This document shows positions 1 through 42,810 of a stretch of 42,810 bases of DNA, one piece after another. The stretch is from a virus, in the UHGV virus genome UHGV-0330108. One strand, given 5' to 3'. The translations under genes were made by a program, and so were the position numbers. The notes below the pieces were generated by a model. The model made no database searches. It saw only the letters and a program-made list of their open reading frames with translations, and was not told where the DNA came from. Each line of letters starts with the position of its first letter. The stretch's first letter is position 1.

Positions 1-45
1 AAGAACAAGTATCTCAATCGCATGTGGGGAGAGCGTAAAGTATGA
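1..45 (+). CDS. 3' end of a CDS truncated by the window start (hypothetical protein)
   Basis: Frame-1 reading from position 1 is open until TGA at 43-45, overlapping the next ATG (ATGA). It is in frame with the 3'-truncated CDS at 42697-42810 if the molecule is circular. Confidence 0.3.
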   Translation, partial: KNKYLNRMWGERKV

Positions 46-227
46 CTGACCGTGAATACGAAAAGATGATGGTAGAGGCGGTTAGCAGCGGCGTAGACGT
101 AAGCCACGTGATGCACGTCCTGAATACTAAAATCGCAGTAGCGGAGCAAATGGTTGAGTCGCTTTACGAGACGCGCCGTGAACTGATTAACCGCTTCAAC
201 CTGAACAAAGGTGACACCAATGCCTAA
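42..227 (+). CDS. hypothetical protein (61 aa)
   Basis: ORF track; ATG start overlapping upstream stop; part of a same-strand array of short coupled genes. Confidence 0.5.
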   Translation: MTDREYEKMMVEAVSSGVDVSHVMHVLNTKIAVAEQMVESLYETRRELINRFNLNKGDTNA

Positions 228-510
228 AATCACAATCGCATCACTCGAGCGACGTATTCTGGTGCTTGAGTCGGAGAAACAGGTGCTAAACGGGCAGCTG
301 TCAATTAATGGTGAGTTTCAACTGGCAGCGTTTAAAGAGCTTTTGGCTATTAAGACACAAGAGCCGAACGTGTACGCCGGGTTGTTCGTCGGTGAAGACA
401 GTTCTTCTCTGGCTTATTACAACACGGCAACCGCAGCTTCAAAGGACGGGGCTGATGTGATAATCCCCCTGTACGACAATTTTGTCGGGCCAGAAGATGA
501 AAGCGCCTGA
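220..510 (+). CDS. hypothetical protein (~96 aa)
   Basis: ORF track frame 211-510; first ATG at 220 preceded by AAAGG; predicted coiled-coil-like N-terminus. Confidence 0.5.
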   Translation: MPKITIASLERRILVLESEKQVLNGQLSINGEFQLAAFKELLAIKTQEPNVYAGLFVGEDSSSLAYYNTATAASKDGADVIIPLYDNFVGPEDESA

Positions 511-679
511 ACCAGTAGTTATAGACGGCGTCCGGTGGAAGCCCTACTCGGTTAACCACATCGACGCCGATGGGAAGAAGTTCAGTTTCTACATTTTTGC
601 AATTAGCCGTGAGCACGCTGCGTGTGTGGTCGACGATATACGAGAAACGGCGTGGCTTGGCGATGAGATAGTGGGGTGA
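497..679 (+). CDS. hypothetical protein (~60 aa)
   Basis: ORF track frame 482-679; ATG at 497 preceded by GAAG; overlaps the previous gene's stop. Confidence 0.4.
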   Translation: MKAPEPVVIDGVRWKPYSVNHIDADGKKFSFYIFAISREHAACVVDDIRETAWLGDEIVG

Positions 680-683
680 GAGT

Positions 684-767
684 ATGAGTCTTGAGGTGGT
701 TATTGGTCTGGTCGGTCTTAGTTACTTCATTGGGTTATTGGTTGGATTTCTGTGGGGTAGATATTAA
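684..767 (+). CDS. small hydrophobic peptide (27 aa, MSLEVVIGLVGLSYFIGLLVGFLWGRY)
   Basis: Not in the ORF track (<60 aa). ATG at 684 preceded by GGGGTGAGAG; stop TAA overlaps ATG of the next gene at 767; single predicted TM helix. Confidence 0.3.
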   Translation: MSLEVVIGLVGLSYFIGLLVGFLWGRY

Positions 768-1048
768 TGGCGCGTACCGTTGCATCAAGATTCACTGATA
801 TTGAATCCGCGATAGAAGAAGCCGTTTATAGTAAATTCTGCAACCCATCTGCAACACATAACTATGGGGTTATTATTAAATACGGCAATTTTGAAATCAG
901 AAGGGTGCGTGCCGACCGTCCGCAAGAGTTTTTATGGACTACAGAAAGCCTCATTGAGCGATGCCACGTTTACACAAGCGGTGCACATACGATTTTTGTA
1001 GACCTGAACAAGAAAGATATTACCGTCGCTAAAGGAGAGATTAATTGA
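767..1048 (+). CDS. hypothetical protein (93 aa)
   Basis: ORF track; ATG start coupled to upstream stop. Confidence 0.5.
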   Translation: MARTVASRFTDIESAIEEAVYSKFCNPSATHNYGVIIKYGNFEIRRVRADRPQEFLWTTESLIERCHVYTSGAHTIFVDLNKKDITVAKGEIN

Positions 1049-1281
1049 TTACCAGCATTCCGAACCTGATTAAAGAATTTGGCACGATGGCCGAGACATG
1101 CCGTCAAACCGGCATCAACGAAATGACGATTGCTAAGTACAGCAAAGACGTTTATTGCGAGCGCCACGTAATTTATAACAACCGTCTGATGACTCACGTT
1201 AAGACAAGCCCAGTGTTATTCACGCGCCGTGGTATCACTAAAACTGAGCAACGTATTGCAAGAGGGGAGAGTGGAGAATGA
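1045..1281 (+). CDS. putative HTH DNA-binding protein (78 aa)
   Basis: TTG start at 1045 with AAGGAGAG 6 nt upstream; segment GTMAETCRQTGINEMTIAKY resembles a helix-turn-helix. Confidence 0.4.
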   Translation: MITSIPNLIKEFGTMAETCRQTGINEMTIAKYSKDVYCERHVIYNNRLMTHVKTSPVLFTRRGITKTEQRIARGESGE

Positions 1282-1466
1282 ACGAATTTTATGCCGTAGT
1301 CGATGCCTCTGGTGGTATCGTGTCCGTTACCAATAAAGATTATGATACACTCAAAGCTATATTCTTCTCTAAGGAAGAAGCAGAAAAAGCTATAACGAAG
1401 GCCAAACAGAAGACCCCTCAAATATACCTTAGGGTTAAAAGGGTAGGGATTCTGGGACTGGGTTAA
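1278..1466 (+). CDS. hypothetical protein (62 aa)
   Basis: ORF track; ATG preceded by GGGGAGAGTGGAGA; overlaps upstream stop. Confidence 0.5.
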   Translation: MNEFYAVVDASGGIVSVTNKDYDTLKAIFFSKEEAEKAITKAKQKTPQIYLRVKRVGILGLG

Positions 1467-1574
1467 ATGAAGCTACTAATCATCCCGAACGCCTGGGCTA
1501 TCGCTGTAGCTAACGACCCTTACGGCGGCGACGGTAAAAGAGCGCCCCGACACGGCCTATATCCTGACCAACAA

Positions 1575-1596
1575 GCCCTCTACGGAGGGCTTTTCT
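1575..1596 (+). terminator. putative rho-independent terminator (GCCCTC-TACG-GAGGGC + TTTT)
   Basis: 6-bp GC stem, tetraloop and T-run read directly; lies between the small-gene block and the terminase operon. Confidence 0.4.
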
Positions 1597-1690
1597 GTAC
1601 ATCCCGCCCAATCCCCCTATATAATCCCTTTAGACGCGTAGGGCGCGTCTGGTGCGCTCTGATGGTCAGACGCATATGTCAGGGGGTTAT

Positions 1691-2236
1691 ATGAAACTTA
1701 CACTTAAGCAACCATCACCTGAGGTGGTGCAAGCGGCACATGAAGAGGCTGTTAGCGCCAACCGTCGCCGTAAACGACCGCGCGGTAAACAGAGCCTTTA
1801 CCAGTCATCCCGTAATTCCGCCGCGTTGTGGGACCCGGACTATTGCGACGAATTGATTCGTTTCTTCGACCGCACGTCGTGGGAATTCGAGCTTACGCCG
1901 AAAGGTGAAAAACGCGCGCTTATGCAGGATAAACCGCCATCTCTGGTCCGATTCGCACTACACATAGGGGTGACTATCCCAATTATTAATCTGTGGCTGC
2001 GCGAGATTCCTGCATTTGCGGAAGCCTATGAAACCGCGAAAGCGCTTGAAGAGGCTTACTTCCTAGAAAACGGGGCTATCGGAATCTCGGCCAGATTCGC
2101 TGCCGCTAAGCTGGGCCTCGGCAAAGAGAAACCAGTTGAGTCCGCCGAAGAAACAGCACCGACTGAGATTATTTTCAGTGTTGCAGAGCCTGTAGGTAAA
2201 ATTGTAACAACTAACATGGGCGAGGTGGAGGAATGA
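1691..2236 (+). CDS. putative terminase small subunit
   Basis: ORF track frame 1652-2236; ATG at 1691 has AGGGGG upstream; basic stretch ANRRRKRPRGKQ; stop overlaps the large terminase start. Call is positional. Confidence 0.5.
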   Translation: MKLTLKQPSPEVVQAAHEEAVSANRRRKRPRGKQSLYQSSRNSAALWDPDYCDELIRFFDRTSWEFELTPKGEKRALMQDKPPSLVRFALHIGVTIPIINLWLREIPAFAEAYETAKALEEAYFLENGAIGISARFAAAKLGLGKEKPVESAEETAPTEIIFSVAEPVGKIVTTNMGEVEE

Positions 2237-3483
2237 GTATTCAGCTATCTGCACCACAGGCGTTGTTCCTGAACTGCGATAATAAATACAAGGCCTATGT
2301 CGGCGGCTTCGGCAGCGGCAAGACGTTTGTCGGCTGCCTTGACCTGCTTACGTTCATGCTCAAGCACCCCGGTACGCGCCTCGGCTACTTCGGCCCGACA
2401 TACCCGGCTATCCGCGACATCTTCTACCCGACATTCGAGGAAGCGGCTAACCTGCTCGGCCTTGATGTGCTGGTTAAATCCGGCGACAAAGAAGTCGTGG
2501 TTACTCGCGGTAAGACGGTGCTCGGAACTGTTATCTGCCGTTCTATGGACAACCCAGGCTCGATAGTCGGCTTCAAAATCGCCGCTGCTGTCGTGGATGA
2601 GCTGGACGTATTGAGCCGCGAGAAAGCCGAGTTGGCGTGGAACAAAATCGTAGCGCGTATGCGTCTTGTTATTCCTGGTGTAACCAACCACATCTCCGTT
2701 ACCACGACGCCGGAAGGGTTCAAGTTCGTTTACGCCAAGTTCAAAGAGAATCCGACACCGAGTTATTCAATGGTGCAGGCTTCCACTCACGAGAACGCGC
2801 GGTTCCTGCCGCCTGACTACATTAGTTCGCTGACCGAGACTTACCCCGCGCAACTGATTAACGCGTACCTGAACGGGGAGTTCGTCAACCTGACATCCGG
2901 CAGCGTGTACTACGCCTATGACCGCCGTAAGCATCGCAGCAAAGAGACAATTCAACCGGGTGACACGTTGTACATCGGGCAGGACTTCAACGTTACGAAG
3001 AACGCCAGCGCCGTGTATGTACAGCGTAAAGATGGCTGGCACGCGGTGGCGGAACTGAAGGGTCTGTTCGATACGCCAGACACCGTGCGTGTAATTACTG
3101 AGAAGTGGAAGTCCCAAGGACACCGCATCGTCGTTTACCCCGACGCCAGCGGCAAGAACCGCAAGACAAACTCGGCATCAATCTCAGATATCGCATTACT
3201 CCAGCAGGCCGGTTTTGATGTTCGCGCTAAATCGGCCAACCCTCCGGTTAAAGACCGTGTTTTAGCAGTGAATACCGCGCTGGAAAAAGGTAAGCTGTGG
3301 GTTAATGACCACTTATGCCCGGAGATAGCCAAGACGCTGGAGCAGCAGGCATACGACGATAACGGAGAGCCCGCTAAAGACGGCGTTATCGACCATATGG
3401 CGGATGCTCTCGGCTATCCTGTAGTTTACGAGATGCCGGTGGTTAAACCAGTAATCAACATCCCGGTGACTTTCGCACTTTAA
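2233..3483 (+). CDS. terminase large subunit
   Basis: Walker A-like YVGGFGSGKTFVGCL near the N-terminus; 416 aa; sits immediately upstream of the portal gene. Confidence 0.9.
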   Translation: MSIQLSAPQALFLNCDNKYKAYVGGFGSGKTFVGCLDLLTFMLKHPGTRLGYFGPTYPAIRDIFYPTFEEAANLLGLDVLVKSGDKEVVVTRGKTVLGTVICRSMDNPGSIVGFKIAAAVVDELDVLSREKAELAWNKIVARMRLVIPGVTNHISVTTTPEGFKFVYAKFKENPTPSYSMVQASTHENARFLPPDYISSLTETYPAQLINAYLNGEFVNLTSGSVYYAYDRRKHRSKETIQPGDTLYIGQDFNVTKNASAVYVQRKDGWHAVAELKGLFDTPDTVRVITEKWKSQGHRIVVYPDASGKNRKTNSASISDIALLQQAGFDVRAKSANPPVKDRVLAVNTALEKGKLWVNDHLCPEIAKTLEQQAYDDNGEPAKDGVIDHMADALGYPVVYEMPVVKPVINIPVTFAL

Positions 3484-3495
3484 GAGGATTATTCA

Positions 3496-4977
3496 ATGTT
3501 AACTATGAACGGTCAGAATCAGGGTGTTAAGACAAAACACCGGGAATGGCTGCATCACTTCAATAAATGGCAGAAGGTACGCCACGCGCTGGAAGGCGAC
3601 CTTATTCGCTATCTGCGCAACGTCGGGAAGAATGAGCCAGACCAGAAATACGCAGCCCAGCGCCAGGAAGAATACGAGAATGGTGCTATCTGCTACAACT
3701 TCACTAAACGTACCCTGGCGGGGATGGTTGGCAGTGTCATGCGCAAAGACCCCGAGCAGATTATCCCGCCTGAACTGGAGTACCTGTTGCGCAACGCCGA
3801 CGGTTCCGGTGTCGGGCTGTGGCAGCACGCGCAGGATACGCTAATGGAGATTGACTCGGTTGGTCGTGGCGGGTTGCTGGTGGACGCCCCGGAGACAGCC
3901 GCAGCAACGGCGGCAGAGCAGAACGCAGGGTTGTTAAACCCGGTCATCGCATTCTACACCGCAGAGAACATCATCAACTGGCGGCTGACACGCATCGGTT
4001 CAGTTAACCGCGTGACAATGGTCGTGTTGCGTGAGGTGTGGGAATACTCAGAACCGGGTGCAGAGTTCGAAACCAAGTTCGGTGAGCAATACCGCGTTCT
4101 TGATTTGATTGACGGGCGCTACCGCCAGCGCATTTACCGATTCGACGCCGAAGGCGGTGCGCAGAATGAAGTAATCGAAATATTCCCGGAACTTGGCGAA
4201 CAGTTACGCGGCAAAATCCCGTTCACGTTCATTGGCGCAAGCAACAACGACGCCACTATCGACGATGCGCCTTTGCTGCCGTTGGCTGAGCTCAATATCG
4301 GGCATTTCCGTAACAGTGCGGACAACGAGGAATCCAGCTTCGTTGTAGGCCAGCCTACTTTGTTCATCGCCCCTGGTGAGAACATGAGCATGGAGCAGTG
4401 GAAAGAGGCTAACCCGCACGGTGTGCGCATGGGGTCGCGTTCAGGCCATAACATTGGCTACGGCGGCAATGCGTTTCTGGTTCAGGCTGGGGAGAACAAC
4501 CTGGCCAAACAGAACATGCTGGATAAAGAGAATCAGGCAATCCAGATTGGCGCACAGCTTATCACCCCGACGCAGCAAATCACCGCGGAGTCAGCCCGCC
4601 TGCAACGTGGTGCTGATACTTCAGTTATGGCAACAATCGCACGTAACGTAAGCATGGCGTACACTGATGCGCTGCGCTGGGTGGCTGCGATGCTGGGGCT
4701 ACGTGAAGGCACCGAGGTTGAGTTCAAGCTGAATATGGAGTTCTTCCTGCAACCGATGACCGCGCAAGACCGAGCGCAGTGGATGGCGGATATTAACGCT
4801 GGCCTGCTACCAGCTACCGCTTATTATGCTGCGTTGCGTAAAGCTGGCGTAACTGACTGGACAGACGAGGACATTCAGAACGCTATCGAGGATGCACCAT
4901 TGCCGTTGAGGGCCGTTACCCAAGTGGCAGGAGAGATTCCGCAGTCGGCGCAGCAACAGGAAGCCACCCAGCAGTAA
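3496..4977 (+). CDS. portal protein
   Basis: 493 aa ORF directly after the large terminase, AAGAGGA RBS; position and size typical of portal proteins. Confidence 0.8.
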   Translation: MLTMNGQNQGVKTKHREWLHHFNKWQKVRHALEGDLIRYLRNVGKNEPDQKYAAQRQEEYENGAICYNFTKRTLAGMVGSVMRKDPEQIIPPELEYLLRNADGSGVGLWQHAQDTLMEIDSVGRGGLLVDAPETAAATAAEQNAGLLNPVIAFYTAENIINWRLTRIGSVNRVTMVVLREVWEYSEPGAEFETKFGEQYRVLDLIDGRYRQRIYRFDAEGGAQNEVIEIFPELGEQLRGKIPFTFIGASNNDATIDDAPLLPLAELNIGHFRNSADNEESSFVVGQPTLFIAPGENMSMEQWKEANPHGVRMGSRSGHNIGYGGNAFLVQAGENNLAKQNMLDKENQAIQIGAQLITPTQQITAESARLQRGADTSVMATIARNVSMAYTDALRWVAAMLGLREGTEVEFKLNMEFFLQPMTAQDRAQWMADINAGLLPATAYYAALRKAGVTDWTDEDIQNAIEDAPLPLRAVTQVAGEIPQSAQQQEATQQ

Positions 4978-4987
4978 GTTCACCTAT

Positions 4988-5009
4988 AGCCCCGAAAGGG
5001 GCTTTCTTA
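4988..5009 (+). terminator. hairpin / weak terminator between portal and head morphogenesis genes
   Basis: AGCCCC-GAAA-GGGGCT followed by TTCTTA. Confidence 0.35.
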
Positions 5010-5013
5010 TAGT

Positions 5014-6090
5014 ATGCTATTAACTTTAGCGCCACAGGGTTTATCTATGAGCTTACTTACATCACTAATCAGCCACCAGATATGGCTACAACGCACCGCT
5101 TCCGGCGAAGTGAAAGACCTCGCACCGTTTATTCAGGAGATGCGGGACGAAATCAAACGGCAGGTGTTGCTATTCGGTGACGACGACCGCAGCACCGCGC
5201 GACTGAATAAACTGTTACGTGACCTTGAAGAAGCACTGGCAGGACTTACAGGTGACTGGCAAACAAAGCTGACAGAAGACCTTAAGGAACTGGCGGCGTA
5301 TGAGGCTGAGTGGAACGTAAAGACGCTGACGGCTAACGTTAACGCTGAATTTGTTACGCCTACCGCTGAGCAGGTGTGGTCCGCTGCCGAGTTTCAACCC
5401 TTATCATTAAGCGACAAGCCTGTTGATTTCACGAAGCTGATGTCAGGTTGGGGTGAAACGGAAGTAGCACGTCTTGTAACAGGCGTTAAGATGGGCTTTG
5501 TTCAGGGCAAGACTACGCGGCAGATTGTTGCGGAAGTAGTCGGTAAAGGCGGGCTGGCTGACGTATCAGAGAAATACTCGGCTACGGTAATTCGCACCGC
5601 GCTATCACATGTGTCCAATGAAGCCCGTAACGAGACGTATCACCAGAACGACGACATCATCGAGAAGTACGAGTGGGTGTCAACGCTCGATAGCCGTACC
5701 AGTACGATTTGCAGAGCCAGGGACGGGATGACGTGGGAAATAGGTAAAGGCCCAATGCCGCCCGCCCATCCGAATTGCCGAAGCACCACTGCGCCTGTAA
5801 TCAGTTCCGAGTTCGACTTCCTCGATAAAGGTGCAAAACGGGCGGCTAAGGGTGCAGAAGGCGGTACTCAGGTAAGCGCGGACACCACCTATTACGAGTT
5901 CCTTAAACAACAACCGGCATGGTTTCAGGATGAAGCACTCGGGCCAACCCGCGGTAAGATTTTCCGTAACAGCGGTATATCACCGGAAGAGTTTCGCGTA
6001 ATATCTGTAGATGGTTTCGGGAACCCGCTCTCGCTTAAGCAGATGGCGGAACTCGATAAACGTGTTGCTGATTATCTGAAAGGGGATTAA
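5014..6090 (+). CDS. head morphogenesis protein (Mu F / SPP1 gp7-like minor head protein)
   Basis: Motif WVSTLDSRTSTICRARDGMTW...PPAHPNCRST matches the Mu F-family signature; follows the portal gene. Confidence 0.8.
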   Translation: MLLTLAPQGLSMSLLTSLISHQIWLQRTASGEVKDLAPFIQEMRDEIKRQVLLFGDDDRSTARLNKLLRDLEEALAGLTGDWQTKLTEDLKELAAYEAEWNVKTLTANVNAEFVTPTAEQVWSAAEFQPLSLSDKPVDFTKLMSGWGETEVARLVTGVKMGFVQGKTTRQIVAEVVGKGGLADVSEKYSATVIRTALSHVSNEARNETYHQNDDIIEKYEWVSTLDSRTSTICRARDGMTWEIGKGPMPPAHPNCRSTTAPVISSEFDFLDKGAKRAAKGAEGGTQVSADTTYYEFLKQQPAWFQDEALGPTRGKIFRNSGISPEEFRVISVDGFGNPLSLKQMAELDKRVADYLKGD

Positions 6091-6551
6091 TGATGGGCTT
6101 TTTCAAAGTAACTGACGTACCTTCGCGTCGCGTAGTCCAGTACGCCCGCGTGTCTGGCTCTGGCGAGAACGTGGTGTTTATCGAAGACGAAAGTGTACTC
6201 GGCTCACCGGTAGACGATATGCCGTTTGCGGATAAAACCGGTATTGCGTTGCCAGCGGCTGGTATGCTTTACGAGATTCCGTATCTGGCTGACGCTGGCG
6301 ATGTGTATTTCTCGGCGCAACCGCAGGACGCTGAACTGGCAGACGGCGGCGCAACTATCACCGTCGAAGTTAATGCAGGTAAAGCACCGTACGCGCTGAC
6401 CTGGTATAAAGACGGTAAGGAAGTGGTAAACGCCCCGGAAGAGGCTTTATCTCTGACGGTTAATTCAGTCGGCGAATACTTCGTCAAGGTTACCGATGCC
6501 GATGGTGTAGAGGCCGTAAGTAAAGCGGCGAAGGTTACGAAGCCAGAATGA
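6090..6551 (+). CDS. Ig-like domain protein (possible capsid decoration protein)
   Basis: C-terminal segment TVEVNAGKAPYALTWYKDGKEV...GEYFVKVTDADG is Ig-like; start ATGATG overlaps the previous stop. Confidence 0.5.
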   Translation: MMGFFKVTDVPSRRVVQYARVSGSGENVVFIEDESVLGSPVDDMPFADKTGIALPAAGMLYEIPYLADAGDVYFSAQPQDAELADGGATITVEVNAGKAPYALTWYKDGKEVVNAPEEALSLTVNSVGEYFVKVTDADGVEAVSKAAKVTKPE

Positions 6552-6554
6552 TAA

Positions 6555-6585
6555 AAGGCCCCTTACGGGGCCTTAGTTTTATTTG
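6555..6585. terminator. bidirectional rho-independent terminator
   Basis: AAGGCCCC-TTAC-GGGGCCTT flanked by an A-run upstream and AGTTTTATTT downstream, at a convergent gene junction. Confidence 0.55.
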
Positions 6586-6797
6586 AAGAATATCGCGAAT
6601 TTCTTGTAACCCGCTGGCTCGTTGCGCAGACCGTGTTCGTTAGCAAAACGTTGTATATTGTTAAAGTCATTTTCACCCATTCCGTCCGTATCGAACGTAA
6701 AGAAATTACGTTTGTTCCCGATAAGCACACGGCTTGTGATATCAATGCCGTAAAGTTCTTTGATGGCACGTACAACGTTTGCAGTAGCTTTGTTCAT
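6579..6797 (-). CDS. hypothetical protein (72 aa), isolated minus-strand gene
   Basis: ORF track frame 6579-6896; internal ATG at 6797 preceded by TAAGGAATTTGGAA; a TATAAT-containing 23-mer lies ~33 nt upstream. Confidence 0.5.
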   Translation of the reverse strand: MNKATANVVRAIKELYGIDITSRVLIGNKRNFFTFDTDGMGENDFNNIQRFANEHGLRNEPAGYKKFAIFFK

Positions 6798-6829
6798 TTC
6801 CAAATTCCTTATCTCTCGTTTCGATGTAA

Positions 6830-6852
6830 TGAATAGTACCCTATTATATTGG
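6830..6852 (-). promoter_or_regulatory. promoter/operator cassette TGAATAGTACCCTATTATATTGG (minus-strand TATAAT plus palindrome GAATAG-N4-CTATTA)
   Basis: Perfect TATAAT on the minus strand overlapping a 16-bp palindrome; the identical 23-mer recurs at 16043-16065. Confidence 0.45.
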
Positions 6853-6927
6853 TGTCTGCAAACTATTTGTTTACGTATTCCAGTTATTCCACTCAATTGT
6901 AAATGTTGGAATAAACTATTCGAATAG

Positions 6928-6956
6928 TTGACTTTTCACTAAAAATGTGCTAAGCT
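6928..6956 (+). promoter_or_regulatory. putative sigma70-like promoter (TTGACT-N17-TAAGCT, TG-extended) next to palindrome AACTATTCGAATAGTT
   Basis: -35 is a good match, -10 is weak; palindromic half-sites overlap the -35. Confidence 0.3.
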
Positions 6957-7180
6957 CCACCTGAGCTTGTGAAGTATGAACAAGCGACCGCGGCGCGGGC
7001 AGGTAACGGAGCGGGACGTAAGTCCTGAGTGTAGTTACGCTGACGCGTTCGGAAGGGCCATACTCTATTGCTTGTGTAAAAAGTAACTGGTTTACTGAGA
7101 TTACGCCGTTTCTATGTTTAAATGATAAGGACTAGCGCCCCGCTTTATGGCGGGGCTTTACTTATCGAGAAAGGAGAAAC

Positions 7181-7567
7181 ATGAATCTTAAAGCAACTGT
7201 CGTAGCTGGGGCGTGTTTCATCATCCTGGCTTACGCACACGGCATCTACCAGTATCGCACCGGCTGGAACGAAGGCCGGGCGAATCTCGTTTCGCGGCAA
7301 CAGCAGAAAGCACAGGCTGAGTTAGCGAAGAAAACACAACGGCAGCAGCAGGATGAATCAAAGGCCGCGGCCGCTGACAACGAAGGCAAGACGAAATCAG
7401 AGGTAATTACCCGTGAAGTCGTTAAGTACATTAGAACGCCTGGTCGCAGCGTGTGCACTTTCGATAATGCTCGCGTCCTGCTCAAGTCCCGCGCCGTCGC
7501 AAACGCCAATTCCATCCCCGGATACGACGATGATGCAGCCACCGTGCAAACTGGCAGCACCAAGTAG
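7181..7567 (+). CDS. putative i-spanin (Rz-like)
   Basis: N-terminal TM helix (ATVVAGACFIILAYAHGIY) then a charged, Q/A/K-rich periplasmic region; AAGGAG RBS; contains an embedded +1-frame lipoprotein ORF. Confidence 0.6.
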   Translation: MNLKATVVAGACFIILAYAHGIYQYRTGWNEGRANLVSRQQQKAQAELAKKTQRQQQDESKAAAADNEGKTKSEVITREVVKYIRTPGRSVCTFDNARVLLKSRAVANANSIPGYDDDAATVQTGSTK

Positions 7568-7676
7568 CGACGCTGACGAAGATTTAGCCATCGACGTTCA
7601 GAACGCCGAATGTGCACGGCAACTGAGGCTGAAAGTGTTCATGTTGCAGGATTACGTGAGGAATATTCTGGAATAG
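7413..7676 (+). CDS. putative o-spanin (Rz1-like lipoprotein), overlapping the i-spanin gene
   Basis: Signal peptide with lipobox LASC, then a proline-rich mature region (SPAPSQTPIPSPD...MMQPPC); starts inside 7181-7567 in another frame. Confidence 0.6.
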   Translation: MKSLSTLERLVAACALSIMLASCSSPAPSQTPIPSPDTTMMQPPCKLAAPSSDADEDLAIDVQNAECARQLRLKVFMLQDYVRNILE

Positions 7677-7758
7677 TTGCCTTGCATGTTGGAATAATTT
7701 ATTCTTGACATGTAAATCCGGGTGGCCCGGATTCCAACGTCCAGGGGACATACTGACT

Positions 7759-8463
7759 ATGAATCGTTTTTTACGTTATCCGTTCCAGGAAGAAGCTGGG
7801 GCAGAAGATAAATCTGGTGGCGGTGATGCGCCGAAAATGTTCACCGCTGAAGAAGTTCGGGCGCTGATTGAGAAAGAAGTTGCCGGGCTTAAGGCCAATC
7901 AGGAAGCATTACTGGCGGAGAAGAAAGAAGCCGCTCGTAAAGCAAAAGAGGCCGAAGAAGAACGGCAGCGCGCCCACCAGGAGGCGTTAAAAGCCGCTGG
8001 TAAAATGGACGAATTCGAAAAGACGATTCGTAGCCAGTATGACCCGGTGTTAGCCGAGAAAGATGGTCGCATCTCCAGAATGGCAGAGCGCATCCTCGGC
8101 AGCGAACGTAAAGCGGTGTTAGGCTCTTTCGCAGGTGACTTTATTACTCCGGAAGCAGTGGACATCCTCGCGCCGTTCGTTAAGACTGAGTTCGAAGGTG
8201 ATGACGTGGTTACTAAGTTTGTCGGCGCAGATGGCAATGTAATCACGACTGACCCGGAACAGTTCCGCAAATACTTGCGCGAACACAAAGCGTTTTCGCA
8301 TTTGATTAAAGCAAATGCAGCTTCCGGCGGCGGGGCTTCCGGTAGCAAAGGCGGCGGGGCCGCACCAGCGTTTAAAGACATGAGTGAAGCGGAGCGTATT
8401 GCTCTGTACGAATCGAACCCTGCCGAATTTGAACGGCAACTTAAAGCCCTGAGGAAAAAATAA
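7759..8463 (+). CDS. putative scaffolding protein
   Basis: ORF track frame 7705-8463, ATG at 7759; E/K/A-rich predicted coiled coil; immediately upstream of and coupled to the major capsid gene. Confidence 0.6.
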   Translation: MNRFLRYPFQEEAGAEDKSGGGDAPKMFTAEEVRALIEKEVAGLKANQEALLAEKKEAARKAKEAEEERQRAHQEALKAAGKMDEFEKTIRSQYDPVLAEKDGRISRMAERILGSERKAVLGSFAGDFITPEAVDILAPFVKTEFEGDDVVTKFVGADGNVITTDPEQFRKYLREHKAFSHLIKANAASGGGASGSKGGGAAPAFKDMSEAERIALYESNPAEFERQLKALRKK

Positions 8464-9512
8464 TGGCAATTACTACTATCGGTGATATCGTAACTGGTAA
8501 AGAATCGGTCATTCTGTCTTACATGACAGAGGACCCGGTAGAGAAAACCGCGTTCTTCCAGTCCGGTATCCTTACCCCGACTCCGTACGCCGCTGCTATC
8601 GCAAACGGCCCATCCAACAAAGCTGTTCTGCCGTACTGGAAAGCGATTGATACCTCTATCGAGCCGAACTACTCGAACGATGTATATCAGGACGTCGCTA
8701 CCCCGCGTAACGTGCAAACCGGTGAGATGAACGTTCGCGTAGCTTACCTGAACGAAGGTTTTGGTCAGGCGGACCTGACCGTTGAACTTACCCGCCAGGA
8801 CCCGCTGAAATCTGTAGCGGCCCGTCTGGATAACTTCTGGCAGCGTCAGGCACAACGCCGTCTGATTGCTACCGCTCTCGGCCTGTACAACGACAACGTA
8901 GCTGCTGACGATGATTACCACAAGCAGAATGACATGGTTGTTGACGTATCCTCTAGCATGGGCTTCGACGCAGGCGCATTCATCGACGCTACCCAGACTA
9001 TGGGCGATGCGCTGATGGGCGACGGCGGTGAGGTTCTCGGTGCTATCGCGATGCACAGCTTCGTTTATGCACAGGCCCGTAAACAGCAGCTTATTGACTT
9101 CATCAAAGACGCTGACAACGACACCCTGTTCGCCACCTACCAGGGCTACCGCGTGATTGTTGACGACAGCATGACCGTAGTTGGCACCGGCACGAGCCGC
9201 AAGTTCATCTCCATCATCTTCGGTAACGGCGCTATCGGTTACGGTGAAGGTAGCCCGACCAAGCCGCTGGCCTATGAGCGTGAAGAGTCTCGCGGCAACG
9301 GTGGTGGCGTAGAAACCCTGTGGACCCGTAAGACCTGGTTGCTGCATCCGTTTGGTTACAGCTTCACCAGCGCGGTAATCACCGGTAATGGTACTGAGAC
9401 TACCCCGCGCTCTGCTTCATGGCAGGACCTGGCGAACGCCTCCAACTGGAACCGTGTGGTTGAACGTAAGCATGTACCGATTGCCTTCCTGGTAACTGGT
9501 GTCGGTGCTTAA
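8463..9512 (+). CDS. major capsid protein
   Basis: 349 aa ORF after the scaffold gene, followed by a strong terminator; size and position typical of an HK97-fold capsid protein. Confidence 0.8.
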   Translation: MAITTIGDIVTGKESVILSYMTEDPVEKTAFFQSGILTPTPYAAAIANGPSNKAVLPYWKAIDTSIEPNYSNDVYQDVATPRNVQTGEMNVRVAYLNEGFGQADLTVELTRQDPLKSVAARLDNFWQRQAQRRLIATALGLYNDNVAADDDYHKQNDMVVDVSSSMGFDAGAFIDATQTMGDALMGDGGEVLGAIAMHSFVYAQARKQQLIDFIKDADNDTLFATYQGYRVIVDDSMTVVGTGTSRKFISIIFGNGAIGYGEGSPTKPLAYEREESRGNGGGVETLWTRKTWLLHPFGYSFTSAVITGNGTETTPRSASWQDLANASNWNRVVERKHVPIAFLVTGVGA

Positions 9513-9528
9513 GGTTAAGCTATAATCG

Positions 9529-9556
9529 AGAGGGACTTCGGTCCCTCTTTTCATTT
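9529..9556 (+). terminator. rho-independent terminator after the major capsid gene
   Basis: AGAGGGAC-TTCG-GTCCCTCT followed by TTTTCATTT. Confidence 0.6.
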
Positions 9557-9571
9557 ACTAAGAGGTAAATT

Positions 9572-9871
9572 ATGGCCAAGACCGGAAAAGGCTTGCCGCG
9601 CAGCCTTCTGAATGTCGATTTCGGCGACTTTGATATCCCAGTCACGCCTGCTACTATCAGCGTAGTTGGTGGGGTTAAAAAGTCAGCTACTGTGGCTGCA
9701 CCTGCGGCCATTACCGCCGCCGCCGGGGCGCAGTCCTCTGCGGATCCGACTAAAGCCGAGTTCGATGCGCTTGTAGCGGAGTACAACAAACTTCGAACCG
9801 ATGTTACCGCGCTGCGCACTACCGTAGCAAATCTGTTGACTGCGCTTAAAAACGCAGGAACTGTAAGCTAA
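9572..9871 (+). CDS. hypothetical structural protein (99 aa)
   Basis: ORF track; TAAGAGG RBS; Ala-rich. Confidence 0.5.
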   Translation: MAKTGKGLPRSLLNVDFGDFDIPVTPATISVVGGVKKSATVAAPAAITAAAGAQSSADPTKAEFDALVAEYNKLRTDVTALRTTVANLLTALKNAGTVS

Positions 9872-9883
9872 AGGAGCTTAAAA

Positions 9884-10234
9884 ATGGTTGATGTAATCAA
9901 ACGTCGCATTACCGGTGTTTCTGATGATTCTCCTGCCGATGGTCAGGTTGAAATCGACATGGCAAATATCTCGCCAGCATCTTTTTCTACCCCACTGAAC
10001 GCTACCACAGCAGTTACAGCCGGGCAGACTATGACACTGACCGTAGTTGTTACCGGTGGCCTAGCTCCGTACACCTACCAGTGGTACAAGGATAACAACG
10101 CTATCGCGGGGGCTACCGCAGCTAGCTACGCTAAAGCGTCAACCACTACCGCCGATTCAGGTACGTATAAAGTGGTTGTTCACGATGTGTATGGTAATAT
10201 TATCTCCAGCAGCACTGTAGCAACTGTGTCTTAA
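9884..10234 (+). CDS. Ig-like domain protein
   Basis: Motif GGLAPYTYQWYKDNNAI...SGTYKVVVHDVYG parallels the Ig-like segment of 6090-6551; AAAGGAG RBS. Confidence 0.5.
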   Translation: MVDVIKRRITGVSDDSPADGQVEIDMANISPASFSTPLNATTAVTAGQTMTLTVVVTGGLAPYTYQWYKDNNAIAGATAASYAKASTTTADSGTYKVVVHDVYGNIISSSTVATVS

Positions 10235-10270
10235 CACAACGGCCCTTCGGGGCCGTAATAAGGAAAGGTC

Positions 10271-10450
10271 ATGGCAGATAATTATGTAATCCGCGAAAAG
10301 TACACCCACGTCGATATTGTCGATGGTCAGGTGATGCCTGTTCGCGGTGTTGTAGAAGCGGATGAACTGGTTGCGACTCAACCGGACAACGAAGAAGCGC
10401 ACAACAACGGCGGTGGTGCTAAGCGTCGTCGCCGTAAATCAGAGGAATAA
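10271..10450 (+). CDS. hypothetical small protein (59 aa)
   Basis: Not in the ORF track; ATG at 10271 preceded by AAGGAAAGG; basic C-terminus AKRRRRKSEE. Confidence 0.4.
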   Translation: MADNYVIREKYTHVDIVDGQVMPVRGVVEADELVATQPDNEEAHNNGGGAKRRRRKSEE

Positions 10451-10453
10451 TTT

Positions 10454-10966
10454 ATGCCGCTAATCGTGGAAGATGGGTCGATAGTACCTGGCGCCGACAG
10501 TTACATTAGTCTGGCTGACGCCCGCGCGTTAGCGGCTAATTATGGTATTGAGCTACCAACGGACGATACCGCCGCAGAGGTGGCCTTGCGCAACGGGGCT
10601 ACTTATGTCGGGCTTGCAGAACCGCAGATGTGCGGTCGTCGCGTATCCGCTGAACAGTCTCTGGCATATCCTCGCACTGGTGTAACGTTGAACGGTTTCC
10701 CCGTAGCAAACAATGTCATCCCGAAGCAGGTAATTCTCGCGCAGGTAATCGCCGCTGCTACATATGGTGCGGGTACAGAAGTGCGGGCTAACTCTGACGG
10801 CCGCTCAGTACAGACCGAGCGTGTTGAGGCTGCGGCAACAGTGACCTACTTCAACAACGGCAACAGTGGCGCTACTACAGCTATTACTGCCGCCGACGAC
10901 GCCTTACGCCCGTTACTGTGTGGTGGTCTTAACAATGGCTTCTCATTTAACGTGTACCGGGGTTAA
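10454..10966 (+). CDS. putative head-tail adaptor/connector protein
   Basis: Position between capsid and tail genes; 170 aa. Positional call only. Confidence 0.4.
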   Translation: MPLIVEDGSIVPGADSYISLADARALAANYGIELPTDDTAAEVALRNGATYVGLAEPQMCGRRVSAEQSLAYPRTGVTLNGFPVANNVIPKQVILAQVIAAATYGAGTEVRANSDGRSVQTERVEAAATVTYFNNGNSGATTAITAADDALRPLLCGGLNNGFSFNVYRG

Positions 10967-10968
10967 AA

Positions 10969-11583
10969 ATGGCGAAGACTAAAACAGAGATGTTTACCCT
11001 TATCGGAGCGAATCTCCCCGATAACACCACCGGGCTTATCACACCCGAGAAGTTACGCGAGGTAATGACGCAGATGGCTGACTCGCCTATCTACGCCACT
11101 CCTGGTGTTAAAGAGGTTGAAGTTCTCCGCGCCGCGTCTACTGTAATACAAGCGCCAACAGCGACGGACACGGCGTTGCAGTTAACCTTCGGCTCCGCTC
11201 AGGGAAGTGCATCCGACCCGGTAACGATTAATGCCGCCGGGCTGGTTACGTTCAACACAGCAGGTAACTATGCCGTTCGCATCAAGTTACAGGCCGGGCG
11301 CACTGGGGCGAGCGGTACATCAATCTTGCTATCGCGCATTCTTCTGAACGGCGCTCAGTATGGTTCGCCAGCTGCCACGAAACTGGTAAGTGCTGATATT
11401 ACAATCCCGATTGAATCTCGCGTAGTTATTAACCCCGCCGCTGGCCAGACGTTTGCCGTTCAGATTATGCGAGATAGTGCCGGAAGCAACTTTGGTGGCG
11501 TATACCCACAAGCGGCTACCGTAACTGCATGGGGCACAGCTCCGTCTGCGCTACTGGTTATCTCGAGACTGGAGGCCGCGTAA
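10969..11583 (+). CDS. hypothetical structural protein (204 aa)
   Basis: ORF track; lies in the head-tail joining region. Confidence 0.5.
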   Translation: MAKTKTEMFTLIGANLPDNTTGLITPEKLREVMTQMADSPIYATPGVKEVEVLRAASTVIQAPTATDTALQLTFGSAQGSASDPVTINAAGLVTFNTAGNYAVRIKLQAGRTGASGTSILLSRILLNGAQYGSPAATKLVSADITIPIESRVVINPAAGQTFAVQIMRDSAGSNFGGVYPQAATVTAWGTAPSALLVISRLEAA

Positions 11584-11942
11584 TGAGCACCGCTTTCAGT
11601 AAACGTATGCAAGGCGTCGGTACACGCCTGCTAACCAAATTCGGTAGCACGGTATCTCTGATTCGTGCTGGCTCGAAAGTGTGGGATGAAGTTCTCGGCG
11701 AATATGTCTGGTCTGCGGATGAAGTGCTGCCGTTGAAGGCCGTTCCGGTTCCGGTTAATGCCGGGCTGGTGAACGGTACGACGATTCAGGCCGGCGACAT
11801 GATTGTTAAAGCGGATTGCAGTGTCGTCCCGAAAATGGAAGACAAGGTGCAATTCGGCGGCGAGCAATGGTCTGTTGTAGCCATCGAGAAGAAGATGGTT
11901 AACGATGATGTTGTGGCATACTTTATTCAGGTGAGAAAATGA
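11583..11942 (+). CDS. putative head-tail joining protein (~119 aa)
   Basis: ORF track frame 11529-11942; ATG at 11583 overlaps the upstream stop (TAATG), with GGAGG 7 nt upstream. Confidence 0.5.
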   Translation: MSTAFSKRMQGVGTRLLTKFGSTVSLIRAGSKVWDEVLGEYVWSADEVLPLKAVPVPVNAGLVNGTTIQAGDMIVKADCSVVPKMEDKVQFGGEQWSVVAIEKKMVNDDVVAYFIQVRK

Positions 11943-12334
11943 GTTTCGCGCTTGATGTCTCTAAGTTCGTGGAAAAGGCGAAGAAGAACCCTGAGAAGGT
12001 GATGCGTCAGGTGTCTATCAAGCTGTTTTCCGCTATCATAAAGGCAAGTCCGGTAGATACAGGCCGCTTTCGTATGAACTGGATGGCGTCTGGCGGTAAT
12101 CCTGCTTCAGGGGTTACGGATGCTACAGATAAATCAGGAAACATAGCAATCGGAAACGCTACAAGTTTCGTGCTGAAAGCCGCCGACTGGCGCGAGTTCA
12201 CGCTGACAAATAATCTGCCGTATGCTCAACGGCTGGAGTACGGTTGGTCACAACAGGCCCCCGCCGGGGTTGTCAGGACTAATGTGTCTCGCTTCCAGCA
12301 ACTCATTAACGAAGAAGCCAACAAGGTGAAATGA
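11939..12334 (+). CDS. putative neck/tail component (HK97 gp10-like)
   Basis: Motif PVDTGRFRMNW resembles the gp10-family signature; ATGA overlap with the upstream gene. Confidence 0.5.
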   Translation: MSFALDVSKFVEKAKKNPEKVMRQVSIKLFSAIIKASPVDTGRFRMNWMASGGNPASGVTDATDKSGNIAIGNATSFVLKAADWREFTLTNNLPYAQRLEYGWSQQAPAGVVRTNVSRFQQLINEEANKVK

Positions 12335-12747
12335 TGGGCTACTTTGAGGACTTAACAAAAGCGTTTGACGCGCCGCTGGTAGCCTTCGGTACCGCAAACG
12401 GCATCAAGATTGCGCTTGAAAATATCGACGCACCGACGTCAACCGATACGCCGTATCTGGCAAGTTACATGCTACTCGCCGATACGGAACAGGCGGATTT
12501 GTTCTTCACGGAACAACGCTCCGGTGTTTATCAGGTCGACATTAACTACGCATCGGTGAAAGGTAGCGCGCCAATCAATAAAATGGCAGACTTACTTAAC
12601 ACGGCGTTTAAAGCAGGCAAGTCATTTTCGCGTAACGACATCTGCGCCGAGGTTCAATCGGTTAGCCTGGGGCCGCTGATTGTAGAAAACGGATGGGCCA
12701 AACGGCCATTGTCAATTAACTTTATTGCATTCACCAAGAGGCTGTGA
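12331..12747 (+). CDS. putative tail terminator/completion protein
   Basis: 138 aa ORF immediately upstream of the major tail protein gene; positional call. Confidence 0.45.
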   Translation: MMGYFEDLTKAFDAPLVAFGTANGIKIALENIDAPTSTDTPYLASYMLLADTEQADLFFTEQRSGVYQVDINYASVKGSAPINKMADLLNTAFKAGKSFSRNDICAEVQSVSLGPLIVENGWAKRPLSINFIAFTKRL

Positions 12748-13916
12748 ATATGGCTACAACTCCTTTTAAGGGCGCGAATACCGCGCAATTCTATGTGGCG
12801 GAAGTGACCCCGGGCGTAACACCTGCTAACCCGGTCTGGTCGCCGTTGCGTAACACTGGCGGTGTTCCTGCCGTAACCCGCGATGCGCTGACTTCCAACG
12901 AACTGGACGGCAGCCGTGAAACCACATCCATCCGCACTGGTAACAAGCAGGTCAGCGGAGAGTACGCCATTGAGCTTAGCTCCCGTAGCCAGGATGATTT
13001 CCTTGCGGGTGCTATGACTTCTACGTGGCAGGATGGGGTAGAGATTACGGGTGCCGAAATTACGGTCGCCCCAGCAGGTAAAACATTCACCCGCGCTGCC
13101 GGTAGCTTCATTACTGACGGTGTAGAAGTTGGCGACCTGATCGCGTTCACCGACTTAACCGGCGACAACGCAAAACCGTTTATCGTGACCGCGGTCGAGG
13201 CGCTCGTAGTAACAGGCGCAGGTATTCAGCACACGCTGACAGCAGAGACTGTAACCACCGACGCTAAAACTGGCGATAAACTGGAAACTGGTAACGCATG
13301 TAAGACGTTCTCCATCCTGACATGGTTCAAAGGCCAGTGCGGGAACCCTGACGCGTACATGCTGACCAAAGGCGTGGAAATCTCCGGTTTTACTATCGAG
13401 CAGGCCGTAAACGCTATGGTAACCGGCAGCTTCCCGTTCATTGGTCTGAGCCAGGAGATTCTTACCGCTCCGCCGTCCGGCTCTGATTTCTCCCGGGTTA
13501 CGTTCACCGATGAGCCGTTCTCGTCTGTAGATGTGTCTGTGTTCGACGGCTCTGCGCCGTTGCGTTGCGACAGCCTGACCATCACCAACGACAACAGCGC
13601 ATCCGCGCAGTTCGAACTCGGCAACAGTAGCGTCGCGTTCGTGGAACGCGGTCGCGCAGCTAACACCTTCTCCATCTCCGGCAAGCTGTACGACATGGCG
13701 ATGATTCAGAAGTTTATCAACGAACAGCAGGTAGAGATTAACTCTATTCTGGCGGGGGTAAACGGGGCTATGTCTTTCAGCCTGAAACGAGCAGAACTTA
13801 CGGCGGTTACACCAGAGATTGGTGGCCCTGAGTCAATCACTCAGTCTATTGAAGGCCAGGCCACCGGCAACCAGTACCAGTCATCTATCGTAATTCAACG
13901 TATCACCTACGCATAA
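12744..13916 (+). CDS. putative major tail protein
   Basis: 390 aa ORF between connector genes and the chaperone/tape-measure pair; followed by a strong terminator. Confidence 0.65.
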   Translation: MNMATTPFKGANTAQFYVAEVTPGVTPANPVWSPLRNTGGVPAVTRDALTSNELDGSRETTSIRTGNKQVSGEYAIELSSRSQDDFLAGAMTSTWQDGVEITGAEITVAPAGKTFTRAAGSFITDGVEVGDLIAFTDLTGDNAKPFIVTAVEALVVTGAGIQHTLTAETVTTDAKTGDKLETGNACKTFSILTWFKGQCGNPDAYMLTKGVEISGFTIEQAVNAMVTGSFPFIGLSQEILTAPPSGSDFSRVTFTDEPFSSVDVSVFDGSAPLRCDSLTITNDNSASAQFELGNSSVAFVERGRAANTFSISGKLYDMAMIQKFINEQQVEINSILAGVNGAMSFSLKRAELTAVTPEIGGPESITQSIEGQATGNQYQSSIVIQRITYA

Positions 13917-13950
13917 AACTAAGGCCCCAAACGGGGCCTTTTTCTTACTC
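13917..13950. terminator. bidirectional rho-independent terminator cassette
   Basis: AAAACT-AAGGCCCC-AAAC-GGGGCCTT-TTTTCTTACTC; the minus-strand gene's stop codon lies in the T-tract. Near-identical copy at 25239-25277. Confidence 0.65.
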
Positions 13951-14175
13951 ATCAATGTTACTTCTGTACTCCCGTAACTTCTCCAGGCTTTCAATTGCTT
14001 CCGCTAAGTCTGTTCCGGTGTCCTTGTGCCCGCGAAGGCCCATACACAATAATTTCTTCAATGCGTGCTGTAACGCCGGGTCGCGGATGTCGAAAGCGCG
14101 GAGCACATCATAAACGTCTACAGTCATAGTGCTGCCGTGGATGTTTGTCATTGTGCGGTTGTATTTTGAAGTCAT
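13945..14175 (-). CDS. hypothetical protein (76 aa)
   Basis: ORF track; last gene of the minus-strand island. Confidence 0.5.
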   Translation of the reverse strand: MTSKYNRTMTNIHGSTMTVDVYDVLRAFDIRDPALQHALKKLLCMGLRGHKDTGTDLAEAIESLEKLREYRSNIDE

Positions 14176-14188
14176 AAATCACTTTCCC

Positions 14189-14659
14189 CTACTCATGGTT
14201 TTCATGGAAACCGTATTTACTCTCCGCGGCTTTACGCGCGGCAACCGCTAGACCAAAATCGTCGTAAAGCCCTAAATGTACTTGTTTGTAGTTAACTTTT
14301 ATAAACGCGCGCCACTTACCCGCGGCTTTGTGGAAACTTACACCTGTAGCCCCGGATTTATTTATCTTTCGCATAGTTTTATTTTTACTGTTCCCTGTAT
14401 TGTCGGTGGCGCGTAGATTTTCTATTCTATTGTCTAGCCTGTTATGGTTTATGTGGTCTATTTGAGTTTTCCTGTCTAAGTTGCATTTATTATAAAGACA
14501 CCATGCTATGCGGTGGACATACACCGTTTTACCACCCATACCGCAGCACAGATAGCCTCTTACACCAACCGTACCAACCTCAGCGCCAGTAGATATCCTG
14601 GTCACCTGCCCCGTCTCAGGGCAGTATTTAAATTGTTTTGAAACATCAATATATCTCAT
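14189..14659 (-). CDS. HNH homing endonuclease with AP2-like DNA-binding domain
   Basis: HNH core GYLCCGMGGKTVYVHRIAW...IDHINHNRLDNRIENL; C-terminal GVSFHKAAGKWRAFIKVNYKQVHLGLYDDFGLAVAARKAA resembles an AP2 domain. Confidence 0.8.
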   Translation of the reverse strand: MRYIDVSKQFKYCPETGQVTRISTGAEVGTVGVRGYLCCGMGGKTVYVHRIAWCLYNKCNLDRKTQIDHINHNRLDNRIENLRATDNTGNSKNKTMRKINKSGATGVSFHKAAGKWRAFIKVNYKQVHLGLYDDFGLAVAARKAAESKYGFHENHE

Positions 14660-15786
14660 CTTAGCATCTCCGGTGAGATTGAAAGCCTACCTACTTCCCC
14701 GAACTCTGAACTATAGGTTATGACGTTAGCGGACCTCTTAGACATCCACCCGCCGCGAGAAGCATATGCATCTTTCGCCGCGAGAGTGCGATGCTGCTCC
14801 ACTACCATATTCCTACTTTCTACAATCTTTTGGTGGTGGAGATGCCCGACATGCGCATAACTGTACTCGCTTTCGCCAAATGCTTTTCTGAACTTAGCGA
14901 TCATAATGGGTTCTACCACCTCAAACCGGCATTTATGTCCGTGTGTAAAGAACAGCGTCGTTTTGCCGTGTTGCACCATCTTATAAACATCCGGCGACGT
15001 ATCGACGAACACACGAGGCTCATTGTCGTATAGCGTACTGAACATCTCAGCCAACCAAATCATGCCCGATTCGTCGTGGTTCCCTTGCACGATAAGCAAG
15101 CGAACATTTTTATGCTTAACGAGGGCCATATCGACAACACGGCGGACCATACGAATCATGTAGCGCACAAGTTTCTGATAGCGCGTGTCCGCATCTAGAA
15201 CATGACCACTTGCAGGTGTAACGGCATCCAGACTATCGAAGTGTGCAAGGTCCCCCAGCAGATTAATAACTCCTGTTCCAGCGTCAGGCGCTTTCTGAAA
15301 CGCCGCGTCGAACCATCGAGAGAACAGGTCTTCCGCAATCTTCATATCCCAGTCGTCGCCGCTCTCGTCGGCCCAGGCCAGCATACCGAGATGAAAATCA
15401 GATACCGTGTAAAGATTGAGTAGCTTGTCGTCACGTTTGGCGCGAATGGCTTTAACAGGCGCAACAGGGGTAATCTCCGACTTCATACCTTCAATTACGG
15501 CTTTCATCAACTCGACCTGACGTTCGGCATCGGTGTCAGTCTTAACCCATTGCAGTTTAGTATTGCCGAACTCGTCAACAAGTGACGACGTCCCTTTAAT
15601 CTTGTAGCCGTCCGGTACAAGGTGACTAACGTCGCGCCCGTGGCCTACGCCTTTCTTAGCCAGCTTCGCTTTACGGATGCGAATTACGCGGTCTGAGATG
15701 CCGTATTTACGGGCGATGTCGATATTCTTCATACCGGCGTTCAATTCTTCCTGCAACTGCTCGTCGGTTATTTTCTTCCGGGCCAT
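14656..15786 (-). CDS. calcineurin-like metallophosphoesterase with N-terminal HTH domain
   Basis: Phosphoesterase motifs in order: SDFHLG, LLGDLAHFD, QGNHDE, FFTHGH, GHLHH; N-terminal NIDIARKYGISDRVIRIRKAK is HTH-like. Confidence 0.7.
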   Translation of the reverse strand: MARKKITDEQLQEELNAGMKNIDIARKYGISDRVIRIRKAKLAKKGVGHGRDVSHLVPDGYKIKGTSSLVDEFGNTKLQWVKTDTDAERQVELMKAVIEGMKSEITPVAPVKAIRAKRDDKLLNLYTVSDFHLGMLAWADESGDDWDMKIAEDLFSRWFDAAFQKAPDAGTGVINLLGDLAHFDSLDAVTPASGHVLDADTRYQKLVRYMIRMVRRVVDMALVKHKNVRLLIVQGNHDESGMIWLAEMFSTLYDNEPRVFVDTSPDVYKMVQHGKTTLFFTHGHKCRFEVVEPIMIAKFRKAFGESEYSYAHVGHLHHQKIVESRNMVVEQHRTLAAKDAYASRGGWMSKRSANVITYSSEFGEVGRLSISPEMLR

Positions 15787-15823
15787 GCTTATTCCTCGTG
15801 CTTAGGATTTGTCCTATACTAGC

Positions 15824-16015
15824 TTACTTCTCGTTAACATTCGAGTTGCAAGCCCAGATTAAAATAAATACCCACGGCAGCAGAATCCAACCAAGAAACA
15901 GATTGGCCATGAATATCGCCAACTTCGCTTTATGGTTGCGGAAATACGCAACCAGGAAAGGTGCGAAATAGGCGAGCAGTGCAAACAGAATTAAGGAAAC
16001 TGGTAAACTTGACAT
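15824..16015 (-). CDS. small membrane protein (63 aa from MSSLP...)
   Basis: ORF track frame 15824-16030; second ATG at 16015 has GGAGGG 8 nt upstream; two predicted TM helices. Confidence 0.5.
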   Translation of the reverse strand: MSSLPVSLILFALLAYFAPFLVAYFRNHKAKLAIFMANLFLGWILLPWVFILIWACNSNVNEK

Positions 16016-16042
16016 TTTAAATCCCTCCATTGTTGGTGTGGG

Positions 16043-16065
16043 TGAATAGTACCCTATTATATTGG
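16043..16065 (-). promoter_or_regulatory. promoter/operator cassette TGAATAGTACCCTATTATATTGG, identical to 6830-6852
   Basis: Exact 23-mer repeat with minus-strand TATAAT and the palindrome, directly upstream of the island's first gene. Confidence 0.45.
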
Positions 16066-16181
16066 GGCGCGCAAGTAGTGTGCTAGAATAGGTTTGCGCC
16101 TAGTGTCGCACACGAAAAGCGGGTGGTTCCCGTCTGGCGCATCAACCTTAACCCGTAACCTCTTAACCAAAGGATTAAAGA

Positions 16182-16598
16182 ATGAAACTTTCTGATTTTT
16201 ATTTCGAAGAGAAAGCACTGGTGGGCAAGAAGATGCCGATTCTGCTACCAAATGGTGAAGACTCAGGGGAGTGGCTTAACGTTGTAAGCCCTGATGCGGA
16301 TGCCGCCGTTAAAGCCGGGCGTGCTTTCATTATCGCGTACCGCCGCGGGCTGGCGCGTTTCGAAGAACTGGAAAAAGCCGCCAAAGAATCCGGCGACTAT
16401 ACTGAATATAACCTGGCGGTCAACGAACTGGCGGAAGACCTCAACCGGCAACTTGCCGCAGAAGTAGTAAACGGCTGGAGCTTTGATGAGCCTTTCTCTA
16501 AAGAAGCATTTAGCAAATTGCTGGACCAGTTCAAGGCATTAGGTACACAGGTGGCGGCGTTCCATAACGCCGAGCGCAAAGCATTACAGGAAAAGTAG
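16182..16598 (+). CDS. tail assembly chaperone
   Basis: 138 aa acidic protein immediately upstream of the tape measure gene; ends in GGAAAAG followed by TAG. Confidence 0.6.
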   Translation: MKLSDFYFEEKALVGKKMPILLPNGEDSGEWLNVVSPDADAAVKAGRAFIIAYRRGLARFEELEKAAKESGDYTEYNLAVNELAEDLNRQLAAEVVNGWSFDEPFSKEAFSKLLDQFKALGTQVAAFHNAERKALQEK

Positions 16599-16963
16599 AC
16601 GCGCTGTACAGGTTCGCCACCTATGAGTTCGTTGATAAGCATAAAATCAGAGAGTTTGATTCTATAGCTGACGGACACGAGCAGGCGCTTATCGCGATGG
16701 GTGTAATCGATAAGAAAAAACGTGCAGCGCGACGGGGTGGGCCAGAATGCCCGCCCCTTTTTATATCCACCTTTGAGACGTACTGTGACATTAAGTTTAC
16801 GCGACACGTGGGCGAGGACGCTGTAGTATTGTTCGCAAGAGAATCCGTTACGTGGCAAGACCTGAAAGCCTATCTCGATGTTACGCAAAAACAGCTTAGC
16901 CTGTTCGAGATAGACATTATCATGGGCTTAGAAGCAATCTTTGAAGGTAGAAATCATGGCTGA
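16568..16963 (+). CDS. putative -1 frameshift extension of the tail assembly chaperone
   Basis: The -1 frame is open from 16568 to 16963 and overlaps the end of the chaperone; candidate slippery site G GAA AAG at 16589-16595 next to the 0-frame stop. Confidence 0.4.
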   Translation, partial: RRAQSITGKVDALYRFATYEFVDKHKIREFDSIADGHEQALIAMGVIDKKKRAARRGGPECPPLFISTFETYCDIKFTRHVGEDAVVLFARESVTWQDLKAYLDVTQKQLSLFEIDIIMGLEAIFEGRNHG

Positions 16964-19235
16964 TACCGCTAGCTTGATAGTACGAGTATCATCGACCGGC
17001 GTCGATAAAACTACATCACAACTGAACGGCCTTACCAAGGCGGCGGGGGCCGCTGCCGCTGCCGTTGTCAGTCTGGAAACCGCTAAGCAGGTTTTCAGCG
17101 CGCTGGTGGACTCTCAGCGCAACTTCGATAAGCTAAATTCCGGCCTTATCACGATGACCGGAAGCGCAGAGAATGCGGCTAAGGCTTTCAGCGTCCTGCA
17201 ACAGTTCGCAAAAGAAACCCCGTATGGACTCAATCAGGCGGTAGAGGGTTTCACTAAACTTGTAGCCCTCGGCCTTAACCCCAGCAAAGAAGCGTTAATC
17301 TCCTACGGCAACACCGCCGCGGCTATGGGCAAAGACCTTAATCAGATGATTGAGGCCGTAGCGGACGCCAGTACCTTTGAGTTTGAGCGACTGAAAGAGT
17401 TTGGCATCAAGTCGTCACAGCAGGCAGATACAGTTTCGTTCACTTTCCGCGGTGTCACCACCACGGTTAAGAAGAACTCAGAAGAGATTCAGAAATACCT
17501 GCTAAATATCGGTAACACTGATTTCGCAGGAGCGATGGAAACGCGCTCGAAAACCTTAGATGGTCAGTTATCGAGCCTGGCGGACTCCTTCGACAGCCTT
17601 GTTCTTGCGGTAGCGCAGTCTGGTTTTGGCGATGCCGTAGGCGAGCAAGCTGCGACAGCGGAAGATGCTATCACGGCGCTTACCGACGCCATTGCGTCTA
17701 ACGAGATAGCGGCCACGCTCCAGGACTGGGTGACACTGTTCAATGAGTCGTTCAAGTTTATTTCTGATGCCCTGAATGACCTGGCATTCGATACAGAGGA
17801 CAAATCCGTTGATATGTCCGACTCGCTGGGGACTATCCCTGATGCCATCCGTGAGTGGTTGCCCGACATCCAGCAGACATTCCACGAGGTTATCGCATGG
17901 TTTCAGCGCATTGACGATTACGCCGTAGCGCTTGGCCAGACCCTTGCCGACGTGTTTGACCCGAGCAAAACGGCGGCGCTCACATTTAAAAAACTGACCG
18001 CAGAGGCTGACGCCGCATACGACGCCAGCATAAAACGCGCAGAGGCCGAATCACAGGCCATTACCAACAGGTCTAAGCAGCACAAGAAAGAAATTGAGGA
18101 ACAGCGCAAGCAGTACAACGAGCGCAAGAAGCAAGAAATTGACCTAGCCAGCCTTGTTAATGGGAAGGGGGGAACTGGTGGGGCTGGTGGAACAGGAAAC
18201 ACCAACGACAAAGACGCGAAAGCCGCCGCTAAGAAAGCGGAGCAATTGCGTAAACAGGCGCAAGATTATCTCGATACTCTGGCCCGTCAGAACAACGACG
18301 AGTTAAAGGCCATTGATGCGCAGGAACAGCAGAAACTGGCTAAGGCAAAAGAGTTCTACAGCCAGGGCGCGTTGTCTCTGAAAGAATACGAGCAAGCAAA
18401 AACGGCTATTGTCCTCGAAGCCGGACAAAACCGACAAGATGAACTGGATAAACGCCAGAAAGAAGCCCAGGAAAAGCAGCAGAAAGGTGAAGACTTCATG
18501 GCCCAGATTATGGGCCAGAACGCCGCCGAGCTTGAGCTTCTCGACATCCAGGAACAGCAGAAACTGGCGGTAGCGGATAAGTACCGTGAGCAGGGTCTGA
18601 TTAACGAGGAACAGTATCAAGCGGCGCTTAACGCTATCAATGAGCAGTATGCCACGAAACGTGCGGATGCTTTAGGTAGCTCTTTTGGTGATATGGCGGC
18701 TAATGCTAAAACAGCATTCGGCGAGGCGTCCACCGCGTATAAAGCGTTCGCTATTGCACAGGCAACTATCGCCACGTACACATCGGCTATTGAGGCATAT
18801 AAGTCAACGGCTGCTATCCCTGTTGTCGGCCCATTCCTGGCTCCTGTAGCTGCCGCCACTGCCGTCGCCGCGGGGCTGGCTAATATCGCCAAAATCCGCT
18901 CGGCGCGTGAACAGGGTGGTCAGTTATCAGCGGGCCAGATGTCTACAATAGCGGAGCGTGGCAAGCCAGAAGTTATCATGCCCGCGGGGGCGTCACGCGT
19001 GCGCACCGCGCAGCAGATGAAAGAGATTATGGGGCAAAACGGTGGCCAGTCCGGCGGTGATAACGTCACCATAGTCAACAACACCACCGGACGTGTGGAT
19101 TCTGCCGTAACAGAACGTGACGACGAAGGGCGTTTGCGTATTATAATCAGCGAAACAGTAGCGTCGCAGTTACAGGATAACAACTCACCGATTTCTAAAG
19201 CTCGCCGCGCTACCCGCGGTCAGCCGGGGTACTGA
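16956..19235 (+). CDS. tape measure protein
   Basis: ORF track frame 16941-19235; ~760 aa, Ala/Gln/Glu/Lys-rich predicted coiled coil; located after the chaperone. Confidence 0.85.
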   Translation: MADTASLIVRVSSTGVDKTTSQLNGLTKAAGAAAAAVVSLETAKQVFSALVDSQRNFDKLNSGLITMTGSAENAAKAFSVLQQFAKETPYGLNQAVEGFTKLVALGLNPSKEALISYGNTAAAMGKDLNQMIEAVADASTFEFERLKEFGIKSSQQADTVSFTFRGVTTTVKKNSEEIQKYLLNIGNTDFAGAMETRSKTLDGQLSSLADSFDSLVLAVAQSGFGDAVGEQAATAEDAITALTDAIASNEIAATLQDWVTLFNESFKFISDALNDLAFDTEDKSVDMSDSLGTIPDAIREWLPDIQQTFHEVIAWFQRIDDYAVALGQTLADVFDPSKTAALTFKKLTAEADAAYDASIKRAEAESQAITNRSKQHKKEIEEQRKQYNERKKQEIDLASLVNGKGGTGGAGGTGNTNDKDAKAAAKKAEQLRKQAQDYLDTLARQNNDELKAIDAQEQQKLAKAKEFYSQGALSLKEYEQAKTAIVLEAGQNRQDELDKRQKEAQEKQQKGEDFMAQIMGQNAAELELLDIQEQQKLAVADKYREQGLINEEQYQAALNAINEQYATKRADALGSSFGDMAANAKTAFGEASTAYKAFAIAQATIATYTSAIEAYKSTAAIPVVGPFLAPVAAATAVAAGLANIAKIRSAREQGGQLSAGQMSTIAERGKPEVIMPAGASRVRTAQQMKEIMGQNGGQSGGDNVTIVNNTTGRVDSAVTERDDEGRLRIIISETVASQLQDNNSPISKARRATRGQPGY

Positions 19236-19238
19236 TTA

Positions 19239-19733
19239 ATGAGCGATTTAAGATTCCCTATGTCCCTTCGTCCGATAGTTTCGAAGGGGTACTCCCAGAC
19301 CAGGGGGAGTAATATCTGGCGCACCGAGGTCCAGGGGGGCTTTCCCCGCCAGGGGCGAGACACGTACTTTGAACCAGTGCCGATTAGCGTTACGCTCGTC
19401 GTGTCTTCTCTCGGTCGTCAGGCGTTTTATAGCTTCCTGAACAACATCGACGGCGGGGCGTCCTCGTTTATCATGCCGCATGATACAGGTATGGGCATCG
19501 AGGACCACCAGGTACTCATCACCTCTACGATTAGCGACAGCACCGACGACGGAAAGAACTGGGTAATTACATTCACTGCCACGGCGGAGCGAACAGCGAT
19601 TCAGGAAGACACATGTCTTACTAAGAATCTGCCGGATTTGTTCGGTTGTTATGGCGATTGCTTAGGCGGTTTCCTTAAGGCATACGGAACCGCGCAGTCA
19701 ACGTTTCCACGAATTTGGGACCCAATGCAATGA
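19239..19733 (+). CDS. minor tail protein (lambda gpM-like)
   Basis: Follows the tape measure gene; segments GYSQTRG and SVTLVV resemble conserved gpM features. Confidence 0.55.
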   Translation: MSDLRFPMSLRPIVSKGYSQTRGSNIWRTEVQGGFPRQGRDTYFEPVPISVTLVVSSLGRQAFYSFLNNIDGGASSFIMPHDTGMGIEDHQVLITSTISDSTDDGKNWVITFTATAERTAIQEDTCLTKNLPDLFGCYGDCLGGFLKAYGTAQSTFPRIWDPMQ

Positions 19734-20245
19734 GTCAGGAATCAGTAGAAGCCGCTTATCGCCGTAAGCTGGCGTCAAACCCAGATGGCGAACTGGATTA
19801 CATTACTCTTGAAATAACGCACCCGCTTCTCTCGAAGCGGTGGTTGCTTGTGCGCGGGACGTCTGACCTTACCGCTACTCTTGAAACTGGCGAAACTGTT
19901 ACGTTTGAGGCTACGCCTATGGACGCTAAGAACGCCGCAAACAATAATGACCTGGACCAGACCGCCTCGTTCTCACTGCCGGATGTTCTTAACATTCTCG
20001 ATGAAGAGATGGACCGCATCCCTTACAGCAATACGGAGTTACCTAAATTCATATTCCGACGCTACGTAAGCACAGACCTGTCATACCCGTGCGACGGCCC
20101 TGTAGTGTACGAGTTGCAGACTTTGACGCAAGAAAAAGGCGTGTTCACCGCAGAGACCGGAACACCTATGCTCAACCAACAGCAGACAGGAATACTGATG
20201 ACACCGGAAGAAATACCGCTGTTACGTGGGGTGCTTTTGTCATGA
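19730..20245 (+). CDS. minor tail protein (gpL-like position)
   Basis: ORF track frame 19715-20245; ATG at 19730 overlaps the upstream stop (ATGA). Confidence 0.5.
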   Translation: MSQESVEAAYRRKLASNPDGELDYITLEITHPLLSKRWLLVRGTSDLTATLETGETVTFEATPMDAKNAANNNDLDQTASFSLPDVLNILDEEMDRIPYSNTELPKFIFRRYVSTDLSYPCDGPVVYELQTLTQEKGVFTAETGTPMLNQQQTGILMTPEEIPLLRGVLLS

Positions 20246-20607
20246 GTATCACTGACTATACGGGCCTCCCTTATGACTTCCGTCGTTACAATTGTTGGCA
20301 TCACGTACGCAGGGTGCGCGGTGATGTTGGCCTATCTACGCCAAATTTCGACGTAACCTCCCCAACGGCTATAGACGCGGCGTTTGATGCAGGGCACTCC
20401 GACCCGAAAGGTCTGGAACGCGCTGACAGTCCGCAGAATTACGATGCCGTGTTGCTGGGTACTTATCACAGAGGGCGTGTAGTGTGGCATGCAGGCGTGT
20501 ATTATGATGGAATGGTGAGCCACTGTGAGTTGGCGTCCAGACAAGTTCGCCTTGACCGCCTGGACGATTTACGCGACACATATCAGGAGATTGAATTTTG
20601 GCGATAG
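20242..20607 (+). CDS. tail assembly protein (gpK-like, possible NlpC/P60-type Cys-His fold)
   Basis: ORF track frame 20089-20607; ATG at 20242 overlaps the upstream stop; motif RRYNCWHHV carries a candidate catalytic Cys. Confidence 0.5.
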   Translation: MSITDYTGLPYDFRRYNCWHHVRRVRGDVGLSTPNFDVTSPTAIDAAFDAGHSDPKGLERADSPQNYDAVLLGTYHRGRVVWHAGVYYDGMVSHCELASRQVRLDRLDDLRDTYQEIEFWR

Positions 20608-23147
20608 TCATCCACTACACCCGCAACGAAGACGGGACGTTCTCGCAAAAACGGCATAACGACTCGCCGCTGAATTTCGTCGTAAACCACATCCCTGATG
20701 GTGTGCCGTTTCGCGTTTTCCTCGAAGAGATAGGAGAGGATAACGACGTAACAGAAGATTTTGACGCCTTAAAACAGGATGCCGTTTTTCACGTCCTGGA
20801 AGGTGCTGGCGGTGGGGTAGTCAAAGGCGTGATGAAAGTATTTAGCATCATCCTTAAACCGCTGGCTAAATTACTCGCACCCTCAACAAAGGGCGCGTCT
20901 AACAATCTCGCTAACCAGCAAGCAGACTCTCCGAACAACAGCCTGACAGACCGGAATAACAAGGCCCGCCCATACGAGCGAACTTATGACATCTGCGGTA
21001 GGGTGCAGACAATACCTAATAACCTTATGACCACTTATAAGGTTTTCGATAACGCGGGCCGCATCATTGAGTATGGCTACTATGATGCCGGGCGCGGGTA
21101 TCTTGACGTTAAAGCAGAAGACATCACCGACGGTGACACCAAAGTCCAGGAGATAACCGGAACTTCTGTAGCGGTGTACGCCCCGTACACATCACCCAAT
21201 AACACAAGCTCTCCGCAACTTCTTGTCGGCGAACCTATCGACCAAAAGTTGTATATCACCATCGCATCTAATGAAGTAGACGGTGCGGTACTGAAAGCTC
21301 AAAACGGCATAAGAGTAAACCCAAGCGACACCGGCGAGATATCGCTGCAAGGGACAACAGGTATTGTACGTGATGCAACCGGGGATTCCGCGTTTACAGA
21401 AATTCTGTCAGTTGGCGATGTGGCCGTTTTCAATCTCATTCTGGTAAAAGATGTTGCTAACGTAAGCGGTAATTATACAGTTACTTACGTTGACGATTTC
21501 GAGGTTAGAGTCGCGGTAGGTGGTATGCTCACCGAATGGCAGAAGTTGCCGTCTGGTTTTACCCGGCTGACGCAGGGCAATGAGGCGTGGATTTCACCCT
21601 CAAACACGTATGATAAGTCATTGACGGACTGGACGACACTCAACCGTCTGCCGGTAGAGCGCATCGTTGCCAATATCGCCGCCGCTAACGGCATGTATAA
21701 AGACAACGGCAGTAAACTAAGGGCGTCTGTCACAGTCGAGTTGCAGTACCAGTTACTCGATTCCACAGGAACTCCTTACGGGCCTGTATATAGTAAGCAA
21801 GGAACTATATCAGGGCGCTCCTCGGACTACACAGGTGTGACAATCTACGCTGACCTGCCATCATCGTCTAATGTTCGTGTACGGGCGCGCAGGGTGACAA
21901 ACCTTGACCTTGCTTTCGATGGTACAGTGGTTGATGAGGTTTCGTACATAAACCTGTACGGGCAAATACGCGACACCACACCTAACTACGGCAACAGAAC
22001 CACCGTGCATTCCGCACGTAAACAGACACCAAGGGCCGCAGAGGTTAAACAGCCACAATTGCGAATGGTAGTAACTGAGATGGTGTACAAATATCTCGGT
22101 AACGGTGTTTTTGACTCCGTAAGAACGCCAAACACGCAAGCGGTACAGTCGCTGATTCGTCTTGCCCGTGACCCGGATGTCGGCGCGTTGAATCTGACAA
22201 CGGCAAATATGGATAAACTTCTGGCGGTACAAAGCGAAATTGAGAGTTATTTCGGTAGCGCATCCGCAGGAGAGTTTTGCTATACGTTTGACGATTACAA
22301 AACTACGATGCAGGACATAGTAACTACGATAGCGGAAGCAATTTTCTGCACTCCATACCGGAGAGGAGCGGATATTCTTCTGGACTTTGAACGCCCGCGG
22401 ATTGGTCCTGAGATGGTATTCACCCACCGCAGCAAAACTACCGCTACGGAGAAGTGGACACGTACGTTTAACGACGCCCAGGTATACGATAGCCTTAAGT
22501 TTTCATACATCGACCCAGATACTAACGTCAAAGAGACTATTAGCATACCGGCAGAAGGCGGGGTTAATACTGAAACGTACGACTCTAAGGGTATCAGGAA
22601 TTATCGTCAGGCATACTGGGCGGCGTACCGCCGGTATCAGAAAAACCTGTTGAAGAAGGTGGCGGTGTCATTCACGGCGACAGAAGAAGGGATTTTTGCG
22701 ATGCCAGGACGTGCCGTAAGTGTGGTGAAAGGTTCTCGCATGGCCCCCCAGGATGGCTATATAATCGCCGTTAACGGCCTGACGCTTACGTTATCACAAC
22801 CTGTTACGTTTACCCCCGGAGATGACCATTCACTCATCCTTAAGAAGCGAGACGGCGGAGTTCAAAGTGTTGCCGTTGTGCCTGGAAGCCACGACCGTGA
22901 AGTGGTTATGCTCTCCGCGCCTCAGGAGGCGATATACACAGGGAATAGCGCACTAAAAACTGAGTTTTCATTCGGCAACGAAGCAAGGCATAATGCTCAG
23001 ATGATTCTTGTTTCTACAGTTGACCCCGGAGACGACAGAACGGTTAAGATTACCGGGGTTAACTACGAAGCGGATTTCTACAAATACGACGGCGTCGCGC
23101 CTTTTGGTCGCGGTTTCTCCGACGGATTCAGTAACGGTTTTAGTTAA
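20598..23147 (+). CDS. tail tip / central tail fibre protein (gpJ-like, possibly with a gpI-like N-terminal region)
   Basis: 849 aa ORF after the M/L/K-like genes; TTG start with AGGAG upstream; N-terminal GAGGGVVKGVMKVF segment. Confidence 0.65.
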   Translation: MAIVIHYTRNEDGTFSQKRHNDSPLNFVVNHIPDGVPFRVFLEEIGEDNDVTEDFDALKQDAVFHVLEGAGGGVVKGVMKVFSIILKPLAKLLAPSTKGASNNLANQQADSPNNSLTDRNNKARPYERTYDICGRVQTIPNNLMTTYKVFDNAGRIIEYGYYDAGRGYLDVKAEDITDGDTKVQEITGTSVAVYAPYTSPNNTSSPQLLVGEPIDQKLYITIASNEVDGAVLKAQNGIRVNPSDTGEISLQGTTGIVRDATGDSAFTEILSVGDVAVFNLILVKDVANVSGNYTVTYVDDFEVRVAVGGMLTEWQKLPSGFTRLTQGNEAWISPSNTYDKSLTDWTTLNRLPVERIVANIAAANGMYKDNGSKLRASVTVELQYQLLDSTGTPYGPVYSKQGTISGRSSDYTGVTIYADLPSSSNVRVRARRVTNLDLAFDGTVVDEVSYINLYGQIRDTTPNYGNRTTVHSARKQTPRAAEVKQPQLRMVVTEMVYKYLGNGVFDSVRTPNTQAVQSLIRLARDPDVGALNLTTANMDKLLAVQSEIESYFGSASAGEFCYTFDDYKTTMQDIVTTIAEAIFCTPYRRGADILLDFERPRIGPEMVFTHRSKTTATEKWTRTFNDAQVYDSLKFSYIDPDTNVKETISIPAEGGVNTETYDSKGIRNYRQAYWAAYRRYQKNLLKKVAVSFTATEEGIFAMPGRAVSVVKGSRMAPQDGYIIAVNGLTLTLSQPVTFTPGDDHSLILKKRDGGVQSVAVVPGSHDREVVMLSAPQEAIYTGNSALKTEFSFGNEARHNAQMILVSTVDPGDDRTVKITGVNYEADFYKYDGVAPFGRGFSDGFSNGFS

Positions 23148-23159
23148 AGAGGACTCTAT

Positions 23160-25238
23160 ATGTCAAGCGGATGCGGTGACGTTTTAAGCCTGGCGGATTT
23201 ACAAACAGCCAAGAAACACCAGATTTTCGAAGCTGAAGTTATCACCGGTAAGTCCGGCGGCGTTGCGGGCGGTGCTGATATCGATTACGCGACCAACGCG
23301 GTTACAGGGCAGACGCAGAAAACTCTACCTGCTGTTTTACGCGATGCAGGCTTTTCTCCTGTGTCATGGGACTTCTCAACCGGCGGAACTTTAACTGTTA
23401 ACGACCGTGACAAAGTGGTTTACGACCCTGTGAGCAAAACGTGGTATTCGTACGCAGGTGCACTTCCTGTTACAGTTCCTGCTGGTTTTAACCCTGTTGG
23501 TAATGCGGACTGGAAACCACAGACAGACCCGGATTTACGTGGTGACCTATCTGACCCTAACGGCGCTACAACGCACCCGGAGTTTCAGCTTGCACGTTGG
23601 CGAGAAATTGGGGACCCGCGAGGTTGGGGTGGGGTTGGTGATGGCGTAGCCGACGACACTACAGCAGTATCATCAGCATTACAAACAGGAAAACTTAACC
23701 TCGGCGGTAAGACATGGAAAATTACTAGCCAAATAACAAAGACAGGTAAAGTTAGCATAACCGGTCCTGGCACCATTATCTCACCAACTATTGCTATTAA
23801 GGTTACTGATGGCTCCGGTAGCGTAGTCGATAATGTGACGTTTATGCCAGATAAAGTACCATATACCATCCGCCGTGACCACGGAACCTGGGCTATGGTT
23901 GGCACTTGGGAGCAACGCTATGATGGGTATATACCTACTCCGCAAGATGTCGATATTTGGTCTTCTGTCCCTTCTGATGTGCGTACATATAACACCGGCA
24001 TAGGTACAGGGGTACTTTTCACCGTATCCTCTCCAGCTGGCGGCAGTAATGTTAAGGTGTCCCGAATAAGCGGGTCACAGGTTAATATCATCTTAGAGGG
24101 CTATACCGACTCTACGGTCGATGAATGCTCTTGCGGAGTTGGGCAGCTTACACTTGGTGGTATATTTTTCCATAATGGGGTTATGCGTGCTTATAATCAG
24201 GCGTTATTAGGGTTCAGGTTACCGAGAGGAGCCGGAAACAAAGTAACAAATTGCTCTATAAAATACTCTAGTTTGTGCGGTATTGTTTTTGGTGGGAACG
24301 ATTATTTTACGATATCCGGGAATACATCAACCGACCATGCGGAATCCGCGTATAAATTATTGCAGTATGATGCCGTCGAGGGTATTACTGACGACGAAGA
24401 GGTGATGTGCCGCCGCGGCAACATATACGGTAACTCTGCAGGTTTTTGCTACTATGATGGGTTTGATTTACAGTCGATTTACGGTGCTGGCTTTAAGTTT
24501 GTTTTCGGTGGACACACGATAACCGGGAATATTTCCGAAAGAAACAGATTAACAGGATTTCACACGAACTCAGCCTACAACAATGTAACAGCAAACATCG
24601 CAAATGTTTGTGGAGATACTGGAATAAATGTAATAGGCACAGGTAACACTGTACAAGGGAACAAAGCTATGGATTGTGCGCTGGCCCCATCTAACCCTCA
24701 GGCCTTTCAGATTGCCGTGCAAGGGGATGACTGTGTTAGCTTTGGGAATAGCATTAAGAAAACAACAGCATACTCTACGTATGATTACATCCATACGGGT
24801 TTACTTGGAGCAGAGCCAACAAGCTCACACGAGGGTATTGATTTTGGTAACTACTGTGAAGAAGGGTCCGCAAGAATTTATGTGTCCAGCAGCATAAAAT
24901 CCCAACGCAATACGTTTAATGCCGCGATTAAAGCAGTTACCTTATCTGCTAATGGTCCGACCACTGTCACGGGTAACTACACGGTCACAGAAACAGATTA
25001 TGCACTGTCATTCTTTACTACATCGGGCGCTGTAGTGACACTGCCGCCTGCGTCGGCTAACAAAGGCCGAGTTTTAGAAATGCGCAACACGTCTGCTTAC
25101 GGTGTGGTTTCGGCCTCAAATAACGTAGGACAGATTTCTGGCGGTAGCCCAACAAATGCGATTCTACCGGACACTGTAGGTTCGTGGTGTAAGCTACAAT
25201 CTAACGGTTCAGAATGGCTCATCATGGCAAAAGGGTAA
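23160..25238 (+). CDS. tailspike / receptor-binding protein with beta-helix-like repeats (candidate polysaccharide depolymerase)
   Basis: 692 aa; GAGGA RBS; central region has periodic G/N/T-rich repeats (e.g. GNTSTDH, GNISERN, GNTVQGN); last structural gene before a bidirectional terminator. Confidence 0.75.
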   Translation: MSSGCGDVLSLADLQTAKKHQIFEAEVITGKSGGVAGGADIDYATNAVTGQTQKTLPAVLRDAGFSPVSWDFSTGGTLTVNDRDKVVYDPVSKTWYSYAGALPVTVPAGFNPVGNADWKPQTDPDLRGDLSDPNGATTHPEFQLARWREIGDPRGWGGVGDGVADDTTAVSSALQTGKLNLGGKTWKITSQITKTGKVSITGPGTIISPTIAIKVTDGSGSVVDNVTFMPDKVPYTIRRDHGTWAMVGTWEQRYDGYIPTPQDVDIWSSVPSDVRTYNTGIGTGVLFTVSSPAGGSNVKVSRISGSQVNIILEGYTDSTVDECSCGVGQLTLGGIFFHNGVMRAYNQALLGFRLPRGAGNKVTNCSIKYSSLCGIVFGGNDYFTISGNTSTDHAESAYKLLQYDAVEGITDDEEVMCRRGNIYGNSAGFCYYDGFDLQSIYGAGFKFVFGGHTITGNISERNRLTGFHTNSAYNNVTANIANVCGDTGINVIGTGNTVQGNKAMDCALAPSNPQAFQIAVQGDDCVSFGNSIKKTTAYSTYDYIHTGLLGAEPTSSHEGIDFGNYCEEGSARIYVSSSIKSQRNTFNAAIKAVTLSANGPTTVTGNYTVTETDYALSFFTTSGAVVTLPPASANKGRVLEMRNTSAYGVVSASNNVGQISGGSPTNAILPDTVGSWCKLQSNGSEWLIMAKG

Positions 25239-25277
25239 AAAAAAACTAAGGCCCCAAACGGGGCCTTTTCTTTACTC
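25239..25277. terminator. bidirectional rho-independent terminator cassette
   Basis: A9-CT-AAGGCCCC-AAAC-GGGGCCTT-TTCTTTACTC; core identical to 13917-13950; contains the stop codon of a minus-strand small gene. Confidence 0.65.
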
Positions 25278-25409
25278 TTCTGATAACTTCTCAAGTACAA
25301 ACGCCAGTTGCGCATTAGCGGCGTCTCTTTGCTGGCGTAGTCGTAGAACCTCCTCCTCGAGTTCCTTGATACGTTTTTGCAATGCTGGAATCGGGGCTAT
25401 GATGTTCAT
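25272..25409 (-). CDS. small coiled-coil protein (45 aa, MNIIAPIPALQKRIKELEEEVLRLRQQ...)
   Basis: Not in the ORF track; ATG overlaps the helicase stop (ATGA); GAGGTAAG upstream. Confidence 0.4.
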   Translation of the reverse strand: MNIIAPIPALQKRIKELEEEVLRLRQQRDAANAQLAFVLEKLSEE

Positions 25410-26839
25410 TTCTTACCTCGTCTCTTCATGTAATTGAGTAATTCTTCCTGGACCGATTTCTTCTCGTCAGTGCGTGCGGCAACAACCTCGTCCAGCGTGT
25501 CTTTAGCAACGATGCGGTAGAGGAACACCGGGCGCTCGTGTCCCGCCTGTTTCTGGCGCACAGGACCTATGCGCTCCACGACCTGCAAATAGTGCTCAAG
25601 GTTCCAGCCTTGCGAAATAAACGCCAGATGATGGCCGCCGTCCTGTAAATTCAAACCATGGCCGGCTGACGCAGGGTGCACACATAAGATTTCGATTTCT
25701 CCTCGGTTCCACGCTTCCATCTGCTTATTGCCTTTAGCACCTTTGGCGAACGCCTGTGCCTGCGGGAAACGTTTCAGGATGCGTTCCAGTTCGTGCTTGA
25801 ACTGATAGGCGACCAGTAGCGGTGCGCCCTGTAACTCCTCCACAATTGACTCCAGCGCATCCAGTTTCGTATCGTGCACTTTCTCCCAGTCTTTGGTTGC
25901 TTCTCCGTCAGGCCCCGATACATATACGGCACCAGATGCAATCTGCAGACACTTTGACGTCTTCGCCGCAGCGTTAGCCGCTTCAACTTCCCCGCTCTCG
26001 AGTTCCGCAAATAACTTCTCTTCCATATCTACGTACGCCTGACGCGCTTTCTTCGGCAGGTCGATTTCAACCGGTACAATAATCGGCGCTTCGCATCCGA
26101 ACCACTCAGCGGCGTCAATCGTGAGACTAATGTCCTTCATCTTCTGGTGGATTTCATTATCAGCACCAGGGCGGGCATGATACTCACGCGCCATAGCAGA
26201 TTTGCCTTTCTGCACCGAGTTAAACCAGCGGTCGGTGAATGCCGTGTACGACGACCCCAGGCGCTCGCCCGCGTCGATAAACCAGTTCTGGCCCCACAAG
26301 TCCTTGAGGCCGTTTGGTGACGGTGTGCCTGTCAGGTTAATGAAACGTTTAACCTTTCCGAACGCCACTTTACTAAGCGCCTTTGCCCTCTTGCTACCGC
26401 CCGAACGGCTACGGAATGATTTCAGCTTCGTGCTTTCATCGGCGACTATAACCGTAAAAGGCCAGTCGTCTTTGCCGTAGTAGTCAATAAGCCACTCGAT
26501 AACTTCGTAGTTCGTGCATACCACGTTAGCGTCCGACTCCAGCGCCGCGATGCGGCGCTTCTCGGAATCGGTCGCATCTACGACGCGCAGACACGGGAAA
26601 CCCCACTTAGTTTGTTCTGATGGCCATGTACCAGACGCAACTCGCAGCGGGGCGAGGATTAACACGCGGTCATCATCATCATTAAGTTGGCCGTTGCGGA
26701 ACAGTCGGTTAAGCACCCACATAGTTGCGGAACTTTTGCCCGCGCCCATCGAAGCCCAAATATTACAGCGCGGATGTTGCAGCATGAACGAAGTCATGAG
26801 CTTTTGGTACTCTCGACGGATAAATTTAGACATAATCAA
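25406..26839 (-). CDS. SNF2/DEAD-box-like ATP-dependent helicase
   Basis: Walker A SMGAGKSS, DExx box VADEST, NLTGTPSPN, and late motif HPASAGHGLNLQ. Confidence 0.8.
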   Translation of the reverse strand: MIMSKFIRREYQKLMTSFMLQHPRCNIWASMGAGKSSATMWVLNRLFRNGQLNDDDDRVLILAPLRVASGTWPSEQTKWGFPCLRVVDATDSEKRRIAALESDANVVCTNYEVIEWLIDYYGKDDWPFTVIVADESTKLKSFRSRSGGSKRAKALSKVAFGKVKRFINLTGTPSPNGLKDLWGQNWFIDAGERLGSSYTAFTDRWFNSVQKGKSAMAREYHARPGADNEIHQKMKDISLTIDAAEWFGCEAPIIVPVEIDLPKKARQAYVDMEEKLFAELESGEVEAANAAAKTSKCLQIASGAVYVSGPDGEATKDWEKVHDTKLDALESIVEELQGAPLLVAYQFKHELERILKRFPQAQAFAKGAKGNKQMEAWNRGEIEILCVHPASAGHGLNLQDGGHHLAFISQGWNLEHYLQVVERIGPVRQKQAGHERPVFLYRIVAKDTLDEVVAARTDEKKSVQEELLNYMKRRGKK

Positions 26840-27030
26840 CCCTTAATGTAGAGTACCAGCTCTTTACGCCCGAACGCCGTAACGTTACCGGTTACGTCTT
26901 CAATAACCAGTTTACCGTTCGACTCGACGTACACCGTATCAACGGCAACAGGCTGTCGAGTCTTAACGTTGAAAATCATGTCGCCAGGTACGATGTCACG
27001 CGCTGGTTTGCGGTCATATTCGTGTTTCAT
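26836..27030 (-). CDS. hypothetical protein (64 aa)
   Basis: ORF track; initiation region TAAGGAATTGAGAAATG is identical to that of 27045-27338. Confidence 0.5.
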   Translation of the reverse strand: MKHEYDRKPARDIVPGDMIFNVKTRQPVAVDTVYVESNGKLVIEDVTGNVTAFGRKELVLYIKG

Positions 27031-27044
27031 TTCTCAATTCCTTA

Positions 27045-27338
27045 TCAGTACATTAATTCGTTTATTTTCTTATCCAAAGATTCTTTTGAGTAAAAGAAAC
27101 CCATGTGTCTCCCCTTAAATACGAGCCTGTACACATTCTCATCATCTTCAGTAGTAGAAAGGAAAACCCTACAACTAGTTCGGAACTCTCTTACTTTGTC
27201 ACCAAACGCCAATTGCTCCCATTTTACTAAAGGAAATTCTTTTAACATATTGGCGTACAAGTCATTCGCAGTAGCCACTAAGCCCGCATCTAATAGTATG
27301 GCTATTCTCTGCGCGTAATCTAAAAGGACCTTATTCAT
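27045..27338 (-). CDS. hypothetical protein (97 aa), AT-rich cassette
   Basis: ORF track; flanked by 18-bp direct repeats CATTTCTCAATTCCTTAT; visibly more AT-rich than neighbours. Confidence 0.5.
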   Translation of the reverse strand: MNKVLLDYAQRIAILLDAGLVATANDLYANMLKEFPLVKWEQLAFGDKVREFRTSCRVFLSTTEDDENVYRLVFKGRHMGFFYSKESLDKKINELMY

Positions 27339-27341
27339 TTC

Positions 27342-27653
27342 TCAATTCCTTATATTGTTGGTGCAGGGATAACTATAATAGTTCGCTATTAGGTCGTCAA
27401 CCTCTTCTTTTGTTCCTACTACAAAAACATTTGCGTCACGTTTACGAAGCCGTTTGTGTTCCCGCAACTGATGGGCCTCCGGTTCCGTGTTTTCGTCTTT
27501 CTTCACCTCGACGAACCATATAACCCCTCCAGGAAGGGCTACCAGCAGGTCAGGCGCTCCGTTTCTACCCTCATAAGACAGCTTACGAACGAGGCCACCA
27601 ATGGCCTCGAATTGCTCTTTTGCGTATTTCTGTATTTTTCCTTCCGGGGTCAT
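27342..27653 (-). CDS. VRR-NUC domain nuclease
   Basis: ORF track frame 27342-27668; ATG at 27653; motif GAPDLLVALPGGVIWFVEVKKDE fits the VRR-NUC/PD-(D/E)XK signature. Confidence 0.7.
   Translation of the reverse strand: MTPEGKIQKYAKEQFEAIGGLVRKLSYEGRNGAPDLLVALPGGVIWFVEVKKDENTEPEAHQLREHKRLRKRDANVFVVGTKEEVDDLIANYYSYPCTNNIRN
27372..27400 (-). promoter_or_regulatory. sigma70-like promoter (minus: TTGACG-N17-TATAGT) with palindrome TAATAGTTCGCTATTA in the spacer
   Basis: Read on the reverse complement; lies inside the 3' end of the VRR-NUC gene, upstream of 27045-27338. Confidence 0.55.
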
Positions 27654-27802
27654 GAGCGCAGAACCCAAGTAAGGAAAGACCCTCCGAGAACGGCAACGCC
27701 CGCAAACTTAAAGAACAGGCCATAGCAGAACATCGCGGCTATTCCCGCACCGAGTAACAGTGCGATCATGGTTACTATCGTCCAAAATACAAACATTGTC
27801 AT
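27650..27802 (-). CDS. small membrane protein (50 aa)
   Basis: Not in the ORF track; ATG at 27802 with GGGAGGG 9 nt upstream; stop overlaps the VRR-NUC ATG (ATGA); hydrophobic. Confidence 0.35.
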   Translation of the reverse strand: MTMFVFWTIVTMIALLLGAGIAAMFCYGLFFKFAGVAVLGGSFLTWVLRS

Positions 27803-27884
27803 AATACACATCCCTCCCGTTTGGTATGCTCAATACCACATCGCGGACAGATTCGGCAGTCTTCTCCATAAAACCAGTAAATTT

Positions 27885-28016
27885 TCATTCCAGCACCCAT
27901 AGATAAATTGCGATGAACATGCCCAATATAGCAACCATCATGCCGTATTGGCCCTCGTGACAGTAGACACCGGCAGCGAATCCCGCCAGTACCGCGATAA
28001 TCAGTTTACTTGGCAT
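27885..28016 (-). CDS. small membrane protein (43 aa)
   Basis: Not in the ORF track; ATG at 28016 just after the DNA polymerase stop, GGAG upstream; hydrophobic. Confidence 0.35.
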   Translation of the reverse strand: MPSKLIIAVLAGFAAGVYCHEGQYGMMVAILGMFIAIYLWVLE

Positions 28017-30207
28017 AACGCTTCATCTCCGCACCTTCCGCGACCAAAGGGAACCCATCTGCCCACTCGGGCAACGCACACATTAATTTTTCCAGTTCAG
28101 CCACCGTGTATTCAGGTGTGTCTGGAGTTTCACACACCAGTTCATCGTGTACCGAAAGTACGATAGGATACCCACCGCCCTCAACATTAATCATCGCATA
28201 TGCGAGTAAATCACGGCACAGCGCCTGAACAATGTTTTCGCAGGCTTTGCCGCCGTGGGTGTACAGGGTAGTCCATTGGCGGGTTAACTGGTTTTCACCC
28301 TGATACTTGATTCGCACATTCGTGTTTACCCGGCCGTCTTCATCTGTCTCCTTTGTCACACTAACGCCGATTCCCGGATAAGAGAGGATGCGGCCCGACG
28401 GCAACTCCATGCATAACCACCAACCAGGAACCTTCCTTCCGGATGAATCAAATTCTACAGTACGCCATATGCGGATAGCCCTTTCGCCATTCCTGCGCAA
28501 GTGCGCTCCCGCCCAAAATTCACGACCTGGGTTACGGACAGCGGCTAAAATTCCGTCTTTAAGGTCACGCCAGAACGCTACTGTTTCCGGGTGTGACTCG
28601 CGCCACATACGCTTGATTGCGTCGCAGGTACGCCACACTTTTTTGTCCAGAATATACGATGGTCTGTCGTCCTTTTCACCTGGATGCGGTGGGCGCTTGG
28701 CTTCCTGGATGCGCGCCCATTCATATCCTCTCGCGGTGGCTGACCAGATGTGGTCGGGGAATGTACCGTCCATTGTTTTTGCCATCTCGATAAGGTCAAG
28801 ACCTAAGTTTTTGGCGAACGTAACGAACGCTCCGACGCCGCCCTCATAGCCGAGGCCAAGCTCGCAAGCCTTGCCTATCTGTCTGATTTCCTTGAAGTTT
28901 TTCTTAATATCGTCGGGGTCCATGCCGAACATCTTACCTGCGGTTACGCAGTAAATATCCAGTCCAGCGCGGAAAGTATCGAGCGCGGTTTCTTCACCAG
29001 CCAGCCACGCAAGCCCCCGGCCTTCAACGTTCGAGTAATCGGCGACGACAAACTTATGCCCTGCTTCCGGAATGATGCAACTACGCACCGTAGATGCTGT
29101 TAGCTTGGCTACATCGAAACGGCGATGAGCACGGCCTTTAAGTAACGCAGAAATGCCTTTATCCAGTTCATCATCGTGATAGTACCCACGCGCCAGGTTC
29201 TGCGGCTGGAAGCCTTTACCGGCCCATCGCAGAGTACGTTTTGCCCCGCCGTACTGCAAGCAACCACGACGGCGGTCGTCCGACGAGCGGCCCAACAGCA
29301 GCGGGTTATATTTCGTTGATGCGGTGGACGCCGCCCCGAGGCGCATTTCGATAATCGTACGCGCGTCGTCAGGTAAATCATCATCTGCCAGCAGGTCGTT
29401 AAGCGTAGACTTCTGCGCATTGTGGATGCGGTGCGCGGGCGCAAGTTCACGCAGAATAGGAAGGAAGTCTTTACCGGTAAGAGAGCCGCCGTATTTGCGT
29501 TGGGCTTCTTCCTGTAGCTGCGCTTTGTGCTTCTCCACGGCTTCAATTGCGGCTTCCGCCAGTGCAACGTCAACCTTAAACCCGCGGTCATTGATTACCT
29601 GGTCCAGTTCCAGCACACGGTCTTCGAACTCAGAGTTACCCCAACGCGGCAGTTTATGGAAGACTTCACGCATCGCAGTGATGTCGCTCACGGCGTACTT
29701 GATGAACAGCGCCCACTCGTCTGGGTGCGTTTCTGCTGTGTAACGGCGGATTTTGTAGTTCTTCGGCGTAGGTTTAGAAAAACGCTGAATCAGCGCCTTG
29801 CCGCGTTTATCTTTCGCGTTGTCTGCAGATACGCCCAGCACTTCGCACAACGCATCGAGAGAACCCGGAAGCGCGTGACGAAACGCCCAAATCATCGTAT
29901 CAATGGTGTTGCTTACCGGAATATCAAAGCCCCAGCAATGCTTCATGATGAGCCTGTCGAAAAGTCCACCGTTGTGCCATACCATCTTAATACGGCTGTT
30001 CGGCTTCACCAGACGGCGTAACGCGCGATGCAGGTCCCCTGGCATGTCGCTGCCGTCGGTGCAATCCCATACCTGTACAGGCTCGTCGTCAAAAGCATAG
30101 GTGCAGATAAGCACTTCTGTAGTCTGGTGTTCGGCGTAAGCGTAGGAACCGACTTTCTTTAAATCGGCTTCGGAGAATGTTTCAAAGTCTAAGAACAGGT
30201 AACTCAT
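28006..30207 (-). CDS. DNA polymerase, family A, with 3'-5' exonuclease domain
   Basis: Exo I motif LFLDFETFS; motif A VADYSNVEGRGLAWLAGE; motif B RQIGKACELGLGYEGG; motif C LSVHDELVCE. Confidence 0.9.
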   Translation of the reverse strand: MSYLFLDFETFSEADLKKVGSYAYAEHQTTEVLICTYAFDDEPVQVWDCTDGSDMPGDLHRALRRLVKPNSRIKMVWHNGGLFDRLIMKHCWGFDIPVSNTIDTMIWAFRHALPGSLDALCEVLGVSADNAKDKRGKALIQRFSKPTPKNYKIRRYTAETHPDEWALFIKYAVSDITAMREVFHKLPRWGNSEFEDRVLELDQVINDRGFKVDVALAEAAIEAVEKHKAQLQEEAQRKYGGSLTGKDFLPILRELAPAHRIHNAQKSTLNDLLADDDLPDDARTIIEMRLGAASTASTKYNPLLLGRSSDDRRRGCLQYGGAKRTLRWAGKGFQPQNLARGYYHDDELDKGISALLKGRAHRRFDVAKLTASTVRSCIIPEAGHKFVVADYSNVEGRGLAWLAGEETALDTFRAGLDIYCVTAGKMFGMDPDDIKKNFKEIRQIGKACELGLGYEGGVGAFVTFAKNLGLDLIEMAKTMDGTFPDHIWSATARGYEWARIQEAKRPPHPGEKDDRPSYILDKKVWRTCDAIKRMWRESHPETVAFWRDLKDGILAAVRNPGREFWAGAHLRRNGERAIRIWRTVEFDSSGRKVPGWWLCMELPSGRILSYPGIGVSVTKETDEDGRVNTNVRIKYQGENQLTRQWTTLYTHGGKACENIVQALCRDLLAYAMINVEGGGYPIVLSVHDELVCETPDTPEYTVAELEKLMCALPEWADGFPLVAEGAEMKRYAK

Positions 30208-30227
30208 TATTTTCGACCCTTAGTAAA

Positions 30228-30247
30228 AAGGCCCAATGAAGGGCCTT
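30228..30247 (-). terminator. intra-operon hairpin / weak terminator between the SSB-like gene and the DNA polymerase gene
   Basis: Minus-strand AAGGCCC-TTCATT-GGGCCTT followed by TTTACTA. Confidence 0.35.
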
Positions 30248-30266
30248 AGTTAAATTAATTCAGATA

Positions 30267-30896
30267 TTAACGACGGCGGCGTTCGCGGCGCGGTGCTCCA
30301 TCTTCTTCGTCGTCTTCCAGGTCGTCAGTGCTCGCTACTACACTGGAGCCGCCGAAGCGTTTACCTTCGCCCATATACTTGATGCCGAGGATGGTAGCGC
30401 ACAGGTTTTTCCAATCTTTGTGCCACCATAATTCTACAGATACGTTTGCGACACATCCGCTATACACCTGCTCGCCTTCTATTTCCTTTCCATCGATGTT
30501 GAAATCAGGCTCGGTTTGTTTTTCACCTTTAGCTGATGTCATAATTACCGGCTGGCGGTTGTTAGTAGCACGGAAATACAGACCTTCTTCAAAATCCTCA
30601 ATCGGATTGTCACGCATTGCCAGGTCGCGTACGCAGCATTTATCCGCATGGTGGTCTACGCCGTAGTTAGCCTTCATCCATTTCTCGGCGGCAGCTGCCC
30701 CGATTGCCTCTGTTACAACTTCCATAGCGGTGTCGTAAAGTGCATCGATTTGAGGATGATCTGGCTGCATAAGAACAGTAACCTGGTATTTACCCTTAAT
30801 CAGTTTACCGGTTTTCTTATCCTCAGAGTCCGCAGCACGTTCGAATACGTTAACCCAGGCAGTGTTTACTTTACGCAGATTCAGTTTAATACCCAT
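30267..30896 (-). CDS. putative ssDNA-binding protein (T7 gp2.5-like architecture)
   Basis: 209 aa with an acidic tail DDLEDDEEDG and replication-module context; assignment is tentative. Confidence 0.4.
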   Translation of the reverse strand: MGIKLNLRKVNTAWVNVFERAADSEDKKTGKLIKGKYQVTVLMQPDHPQIDALYDTAMEVVTEAIGAAAAEKWMKANYGVDHHADKCCVRDLAMRDNPIEDFEEGLYFRATNNRQPVIMTSAKGEKQTEPDFNIDGKEIEGEQVYSGCVANVSVELWWHKDWKNLCATILGIKYMGEGKRFGGSSVVASTDDLEDDEEDGAPRRERRRR

Positions 30897-30949
30897 CGTG
30901 ATTTCTCGCTTTTCAGTTTACTCCGGGAACTGCCCGGCCAGTTATTAGA

Positions 30950-30978
30950 ACTATAATAGTTAACTATTCAGGTGTCAA
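30950..30978 (-). promoter_or_regulatory. sigma70-like promoter (minus: TTGACA-N17-TATAGT) with perfect palindrome GAATAGTTAACTATTA in the spacer
   Basis: Consensus -35, near-consensus -10, 17-bp spacer; ~45 nt upstream of the ATG at 30896. Confidence 0.6.
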
Positions 30979-31211
30979 CCCTTCCAGCCAGTTATTTTCT
31001 CGACTAGCCAGATATACTTGTTTGGCCAGTTCAAATTGCGTACCCACTCAACTTCTTTGGTGTACACCAACTCCTCTAGTTCTATTTTCCTGCACTTAAA
31101 GGCGGTATACACGAAAAACGGAAGAAGCATTATAACTAGCGGCAGTATCAGAGCGTGATAAGTTAAAAACGCCACAAAACCGCCAATTACTCTGAACATT
31201 TTACGAATCAT
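30975..31211 (-). CDS. small membrane protein (78 aa from MIRKMF...)
   Basis: ORF track frame 30975-31241; ATG at 31211 overlaps the exonuclease stop, with GAGGAGGA upstream; hydrophobic core. Confidence 0.45.
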   Translation of the reverse strand: MIRKMFRVIGGFVAFLTYHALILPLVIMLLPFFVYTAFKCRKIELEELVYTKEVEWVRNLNWPNKYIWLVEKITGWKG

Positions 31212-32473
31212 TCCAAATCCTCCTCTGTTACCTGATTCCACTCAGGCCGTTTGTCGTCTGCCGTTGCAACACATGGCGCGCCTGGTTTACGGGTAATAAA
31301 CGGCTCAAGCGCTGCCATCTCATCCGCCGAAAGAACTTTTGCTGCCTCCGTAGGGGACATCAATACCTCTTTTTTTAGAATGTCGCCGTGTGACACTTCA
31401 ATCGCATCGGCATCTTTCCACGCACGATTACCGGGACGGCCTTCAACCAGTTTGTACCCCGGCACTTTCTTGCCGGAATGCAAAGCAGCAGCCATCGCTT
31501 TCTCAACCTTGCCGATGTGCTGGCGCAACAACGGCAACTTCTCATACTCAGCTACGAGTTGCTCTGGCGTAAGTTCCAGCACAAAGTCGTCTTCCGGTTC
31601 TTCTGCCAGTACCGCGTTAACGGTTTTTGTACGCGCAGCGCATTGTTCTGAGAAACGACACCACTGACAACCATCGACCGAAGGCTTAAAGTCTGACGCT
31701 TTAAGGTTCTTCTTGCCGCGGGAATAGGCGTCAAGAGCCAACAGTGCACGTTTCTGTGCAAACTTAGCAAACAGTTCAAGGCCTTTAACCGAGATGTCCC
31801 ACTCCGACGCGCCACCGGCGCACGGCTGGAAGATGACCAGACGAACGGTTGTTATGTTATAACGTCTCTTGAGTCTGCGATAAACACCGAGAGCGTAAAG
31901 CATAAGCTGCTTGTTTTCTTTCGCTTCGACACGATGCCGTCCTGTTTTAAGGTCACCGATAATGAGCATGTGCTCGTCTGTGTTAGCCAGTTCCTGTACG
32001 GCAACAAGGTCGGCGGTTCCGAATGTCTCAACGCCTTCGTACCCTGGATGTAATACCTCAGTAAGATTGACACGCATTTCCAGCTTGACGTAAGTAGCAA
32101 CGTCGATAATCGGTTTGCAGTAGTCGGTGTACTTTCGCACCTGCTCAATCATGTCAGCCGTAATTAGTACAGCGCCTTTCATATGGCTGATTAGCGCCTT
32201 AATCTGGCCTTTACCCTCATCCAGCACGTAAGCGCCGACTTCACGCTCTAACGGCAACGCGGTTCCGCGAATATAGGCGTTTAGATGTACCTCGGCTATG
32301 GTGTGCATGGCCGTGCCTAATACGGCGGCTTTACCGGACGTGTTAGGGATGTCTTTTTCACAGGCCAGCGATGCACTGCACGCCAGCCACTTTTTAGCGC
32401 CTGACGGCGACAGTAAGGCGTGTACGTCGTTATTGCCGCCGCGTTCCTTTAAAATCATACCCTGTTCTCCCAC
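31208..32473 (-). CDS. PD-(D/E)XK exonuclease (RecB/Cas4-like, with Cys cluster)
   Basis: Motifs GTADLV...IGDLKTG...KQLMLYALG; N-terminal LSPSGAKKWLACSASLAC and C-terminal CQWCRFSEQC cysteines. Confidence 0.75.
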   Translation of the reverse strand: MGEQGMILKERGGNNDVHALLSPSGAKKWLACSASLACEKDIPNTSGKAAVLGTAMHTIAEVHLNAYIRGTALPLEREVGAYVLDEGKGQIKALISHMKGAVLITADMIEQVRKYTDYCKPIIDVATYVKLEMRVNLTEVLHPGYEGVETFGTADLVAVQELANTDEHMLIIGDLKTGRHRVEAKENKQLMLYALGVYRRLKRRYNITTVRLVIFQPCAGGASEWDISVKGLELFAKFAQKRALLALDAYSRGKKNLKASDFKPSVDGCQWCRFSEQCAARTKTVNAVLAEEPEDDFVLELTPEQLVAEYEKLPLLRQHIGKVEKAMAAALHSGKKVPGYKLVEGRPGNRAWKDADAIEVSHGDILKKEVLMSPTEAAKVLSADEMAALEPFITRKPGAPCVATADDKRPEWNQVTEEDLE

Positions 32474-32727
32474 TGGTCAATTAAATGTCGCGTCTTGTGG
32501 TCACAATGCATAGCCCATCCATACATCGACTCGAAGACATAAAAATCAGGTTTAGCGAAAGTCGTGCGCTTAATCTGTGACACGTGACGGCCTATATCTT
32601 TAGGCCGCGGTACTTTGCCTAAGTACGCCATCTCTTCCATCTGGTGCGCACCGGACGGCGCACGTAACAGCCATAGTGCCTCTGTGTTATCCCGCCTGTC
32701 TACGGCGCGGTAGAGTTGGTAAATCAT
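32455..32727 (-). CDS. hypothetical protein (90 aa)
   Basis: ORF track; overlaps neighbours in operon fashion. Confidence 0.5.
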   Translation of the reverse strand: MIYQLYRAVDRRDNTEALWLLRAPSGAHQMEEMAYLGKVPRPKDIGRHVSQIKRTTFAKPDFYVFESMYGWAMHCDHKTRHLIDQWENRV

Positions 32728-32954
32728 TCGGCGTCCCTCGCTTCCAGCATTGCATCAGCCATGATGTACGCCATCTGAGCTACTTGCGCGGTGTTCCCCG
32801 CGGCTACAGGGTGAACTGCATCCGCTGGGTAACTAGCAAGCCACCCTTGAAGAGCTTTAGCCGCGAAGTAATCGCGCAATGACATGCCTTCTTCGGCATA
32901 ATTATGGTCTGACCCTGCAACAGGAAAAGCCTGTCCGCCTGTATTTTTACGCAT
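32724..32954 (-). CDS. hypothetical protein (76 aa)
   Basis: ORF track; ATGA-type coupling to the downstream gene. Confidence 0.5.
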   Translation of the reverse strand: MRKNTGGQAFPVAGSDHNYAEEGMSLRDYFAAKALQGWLASYPADAVHPVAAGNTAQVAQMAYIMADAMLEARDAE

Positions 32955-32997
32955 AATTCCGACCCTCGGTTAAAGCGGCCCGAAGGCCGCGAGATAG

Positions 32998-33453
32998 TTA
33001 TTCTTCTTCGAAATACTTGTTCTTGATTGCCGTCAGGCGTTCCAGATATTCAACCAGGTCTTCGTCTTTAATCGCGGCAATCTTCATCTTCTTACCGGTG
33101 AACTCTTCCAGCAGTTCATCGGAATCATCGCACGCGGCATCGCTTGGGCCTTCGTTAATCGCATCGTCGATAGCCTGAATCTGGTCACGCAGAGACTGAT
33201 AATCGACCTCTTCTTCCGGCTCTGGCGTTGGCTCCTCTACTTTAGCTTTACGCGGCTTGCGTTTTGGCTTCTCTTCTTCTTCTGCCGGTTTAGTGTCAAC
33301 GAGGTCTTCACCTTCGACCGGGATTTCTTTTGTTGCAACATTAGGCGTGATTGTTGCAGTTTCAGCAACGACAACCTGTTTTGCGCTGTTCGCGGCAATC
33401 AGTTCGTGCGCAACTACGAAACGTTCCAGTAATACTAAGAATTTCTCTAACAT
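32998..33453 (-). CDS. hypothetical acidic protein (151 aa)
   Basis: ORF track; GAGGAGAG RBS; first gene downstream of the promoter at 33486-33515. Confidence 0.5.
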   Translation of the reverse strand: MLEKFLVLLERFVVAHELIAANSAKQVVVAETATITPNVATKEIPVEGEDLVDTKPAEEEEKPKRKPRKAKVEEPTPEPEEEVDYQSLRDQIQAIDDAINEGPSDAACDDSDELLEEFTGKKMKIAAIKDEDLVEYLERLTAIKNKYFEEE

Positions 33454-33485
33454 TTTGTTTCTCTCCTCTCGTTTGGTATGGGCTA

Positions 33486-33515
33486 ACTATAATAGCGAAC
33501 TATTCATGTTGTCAA
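33486..33515 (-). promoter_or_regulatory. sigma70-like promoter (minus: TTGACA-N18-TATAGT) with palindrome GAATAGTTCGCTATTA
   Basis: Same architecture as 27372-27400 and 30950-30978; divergent from the XRE regulator gene. Confidence 0.55.
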
Positions 33516-33520
33516 TGGGC

Positions 33521-33549
33521 TTTTCTAAAATAATTAATATGGTACTATT
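33521..33549 (+). promoter_or_regulatory. putative promoter of the XRE regulator gene (-10 TACTAT within AATATGGTACTATTCA, weak -35)
   Basis: -10-like hexamer inside an operator-like half-palindrome, ~30 nt upstream of TAAGGAG. Confidence 0.35.
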
Positions 33550-33579
33550 CACATACCAACTGACTAAGGAGTAATTGAC

Positions 33580-33795
33580 ATGCAACCATCTGAACTAGGC
33601 ATCCGTGTAGAACAACGCCGCAAAGAACTTGGCATCTCCCAGCGCCGTCTGGCTGTCATGGCTGGCGTTTCCCAGGGCGCAATTAACCAGCTGGCACTTG
33701 GAGTAACTCAGGACGTCCGCCCGGCAACGCTGTTTAAACTGGCGGAAGTGCTTGAAGTAGACGCCAAGTGGCTGGCGTTCGGTGAAGGGGCTTAA
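33580..33795 (+). CDS. XRE-family HTH transcriptional regulator (Cro/CI-like, 71 aa)
   Basis: HTH segment ISQRRLAVMAGVSQGAINQLALG; TAAGGAG RBS; lone plus-strand gene with its own promoter and terminator. Confidence 0.75.
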   Translation: MQPSELGIRVEQRRKELGISQRRLAVMAGVSQGAINQLALGVTQDVRPATLFKLAEVLEVDAKWLAFGEGA

Positions 33796-33810
33796 CGCCC
33801 CTTTATTTTT
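33786..33810 (+). terminator. rho-independent terminator after the XRE regulator gene
   Basis: AGGGGC-TTAAC-GCCCCT followed by TTTATTTTT; the stop codon sits in the loop. Confidence 0.6.
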
Positions 33811-33812
33811 AC

Positions 33813-36083
33813 CTATTCCAAATCCTCCTCCGTCACCACCAGCATTTCATTCGGTTCGTATATTGTCTTCGGAATCTTGTTATCGTTTATACCCCACGGC
33901 AACCGGTATTGCTTAGGGATCGGCCTGTTGTTGTTATCCAGCCCAGAGACTATAACCCCAGCCTCGTGCATCTCTTCCAGTTTCTTTCGAAGGTCGTTAT
34001 TAGCGTTAATCGGTACGCCGTAACTATCTTCTTTCGCCGCTTTGACGATAGCAGACATAGAAAATCCTCGCTTGTCGTCGCCCTGCTCCTGCAATTTACC
34101 CAATGCGTAGATAACCGTAGCCTCTTTGGTATCCAGTTTCTCGAACTGACCTACCTTTTCTTTAACAGCCGCTTTACCTTCTTTAGTTAACCCTTCTTCC
34201 CGCTCTTTCTCCTCGTCAGTCTTAAACGGCTCAAAGCCCCACGGCATCAACACAAGCGCCTTATGCGGCTCAGGCAGGTCGAGGTTTACGATTATGCCGT
34301 ATTCCTCTGTACTACCCAGGAACTCAACCGCGCGGTATTCTTTCGGCGGCGGGGCTTCACGGAACTGTACCGACTCCAGCACCATGCCAACCGTCTTCTG
34401 CTGCGGCCCGTGCTTAAATTTTGAGTGGTATACGTTTATCTGTCGGTCGGTAGCGCGTTCGATTGTCAGTTCCACATCGACACCCGCATACAGAGCGCCG
34501 CTGCCACGGGCTTTCTTTCCGCCTTTCGGTGTGTGGTGAACGACGCCCACCGCGGCTTTAGTCGCGTCACGCACTTCTTTCAGGATGGCGATAACTTTAC
34601 CCATGCCGATTGCCGTTGATGAGCTGTTCTCGTCGAACTTATCAATAGTCAGTGCCAGGGTCTGGTTGAGGGTGTCAAACGCGACCATGCCGATTGGCTC
34701 GTCGCCAGCAGTTTCGCGCATTAACTTAATCAGGCTCTTCAGTTTGCCGACTTCACCCATGTCTATGACATGTATATAATCTTTACCTTCCGCGCCGTAT
34801 TTAGCCGCGAGCGCATCAATACGTGTACGTGTGGCTGCACCACCTTCACCGTCGATATAGAAATGGTGGCAACGCTGGGTGTCCGCCCCTGCGAAGCGAT
34901 AGCCTGCGGCGCTGAGGTACATCATCCCCAGCGTATAGAATGATTTGTACGTGCCTGATTCCCCGACGATATCCCAGATACAATCTGACGGCATGTACCC
35001 TTCTACGACGAAATCAGCCTTTACAGGTTCCGGTAGCTCGTCCTCCTCGGAGTCTTCGTCATCTTCCAGGTCGTCCAGGCTACACGAAACAGATTCACGC
35101 GCGCCCCATCCGATTGCCTCAGCAACTTCACTGAACGGCAGACCAGTCGCATCGCACGCATACTTCCACACCTCTTTCGGTGACATGCCCTCGGTTGCCG
35201 TAATGTCGGTGTCGTGGATCATGGTTACGTTAGGCGCTTCGTACCCTTCGCGCGGGAAGCACAGCAGGAAGTCATCCGGGCGCGGCGTAGGGTCGCTGTA
35301 GTTCTCTGCGTGCTCCGGTGTAGCGGGCATCTTAAGGCCGCGCGGCGTCATGACGCCACCATACTCAAACGCCAGTGCTTCGAACGCGTCCGTAAACGCG
35401 GTGCGCAGTTCTTCCGGTATCTGGTAATCCGATGCGCTGCTCACCTCGTAATCCGGTACGCCTTCCAGTAACTCTTCCGGGTCAATCAGGTCGTTGCGAC
35501 GCGACCAGATAACAGTAGCACCGACCGGCGGCAGATACATCGGCTGCGACAGAGTGAACCCGCTGCGGTCCGCACCCATGCCTTTGAAGAAGTGCTCAAG
35601 CAACCCATGACGAACGCGAATGATGTCACCACCTTCAACCGGGCGGGCCAGCGGCATGACGACACGAAAGCGAGGGGACTCGTCGGTATGCGATGCCGTG
35701 GTGTAGATGCACATCGCCCGGCGGCTGCGCTTAACCAGGCGCACAGCTTCCTGATACTCTTCCGGCGTTGCACTGTCGAAGTCCAGATACGCCAGCGACG
35801 ATTTGCTTACAGACGCATCGCAGCGATAGAAGAAACCTTTACGCGCTTCCTTAAAGTCACCGGTTTCCGGGTCTTTTACGGTGCTGTGTGTGGAGTCACA
35901 CGCGCCGGTGATGTAGCCCGGCGCGGTCTTCGGGTTAATCCCGTCACGAACGGCATCAAGCGGCTGGATTAACTCTTTCAGGTCGTCCAGTGTTGCCGTG
36001 TGTGTGGTTCTGACGTTTATATCCTTTTTCTCTGCCCGCGCGTTGCGACGAGACCACGAGTAGGATAAAATCACATCGGACAT
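33813..36083 (-). CDS. primase-helicase-like replication protein (RecA-fold ATPase with N-terminal primase-like region)
   Basis: Walker A-like VGESGTYKS, HFYIDGEGG and VVHHTPKGGKKARGSGALYAGVDVE; 756 aa. Confidence 0.7.
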   Translation of the reverse strand: MSDVILSYSWSRRNARAEKKDINVRTTHTATLDDLKELIQPLDAVRDGINPKTAPGYITGACDSTHSTVKDPETGDFKEARKGFFYRCDASVSKSSLAYLDFDSATPEEYQEAVRLVKRSRRAMCIYTTASHTDESPRFRVVMPLARPVEGGDIIRVRHGLLEHFFKGMGADRSGFTLSQPMYLPPVGATVIWSRRNDLIDPEELLEGVPDYEVSSASDYQIPEELRTAFTDAFEALAFEYGGVMTPRGLKMPATPEHAENYSDPTPRPDDFLLCFPREGYEAPNVTMIHDTDITATEGMSPKEVWKYACDATGLPFSEVAEAIGWGARESVSCSLDDLEDDEDSEEDELPEPVKADFVVEGYMPSDCIWDIVGESGTYKSFYTLGMMYLSAAGYRFAGADTQRCHHFYIDGEGGAATRTRIDALAAKYGAEGKDYIHVIDMGEVGKLKSLIKLMRETAGDEPIGMVAFDTLNQTLALTIDKFDENSSSTAIGMGKVIAILKEVRDATKAAVGVVHHTPKGGKKARGSGALYAGVDVELTIERATDRQINVYHSKFKHGPQQKTVGMVLESVQFREAPPPKEYRAVEFLGSTEEYGIIVNLDLPEPHKALVLMPWGFEPFKTDEEKEREEGLTKEGKAAVKEKVGQFEKLDTKEATVIYALGKLQEQGDDKRGFSMSAIVKAAKEDSYGVPINANNDLRKKLEEMHEAGVIVSGLDNNNRPIPKQYRLPWGINDNKIPKTIYEPNEMLVVTEEDLE

Positions 36084-36141
36084 GTTGTATTTCCTTCAGC
36101 AAGTAATTTAGCCTCGGCGTTCACCGCGTCGGGGCTTTCTT

Positions 36142-36375
36142 TTATTCCAGGTCTTCTAAAGTAGCGGTCATTCCGCGAACTTCAGCAACGGCGCTATATT
36201 TCCCGCCAACGTTTTTCACGACACCGGATTTAACCAGTACACGTAACGACGCTTCAATAATGGCTGAACTATAGTACTTAAAATAACTACGGCGCAAGTC
36301 GATAACGCTGCACGACCCTTTTTTACGTGTTAACGAAACGACCGCCGTAAATACGCGTGACTGGAACTCGGTCAT
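36142..36375 (-). CDS. hypothetical protein (77 aa) with C-terminal LEDLE
   Basis: ORF track; coupled to the upstream HTH gene. Confidence 0.45.
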   Translation of the reverse strand: MTEFQSRVFTAVVSLTRKKGSCSVIDLRRSYFKYYSSAIIEASLRVLVKSGVVKNVGGKYSAVAEVRGMTATLEDLE

Positions 36376-36542
36376 TTCACGTTCTCCTTAATCCACGCTT
36401 CCACTTTCTCCGGGTCGAACGTACCCGGCTGACGGCGACCCATAATACGAATACAGCAATCCGGGAACTTCCCACTCTTTAACCAGTTATTCAGCGTACG
36501 GCGGGTAACCCCGATACGCTCCGCTACCTCATTCTGTGTCAT
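36372..36542 (-). CDS. small HTH DNA-binding protein (56 aa from MTQNEV...)
   Basis: ORF track frame 36372-36575 starts at TTG; ATG at 36542 has GAGGGT upstream; HTH-like EVAERIGVTRRTLNNWLKSGKFP. Confidence 0.55.
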   Translation of the reverse strand: MTQNEVAERIGVTRRTLNNWLKSGKFPDCCIRIMGRRQPGTFDPEKVEAWIKENVK

Positions 36543-36574
36543 TCTCAAACCCTCATTATCAGTTAACGAAACCA

Positions 36575-36603
36575 AGTATACATTGCGAATAATGGGAAAT
36601 CAA
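36575..36603 (-). promoter_or_regulatory. putative promoter of the minus-strand replication operon (TTGATT-N17-TATACT)
   Basis: Read on the reverse complement ~35 nt upstream of the ATG at 36542; coordinates approximate. Confidence 0.35.
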
Positions 36604-36983
36604 ACATAATTGCACCTATTGACATTATGAAAATCTTCGTTTAAGGTGCTTCTATATCTTAGTTACTTTGATTCCTGTTCACCTTGTAAAACCGCTTAAA
36701 ACGCAGCTGCGCGCAGCGCAAGCAAAGTGTTAAGCGCAAGTTTACTGAACATGAGAATTATCATAACTTTCCTCCCTAAGTATCTCCGGTTGCCCTGGGC
36801 AAGCTCTATTCCCATCGGCAGCATATCTCTTAAGTATCTGATTTTCTTAATGTGCCGTAGATTCACAACCGTAAAAATGTAACGATTATTGGGCAGGCTT
36901 AAGGCCTGCCCTTTAGTTACCAAGTAATAAGAATAAAGGCACAACCCTACCTGAAGAATCACAACGGCAACGTAACTATTCTC

Positions 36984-37012
36984 TTGCACATCCCAACATA
37001 ATAGGATACTAT
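36984..37012 (+). promoter_or_regulatory. putative promoter (TTGCAC-N17-TACTAT) with palindrome TAATAGGATACTATTC over the -10
   Basis: Same hexamers, spacing and operator placement as 38498-38526; ~35 nt upstream of the 37046 gene; coordinates approximate. Confidence 0.45.
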
Positions 37013-37045
37013 TCACTTATCGAAACAAGACAGAGGAGTGGGGGT

Positions 37046-37231
37046 ATGTTTAAGAAGGGTCAGTTGGTGAAAACGAAAGATTTCGGTTATTACGGTGTTA
37101 TAGAACAAATTTCAAGTAAGGTTAACGGGATGTGCTACATCCGTACACCTAACCAGCGTTTCGGTAAGTGGTGCTTCGGGGACGAGATAAAACTCATCGG
37201 CAACAATTTTAAATTCAAAGGGGCGAAGTGA
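37046..37231 (+). CDS. hypothetical protein (61 aa)
   Basis: ORF track; GAGGAGTGGGGG RBS. Confidence 0.5.
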   Translation: MFKKGQLVKTKDFGYYGVIEQISSKVNGMCYIRTPNQRFGKWCFGDEIKLIGNNFKFKGAK

Positions 37232-37434
37232 TGGAAGAATTATTTGAAGAACTGAAACACCATAGACTGGAGAAAGTGCACTTCCAGGTAAACAGATACG
37301 AGGTTGTTTTATTAGACGGCCCAACTATTTCTTCCGGGACATGTGAGATCTTGTTAAAAGTTTTACGTGCGCTACGAACGGCATCGAATCATGATGCTCG
37401 TGCCGATGACTCTGAGGGAGGTTGCCGTGAATAA
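37228..37434 (+). CDS. hypothetical protein (68 aa)
   Basis: ORF track; start overlaps the upstream stop. Confidence 0.5.
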   Translation: MMEELFEELKHHRLEKVHFQVNRYEVVLLDGPTISSGTCEILLKVLRALRTASNHDARADDSEGGCRE

Positions 37435-37455
37435 TATTTTAATTGTGGGGGTGAT

Positions 37456-37650
37456 ATGAGTCAGTATAACCAATTTCGCTTACGCCGTCTGGTTGACGGT
37501 CTGCGCGCCGCCGAGTTTGTAGTTAAATGCTGGGAAAAGGCCGAGTGCACCTATATGGGGTCGTGGCATTTGGCTCATGCTAAGGCGGTAGCGCAATATC
37601 GCGAGTACAAGTTGAACAGTTTCCTTAAGCACCATGGGGTAGAGTTATGA
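37456..37650 (+). CDS. hypothetical protein (64 aa)
   Basis: ORF track; GTGGGGGTGA upstream of the ATG. Confidence 0.5.
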   Translation: MSQYNQFRLRRLVDGLRAAEFVVKCWEKAECTYMGSWHLAHAKAVAQYREYKLNSFLKHHGVEL

Positions 37651-37838
37651 GAATTCGTATAACTGATGTTGATTATGTTCCGCCGCCGGATTATGGCGAC
37701 CCTTCGTTACGTGACTTCGGTATCTCAGTCGGAGATGAGTTCGAGGTCACATTCAGTAATGTTTATGGTCACCTAGTTGAACACCGTGGCGAGGAACTGT
37801 TAATACGCGACCGTGAATGTGAAGTTCTGGAGGACTAA
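37647..37838 (+). CDS. hypothetical protein (63 aa)
   Basis: ORF track; ATGA overlap with the upstream gene. Confidence 0.5.
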   Translation: MRIRITDVDYVPPPDYGDPSLRDFGISVGDEFEVTFSNVYGHLVEHRGEELLIRDRECEVLED

Positions 37839-37841
37839 GTT

Positions 37842-37985
37842 ATGCGAGAAGCATTCGAACGGTGGGCCGTCGTCGAGGGTCTGCCGGTTAACAAGGGTTC
37901 TAAGAAAGAGTACCTGAACGTTAAGACGCGTCTCGCGTGGCGGGCATGGAAAGCTGGTGTGTTGTTTATCACGAATCAGAGGTGA
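37842..37985 (+). CDS. hypothetical small protein (47 aa)
   Basis: Not in the ORF track; ATG at 37842 with GGAGGA upstream; fills the gap between flanking genes. Confidence 0.4.
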   Translation: MREAFERWAVVEGLPVNKGSKKEYLNVKTRLAWRAWKAGVLFITNQR

Positions 37986-37988
37986 TTT

Positions 37989-38192
37989 ATGGGTGAGTGG
38001 GTTAAGTGTAGTGAGCGGATGCCGGAGCCGGGTCAACCAGTTTTGGTCGTCAGTAGTATGGGCGGGGTGGTCAAGAAACATGTGTACGATTGGGATGGGA
38101 TGACTTGGTGCGATTTCTACGGGGAACACGCGGAATGCGGGCGGGAAGTGTTTTCTCACTGGATGCCATTACCGGAGCCGCCAGAAGCGTGA
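37989..38192 (+). CDS. DUF551-like protein, paralog 1
   Basis: Shares WVKCSERMPE...SHWMPLPEPPEA framework with 38676-38873; pattern resembles DUF551. Confidence 0.55.
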   Translation: MGEWVKCSERMPEPGQPVLVVSSMGGVVKKHVYDWDGMTWCDFYGEHAECGREVFSHWMPLPEPPEA

Positions 38193-38226
38193 TGTTCAAT
38201 AGTTTAAGATTTTACTGAGTGACTTA

Positions 38227-38256
38227 CGCTGCTACACAGCAGCGTATCATTTTTCT
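38227..38256 (+). terminator. putative rho-independent terminator
   Basis: CGCTGC-TACACA-GCAGCG followed by a T-rich tract. Confidence 0.4.
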
Positions 38257-38316
38257 CATTTTTGTTCTATTTCACCAAACGCAACAATCGAAGCGACTAT
38301 TGCAGGAGATGCAACA

Positions 38317-38490
38317 ATGATTACTAAAGAACAGGCTGAGCGACTAATCACGTTAATCGACACGATGATTGATGTAAAAATCGATTTAGCAACGGCAACA
38401 GAGGAATCCGCTACCTGGTCGCTTGAAGAAAGAGAAGCAGAAGCGGAACGGGAGTTACTGGCATTCATCGACTCCATAACACACCAATAA
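38317..38490 (+). CDS. hypothetical small acidic protein (57 aa)
   Basis: Not in the ORF track; ATG at 38317 with AGGAG 8 nt upstream; the track's minus ORF 38256-38477 is its antisense shadow. Confidence 0.4.
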   Translation: MITKEQAERLITLIDTMIDVKIDLATATEESATWSLEEREAEAERELLAFIDSITHQ

Positions 38491-38497
38491 AATTTAC

Positions 38498-38526
38498 TTG
38501 CACACTGATATAGAATAGGCTACTAT
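38498..38526 (+). promoter_or_regulatory. putative promoter (TTGCAC-N17-TACTAT) with palindrome GAATAGGCTACTATTC over the -10
   Basis: Same architecture as 36984-37012; ~30 nt upstream of GGGAGGAGAG and the ATG at 38558. Confidence 0.5.
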
Positions 38527-38557
38527 TCATTTACACAAATGGGAGGAGAGACAGAAG

Positions 38558-38692
38558 ATGACTAACTACGGTAGTCAGACTTTAGGCGAACTTGACGATG
38601 CATACGAAACGTCTAGGTGCACGTCTGTATGCGACGGTGATACACGCGAAATAGTAATGGGGGTAGAGGGTGAATATGAGCAAGTGGATTAA
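38558..38692 (+). CDS. hypothetical small protein (44 aa)
   Basis: Not in the ORF track; strong RBS GGGAGGAGAG; 3' end overlaps the next gene. Confidence 0.35.
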   Translation: MTNYGSQTLGELDDAYETSRCTSVCDGDTREIVMGVEGEYEQVD

Positions 38693-38873
38693 GTGTAGTG
38701 AGAAGATGCCGGAAGGTTTTACGGATGTACTTGTTACCGACGGCTCCTATGTGGAAATTATGACGCTACTTGGTGACGGTATCTGGCTTGTGTTGCTGGA
38801 GGAGTGGTCTACCTGCGTTTCTGTTGACAACATAACTCACTGGATGCCATTACCAGAGCCACCGGAAGAGTGA
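38676..38873 (+). CDS. DUF551-like protein, paralog 2
   Basis: ORF track frame 38670-38873; ATG at 38676 with GAGGGTG upstream; same framework as paralog 1. Confidence 0.55.
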   Translation: MSKWIKCSEKMPEGFTDVLVTDGSYVEIMTLLGDGIWLVLLEEWSTCVSVDNITHWMPLPEPPEE

Positions 38874-38960
38874 TGTTATGGTGCGGGTAATTATTGCGGG
38901 TGAGAAGATATACCGCACGCAAACGGTAAGTTCGAGTTAATAGATGTAGGAGAGCAGATT

Positions 38961-39458
38961 ATGAGTAACAAAAACGAAGTATTCGAGTACCTGATTGACC
39001 AACTACGGCAGCAGGTAAACAGCAACCAGTGCGAAGACCTGACGCATGAGGTGCAGTCACTTAAGAATCAGTTACGTGACGCTTCGGCGCTGGTGGCTGA
39101 GTTGCAAGAAACAATAAAACTAATGAACGAGGACTTCAACCGCGTAACCAGACGCGGCGGCTCACTGCCTAAAGGGCAGAGCTACGTAGTAGGTGAACAC
39201 GGATCCGAGCAATCAGGTTGCCGTAAGGAAGATACTCAGGAATGTGAGCACTCTTGGATTATTATGCCCGGGTTGTTTCTCAGTGAAGGCAATCCGAACA
39301 ACGTTCCTGGTAGCGAGCTTTGTTCTAAATGTGGTAAACGTGAGTGGGATGACGAGGAATATAAACCGAAAAACGATACACAGGAATGCGAGCACGATTG
39401 GGTTCTTGATGCCGACGAGGATTATTTTGTGTGCCGCGCATGTGGAGAGACAACATGA
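38961..39458 (+). CDS. cysteine-rich protein with internal repeat (putative zinc-binding)
   Basis: Internal repeat DTQECEHSW / DTQECEHDW plus CSKCGK and CRACGE pairs. Confidence 0.5.
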   Translation: MSNKNEVFEYLIDQLRQQVNSNQCEDLTHEVQSLKNQLRDASALVAELQETIKLMNEDFNRVTRRGGSLPKGQSYVVGEHGSEQSGCRKEDTQECEHSWIIMPGLFLSEGNPNNVPGSELCSKCGKREWDDEEYKPKNDTQECEHDWVLDADEDYFVCRACGETT

Positions 39459-39658
39459 CCAGCATCCTTTTTATCTGGGTATTGTCAGCGGGCCAGATGC
39501 AACTGGCGGCAACAGAAACGTTTTACTCGATGGAGGCGTGCCAGTCAGCGGCACGCGCCGCAGAGAACGCGCACTTCCTGTTTCAGGGCGACAAGCCAAG
39601 CGATTCAGAGGTACGCGCTATCTGCTCACCTAAGCGACTCGGTAAACAGGAGAAGTGA
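39455..39658 (+). CDS. small protein with signal-peptide-like N-terminus (67 aa)
   Basis: ORF track frame 39431-39658; ATG at 39455 overlaps the upstream stop; hydrophobic N-terminus MTSILFIWVLSAGQMQLAA. Confidence 0.5.
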   Translation: MTSILFIWVLSAGQMQLAATETFYSMEACQSAARAAENAHFLFQGDKPSDSEVRAICSPKRLGKQEK

Positions 39659-39663
39659 TTATG
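39620..39663 (+). repeat. 44-bp gene-junction repeat, copy 1 (ATCTGCTCACCTAAGCGACTCGGTAAACAGGAGAAGTGATTATG)
   Basis: 41/44 identical to 40039-40082; spans C-terminal codons, stop, RBS and start. Confidence 0.7.
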
Positions 39664-39963
39664 AGCACCGAAGCGATGAAGAAAAAGGTTTTGAACGCTT
39701 TGCAAGAAGCTGTGAACTATGGTGCTATCAAAACGTTCACAGAAAGGCACGTCGGTGAAGTGACAATTCACGGATTTAATAATAACAAAAACGGAATTGC
39801 AGCAATCATGCTTTTAAAGAATAGTGGTGATACATTTATCATTTACGTTGGCGGATATGAGCTTATCGTTGATGATGTGTTCATCACCTGCGCCGATGGA
39901 CTTAATCCCATGTTAGCGTTTGAGCGTCGCGGAATACGTGTTGCAACATTTGGAGGGAAGTGA
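39661..39963 (+). CDS. hypothetical protein (100 aa), AT-rich
   Basis: ORF track frame 39655-39963; ATG at 39661 preceded by AGGAG inside the junction repeat. Confidence 0.5.
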   Translation: MSTEAMKKKVLNALQEAVNYGAIKTFTERHVGEVTIHGFNNNKNGIAAIMLLKNSGDTFIIYVGGYELIVDDVFITCADGLNPMLAFERRGIRVATFGGK

Positions 39964-40038
39964 ATATTATGACATCCAACCTTAAGGCCCGTTTGTTACC
40001 CATAAAGCCTCACGTGCTGTATAAGATGGACCAGCTCT

Positions 40039-40082
40039 ATCTGCTCACCCAAGCGACTTGGTAAACAGGAGAAATGATTATG
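40039..40082 (+). repeat. 44-bp gene-junction repeat, copy 2
   Basis: Three mismatches to copy 1, all at third codon positions of the frame encoding ICSPKRLGKQEK. Confidence 0.7.
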
Positions 40083-40262
40083 GTACAGCGATATACCTAC
40101 GACCAGATATTTGGGTTCACTCCTGATGTTGAGGGCGTGTTAGTGCTTTACGAAGATTACGCGAAACTTGAAGCCGAGTTACAGAAATACAAAGACCAGT
40201 TCCCGGATTATGTCGAGTGCGCGAACTGTGGGTCAGTTACACATGTGGAAGGGGTGGAGTGA
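40080..40262 (+). CDS. hypothetical protein, MVQRY paralog A (60 aa)
   Basis: ORF track frame 40074-40262; shares MVQRY and YEDYA-LE-EL segments with 40262-40453. Confidence 0.5.
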   Translation: MVQRYTYDQIFGFTPDVEGVLVLYEDYAKLEAELQKYKDQFPDYVECANCGSVTHVEGVE

Positions 40263-40453
40263 TGGTACAGAGATACGAAGTGCGAGGAACTGAATTAGGT
40301 GGTGACGCATTCTACGAAGATTGGGTTGAGGTGGTTCGCCAAGAAGATTACGCGGAGCTGGAGCGAAAACTGCGTAACTTCGCCGACCAAGTATTGTACG
40401 CACCTTGCTCGAAAGTTACCGAAGAAATGGCGATGGAGATTCTCGGCCTATGA
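40262..40453 (+). CDS. hypothetical protein, MVQRY paralog B (63 aa)
   Basis: ORF track frame 40217-40453; ATG at 40262 overlaps the upstream stop (TGATG). Confidence 0.5.
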   Translation: MVQRYEVRGTELGGDAFYEDWVEVVRQEDYAELERKLRNFADQVLYAPCSKVTEEMAMEILGL

Positions 40454-40743
40454 GCCTCGCAACTGACATCCTGAAACGAAGCGGTCTTGCGCCGCTGTCA
40501 CCGAGAGCGAACACCCAGATATACAAGCGTCGCCGTAACGCGCTGTACCCAGAGATTCAGGCCAGATGCAAAGCGGTCCGCGCCTGTGGATTCCAGAACG
40601 GGAAGGCCGTGAATCTCGGAGAGTTCAAGACAAAGGAACGCGCCGCTATCGCTAATCGGTTATTTAATTACTGGAAATCGCTGGGCTACGATGATATCCC
40701 GACGAAACCACAGAGACGACAATATATCTGGCGTCATAAATAA
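40450..40743 (+). CDS. hypothetical basic protein (97 aa)
   Basis: ORF track frame 40405-40743; ATG at 40450 overlaps the upstream stop. Confidence 0.5.
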   Translation: MSLATDILKRSGLAPLSPRANTQIYKRRRNALYPEIQARCKAVRACGFQNGKAVNLGEFKTKERAAIANRLFNYWKSLGYDDIPTKPQRRQYIWRHK

Positions 40744-40773
40744 ACCGTTATTAGGATAATTCCTACCCGTGGT

Positions 40774-40813
40774 ATCCTCCAGTTACTGCATACTTAATAC
40801 GCACCTGGAGGAT
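40774..40813 (+). promoter_or_regulatory. inverted repeat ATCCTCCAG-N22-CTGGAGGAT predicted to sequester the holin RBS
   Basis: The downstream arm contains the GGAGG 7 nt upstream of the holin TTG start; the upstream arm contains the complementary CCTCC. Confidence 0.4.
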
Positions 40814-40818
40814 TCATC

Positions 40819-41127
40819 TTGGATAAATTTACTGAAACAGTTACGGGGTGGCTTCTCGCTGCCGCACTAGCCGGAGGGGTAATCGGACTACGACAACATA
40901 AGTCCGTTATTTCTGGCCCTATCGATGGCTTCTGCTTTATCGCAACCGGCTTCACTTGCGCCGTATTTGGCGCACCCCTCGCGGCTCAATGGTTCGGCAT
41001 TACCGGGGAACGCGAGATAGCTGGCCTCGGATTTATCATCGCTGTCCTCTGGATGCCCATCTATTCTCGCCTTTCTGGCATCGTCGCCGGAGAATACATC
41101 GCACGTCGAGGAGGACCGCATGACTGA
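40819..41127 (+). CDS. putative holin (three predicted TM segments)
   Basis: TTG start with GGAGGA 7 nt upstream; three hydrophobic helices; sits upstream of the endolysin. Confidence 0.55.
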   Translation: MDKFTETVTGWLLAAALAGGVIGLRQHKSVISGPIDGFCFIATGFTCAVFGAPLAAQWFGITGEREIAGLGFIIAVLWMPIYSRLSGIVAGEYIARRGGPHD

Positions 41128-41392
41128 GCTATTCTGGTTTGTCGTAATGCTGGCAATGGGCGCTTCGTCCCTGTTCAACGTGTATAATGAACGTGTGGGC
41201 GACGGATTATTTGGCCGTGTGCTCTATATCCTGACCGCTATTGTCTGCGCCGCAGGATGTATCCACCTGTTACAGGGCAGCATGTCACCTACGCTGCCTG
41301 AGACATTAATAACATTAGTTGCGCTGCGTCAGATTCGTCAGGCGTGGTTGTCGTACGGAGGACATAAGCGTGTCTCGAAACATTTCAGATAA
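41120..41392 (+). CDS. second lysis-cassette membrane protein (holin/antiholin-like, two TM segments)
   Basis: ATG overlaps the holin stop; hydrophobic helices LFWFVVMLAMGASSLF and VLYILTAIVCAAGCIHLL. Confidence 0.45.
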   Translation: MTELFWFVVMLAMGASSLFNVYNERVGDGLFGRVLYILTAIVCAAGCIHLLQGSMSPTLPETLITLVALRQIRQAWLSYGGHKRVSKHFR

Positions 41393-41855
41393 TGGATTGC
41401 ATTTTACCGCCGCGTTCGAGGGATTCCGCGGAACTGCGTACCGCGCGACGCCGAACGAGAAGTATCTGACCATCGGCTACGGAAGCTATGGTCCGCACGT
41501 TAAGACGGGCCAGACCATCACCCCGGGGCAGGGCCTCCTGTTACTGAATCGCGATATGGCTAAAGCCGTAGCTGCGGTTGACGCAGCAGCTCACCATTCA
41601 CTGACACAGGCACAGTTCGACGCCATGTGTGACCTTGTATACAACGCGGGGGCTGGTGTGATTGCCGCTACTACCGGTACGGGCAAGGCGCTGCGTTCTG
41701 GTGATATCGCGACGCTGCGGGCTAAGCTGACGCTGTTCATCAACCAGAACGGCAAACCGTTACTCGGCCTGCGTCGCCGCACGGCTGGACGGCTGGCGCT
41801 GTTCGATGGTAAACCGTGGCAGGAGGCAGAGGTTATTGGGAGGGCTGTTAAGTGA
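41370..41855 (+). CDS. endolysin (phage lysozyme, GH24-like)
   Basis: ORF track frame 41319-41855; GTG at 41370 with GGAGGA 7 nt upstream; motifs ISDNGLHFTAAFEGFRGTAY...TIGYG and C-terminal GLRRRTAGRLALF. Confidence 0.85.
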   Translation: MSRNISDNGLHFTAAFEGFRGTAYRATPNEKYLTIGYGSYGPHVKTGQTITPGQGLLLLNRDMAKAVAAVDAAAHHSLTQAQFDAMCDLVYNAGAGVIAATTGTGKALRSGDIATLRAKLTLFINQNGKPLLGLRRRTAGRLALFDGKPWQEAEVIGRAVK

Positions 41856-41944
41856 CAGAGTTTGACTTCATTCTGTTGTCTATAGGCGCTGGTGCGGTAG
41901 TTGGCGTGATTTGGGGTATGATTGGCGGGAGTAGTAAAGGTTGA
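41852..41944 (+). CDS. small membrane peptide (30 aa) coupled to the endolysin
   Basis: Not in the ORF track; GTG overlaps the endolysin stop; GGGAGGG 7 nt upstream; hydrophobic. Confidence 0.3.
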   Translation: MTEFDFILLSIGAGAVVGVIWGMIGGSSKG

Positions 41945-42010
41945 CACCTAAGACTAATCCGACGATACTTAAATCACCTCCTGCTCCATCCCTCTGCTCT
42001 CCAGTTTTAT

Positions 42011-42042
42011 CCCGGCCCTGACCCAGCCGGGATTTTTTTTTT
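42011..42042 (+). terminator. rho-independent terminator after the lysis cassette
   Basis: CCCGGC-CCTGACCCA-GCCGGG followed by a T10 run. Confidence 0.7.
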
Positions 42043-42064
42043 ATCTATTTTCTGTAATGACTAG

Positions 42065-42093
42065 TTGACTATTACCTACGACCCTACTATATT
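42065..42093 (+). promoter_or_regulatory. putative sigma70-like promoter (TTGACT-N17-TATATT)
   Basis: Good hexamers and spacing ~35 nt upstream of the 42127 gene. Confidence 0.5.
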
Positions 42094-42126
42094 TACTCCA
42101 TCGACAACGAGAACGGAGTAGAGAAG

Positions 42127-42339
42127 ATGAAATTATATTTGGTAGAAGCAGACTGGTGTTACTATGACCAATACGATTCTTTTGTGGTATGGGCTAAGTC
42201 GCCGGATGAAGCCTTGAGCCTGGTTCGCGCTAAGGATGACCCAACAACCATGAATAACTTCAACGATAACGTAAAAGTTACCGAAATCAAGAAACCAAAA
42301 GAAAGTGGCATCGTACTTGGCTCATTCAACGCGGGATAA
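42127..42339 (+). CDS. hypothetical protein (70 aa)
   Basis: ORF track; GGAG upstream. Confidence 0.5.
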   Translation: MKLYLVEADWCYYDQYDSFVVWAKSPDEALSLVRAKDDPTTMNNFNDNVKVTEIKKPKESGIVLGSFNAG

Positions 42340-42344
42340 TAAAG

Positions 42345-42494
42345 ATGAAAATCACAGATATCGAAGCATTCGAAGACGCACAACTGATGGCACGCATCGC
42401 CGTCAATAACATGAGCAGCAATATCCCGGCTGACGCGTTCTGGTCCGCTGCGATGCAGGCGCTGAAAGCAGCTTACGCAGGAGAGAAGAAATGA
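42345..42494 (+). CDS. hypothetical small protein (49 aa)
   Basis: Not in the ORF track; weak RBS; stop overlaps the next ATG (ATGA); ends AGEKK like its neighbour. Confidence 0.35.
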   Translation: MKITDIEAFEDAQLMARIAVNNMSSNIPADAFWSAAMQALKAAYAGEKK

Positions 42495-42700
42495 GCGACG
42501 TTATCGTTGGCGGCATCTATAGGAGTAATTACTCGTGGGGCGATGCTGGTGAAGTTAGTTTCATTGTAACTGCGGTTGGGTTGGACCATATACTTATCGC
42601 CGACTACCCATTGATAAAATTCAATGAATCCTATTTGGAATATTGTGTTGGTAGAAAGGAGTTCGAGGCTAAATTTAAGTTTGCAGGAGAGAAGAAATGA
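42491..42700 (+). CDS. hypothetical protein (69 aa)
   Basis: ORF track; preceded by the junction 23-mer GCAGGAGAGAAGAAATGAGCGA. Confidence 0.5.
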   Translation: MSDVIVGGIYRSNYSWGDAGEVSFIVTAVGLDHILIADYPLIKFNESYLEYCVGRKEFEAKFKFAGEKK

Positions 42701-42810
42701 GCGAACAAGGTCCAGTAAGCCAACCGTTACGAGTAGGCCGTAAAGTCAGTCACACCCCGTTCCCGTCACGCGAGGAACTGATGAAACGTAACAGTTTCCC
42801 GGGGCCGGAC
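42697..42810 (+). CDS. 5' part of a CDS truncated by the window end (hypothetical protein)
   Basis: ATG at 42697 inside the second copy of the junction 23-mer; frame is open to the last base of the window. Confidence 0.4.
   Translation, partial: MSEQGPVSQPLRVGRKVSHTPFPSREELMKRNSFPGPD

What the first reader, a model, noticed from the sequence alone, without database searches (positions are those of the whole stretch)
40774..40821. Holin translation start embedded in a 9-bp inverted repeat, with a TTG start codon
The GGAGG upstream of the holin TTG start lies in the 3' arm (CTGGAGGAT) of a perfect inverted repeat whose 5' arm (ATCCTCCAG) is 22 nt upstream. Pairing would occlude the RBS. Together with the weak TTG start, this suggests holin synthesis is deliberately throttled to set lysis timing.
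Basis: seen in the sequence. Interest (0 to 1): 0.55.

Follow-up and report, generated by a model that had tools for sequence, protein, structure and literature searches.

The report
Hairpin masking the holin ribosome-binding site
The first lysis gene of this Kagunavirus-type coliphage starts with a weak TTG codon and has its ribosome-binding site paired into a conserved RNA hairpin, probably so that messages read in from upstream genes stay silent while a promoter-like element built into the hairpin's first arm would give translatable ones; this is a known style of phage lysis control seen in a new phage group.

Summary
ATCCTCCAG (40774-40782) and CTGGAGGAT (40805-40813) are a perfect 9-bp inverted repeat. 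The 3' arm holds GGAGG, 7 nt before TTG (40819), the only possible start of a 102-aa holin-family gene.

A repeat like this is not rare: 4 observed against 5.1 expected in shuffles. Its position and conservation are what stand out:
- It is the most conserved stretch of the locus in 76 Kagunavirus sequences.
- Its ribosome-site opening energy (13.8 kcal/mol) is the highest of 57 SD-bearing starts I called in the window.
- Jerseyvirus, Dhillonvirus, a KW1E-like phage and a fourth group of Jerseyvirus-related holin loci keep a hairpin at the same place through compensatory changes, always with the SD in the 3' arm. In three of them it is a canonical terminator.

An extended -10-like element, TGnTAnnnT (40770-40778), sits at the base of the 5' arm in four groups. 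KW1E has CGT instead of TGn but a full TTGACC-17-TACTAT promoter there. The predicted start (~40785) lies just past the 5' arm.

Best reading (confidence ~0.5): control like T4 gene e. Read-through transcripts are translationally silent, and terminated in sister genera. Transcripts from the embedded promoter lack the 5' arm. TTG lowers output further. No transcription-start data exist.

The parts
40450..40743 (+). Upstream gene (97 aa from ATG 40450; the longest ORF starts at TTG 40405). Same strand, function unknown, with an AP2-like motif seen by eye. Transcription through it would enter the hairpin.
   Evidence: (phrog_9632); homologue upstream of the Jerseyvirus holin, 33% identity, E 5e-18
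40754..40763 (.). Palindrome GGATAATTCC at the 5' edge of the conserved lysis-module leader. Role unknown.
   Evidence: Conserved as GGATAA(A/T)TCC in Kagunavirus, Jerseyvirus and the L071 group, at variable distance from the hairpin; small hairpin in the MFE fold
40770..40778 (+). Extended -10-like promoter element TGGTATCCT (TGnTAnnnT). Its 3' five bases are the start of the 5' arm. Inferred promoter.
   Evidence: TG, T-12, A-11 and T-7 are invariant in 76 Kagunavirus sequences while 'n' (40772) splits 41 G / 35 C. G-14, T-12, A-11 and T-7 are invariant across the five groups; T-15 is present in four, and KW1E has C. The KW1E-like phage has TTGACC-17-TACTAT with its -10 at the same position. 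Not called by the -35/-10 scan in the window.
40774..40782 (+). 5' arm of the hairpin, ATCCTCCAG (anti-SD).
   Evidence: one variable column in 76 sequences (40781 A>G, gives a G-U pair)
40783..40804 (+). 22-nt loop, nearly invariant in the genus. It would be the 5' end of the leader if transcription starts at about 40785 (A).
   Evidence: L025 and L029 variants extend the stem into the loop
40805..40813 (+). 3' arm of the hairpin, CTGGAGGAT, containing the Shine-Dalgarno GGAGG (40807-40811).
   Evidence: one variable column (40806 T>C in 1 of 76)
40819..41127 (+). First holin-family gene (102 aa, three hydrophobic segments), TTG start at 40819-40821.
   Evidence: phrog_2359 holin, E 3.9e-29; orthologue note: 3 TMDs
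41120..41392 (+). Second holin-family gene (90 aa, ATG), overlapping the stop of the first.
   Evidence: phrog_2508 holin, E 6e-34
41370..41855 (+). Endolysin (GTG start, SD GGAGGA inside the previous gene).
   Evidence: (PF00959, E 2.3e-26)
42009..42042 (+). Strong terminator closing the lysis cassette (ATCCCGGC-9 nt-GCCGGGAT + T10).
   Evidence: Read; weak terminator-like Rfam hits 41985-42040; terminator annotated at the equivalent place in phage Schulenburg

Best explanation
The element is a compact regulatory junction at the head of the lysis cassette. It works like the control of T4 lysozyme gene e.

Shown:
- An RNA carrying both arms folds into a hairpin that pairs the holin SD (GGAGG) with an anti-SD 31 nt upstream.
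- This structure, the SD-in-3'-arm arrangement and the TTG start are conserved.

Inferred:
- Transcripts that read in from the upstream same-strand genes carry the whole hairpin, so they are poor templates for the first lysis protein. In the sister genera Jerseyvirus, Dhillonvirus and KW1E the same hairpin carries a U-tract and would also terminate them.
- A sigma-70 extended -10 promoter (TGGTATCCT, 40770-40778) overlaps the base of the 5' arm and starts transcription at about 40785, just past that arm.
- These transcripts cannot form the hairpin, have a 34-nt leader with a more accessible SD, and are the productive lysis mRNA.

The junction would therefore insulate the lysis-protein dose from upstream transcription. 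The dose would be set by a weak promoter plus a strong SD with a weak TTG codon.
For: Structure:
- MFE -19.6 kcal/mol, z = -2.9.
- Opening energy 13.8 kcal/mol, rank 1 of 57 SD-bearing starts in my rough gene map of the window.
- It falls to 9.3 kcal/mol when the 5' end is placed at 40779-40790.

Selection:
- 40774-40833 is the conservation peak of the locus.
- In 76 sequences the arms show one wobble-compatible change and one single-pair loss, while the loop has 8 variable columns.
- L025 and L029 variants lengthen the stem.

Cross-genus:
- Five groups keep a hairpin at the same distance from the start codon, with the SD-like GGAG/GGGA in the 3' arm.
- There are at least 2 Watson-Crick pair types at 10 stem columns when anchored on the -10 hexamer.
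- Full-context opening energies are 11.5-22 kcal/mol, against 2.2-9.3 from the predicted start.

Promoter:
- Invariant columns of the cross-group alignment are exactly G-14, T-12, A-11, T-7 (and C-5), with -13 variable even within genera.
- In KW1E the scan tool independently finds TTGACC-17-TACTAT ending one base before the hairpin. There a -35 replaces the TG.
- The base 7 nt after the hexamer is a purine in most representatives (A in Kagunavirus, G in Jerseyvirus, L071, Dhillonvirus L043 and KW1E; T in L073 and L091), and it lies at the apical end of the 5' arm in every group.
- In Dhillonvirus, Jerseyvirus and KW1E the hairpin is a canonical terminator 6-10 nt before the start codon, so their lysis genes need a start site inside it or read-through.

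Context:
- No + strand terminator is predicted between about 38.3 kb and the holin, and promoter-like sites lie upstream.

Precedent:
- T4 e, soc, 49 and I-TevI. Long transcripts sequester the SD, and late promoters lie in the DNA for the 5' strand (PMC3014915).
Against: - No transcription-start data exist for any of these phages.
- TATCCT matches only 4 of 6 consensus positions, the -35 is poor, and the -35/-10 scan finds nothing here.
- TGNTANNNT is not enriched in the window's intergenic DNA: 10 observed against 7.9 expected.
- The conserved TG can also pair weakly with bases between the 3' arm and the start codon in MFE folds. This is an alternative reason for its conservation.
- T-7 and the rest of the hexamer's 3' half are also constrained by pairing with the SD.
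- In the window the truncated leader is still fairly closed (9.3 kcal/mol against a median of 5.9), through an unconserved downstream pairing.
- A constitutive extended -10 promoter does not by itself explain late timing.
Confidence: 0.5

Rival explanations
1. Constant translational throttle. All holin mRNA comes from upstream promoters and always carries the hairpin. SD occlusion plus the TTG codon simply keep holin synthesis low and so set the lysis clock.
For: - The hairpin, the SD occlusion and TTG are conserved.
- No canonical promoter is called in the 75-nt gap.
- The upstream genes are on the same strand with no terminator between them and the holin.
- The other two lysis genes also have rather closed start regions, 9.4 and 10.4 kcal/mol.
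Against: - In sister genera the homologous hairpin is an 8-13 bp terminator with opening energies of 12.9-22.3 kcal/mol. That is hard to reconcile with it being part of every productive lysis mRNA.
- The LSPA1-type variant has a 14-bp stem (-23 kcal/mol) and is still a viable phage.
- This model does not explain conservation of G-14, T-12 and A-11 (and T-15 in four of five groups) outside the stem across groups, or the full promoter abutting the hairpin in KW1E.
Confidence: 0.27
2. Mainly a transcriptional element. The hairpin is a weak terminator or attenuator, or a 3'-end stabiliser, for the upstream operon, inherited from the canonical terminator seen in related genera. The overlap with the SD is a by-product of a compact genome.
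For: - Hairpins at the same position in Dhillonvirus, Jerseyvirus and KW1E meet terminator criteria.
- The tail in Kagunavirus, UUCAUCUU, is moderately U-rich.
Against: - The window's hairpin has a 22-nt loop and no U-tract, and it is not called as a terminator.
- The L071 group also lacks a U-tract, yet it keeps the hairpin and the SD-in-3'-arm layout.
- The SD sits in the 3' arm in all five groups, which is unlikely to be incidental.
Confidence: 0.12
3. DNA-level operator. The inverted repeat is a binding site for a dimeric phage or host regulator of the lysis promoter.
For: - It is a perfect inverted repeat next to a promoter-like element.
- The phage clearly uses palindromic motifs elsewhere (AATAG-N4-CTATT in a 7-copy motif).
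Against: - The arms differ in sequence between groups but stay complementary.
- Arm spacing varies from about 6 to 22 nt. That is the signature of a nucleic-acid hairpin, not of a protein half-site pair.
- The half-sites are 31 bp apart centre to centre in the window.
Confidence: 0.04
4. Chance repeat with no function. The conservation reflects a recently exchanged mosaic boundary.
For: - 9-bp inverted repeats are as common as expected by chance in the window, 4 against 5.1.
- LSPA1 shows that the module recombines as a block.
Against: - Compensatory maintenance of a hairpin over the SD in five divergent groups.
- It is a conservation peak relative to both flanking genes.
- It is the top-ranked occlusion among the genes of the window.
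Confidence: 0.03

Closest known systems
Phage T4 gene e (lysozyme), also soc, 49 and I-TevI: SD sequestered on early or middle read-through transcripts, with a late promoter inside the DNA encoding the 5' strand of the helix (McPheeters et al. 1986, as reviewed in PMC3014915)
   Same: - A lysis gene is the target.
- The SD is paired in a local helix on long transcripts.
- A promoter-type element sits where the 5' strand is encoded, so its transcripts would lack that strand.
- The arrangement is conserved among relatives.
   Different: - No sequence homology.
- The promoter here would be a sigma-70 extended -10 (TGnTAnnnT), not a gp55-dependent TATAAATA late promoter.
- The target is the first holin-family gene, not the endolysin.
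- In sister genera the same hairpin doubles as an intrinsic terminator.
- The promoter and transcript ends are inferred here, whereas in T4 they were mapped.
Lambda S gene sdi stem-loop and dual-start motif (S107/S105). Recalled from established literature; not retrieved.
   Same: An RNA stem-loop at the translation-initiation region of a holin gene tunes lysis-protein output.
   Different: - Lambda's structure partitions ribosomes between two in-frame starts (Met1/Met3) to set the antiholin:holin ratio.
- Here there is a single TTG start with no second start for 78 codons.
- The holin/antiholin pair is encoded by two separate genes.
Intrinsic terminators immediately upstream of the holin in Jerseyvirus, Dhillonvirus and KW1E-like phages (this analysis)
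   Same: - Same position relative to the start codon.
- Same SD-in-3'-arm layout.
- Same -10-like hexamer at the base of the 5' arm.
- The basal CTCC/GGAG pairs are shared with the Guernseyvirinae groups (Jerseyvirus, L071).
   Different: - Those have stems of 8-13 bp, loops of 6-7 nt and T5-T8 tails.
- The window's hairpin has 9 bp, a 22-nt loop and no U-tract.
Lambdoid late control pR'-tR' before S (from memory)
   Same: The lysis genes are the first genes after a promoter-proximal terminator.
   Different: - No Q-like antiterminator was identified.
- The predicted start lies inside the hairpin rather than upstream of it.
- Kagunavirus lacks the U-tract.

Membership tests
T4 gene e-type gating (works-like comparison, not homology) | SD and/or start codon paired in a helix on transcripts that enter from upstream | tested here: met
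   In silico only: MFE hairpin with z = -2.9; opening energy 13.8 kcal/mol, top of 57 starts
T4 gene e-type gating (works-like comparison, not homology) | A promoter lies in the DNA encoding the 5' strand, so its transcripts lack that strand | tested here: inconclusive
   TGGTATCCT at 40770-40778 follows the conservation pattern of an extended -10 across groups. A full promoter is called at the same place in KW1E. But there is no scan hit in the window, no motif enrichment and no TSS data.
T4 gene e-type gating (works-like comparison, not homology) | Upstream transcription actually reads into the gene before or independently of the internal promoter | not testable with these tools
   Indirect evidence only: same-strand genes and no predicted + strand terminator from about 38.3 kb to the holin
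T4 gene e-type gating (works-like comparison, not homology) | T4 late promoter TATAAATA / gp55-dependent transcription | tested here: not met
   No TATAAATA in 40744-40818. This is an analogue, not a member of the T4 system.
Lambda S-type dual-start/sdi control | Two in-frame start codons a few codons apart, giving antiholin and holin | tested here: not met
   Single TTG; N-terminus MDKFTETV; next in-frame start-capable codon is Met79
Rho-independent terminator | G+C-rich stem with a short loop (3-8 nt) | tested here: not met
   9-bp stem but a 22-nt loop; not reported by the scan. Met in Dhillonvirus, Jerseyvirus and KW1E.
Rho-independent terminator | U-tract directly after the stem | tested here: not met
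   The tail is TCATCTTGG. T5-T8 in Dhillonvirus, Jerseyvirus and KW1E.
Sigma-70 extended -10 promoter | TG at -15/-14 one base upstream of a TAnnnT hexamer | tested here: met
   TGGTATCCT at 40770-40778; the pattern is conserved
Sigma-70 extended -10 promoter | Directs initiation about 7 nt downstream | not testable with these tools
   Needs TSS mapping or in vitro transcription
Holin (PHROG 2359) | Profile match and small multi-TMD membrane protein next to an endolysin | tested here: met
   phrog_2359, E 3.9e-29; no Pfam hit; 3 TMDs noted for the orthologue; endolysin PF00959 two genes downstream
Holin (PHROG 2359) | Acts as the hole-former rather than the antiholin of the pair | not testable with these tools
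   Annotators disagree (class I / class II / 'antiholin/holin')

The most novel reading that the evidence does not exclude
The junction is a bifunctional module conserved across several siphophage genera (Kagunavirus, Jerseyvirus, Dhillonvirus, KW1E-like). One hairpin serves as terminator and/or anti-SD for incoming transcripts, and also houses in its 5' arm the promoter for the lysis genes. This makes the lysis clock independent of upstream transcription.

In Kagunavirus the 22-nt loop is almost invariant, more conserved than the neighbouring coding DNA. It might additionally be a sequence-specific site for a factor that opens the hairpin or times the promoter.
Probability: 0.35. Interest if true: 0.55.

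Novelty: new member of a known kind. Interest (0 to 1): 0.4.

Why it matters
Lysis timing is a major fitness trait of phages, and Kagunavirus and Jerseyvirus phages are widely proposed for therapy.
- A defined 50-nt junction that decides which transcripts can make the first lysis protein would explain how these phages avoid premature lysis without a known late-gene regulator.
- It would give a handle for engineering latent period and burst size: arm mutations, TTG>ATG, promoter mutations.
- It would be a second, independently evolved example of the T4 gene e logic, here using host sigma-70.
- For annotation, it confirms the TTG start, which some records miss: LSPA1 lacks the gene call altogether.

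Tried and rejected
- **Bare-repeat significance.** Rejected: 4 such repeats against 5.1 expected.
- **Genome-wide enrichment of TGNTANNNT in intergenic DNA.** None: 10 against 7.9, so the promoter case rests on conservation pattern only.
- **Alternative promoters inside the loop or upstream** (CATACT at 40789, GATAAT at 40755). Inspected by eye, with no -35 or TG support; the scan finds none.
- **The phage's own 7-copy promoter/operator-like motif.** Absent from the holin leader.
- **Rfam.** No family at the hairpin.
- **A downstream alternative pairing of the SD** (GGAGG with CUUCU about 40 nt into the gene), predicted for the truncated leader. It is not conserved in L029 or L025, so I give it no weight.
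- **Link to the upstream protein.** Homologous in Jerseyvirus but not in Dhillonvirus. An HslV-like gene is inserted between it and the holin in several relatives. It is therefore not an obligatory partner.
- **More distant holin relatives.** Pectobacterium phage Wc4 (Ounavirinae) and Pseudomonas phage Amjad_SA do not share the architecture.
- **Literature.** No promoter, TSS or hairpin description for Kagunavirus, Jerseyvirus or Dhillonvirus. The one Kagunavirus RNA-seq paper only places the lysozyme among 'middle' genes and holds no coverage tables.
- **Metagenome scan with the wide alignment.** Failed. The narrower one added only Kagunavirus and Dhillonvirus sequences.

Full report
**What is there.** The window is a Kagunavirus-type siphophage of E. 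coli (Guernseyvirinae). The lysis region matches 129 phage records at about 85-90% identity. The finding sits in the 75-nt gap between a small same-strand gene (ending at 40743) and the first gene of the lysis cassette.
- ATCCTCCAG (40774-40782) and CTGGAGGAT (40805-40813) are perfectly complementary, with a 22-nt loop.
- GGAGG (40807-40811) lies 7 nt before TTG (40819).
- TTG is the only possible start of the 102-aa ORF: in-frame TAA at 40795, next Met at codon 79.
- The product matches PHROG 2359 'holin'.
- It is followed by a second holin-family gene (ATG 41120), an endolysin (GTG 41370, PF00959) and a strong terminator at 42009-42042.
- The MDK N-terminus aligns with ATG- and GTG-started homologues in other genera, so the TTG start is sound.

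**Is it more than chance?**
- As a repeat, no. The window has 4 perfect 9-bp inverted repeats with loops up to 30 nt, against 5.1 +/- 3.1 in shuffles.
- As a structure at this place, yes. The region folds to -19.6 kcal/mol (z = -2.9; 2 of 200 shuffles).
- Opening -14..+3 costs 13.8 kcal/mol, the highest of 57 SD-bearing starts in my own rough ORF-based gene map of the window (median 5.9 across all 73 starts scored).
- Across 40 IMG/VR relatives, 40774-40833 is the conservation peak of the locus: about 0.99 majority identity against 0.65-0.9 in the flanking genes.
- In 76 Kagunavirus-type sequences TTG is invariant. The 5' arm has one variable column (A40781G, giving a G-U pair) and the 3' arm has one (T40806C, a single sequence). 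Most variation falls in the loop or upstream.
- Two divergent variants lengthen the stem: L025 to 11 bp and the LSPA1-type L029 to 14 bp, -23 kcal/mol.

**Relatives in other genera.** Holin homologues at 21-47% identity carry a hairpin at the same place. These are Jerseyvirus, a group of Jerseyvirus-related holin loci (L071-L075), Dhillonvirus (including a divergent L091 type) and a KW1E-like phage.
- The arm sequences differ. Anchored on the conserved hexamer, 10 stem columns show two or more Watson-Crick pair types. The basal CTCC/GGAG pairs are the most conserved because they are the SD: -5 C:G is invariant and -7 T:A holds wherever that column is paired.
- In every group the SD-like purine run is in the 3' arm.
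- In Dhillonvirus (12 bp, loop 6, T-run), Jerseyvirus (13 bp, loop 6, T-run) and KW1E (8 bp, loop 7, T8) the scan tool calls the hairpin a terminator.
- In Kagunavirus and the L071 group there is no U-tract and no terminator call.
- Start codons differ: TTG in Kagunavirus, GTG in Jerseyvirus, ATG in the others.

**A promoter in the 5' arm?** The cross-group alignment has few invariant columns upstream of the arm. They are G(-14), T(-12), A(-11) and T(-7), with T(-15) in four of five groups. Position -13 varies even within genera: 41 G / 35 C in Kagunavirus.
- That is the information pattern of an extended -10 promoter, TGnTAnnnT. In the window it is TGGTATCCT, 40770-40778.
- KW1E lacks the TG. 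There the scan tool independently reports a full promoter, TTGACC-17-TACTAT, whose -10 ends one base before the hairpin.
- The base 7 nt after the hexamer is a purine in most representatives (T in L073 and L091) and lies at the apical end of the 5' arm in every group. In the window it is A40785.
- Leaders from that point are 25-34 nt long and open at 2.2-9.3 kcal/mol, against 11.5-22 kcal/mol for the full context.
- In the three terminator-bearing groups a lysis mRNA containing the whole hairpin would be both terminated and nearly untranslatable. This argues for initiation inside it.

**Mechanism proposed.**
- Shown: the hairpin, the SD occlusion in silico, the conservation and the covariation.
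- Inferred: transcripts entering from the upstream genes carry both arms and are silent for the first lysis protein. No + strand terminator is predicted between about 38.3 kb and the holin, and promoter-like sites lie at 39.8-39.97 kb.
- Inferred: the embedded promoter yields transcripts without the 5' arm, and the TTG codon lowers their yield further.
- This is the logic documented for T4 e, soc, 49 and I-TevI, where sequestration lowers lysozyme synthesis about 100-fold on long transcripts (PMC3014915).
- It is an analogue, not a relative: there is no TATAAATA late promoter, the target gene differs, and the hairpin doubles as a terminator in sister genera.

**Weak points.**
- No TSS data exist.
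- TATCCT is a 4-of-6 hexamer with a poor -35, and it is not called by the standard scan.
- The motif is not enriched in intergenic DNA.
- The TG can also join a weak outer helix in MFE folds.
- The truncated leader in the window is still moderately closed.
A mainly transcriptional role gets about 0.12.

**Verdict.**
- Observation: confirmed.
- Interpretation: partly supported.
- Novelty: a new member of a known kind of control. I found no description of it for these phages.
- Interest: moderate. It is testable with simple TSS mapping and compensatory mutations.

Noticed in passing
window 6830-6849(+), 16043-16062(+), 30951-30970(-), 33487-33506(-), 33532-33551(-), 36996-37015(-), 38510-38529(-): A 20-nt motif, TGAATAGTAnCCTATTATnT, occurs 7 times against 0.03 expected. 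It contains the palindrome AATAG-N4-CTATT laid over a TATTAT -10-like hexamer, and it sits ahead of gene blocks on both strands. It matches the consensus published as PHIRE 'phage promoters' for Kagunavirus fBC-Eco01, although these phages encode no RNA polymerase. It looks like a promoter plus a shared operator. There is no copy at the holin.
   Followed up: partly
window 42009-42042, with 41941-41969 and 42065-42093: A strong terminator (ATCCCGGC-9 nt-GCCGGGAT + T10) closes the lysis cassette. It is flanked by two good sigma-70-like promoters: TTGACA-17-GATACT just before it and TTGACT-17-TATATT just after. The first would fire straight into the terminator.
   Followed up: no
window 41852-41944 (+): A 30-aa hydrophobic ORF (MTEFDFILLSIGAGAVVGVIWGMIGGSSKG) overlaps the endolysin stop (GTGA). 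It has no Pfam or PHROG hit. It could be a small lysis accessory membrane peptide or could be spurious.
   Followed up: no
L042 (Salmonella phage LSPA1) 980-1200; L029: LSPA1 is a mosaic. It has a Jerseyvirus-type terminator hairpin, a GTG start and a 32-codon holin N-terminal stub, followed from about CTATTAGGAT by a Kagunavirus-type leader, hairpin (stem extended to 14 bp) and TTG holin. The TTG holin gene is not annotated in the RefSeq record.
   Followed up: partly
window 40754-40763; same motif in L046, L061-L075: The palindrome GGATAA(T/A)TCC is conserved at the 5' edge of the lysis-module leader in Kagunavirus, Jerseyvirus and the L071 group, at 9-34 nt from the -10-like hexamer. It marks the point where homology resumes after variable upstream genes. 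Its role is unknown (regulator site, or a recombination boundary).
   Followed up: no
window 40450-40743 (+): The upstream 97-aa protein (phrog_9632, function unknown) has an AP2-like 'GKAVNLGEFKTKERAAIA' segment by eye. It is homologous to the protein upstream of the Jerseyvirus holin (33% identity). It is a possible DNA-binding regulator placed like lambda Q, but an HslV-like gene is inserted between it and the holin in some relatives.
   Followed up: partly
window 40819, 41120, 41370: All three lysis genes have strong GGAGG-type SDs. Two use non-ATG starts (TTG holin I, GTG endolysin). All overlap or abut the previous gene, and their start regions are among the more structured in the genome (9.4-13.8 kcal/mol).
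   Followed up: partly
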